A DNA stretch of 14,995 nt from Selaginella moellendorffii (Eukaryota > Plantae > Lycopodiophyta). Position 1 is the first letter of the stretch. Each line of letters opens with the position of its first letter. The notes below the pieces were generated by a model. The model was given only the letters and a program-made list of their open reading frames with translations, was not told the DNA's origin and searched no databases. Made by a program: the position numbers and the translations under genes. The stretch is taken from assembly GCF_000143415.4 (NCBI RefSeq), contig NW_003314534.1, forward strand, positions 1 through 14,995, written 5' to 3'. This document shows positions 1 to 14,995 of this stretch, in pieces.

Positions 1-470
1 CTAATAATGCCTCTCAACTCTACATTATTAACAGCACTACACAATTGGGCACCATAGATGGAACAGGAGTAGTACAAACGATTACATCTTGGTCAGCCAA
101 ACTATTCTTTAATAATGTGGTGTATTGTTTAGATTTTTCCTTGACAAAATGGTGAATGAAAGTTAGCCATTGATATTTTTTCTTTGTTTCTTTGCAATGG
201 CAGGGAATTCCAAGAGTTCTTGACCGCCTCATGTCTGACTAGGATGCATATGCTACTTACAACACTCCTATCAACAACCAGAATCACGACCAAGTCATGC
301 CAGCATGGGTGCCCGACTTTGCCCAACAAGTCCAAGAGCTTTAGAATGCACTGCCCACGACCACTGATACTGAGGTCAGCTGACTGATTGACATGCTCAC
401 ACAGCAGCATAGGAGTATCTCTCAGTTCACTCCCACCACCCCAACTGGATGCTTTCCTAGATTGCACTGG
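1..470 (+). pseudogene. Degenerate spliced coding remnant of unknown family, copy A
   Basis: Frame ..NSTTQLGTIDGTGVVQTITSWSAKLFFNNVVYCLDFSLTKW, then a candidate 52-bp GT..polypyrimidine..CAG intron (152-203), then GIPRVLDRLMSD*DAYATYNTPINNQN. Contains stops and indels; family not recognised. Confidence 0.35.
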
Positions 471-1062
471 TGGGACAAATTATAAAACTTTTTAATATCA
501 TAAGTTTATTGCATTAAACTAATTAATAAAGTGGCAGCAATAAACATTCTATTTTGCCCATGACAATGATGCAAGCAATAATCACAATGACTAAGACTAT
601 GTATGTCTCATGACTATGTGAGCAACCATCCTTCTAACAACACAGTTGTCTGCAAAATTGATAACCTACATAGACGTACCTTTGGTCAGTATACCCATGG
701 TTTATTTGTATCAGCAATGGACCTACACAATCCATAATAATTCCGTTAAAACTCTGGTGCCAAGCAATTTAGTGTCAAGTTTTTACCAAGACCGTGTAAA
801 ACTCGAGTTTCACTGAGACCAGTTCTTACCATCAAAACCAAGGTCGTCATCATCTACACACAGAAAAGATGATTTTGACGGCTCTAGACAAGCCCGGTAA
901 AAGAAAACTTCCGAGACGACTTGGCAGCAAACAAATCAGATTGTGTTACGCGGACAGCAAGAGTAAAAAAATGAAATAGAAGGGAAGAGAAGACCGTGTA
1001 CCTAAAATCGTGCACGATTCACGACGAAGTCATCCAAAGGACCTCGCCTCCCCTCCTCCGGC

Positions 1063-1069
1063 TATAAAA
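1063..1069 (+). promoter_or_regulatory. TATA box of germin-like gene A
   Basis: cTATAAAA ~50 bp upstream of the signal-peptide ATG (1120); conserved in copy B. Confidence 0.7.
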
Positions 1070-1119
1070 TGCCTGCCCCTCCCTCATATAGCTCCATCAG
1101 TCTTTTCCAAGCTCGCAAG

Positions 1120-1785
1120 ATGGCTCATCTTCGTTTTGTTCTATCCTTCCTCCTAGCAATCAGCTCCATCTTGTTTGTGCATGCCGCGGATGAAGATATG
1201 CTGCAGGACTTTTGCGTTGCAGACAATGGCTCCAAGATCAAAGTGAACGGCGTGGTCTGCAAGGCGGCCGCCGATGTGAAAGCCGAGGACTTCAAGTCGA
1301 GCCTGCTGGCAACTCCCGGGAACACCGACAACAAGCTCGGCTCCAACGTCACGCTGGCGAGTGTCAACAATTTCCCCGGTCTCAACACCTTTGGTGTAGC
1401 TTTTGCCCGCGTCGACTATGCTCCTGGCGGCACCAATCCCCCCCACGTCCATCCCCGAGGATCCGAGCTGCTCTTCCTCGTGCACGGGAACCTCTTAGTC
1501 GGATTCGTCACCACCTTGCCGGACAACAAGCTCTTCGCCCAAATGCTCTATCCTGGAGATCTGTTCGTCTTCCCTCGGGGACTCGTCCACTTTCAGCTTA
1601 ACGTTGGAAAGGAGCCTGCGGTTGCGATGGCTGGCTTCAACAGCCAAAACCCCGGGGCGACTCAGGTGGCCAAGGCGGTGTTTGATTCCAATCCTCCAAT
1701 CAACGACGACGTGATCGCGAAAGCGTTCCAGATTGACGACCGTGGTCTCATCCAGAAGTTGAGAGAGCTCATCGGCATGACTTGA
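1120..1785 (+). CDS. GLP: Germin-like protein (cupin), secreted, intronless, 221 aa; copy A
   Basis: Signal peptide MAHLRFVLSFLLAISSILFVHA; box A QDFCVAD; box B GGTNPPHVHPRGSELL; box C GDLFVFPRGLVHFQLN, together giving the His/His/Glu/His Mn ligands; second N-terminal Cys (VCK); AFQID tail. ATG 1120 is preferred because ATG 1069 overlaps the TATA box. Confidence 0.97.
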   Translation: MAHLRFVLSFLLAISSILFVHAADEDMLQDFCVADNGSKIKVNGVVCKAAADVKAEDFKSSLLATPGNTDNKLGSNVTLASVNNFPGLNTFGVAFARVDYAPGGTNPPHVHPRGSELLFLVHGNLLVGFVTTLPDNKLFAQMLYPGDLFVFPRGLVHFQLNVGKEPAVAMAGFNSQNPGATQVAKAVFDSNPPINDDVIAKAFQIDDRGLIQKLRELIGMT

Positions 1786-1959
1786 AAGTTTCTCCAAAGG
1801 TTGCGAGGCTGACTTGACTAAGTTACATATATAAATAAATTATTTTTCCAAAGCTCTTACCTTTCGGAAACTTTCGTAAGCACAGCTAGATAGAATAAAA
1901 AACAAACACATCGCTTTCCCGCCAATTTCCATTTTAAACACGCTCCTGGAGCGATTTGC

Positions 1960-2260
1960 CAGGACATACGTCGATCCAATGCCCGAAATATATCGTAATG
2001 CGATCGGCAAGATGCCACCAAAACCCTACAAACCAGAGCATCCGGCACAAACGGCATGGCACGCAGCAATTCCTTGGCATTCTCCAGTTGCCTGTGCCTG
2101 GTGCGATCCTAAAATCCCCTGTCACGAGAAGAAAGAAATCCTTGTTGCGATTCACGGAGCTGATGTAGGCGCAGGCCGGAGTGTCACCTTCCACGCTCCC
2201 ATCGAGGACTTTCTCGCCCTCGCCACAATGAGCAAACGCAGTGATCCCTTTATGCAGCAT
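1960..2260 (-). pseudogene. PLS/E-class pentatricopeptide repeat remnant, copy A
   Basis: ITAFAHCGEGEKVL (P-motif-like), KDFFLLVTGDF, and LENAEELLRAMPFVPDALVCRVLVASCRSHYDIFRA (S2/E1-like). Frameshifted; lacks the 31 bp encoding CMIDIFGRG that copy B retains. Confidence 0.85.
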
Positions 2261-2684
2261 TGTAATGGGCTAAAGGTGATACTGTAGTTAAGTGAGGTCC
2301 ATGATCTTTCAAGGGAAAGACCAAAACTACACCTTGCCAACTCACCCAAGCCCTCTCTAACCCTCAAGCATGTGTTAGAAGGGACTTTTGGCAAGATGAC
2401 AAAGTATCTCCTTTAGCCTACTTTGAGAGGATTTCGGGATTTACCTGGACGTATTTGAGTGTGCTGCATATAATAATCAAGTGGCTGGACATGAGAAGGT
2501 TCTGTATGGCTCTATCAGGAGAGGCACAGAGAATGTTTGTTTCATGCTGTGCACGAGATCAGATTGTTTGGTGGGATGAAGCAGCGGACTCGATTTCCAG
2601 GCTGTTGTGATGTTCAATTAAGATTGCATTATCGAGATTGAAATCACAAGAACATGGAAAGAACTGGACGTGTCTCTCAGCGTG

Positions 2685-3025
2685 GTGCGTGTGTCGTCCG
2701 GGAATTAATCTTGTGATGTTTGCTCAAGGCGATGCAGCCTTGATTGTTGCAGTAGATTGGTGTTGGGCCGGGTGTCGTTGAGGAGGCGGCAAAGCCAGAT
2801 GGCCTCTTTGCATGCGGAACTAGCCTCCGCCTCACAGCCGGAGCAGGCAAGGACGCTCTGCTTCTTGCTGCCAACTGCATTGTGAAGGCTAAACAATTTA
2901 GCCAAAGCCAGCCCAGTAAGCTTGACTTGTGGCCTTAAGACCGTAAGAAAACGTATCTCGGAAGTACCAAAAGACTCGTTTAAGTGCTTGCCAATGTTGA
3001 GGTCCAGGATTGTCAAGGGTTCTTG
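2685..3025 (-). mobile_element. Ty1/copia remnant: RT C-terminus plus RNase H, copy A
   Basis: LDNPGPQHWQALKRVFWYFRDT (~2954-3019; cf. copia NP..HW.A.KR.LRYL.GT), then SKKQSVLACSGCEAE..ACKEAIWLCRLLND, then shifted frame PTPIYCNNQGCIALSKH..SRTTH (cf. IYCDNQ.AI.L.KN...H.RTKH). Deletions and frameshifts. Confidence 0.9.
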
Positions 3026-3060
3026 CACAAAGTGGAATTCGAATGGATTAGCGCACCTTC

Positions 3061-3370
3061 CATGGCGTCCATATCCCCTCTATAACTAGAAAAAAAACAC
3101 ACTCCAACAAGCGAACGAAGCATTTTCCTAGGCTATGGCATTGAACACAAGGCTTACAAGGTCTACAATCCTGTCTCCAAGGCGCTGATCATCTCACCAA
3201 ACGTGCATTCCAATGAGACTCCATCACGTCAAGTGGGAGAAAATCTGCCTTTGCCAGTGCTGCCCAATACCCAATCCGAACGACCTGCGAATCTTCAAGA
3301 CTCACTGCAGCCGCTCCTCTTTGCAGATCTTCTCGCCAGAACAAGGGCAAGCCACCACCACGGCTGATTG
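3061..3370 (+). mobile_element. Ty1/copia remnant: integrase C-terminal SH3-like region plus linker, copy A
   Basis: VHIPSITRKK, then shifted frame IFLGYGIEHKAYKVYNPVSKALIISPNVHSNE (~3119-3217), matching the copia VHIP...RKKL...CIFLGY....K.YR.Y.P...IIISRDV.F.E pattern. Confidence 0.85.
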
Positions 3371-3678
3371 CTCGCAGCTGTACAAGACATCCCTGAAAGT
3401 CTTGTGGAGACATTACTTGCTGGAGTGGAACTTCTGGGAATTCCACGCAGCTCTCAAGTCAAGGAAAAATGGAAAGTTGCCTTTATCATTCCCCTTCACC
3501 TTGGTGAGACAAGCGCCTCCTGGACGCAAGCTGGGTAAATTGATGTGTGACTGTAATGGGAGGGAGCGGAGGTGGGGAAGAATGGGGAAAGGAGTGGAGG
3601 TGGAGGATTTGGAGGAGAATTCGCCGCCAGATGGAAAGAGCCTTGCATGACGTGTCAGCCACGTGGCTGTCCGCCACT

Positions 3679-3921
3679 TCAATTATCGTGGCAGCACCCG
3701 GAAGGGCCGGGAGCTGGCGTGGGCTGACCCTGGGTGAGCATTCTCCGGGAGGTTCTTTCGAGAAGAGTGTGGATCTTTTTAACAACAGGAAAGTGCAATT
3801 CGGAATTGAAAAGCTCGCCCTGCTGGCTCATCACCGAAAACGAGCCCGGCCTGCAACATTCGATGTTGCCGCTGATCATGATCACCAATGCGATGGCAAG
3901 AAGTATCTTTCCACGATTCAT
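3679..3921 (-). CDS. Putative small secreted signalling peptide precursor (IDA/PIP/CTNIP-like C-terminus), 80 aa; copy A
   Basis: MNRGKILLAIALVIMISGNIECC-RP signal-peptide pattern, variable middle, C-terminal RRMLTQGQPTPAPGPSGCCHDN*. TATAAAA ~100 bp upstream. Frame preserved without indels for 77 codons in copy B. Confidence 0.7.
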   Translation of the reverse strand: MNRGKILLAIALVIMISGNIECCRPGSFSVMSQQGELFNSELHFPVVKKIHTLLERTSRRMLTQGQPTPAPGPSGCCHDN

Positions 3922-4019
3922 TCCAGCCACAAAAGCACTAAACATAGTGATGATATCGTTGTATAAGAACCAAGAGCCGTGCTTGCTCCGATACAATTGG
4001 ATCCAATGGGCCTCCACTG

Positions 4020-4087
4020 TTTTATATTCACACAAACAGCACCGGGCTTGGTAAACAGTCAAGTCCTTTGCGCGTGCCATCTGTCAA
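4020..4087 (-). promoter_or_regulatory. TATA box and W-box elements upstream of peptide gene A
   Basis: Minus-strand TATAAAA at 4020-4026, TTGACT at 4057-4062 and TTGACA at 4082-4087; all retained in copy B. Confidence 0.5.
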
Positions 4088-4392
4088 AATAAGAATCGTT
4101 AGCTTCCAAGCCAGAACACTATATGGGCAGTTTTTCAAAGTCCTGCACAAAAGACAGCTCGCCATTTGAAGTCTATAAGCTCTTGGTAGCAAATTACCTG
4201 TTCCGTGTATGTCGGATTTCAAGGCAGCCTTGGCGCAACTTTGCGTGGGCCAAGAGCATGACCTGACCACGCAAATCTACAAAAGACGCTAGATTTGCAT
4301 CATGCAGCCAAGGAGCAACTTAGAAATCTATCACGAAAAAGAAAATAAAATCTTAGAACTTTCTAAGACAACACCCTTTCTAAGAATGTCCT

Positions 4393-5840
4393 TTAGACTA
4401 GTCTGAAACCCCACCGCATTCGCACTTTTCAATGTTGTCCAGCGCGAACTGAGCCGGATAAACGTGGTAGCACGGCTCCATCGTCTCCCTCACTGAGCAA
4501 ACCACGCTCTGGTCGCACACGAACTGTACGGGCCTCACGCCCGCCAGCCCCGCCGCCGAGTAGCCAAACGTGGATGGCGGGCTCGTCACCAGGACATCGC
4601 TCATCGACAGCAAGTAGATCTCCATCACCGCCTGTGCGTCGTGATCCAAGTTCCCCGTGTTTTGCACGCCCTCCACGCTCGGCTGGTGGATGGACACCGA
4701 GGAACCGTCCGCTAGATCGTATCCCAGCACCTTGCTCTTGAGCGTCTCCGAGTACTGCGAGTTGAGTGACACCACCAGCACCGCCACCTTCTTGCTGTTC
4801 TTCCTCACCGACGATCTGGGAGCTCGCTCCTTGGGTGGTGTTTGTGAGCGCGCCTTCCACCAGGCAGTCGAATGTATCCTCGGCGAGGTTGGGTGGCGAG
4901 AACCAGATGTGGTTTCGCAGCTGGACCCCGACTAGAAGCTCGGCCTGCCTGGGCCACGTACGCGTCGTAGTACCTGGCCGCCTTGTCCCACACGAAGTCA
5001 CTGGGAAGCAACAGGTACCTCACCAGGAGATGGAAGATGGCCTCCTGCTGTGGGAACCATTCCTCGAGCTTGCTCCCTGAAAGCCGGGACATTGTAGAGC
5101 GCCGGAGTGATGTACTGGCCGGAGGAGAGGACGATCCACCGCGCGCTGGAGTTGAGAGCTTGCTGTTGATCTTGGCAGAAGAAGGCCTTGTCCTGGTCCC
5201 TGTAGTTGTAATCGAGATAGGCCACCACCACCTCGGGGAAGCTCACGTCGACGCCGCGGCTGCAGTTGGGCGATCCCGCCAGGCTTCCAATCCACTTGGA
5301 GGCGTCCCACGGCGCCAACTCGAGGTGCTTCCAGCTCGACGGCAGCAGCCAGGAGCTGGGTGGAAACGGCTCGCAGAAGAGCGTGTCCAGGTTCTCCAAC
5401 CTCGCGATCAGCATCGTCCTGTCGGTGAGCAGCGCGTAGAGAAACGCTGCTACTGTAGCCACCATCTTGTTGCCGATCCCCTGGTTGGCGGGAACGTAGA
5501 CGAGGTAGCTGCATGTACTATAGTTCGCGCACTGCTCGGGCCCCGGAGCGCACCTCCCGTGCAAAGCCTCGTACTCTAGGATTTTCCGTTGGAGCGACTC
5601 GGATGGCTCGAAGCTCGCCGATCTTCGGCGGCTGTAGAAGTCGTACTCGTTCCTACTCCTGCAAGAGTCGCTGCCGTTGTAGCTTGTGGTGTTGTTGCTG
5701 ATGCGGAAGTTTGATCCCAGAGTTCGGCTCCGGGACATCATTGCGGAGTCGGAATTTACGTCGAGAATCCATACGAGTAGCAGTGCCGCAGCGGAGAAGA
5801 GGAGCACGAAGAACAGCAAGCTCGGGCTGTAAGTTTTCAT
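4393..5840 (-). pseudogene. FUT: Xyloglucan galactoside 2-alpha-L-fucosyltransferase (GT37, FUT1-like), intronless, four 1-bp frameshifts; copy A
   Basis: Type II anchor MKTYSPSLLFFVLLFSAAALLLVWIL; GIGNKMVATVAAFLYALLTDR; FCEPFP.SSWLLP; IFHLLVRYLLLPSDFVW; VGVQLR; AVLVVSL; HQPS; EIYLLSMSDVLVTSPPSTFGY; MEPCYH; GFRLV* (TAA 4393-4395). Frameshifts at ~5076, ~4943, ~4831 and ~4411. Confidence 0.93.
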
Positions 5841-6129
5841 CCTCCGATCCTGGAAAGTTTTTCTTCGCCGCCTACCGAACTCCAAAGCCTCAATGCAAAA
5901 AATTCCTCTTAGTTGGTGATGGTGATTACCAACCTGGAGATCAGAAAGAATTAAGATTTGAGCAACTAAGAAACAATTCCGTGGCTCACCATGTGGACGG
6001 GACACGTGACCAAATACTCGAGACAAAGAAGGAAGTCACGGCTCCAGCCAATTGGCTTGTCGCCACCTTCCTCACCATCTTTCTGGTGGAGTCTCACGGT
6101 ACTGGGATGAGAGTGGTATCCAAGGATCC

Positions 6130-6600
6130 TCCACATGAGCTTGCCTGGAGCTGTCCTTCAAACTGTTCTCCGTGAGCTCTTTGTTGCTATTCGACCGTAA
6201 CAGGGTTTCCACCACTTAGTCCTTCAGAACCATCCCCTTCAACCGGTTCTCCGAGAGATCCGAGCAAACTCAAAGAGTCTGCCCAAGCTGAGAGACATGA
6301 TAGGGCCCACACGAGCTCCTCCCAAACGTTGTTCGAGCACTTCCAAGCCCGCACACCCATTTGGATGGCTGAGAGATGTAGAGCCGAGAATGACATTCCG
6401 GAGATTGCTGCTGGACGGGGGAGTGAGACTGTTGAAGAGCTCCTGGAGAGCCACGCAGTTGCGAAAGATCCCATCGTGCCAAAGGCCTAGCAGCTCGATG
6501 TACCCCCGAGAAGGACGAGCCAGAGATCATGTTGCCGGCTCGTGATCGTCCAGCTGAACTGATTCCCTGACATGTCTAACACCCTGAGCAGTTCCCTCTA
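6130..6600 (-). pseudogene. Degenerate plant extracellular-type LRR gene remnant (LRR-RLK/RLP-like), copy A
   Basis: Fragments across frames fit LxxLDLSxNxLxG: LRVLDMSGNQFSWTI (~6544-6588), AGNMISG, DGIFRNCVALQEL-FNSLT, GCAGLEVL, SLSLL/DLSENRLKGMV (~6228-6275), ELTENSLK. No transmembrane or kinase sequence recognised. Confidence 0.75.
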
Positions 6601-6904
6601 AACAGAAGAGATACCTGTCCTGTCCGGAGTTCAATCTCCAGTGAGGCTAGAACTTCCACGCTGTGAAGCTTCTGATGGAACAAAACCTTGATTTCTTAAA
6701 GGAAGATTCAGCAGCAGCTACGTGCGATTTAAACCAGTTTCTAATGAAGGCTAGACACCAAAGACACGAAGATGAGCCGTTTGAATAAAATCAAAAAGGT
6801 GTCATACCTCAATTAGCGTAAGAACCGGAAATACCGCGGCCTGAGCAATTTACACTGGCCTCCGCAAAAACTGCTTGAAAAGTTTACCCTTCGCGACTCA
6901 AATA

Positions 6905-7830
6905 TCACGTCACAAACGCCACAACAGCTTTCCACCGCTCCAATTCATTCTCGCCTTTGCAGCCCCCCTAGCAAACGGGCTGTCCAAACGCTCGGCCTAC
7001 GTCCCAGCTACATGCCTGTAAAGTGAAGAGAATATTAGCAATCTTAACAGCGAGAGTTCACCTTGAAGTTGACTTGGTCAGATTTTTTAAGAACTTCGAT
7101 TATGTCGTTGTTGAAGAGATTGTCAAAAAGGCCATCAGTTCCCAAAACAATGATGTCCCCCTTGCAGACAGGGATCTTGAATTCCTGTAAACGGAAAATT
7201 AGCGAAGTTAAGGGAAAAGCAAGAGTACCTCTGCAACCGTCGGATGGTCACCAAATGTTCCAACTTGAAACGGAAAGTTAAAACTATGCTGCATGGGCTC
7301 CGAGCTTGCAACTACTTGCCAATTGCGAACTATGATGAACCCAAGTCTCCCAAGTTTGCTGCGTACATGTCTGAAATATATGACCCGACTCAGCCTCAAA
7401 CATCAAATCCGACTAGCTTACTTGCTCAAACAATGCAGCCACAAGGACCGTTGCTGATCCCTGGGCCTTTGTACTGCCGGCGGCTTTGACAAGCACGTCC
7501 TTGGGGTCCGGTTTCCCTTTGCTGTTTACAACCAATGCCTTACAGTGTCCCATAAGCTCCCGAGAATACATCCCCGAATCAATGCCTGAAAACCAGTAAA
7601 AACTCTTTTGAAGAAACAGACTCAAAGAAAGATTTGTCTTACCTTCTCCGGCCCAGCCCCCAGAACCATCAGCAACACCCATCCAGGAGCCTTCTGTGAC
7701 GAAGGCATCTTCACCCCCTCTTTGAGCCTGTAAACAGCAAAGCTTAGAAGATCTACAAAAATTAGCAAGTAAGCTTTGCACCTTCTCAGGATGGGGACGC
7801 ATCGCCGCAGCATAGTCGAGTCGAAGCAAC
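6905..7830 (-). pseudogene. PP2C: PTC7-type protein phosphatase 2C, six recognisable exons, disrupted
   Basis: Exons 7830-7782 (RPHPEK), 7727-7643 (GGEDAF..GVADGSGGW), 7585-7422 (GIDSGMYSRELM..GSATVLVA), 7370-7229 (ANLGD/GFIIVR..QHSFNFPFQVG; 142 nt, two bases short), 7184-7062 (GDIIVLGTDGLFDNLF), 7015-6905 (DSPFA..GGKL/VVAFVT*; DDIT deleted). All introns are GT-AG. Further 5' exons probably extend to ~8176 but are unresolved. Confidence 0.92.
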
Positions 7831-8249
7831 CTTAAAAGCAAGAACACCATGAATTTCACCAATAGCCACGCGAAACGTAAACAAGCTCACTGGCTGGTAG
7901 AATCCGTTTCAGCATTCTGGCACCCTTGCAAGCTTAAGACTTCAGTATATAGAGAAGGAAAGAAAAATTGCAAACCTCTTCGCCATTTTTGCAAGCCGAG
8001 TTGTGTGTCTTGGCCGGTTGTGGGAGGGAAACAGCCGATTCATCGAAAGTAACATGCGTTGTCTCTTCGGGCGCTTCAAGAGATAGAGAGATCAGCAACA
8101 CGTCACCAAAAATTCCAAGCTACATTCTTACCTCGCGTACTTAAAGAAGGAGAGGACGTTGCTCGTTGTGAGCCATGATCTGCGGTAAACTTGCGTGATT
8201 AGTGCTTGGATCTTATTTTCTTTCCTCGCAGAGAGTTGATTCCACTGGT

Positions 8250-8900
8250 GGACAAGGCATGGGTTATGGATATGGGTGGGACTTTGGTTGAGCAGCTAAA
8301 TTCTACTCTCTAGTTCGTGGAATGTTACTCTTAAGATAAAACTATACACTGACCGATCAAACCAGTGAGACTGGCTGGGCAATTAAACGTTTTTAACATT
8401 GCAACGGACTTCGCAGGCTCAACTAACAACAGCGGAAGGGCTCCTGGAACCAGGCAGCAGCGGAGGACATCCACATGACTAATGGCGCCTCCCAACTCTA
8501 CATTGTTAACAGCACTACACAATTGGGCACCATAGATGGAACAGGAGTAGTACAAACGATTACATTTTGGTCAGCCAAACTATTCTTTAATAATGTGGTG
8601 TACTGTTTAGATGGCGGGGAATTCCAAGAGTTCTTGACCGCCTCATGTCTGACTAGGATGCATATGCTGCTTACAACACTCCTATCAACAACCAGAACTC
8701 ACTGTGGTCACGACTAAGTCATGCCAGCATGGGTGCCCGACTTTGCCCAACAAGTCCAAGAGCTTTAGAATGCACTGCCCACGACCACTGATACTGAGGT
8801 CAGCTGACTGATTGACATGCTCACACAGCAGCACAGGAGTATTTTCTCAGTTCACTCCCACCACCCCAACTGAATGCTTTCCTAGATTGCAATGGTGGGA
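8250..8900 (+). pseudogene. Degenerate coding remnant of unknown family, copy B (more 5' sequence visible)
   Basis: MTNGASQLYIVNSTTQLGTIDGTGVVQTITFWSAKLFFNNVVYCLD, DAYAAYNTPINNQNSLWSRLSHAS and PAWVPDFAQQVQEL in shifting frames. Lacks 64 bp present in copy A (134-197). The 5' limit is approximate. Confidence 0.3.
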
Positions 8901-9492
8901 CAAATTATAAAACTTTTTAATATCATAAGTTTATTGCATTAAACTAATTAATAAAGTGGCAGCAATAAACATTCTATTTTGCCCATGACAATGATGCAAG
9001 CAATAATCACAATGACTATAACTATGTATGTCTCATGACTATGTGAGCAACTATCCTTTTACACAGTTGTCTGCAAAATTGATAACCTACATAGACGTAC
9101 CTTTGGTCGATATACCCATAGTTTATTTGTATCAGCAATGGACCTACACAATCCATAATAATTCCGTTAAAACTCCACACATAAAAAGTCTCTGGTAGAA
9201 GAACAAAGCAATTTAGTGTCAAGTTTTTAAAACCGTGTAAAACTCGAGTTTCATTCTGACCATCAAAACCAAGGTCGTCATCATCTACACACATAAAAGA
9301 TGAATTTGACAGCTCTAGACAAGCCCGGTAAAAGAAAACTTCTGAGACGACTTGGCAGCAAACAAATCAGATTGTGTTACGCGGACAGCAAGAGTAAAAA
9401 ATGAAATAGAAGGGAAGAAAAGACCGTGTACCTAAAATCGTGCACGATTCACGACGAAGTCATCCAAAGGACCTCGCCTTCCCTCCTCCGGC

Positions 9493-9499
9493 TATAAAA
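9493..9499 (+). promoter_or_regulatory. TATA box of germin-like gene B
   Basis: cTATAAAA, identical to copy A. Confidence 0.7.
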
Positions 9500-9549
9500 T
9501 GCCTGCCCCTCCCTCATATAGCTCCATCAGTCTTTTCCAAGCTCGCAAG

Positions 9550-10215
9550 ATGGCTCATCTTCGTTTTGTTCTATCCTTCCTCCTAGCAATCAGCTCCATC
9601 TTGTTTGTGCATGCCGCGGATGAAGATATGCTGCAGGACTTTTGCGTTGCGGACAATGGCTCCAAGATCAAAGTGAACGGCGTGGTCTGCAAGGCGGCCG
9701 CCGATGTGAAAGCCGAGGACTTCAAGTCGAGCCTGCTGGCGACTCCCGGGAACACCGACAACAAGCTCGGCTCCAACGTCACGCTGGCGAGTGTCAACAA
9801 TTTCCCCGGTCTCAACACCTTTGGTGTAGCTTTTGCCCGCGTCGACTATGCTCCCGGCGGCACCAATCCCCCCCACGTCCATCCCCGAGGATCCGAGCTG
9901 CTCTTCCTCGTGCACGGGAACCTCTTAGTCGGATTCGTCACCACCTTGCCGGACAACAAGCTCTTCGCCCAAATGCTCTATCCTGGAGATCTGTTCGTCT
10001 TCCCTCGGGGACTCGTCCACTTTCAGCTTAACGTTGGAAAGGAGCCTGCGGTTGCGATGGCTGGCTTCAACAGCCAAAACCCCGGGGCGACTCAGGTGGC
10101 CAAGGCGGTGTTTGATTCCAATCCTCCAATCAACGACGACGTGATCGCGAAAGCGTTCCAGATTGACGACCGTGGTCTCATCCAGAAGTTGAGAGAGCTC
10201 ATCGGCATGACTTGA
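9550..10215 (+). CDS. GLP: Germin-like protein (cupin), 221 aa; copy B, protein identical to copy A
   Basis: Same motifs as copy A. Only three differences seen, all synonymous (1221/9651, 1311/9741, 1425/9855). Confidence 0.97.
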   Translation: MAHLRFVLSFLLAISSILFVHAADEDMLQDFCVADNGSKIKVNGVVCKAAADVKAEDFKSSLLATPGNTDNKLGSNVTLASVNNFPGLNTFGVAFARVDYAPGGTNPPHVHPRGSELLFLVHGNLLVGFVTTLPDNKLFAQMLYPGDLFVFPRGLVHFQLNVGKEPAVAMAGFNSQNPGATQVAKAVFDSNPPINDDVIAKAFQIDDRGLIQKLRELIGMT

Positions 10216-10395
10216 AAGTTTCTCCAAAGGTTGCGAGGCTGACTTGACTAAGTTACATATATAAATAAATTATTTTTCCAAAGCTCTTACCTTTCGATAG
10301 TGGAAACTTTCATAAGCACAGCTAGATAGAATAAAAAACAAACACATCGCTTTCCCGCCAATTTCCATTTTAAACACGCTCCTGGAGCGATTTGC

Positions 10396-10710
10396 CAGGA
10401 CATACGTCGATCCAATGCCCGAAATATATCGTAATGCGATCGGCAAGATGCCACCAAAACCCTACAAACCAGAGCATCCGGCACAAACGGCATGGCACGC
10501 AGCAATTCCTCGGCATTCTCCAGTTTCCTGCCACGGCCGAAGATATCGATCATGCAGACCCTGCCTGGCGCGATCATAAAATCCCCTGTCACGAGAAGAA
10601 AGAAATCCTTGTTGCGATTCACGGAGCTGATGTAGGCGCAGGCCGGAGTGTCACCTTTCCCATTGCGCCCTCGCCACAATGAGCAAACGCAGTGATCCCT
10701 TTATGCAGCA
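10396..10710 (-). pseudogene. PLS/E-class PPR remnant, copy B
   Basis: VCMIDIFGRGRKLENAEELLRAMPFVPDALVCRVLVASCRSHYDIFRA matches CMVDLLGRAG.L.EAE.LI..MPF.PD...W..LL..CR.H.D..RA. Truncated, with its own deletions near 10660. Confidence 0.88.
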
Positions 10711-11129
10711 TTGTAATGGGCTAAAGGTGACACTGTAGTGAAGTGAGGTCCATGATCTTTCAAGGGAAAGACCAAAACTACACCTTGCCAACTCACCCGA
10801 GCCCTCTCTAACCCTCAAGCATGTGTTAGAAGGGGCTTTTGGCAAGATGAGAAAGTATCTCCTTTAGCCTACTTTGAGAGGATTTCGAGATTTACCTGGT
10901 ATTTGAGTGTGCTGCATATAATAATCAAGTGGCTGGACATGAGAAGGTTCTGTATGGCTCTATCAGGAGAGGCACAGAGAATGTTCGTTTCATGCTGTGC
11001 ACGAGATCAGATTGTTTGGTGGGATGAAGCAGTGGACTCGATTTCCAGGCTGTTGTGATGTTCAATTAAGATTGTATTATCGAGATTGGAATCACAAGAA
11101 CATGGAAAGAACTGGACGTGTCTCCCAGC

Positions 11130-11460
11130 GTGGTGCGTGTTTCGTCCGGGAATTAATCTTGTGATGTTTGCTCGAGGCGATGTAGAGTAGATTGGTGTTG
11201 GGCCGGGTGTCGTTGAGGAGGCGGCAAAGCCAGATGGCCTCTTTGCATGCGGAACTAGCCTCCGCCTCACAGCTGGAGCAGGCAACGACGCTCTTCTTCT
11301 TGCTGCTAACTGCATTGTGAAGGCTAAACAATTTAGCCAAAGCCAGCCCAGTAAGCTTGACTCGTGGCCTTAAGACCGTAAGAAAACGTATCTCGGAAGG
11401 ACCAAAAGACGCGTTTAAGTGCTTGCCAATGTTGAGGTCCAGGATTGTCAAGGGTTCTTG
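11130..11460 (-). mobile_element. Ty1/copia remnant: RT C-terminus plus RNase H, copy B
   Basis: DNPGPQHWQALKRVF; SKKKSVVACSSCEAE..ACKEAIWLCRLLND; SRTKH. Confidence 0.9.
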
Positions 11461-11494
11461 CACAAAGTGGAATTCGAATGGATTAGCGCACCTT

Positions 11495-11800
11495 CATGGC
11501 GTCCATATCCCCTCTATAACTAGAAAAAAAACACACTCCAACAAGCGAACGAGGCACTTTCCTAGGCTATGGCATTGAACACAAGGCTTACAAGGTCTAC
11601 AATCCTGTCTCCAAGGCGCTGATCATCTCACCAGACGTGCATTCCAATGAGACTCCATCACGTCAAGTGGGACAAAATCTGCCTTTGCCAGTGCTGCCCA
11701 ATGCCCAATCCGAACGACCTGCGAATCTTCAAGACTCACTGCAGCCGCTCCTCTTTGCAGATCTTCTCGCCAGAACAAGGGCAAGCCACCACCACGGCTG
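11495..11800 (+). mobile_element. Ty1/copia remnant: integrase C-terminal SH3-like region, copy B
   Basis: VHIPSITRKK, then TFLGYGIEHKAYKVYNPVSKALIISPDVHSNE. Confidence 0.85.
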
Positions 11801-12147
11801 ATTGCTCGCAGCTGTACAAGACATCCCTGAAAGTCTTGTGGAGACTTTACTTGTTGGAGTGGAACTCCTGGGAATTCCACGCAGCTCTCAAGTCAAGGAA
11901 AAATGAAAAGTTGCCTTTATCATTCCCCTTCACCTTGGTGAGACAAGCGCCTCATGGACGCAAGCTGGGTAAATTGAAGGGAGCGGAGGTGGGGAAGAAT
12001 GGGGAAAGGAGTGGAGGCGGAGGATTTGGAGGAGAATTTGCCCCCAGATGGTGTCCCCAGAGTGACGTGTCAGCCACGTGGCTGTCCGCCCCTTCAATTA
12101 GCCAAATAATGGTGGTATTGAAATGACAAAATCGTTTTAGGAAAATG

Positions 12148-12393
12148 CTATGGTTGGTGGCGGCAGCACCCGGAAGGGCCGGAGGATGGCGTGGGCTGAC
12201 CCTGGGGGAGCATTCTCCGGAAGGTCCTTTCGAAAAGAGTGTGGATCTTGTTAACAACAGGAAGGCGCAATTCGGAATTGAAAAGCTCGGCCTGCTGGCT
12301 CATCGCCGAAAACGAGCCCGGCCTGGAACAATCGATGTTGCTGCTGATCATGATCACCAATGCGATGGCAAGAAGTATCCTTCCACGATCCAT
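12148..12393 (-). CDS. Putative small secreted signalling peptide precursor (IDA/PIP/CTNIP-like C-terminus), 81 aa; copy B
   Basis: MDRGRILLAIALVIMISSNIDCS-RP signal-peptide pattern; C-terminal RRMLPQGQPTPSSGPSGCCRHQP*; TATAAAA at 12491-12497. Confidence 0.7.
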   Translation of the reverse strand: MDRGRILLAIALVIMISSNIDCSRPGSFSAMSQQAELFNSELRLPVVNKIHTLFERTFRRMLPQGQPTPSSGPSGCCRHQP

Positions 12394-12490
12394 TCCAGCC
12401 ACAAAGCACTAAACGTAGTGATGATATCGTTGTATAAGAACCAAGAGCTGTGCTTGCTCCGATACGATTGGATCCAATGGGCCTCCAGTG

Positions 12491-12563
12491 TTTTATATTC
12501 ACACAAAAAGTTCTCCACCGGGCTTGGTAAACAGTCAAGTCCTTTGTGCGTGCCATTTGTCAA
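12491..12563 (-). promoter_or_regulatory. TATA box and W-box elements upstream of peptide gene B
   Basis: Minus-strand TATAAAA at 12491-12497, TTGACT at 12533-12538, TTGACA at ~12558-12563. Confidence 0.5.
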
Positions 12564-12832
12564 AAAGACTCGTTAGTTTCCAAGCCAGAACACTATACGA
12601 GCAGTTTTTCAAAGTCCTGCACAAAAGACAGCTCGCCATTTGAAGTCTATAAGCTCTTGGTACCAAATTACCTGGATTTCAAGGCAGCCTTGGCGCAACT
12701 TTGCGTGGGCCAAGAGCATGACCTGACCACGCAAGTCTACAAATGACGCTAGATTTGCGTGATGCACCCAAGGAGCAACTTAGAAATCTATCACGAGAAA
12801 GAAAATAAAATCTTAAAAGCTTTAAGAACTTT

Positions 12833-14321
12833 CTAAGACAACATCCTTTCTAAGAACGTCCTGTAGACTAGTCTGAAACCCACGCCGCATTCGCACTTTT
12901 CAATGTTGTCCAGCGCGAACTGAGCCGGATAAACGTGGTAGCACGGCTCCATCGTCTCCCTCACCGAGCAAACCACGCTCTTGTTCTGGTCGCACACGAA
13001 CTGCACGGGCCTCACCCCCGCCAGCCCCGCCGCCGAGTAGCCAAACGTGGATGGCGGGCTCGTCACCAGGACATCGCTCATCGACAGCAAGTGGATCTCC
13101 ATCACCGCCTGTGCGTCGTGATCCAAGTTCCCTGTGTTTTGCACCCCCTCCACGCTCGGCTGGTGGATGGACACCGAGGAACCGTCCGCTAGATCGTATC
13201 CCAGCACCTTGCTCTTGAGCGTCTCCGAGTACTGCGAGTTGAGCGACACCACCAGCACCGCCACCTTCTTGCTGTTCTTCCTCACCGACGATCTGGGAGC
13301 TCGCACCGACGATCTGGGAGCTCGCACCGACGATCTGGGAGCTCGCTCCTGGGTGGTGTTTGCGAGCGCGCCTTGTTGCACCAGGCAGTCGAACGTATCC
13401 TCGGCGAGGTTGGGTGGCGAGAACCAGATGTGGTTTCGAGGTATGCGTCGTAGTACCTGGCCGCCTTGTCCCACACGAAGTCACTGGGAAGCAACAGGTA
13501 CCTCACCAGGAGATGGAAGATGGCCTCCTGCTGTGGGAACAATTCCTCGAGTTTGCTCCTGAAAGTCGGGACGTTGTAGAGCGCCGGAGTGAAGTACTGG
13601 CCGGAGGAGAGGACGATCCACCGCGCGCTGGAGTTGAGAGCTTGCTGTTGATCTTGGCAGAAGAAGGCCTTGTCCTGGTCCCTGTAGTTGTAATCGAGAT
13701 AGGCCACCACCACCTCGGGGAAGCTCACGTCGACGCCGCGGCTGCAGTTGGGCGAACCCGCCAGGCTCCCAATCCACTTGGAGGCGTCCCACGGCGCCAA
13801 CTCGAGGTGCTTCCAGCTCGACGGCAGCAGCCAGGAGCTGGATGGAAACGGCTCGCAGAAGAGCGTGTCCAGGTTCTCCAACCTCGCGATCAGCATCGTC
13901 CTGTCGGTGAGCAGCGCGTAGAGAAACGCTGCTACTATAGCCACCATCTTGTTGCCGATCCCCTGGTTGGCGGGAACGTAGACGAGGTAGCCGCATGTAC
14001 TACAGTTCGCGCACTGCTCGGGCCCGGAGCGCACCTCCCGTGCAAAGCCTCGTACTCTATGATTTTCCGTTGGACCGACTCGGATGGCTCGAAGCTCGCT
14101 GATCTTCGGCGGCTGTAGAAGTCGTACTCGTTCCTACTCCTGCAAGTGTCGCTGCCCTTGTAGCTTGTGGTGTTGTTGCTGATGCGGAAGTTTGATCCCA
14201 GAGTTCGGCTCCGGGACATCATTGCGGAGTCGGAATTTATGTCGAGAATCCATACGAGTATCAGTGCCGCAGCGGAGAAGAGGAGCACGAAGAACAGCAA
14301 GCTTGGGCTGTAACTTTTCAT
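12833..14321 (-). pseudogene. FUT: GT37 xyloglucan fucosyltransferase pseudogene, copy B
   Basis: Same GT37 motifs as copy A. Lesions: 1-bp deletion at ~14024; ~37-bp frameshifting deletion at ~13439 removing VAQA.ELLVGVQL; 21-bp triplication; TAC (12863-12865) where copy A has TAA, extending the C-terminus by 10 aa. Confidence 0.93.
13283..13345. repeat. 21-bp perfect tandem repeat x3 within FUT copy B
   Basis: (caccgacgatctgggagctcg)3 encodes (RAPRSSV)3 on the minus strand; copy A has one unit at ~4806-4826. Confidence 0.97.
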
Positions 14322-14609
14322 CCTCCGATCCTGGAAAGTTTTTCTTCGTCGCCTACCGAACTGCAAAGCCTCAATGCAAAAAATTCCTCTTATTTGGTAA
14401 TGGTGATTACCAACCTGGAGATCAGAAAGAATTAAGATTTGAGCAACTAAGAAACAATTCCGTGGCTCACCATGTGGACGGGACACGCGACCAAATACTC
14501 GAGACAAAGAAGGAAGTCACAGCTCCAGCCAATTGGCTTGTCGCCACCTTCCTCACCATCTTTCTGGTGGAGTCTCACGGTACTGGACGAAAGTGGTATC
14601 CAAGGATCC

Positions 14610-14995
14610 TCCACATGAGCTCGCCTGGAGCTGTCCTTCAAGCTGTTCTCTGTGAGCTCTTTGTTGCTATTCGACCGTAACAGGGTTTCCACCACTTAGT
14701 CCTTCAGAACCATCCCCTTCAACTGGTTCTCTGAGAGATCCAAGCAAACTCAAAGAGTCTGCCCAAGCTGAGAGACATGATAGGGCCCACACGAGCTCCT
14801 CCGAAACGTTGTTCGAGCACTTCTAAGCCCGCACACCCATTTGGATGGCTGAGAGATGTAGAACCGAGAATGACATTCCGGGAGTTTGCTGCTGGACGGG
14901 GGAGTGAGACTGTTGAAGAGCTCCTGGAGAGCCACGCAGTCGCGAAGATCCCATCGCGCCAAAGGCCTAGCAGCTCCATGTACCCCCGAGAAGAC
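14610..14995 (-). pseudogene. Degenerate LRR gene remnant, copy B (cut by window end)
   Basis: DCVALQEL-FNSLT, GCAGLEVL, DLSENQLKGMV and ELTENSLK in shifting frames. Confidence 0.72.

Follow-up and report, generated by a model that had tools for sequence, protein, structure and literature searches.

In a germin array of Selaginella moellendorffii lies a reading frame of only 80 codons whose conceptual product resembles the precursor of a secreted peptide signal. Is it a gene and, if so, to which family of plant peptides does it belong? The initial annotation of this 14,995-nucleotide stretch (the window; the whole of scaffold GL377838.1, assembly GCA_000143415.2) proposed a signalling peptide of a new type, with two copies in the window. 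Our analysis suggests that the frame is probably a real, unannotated gene, and comparison of the predicted proteins indicates that it fits no known peptide family, being neither IDA/IDL, nor PIP/PIPL, nor CTNIP. The best explanation we can offer is that germin arrays carry a genuine, hitherto unannotated family of secreted SGPS-core propeptides that is specific to this lineage, a reading we would place about midway between acceptance and rejection.

The reading frame and its transcript

Both proposed frames, the 80-residue protein and its 81-residue twin, are present, and both are on the minus strand. Copy 1 is a single exon of 80 codons plus stop (3679-3921, minus; ATG 3921-3919, stop 3681-3679), hidden, as had been said, within a longer call of 133 amino acids (3679-4080, minus). 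Copy 2 has 81 codons plus stop (12148-12393, minus; ATG 12393-12391, stop 12150-12148).

The layout described earlier, a basic N-terminus, hydrophobic core, C(C/S)-R-P, Arg-Arg and Pro/Gly/Ser-rich tail, was confirmed throughout by the sequence. The N-terminus reads MNRGK or MDRGR in the window copies and is followed by a hydrophobic core of 11 residues (mean Kyte-Doolittle hydropathy 3.3-3.55), after which comes C(C/S)-R-P. A heuristic check predicts a signal peptide over codons 1 to about 22 of copy 1 (3856-3921, minus), with a positive n-region, the 11-residue core (mean hydropathy 3.55) and a short polar c-region; by the -3/-1 rule, cleavage is likely after G18 or C22. At only 13 residues, the uncharged run in copy 1 is too short to span a membrane. 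The Arg-Arg at codons 59-60 (3742-3747, minus), invariant in the alignment of the eight distinct family proteins (A3), is a candidate processing site. Beyond it lies a C-terminal region of 20 residues rich in Pro, Gly and Ser (3682-3741, minus), in which an SGPS-type core with invariant QPTP and GPS is followed by a hypervariable tail of 6-7 residues.

The proposed check of RNA coverage gave a positive answer: three runs (X1, X2 and X3) cover the ORF with unspliced contigs over 2661-3907, and both window copies are represented. Some contigs have 0 mismatches to copy 1 over 3567-3907, a copy-2-type contig is found in run X3 (record 27), and one further contig represents a third haplotype whose three differences are all non-synonymous. 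The neighbouring GT37 xyloglucan-fucosyltransferase-like gene (4357-6500 and 12833-14507, minus) is transcribed and spliced, and its 56-nt intron (5932-5987, GT..AG on the minus strand) is removed in the RNA, which shows that the libraries are real RNA and not DNA carry-over.

If the transcript over the ORF comes from the minus strand, the ORF would be its 5'-most reading frame, with about 1 kb of 3' UTR after it. The initial annotation had given the ORF a TATA box of its own, and two TATA-like boxes are found on the minus strand. The nearer, TATACAA, lies 44 nt upstream of the ATG (3959-3965, minus; 12430-12436 in copy 2), within the 100 nt of flanking sequence that vary least, and a start about 30 nt below it would fall at about 3925-3935, implying a 5' UTR of about 10 nt. 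The second, TATAAAA, is about 105 nt upstream of the ATG (4020-4026, minus) and is apparently unused in the libraries examined, as depth over 3944-4311 is zero in X1, X2 and X3 and also in a fourth run of unspecified type, X18. Across the family the 100 nt upstream of the ATG are the best-conserved flank, with 8 of 100 columns variable against 37 of 222 in the ORF core. A perfect palindromic G-box, GCCACGTGGC, and an adjacent ACGT element are found in all copies 12-30 nt beyond the stop (3648-3667; 12063-12082 in copy 2). This conserved G-box may belong to the 3' UTR or be a regulatory element. Most of the other copies have a second GACACGTCA element, which has been lost from both window copies. 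An Rfam search of 2400-4400 found no RNA family.

The same data accommodate a second explanation, that this is a non-coding chance ORF in an unspliced intergenic or long non-coding transcript, copied with the germin repeat. The RNA contigs are undirected, and those listed reach no further than 3903-3907, leaving a gap of 14-18 nt to the ATG. Several frames are open at the locus, and looking for peptide-precursor-like ORFs in the S. moellendorffii genome entails heavy multiple testing. On the other hand, random sequence seldom produces a signal-peptide layout of this sort: under a crude, post hoc rule, signal-peptide-like ATG ORFs occurred at 0.17 per random 15 kb and the full precursor layout in 0 of 200 random windows.

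Conservation of the frame across germin arrays

Both window copies lie within a tandem segmental duplication of 6.5 kb (1-6513 and 8487-14993, 93-97% identity). They come from one duplication event and are therefore not independent, so that the pair, correctly reported before, does not amount to independent conservation. Besides the ORF, each repeat unit contains a germin-like cupin gene (1069-1785, plus), a non-genic stretch of about 2 kb and the GT37 gene (minus). Divergence within this unit peaks in the ORF, at 7.9% compared with 2.4-4.3% in most flanks. Copies 1 and 2 differ at 17 of 231 aligned ORF positions, with 15 non-synonymous and 2 synonymous changes, and CpG transitions make up only 4 of 19 changes. 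The endings differ through a 57-nt indel, and copy 2 owes its ending, RHQP, to this insertion after the Cys-Cys codons. Gene conversion is evident among the copies (0.4% divergence in germin, 2-8% in the flanks), and the resulting mosaicism can explain why the ORF has diverged two to three times as much as its flanks.

BLAST with the ORF region found eight further copies in five 20-kb loci from the germin arrays on GL377681.1 and GL377682.1. With the window on GL377838.1 this makes ten copies at 9-10 loci, encoding eight distinct proteins. All ten are intact, with 78-81 amino acids and the same ATG, and every copy found is linked to a germin gene, one per germin repeat unit of about 8.4 kb. 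They are recent paralogues or alleles, with divergence up to about 10%. Copy 1 is identical to the copy at position 288066 of GL377682.1 (100% over 581 nt), and copy 2 is closest to copy A280 on GL377681.1; these matches make the small scaffold GL377838.1 either a mosaic or a redundant part of the larger arrays, perhaps a haplotype. The ORF is absent from the public gene calls at the germin-array loci examined, and exact look-ups of its forms in the public protein collection returned nothing, while the neighbouring germin, read from its second Met, is present there. Read as a peptide-hormone precursor in the initial annotation, the ORF does behave like a real small gene, being transcribed and belonging to a family of eight intact proteins.

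The case for selection rests mainly on indels and control ORFs, since in a substitution-only neutral simulation on the tree all eight ORFs stay open 20% of the time. We aligned nine copies of a 2.75-kb unit and took as controls every other ATG ORF of copy 1 with 60 codons or more, nine in all. These controls are intact in 0, 1, 0, 4, 1, 1, 1, 1 and 0 of the eight other copies, whereas the candidate survives in all eight. The alignment contains 93 gap blocks, 67 of them frameshifting, while the three indels inside the ORF (9, 3 and 57 nt) are all multiples of 3. The longest stretch free of frameshifts measures 299 nt, ahead of others of 201, 170 and 161, and brackets the ORF, beginning 13 columns ahead of the ATG and ending 41 past the stop. 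At 0.023 per nt, 5.6 frameshifting events would be expected in 243 nt (Poisson probability of none about 0.004), and about 3 would be expected even on the part of the tree outside the path joining the window copies (W1-W2).

Two other coding frames at the locus were considered and rejected. Coding on the plus strand (ORFs of 139 and 143 amino acids) is broken in all eight other copies and has a GC3 of 0.52, and the N-terminal extension of the 133-residue call is intact in none of them.

Base composition points the same way and substitution patterns do not. GC3 in the candidate frame is 0.64-0.68, against 0.68-0.80 in the germin and GT37 genes, 0.50 in the surroundings and 0.52 in the antisense ORF; codon-usage log-likelihood, trained on two genes, was uninformative. 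A codon model gave an omega of 1.95, which compared with omega = 1 yields 2dlnL = 3.3 (1.64 log-likelihood units, p ~0.07), so positive selection on the ORF is suggestive only. Mean pairwise pN/pS was 1.2, and variable sites at codon positions 1, 2 and 3 numbered 14, 12 and 11. Residues are unconstrained on average, and variability is even across signal, pro-region and tail.

A chance ORF would account for an omega of about 1.2-2, the lack of third-position excess and the uniform variability, as it would for the ORF being the most diverged part of the repeat, unannotated and so far without homologues in word-index and HMMER searches. The one in five simulations in which all copies stayed open also favours it, and on this view the frame would have been kept open by the youth of the copies and by a chance lack of indel-prone sequence in this piece. 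It does not sit easily with the decay of the control ORFs (0-4 of 8 intact) beside a candidate intact in 8 of 8, nor with the absence of frameshifting indels, both over the whole tree and outside the W1-W2 path. The gene-like GC3, which is confined to the candidate frame, and the conserved ATG and upstream TATA region also argue against it. We regard a chance ORF as unlikely, but as a rival to be taken seriously. A preserved frame with freely changing residues suits a young secreted peptide gene that evolves fast better than it suits a non-functional ORF. If the family is real, it shows that comparing array copies, through frame-preserving indels and the decay of control ORFs, can tell small genes in tandem arrays from chance ORFs. 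If it is not real, the lesson is one of caution, that ORFs with a signal peptide and a Pro-rich tail readily mimic peptide precursors in GC-rich DNA.

The initial annotation had expected the signal region and the C-terminal motif to be conserved more than the spacer. This is not the pattern observed: variable positions number 8 of 23 in the signal, 12 of 35 in the pro-region and 6 of 16 between Arg-Arg and GPS, although the copies are too young for the comparison of C-terminus and pro-region to be decisive. Invariant in all eight proteins of alignment A3 are the hydrophobic core, C22, R24-P25, S27-F28, ELFN-EL and HTL-ERT and, towards the C-terminus, R59-R60-M61, Q66-P67-T68-P69 and G72-P73-S74. 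The core is SGPS at six of nine loci and PGPS at three (W1, A307 and B321), with GPS invariant.

Following GPS, the final 6-7 residues are hypervariable and fall into two kinds, one reading GCCHDN, GCCHDK or GCCRHQP and the other EDNHDHD, EDNHHHD, EDNNDRD or EDNHDHH. Five of the nine loci end in EDN(H/N)(D/H)(H/R)(D/H) and have no Cys in the tail, and Cys is present in four. The vicinal Cys-Cys and the H-x-N ending to which attention had been drawn are thus present in the window, but they are not features of the family. The two kinds of tail differ by five substitutions within 9 nt and a 3-nt indel, and their distribution departs from the core tree, which points to exchange between paralogues.

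Comparison with known peptide families

Searches of several kinds returned no relative. Neither copy 1 nor the 8-member alignment retrieved a homologue in word-index protein searches, and an HMMER profile run against 1.84 billion representative proteins gave none either. The two HMMER matches were spurious: a 256-residue protein with a repeated TKDHPVPSPVPDFCCQ unit, a low-complexity or repeat artefact, and a bacterial surface protein, also an artefact. Pfam gave no match for the candidate at E up to 10 with both ORFs and their tails; the EPIP string of AtIDA (22 residues) was also unmatched, so these negatives are probably uninformative as to IDA. In the literature, the string of the peptide core turned up only in an unrelated animal paper. 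In a language-model atlas both copies fall among small plant proteins, including IDL5 (0.89-0.90), CLE_plant and GLV clusters (0.86-0.90 overall, up to 172 shared features), and the top cluster for copy 2 carries Pfam IDL5 (0.90, 172 shared features), while a neighbouring control ORF reached 0.69 with unrelated families. The placement is a resemblance of layout and not proof of kinship. The atlas 'recognition' value, 2077-2108, falls short of 2300, a level that 91% of known-family proteins attain.

The precursors from which post-translationally modified peptides derive are small, occur as paralogues, and have a signal peptide, a pro-region that varies and a C-terminal mature peptide that is conserved more strongly (PMC4526919, Vie et al.). 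The present family shows the paralogues, the small size, the predicted signal peptide and a C-terminal Pro-rich motif. IDA/IDL precursors have a conserved Arg behind the signal peptide and, directly after the S(G/A/V)PS core, (R/K)(R/K)HN, whose C-terminal His-Asn anchors the peptide to its receptor (PMC4526919, PMC8462819); PIP/PIPL precursors have the same core with GxGH, an ending also found in CEP, at the extreme C-terminus (PMC4526919). CTNIPs carry two Cys 9-11 residues apart, both required for HSL3 binding and activity (PMC9191895, Rhodes et al.).

The family resembles the IDA/IDL peptides, the ligands of HAESA and HSL2, in several respects. The proteins are about 80 residues long, with a heuristically predicted signal peptide in all eight, then a conserved Arg (R24), a variable pro-region, a C-terminal Pro-rich motif and a short variable extension after it. 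They share the S(G/A/V)PS core, PTPPSGPS here against PIPPSAPS in AtIDA (PMC8462819, PMC4526919). Unlike IDA/IDL peptides, all eight have EDNH, GCCH or GCCR after the core in place of (R/K)(R/K)HN and so no His-Asn anchor, three loci have PGPS instead of SGPS, the motif is no more constrained than the pro-region, and no sequence homology was detected with the HMMER profile or the word index. PIP/PIPL peptides, the ligands of RLK7, are alike in their signal peptide, conserved Arg and SGPS core near the C-terminus (PMC4526919), and unlike in their terminal GxGH, which is absent from all eight proteins. CTNIP/SCREW peptides, the ligands of HSL3/NUT, are also released from small secreted precursors, and four of the nine loci here have a C-terminal Cys beside GPSG. 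These Cys are adjacent, however, and not 9-11 residues apart, other loci have Asp-Asn instead, and CTNIPs have been reported from angiosperms only.

The proposal of an IDA-like frame combined with a CTNIP-like motif and a vicinal Cys pair therefore fails, as (R/K)(R/K)HN, GxGH and the spaced Cys are all absent; the more general proposal of a new SGP-type family holds as a hypothesis, with an SGPS core close to that of IDA/IDL and PIP. The premise that these families are known mainly from seed plants is dated. Putative SmIDA1-3 peptides with a conserved C-terminal His-Asn have been described in S. moellendorffii, which also has three HSL-clade receptors (PMC8462819, Furumizu et al.), so IDA-type ligands are not new in this species.

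Could the ORF nevertheless encode a true but divergent IDA/IDL member, a ligand of Selaginella HAE/HSL receptors that possibly overlaps SmIDA1-3? The IDL-type motif, which we take to be L-P-K-G-V-P-I-P-P-S-G-P-S as quoted in the initial annotation, is matched at 9 of 13 positions by the copies with PTPPSGPS. The conserved Arg after the predicted signal peptide, the IDL5 cluster at the top of the atlas list for copy 2 and the three HSL-clade receptors (PMC8462819) favour the idea too. A match at 8-9 of 13 positions to one of many motifs is by our estimate not rare in a Pro/Gly/Ser-rich tail, and HMMER detects no similarity to any IDA/IDL protein. None of the eight proteins ends in (R/K)(R/K)HN, and EDNH, GCCH or GCCR amounts to a charge reversal without the His-Asn anchor that the published SmIDA peptides keep (PMC8462819). 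Membership of IDA/IDL is thus very unlikely. SmIDA1-3 and the loci of the present family are probably different genes.

The lineage-specific family of secreted SGPS-core propeptides that we favour would work like an IDA- or PIP-type modified-peptide precursor without belonging to either family. It would be a young family of single-exon genes, so far found only in S. moellendorffii, encoding pre-propeptides of 78-81 residues. The protein would enter the ER by its N-terminal signal peptide, cut at about residue 18-22, and a propeptide of about 58 residues would be secreted. A second cleavage, the probable work of a subtilase, would take place at the Arg-Arg (59-60) or after it, by analogy with IDA perhaps just before Gly 65, and would release a Pro-rich peptide of about 16-20 residues whose QPTP..GPS core is likely to be hydroxyprolinated. 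Its last 6-7 residues would come in two fast-changing forms, Gly-Cys-Cys-His... or Glu-Asp-Asn-His-Asp..., and its most likely site of action would be extracellular, with a role as ligand or defence peptide.

A gene that is translated but makes no receptor ligand would also explain much of this. Germin-like proteins bind Mn, and the ORF could encode a small secreted protein of recent birth, de novo or fast-evolving, under relaxed or diversifying selection, for example antimicrobial or metal-binding, amplified with these Mn-binding genes. Cys, His, Asp and Glu abound in its tails, it belongs to an orphan family always linked to a germin gene, and its frame is kept while its residues are free, with omega near or above 1. 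The hypervariable, bimorphic tail, with five substitutions in 9 nt and tail types that do not follow the core tree, would also suit such a protein. Metal binding and antimicrobial activity are, however, conjectures from tail composition; the language-model neighbours are peptide-hormone precursors, and the invariant elements, namely QPTP..GPS, Arg-Arg and the Arg behind the signal peptide, conform to the layout that has been published for precursors of modified peptides. We therefore think a non-ligand protein quite unlikely.

A more specific form of the secreted-propeptide reading would be a lycophyte-specific SGPS-core family with a bimorphic, fast-diversifying C-terminal determinant, co-amplified with germin-like defence genes and supplying ligands or decoys for Selaginella HSL-clade receptor kinases. 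We consider this unlikely; were it true, the family would represent a solution to C-terminal anchoring independent of that in seed-plant IDA (HN) and PIP/CEP (GxGH). How IDA-, PIP- and CEP-type ligands and HSL-clade receptors diversified in non-seed vascular plants is an open question (PMC8462819). If the family is real, an unannotated peptide family is added to a key non-seed vascular plant, and its core of SGPS, kept while the receptor-anchoring C-terminus has been replaced, offers a natural test of which parts of a ligand are essential.

Neighbouring genes and repeats

The germin-like cupin genes of the two units (1069-1785 and 9499-10215, plus) differ at 3 of 717 positions, all synonymous, and the germin 3' flank (1751-2000) is only 0.4% diverged, compared with 2-8% in the rest of the duplicated unit. 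Such closeness suggests that gene conversion, or else very strong constraint, operates in the array. The same 221-residue germin protein is encoded at at least seven places on the three scaffolds.

The ORF itself matches no transposon protein, an origin that the initial annotation had raised against its own proposal, and no terminal repeats bracketing it were found. By eye, translations of about 2677-3400 look like degraded pieces of Ty1-copia (RNase H, minus strand; integrase-RT linker, plus strand) and a LINE-like fragment. Protein searches, PDB and the atlas did not confirm this copia/LINE reading of 2677-3028 (minus) and about 3090-3400 (plus), and we set it aside. The transposon-like stretch nevertheless lies under the RNA contigs.

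The spacer between the repeat units contains an ORF of 149 amino acids (7413-7862, minus) that by eye looks like a fragment of a PP2C/SpoIIE-type phosphatase (GGEDAF...GVADGSGGW). It has no Pfam match; at locus L002, a called gene nearby has weak SpoIIE/PP2C Pfam matches. The GT37 gene is missing from the public gene calls listed for scaffold GL377838.1, and its second copy carries a threefold APRSSVR repeat that distinguishes it from the first.
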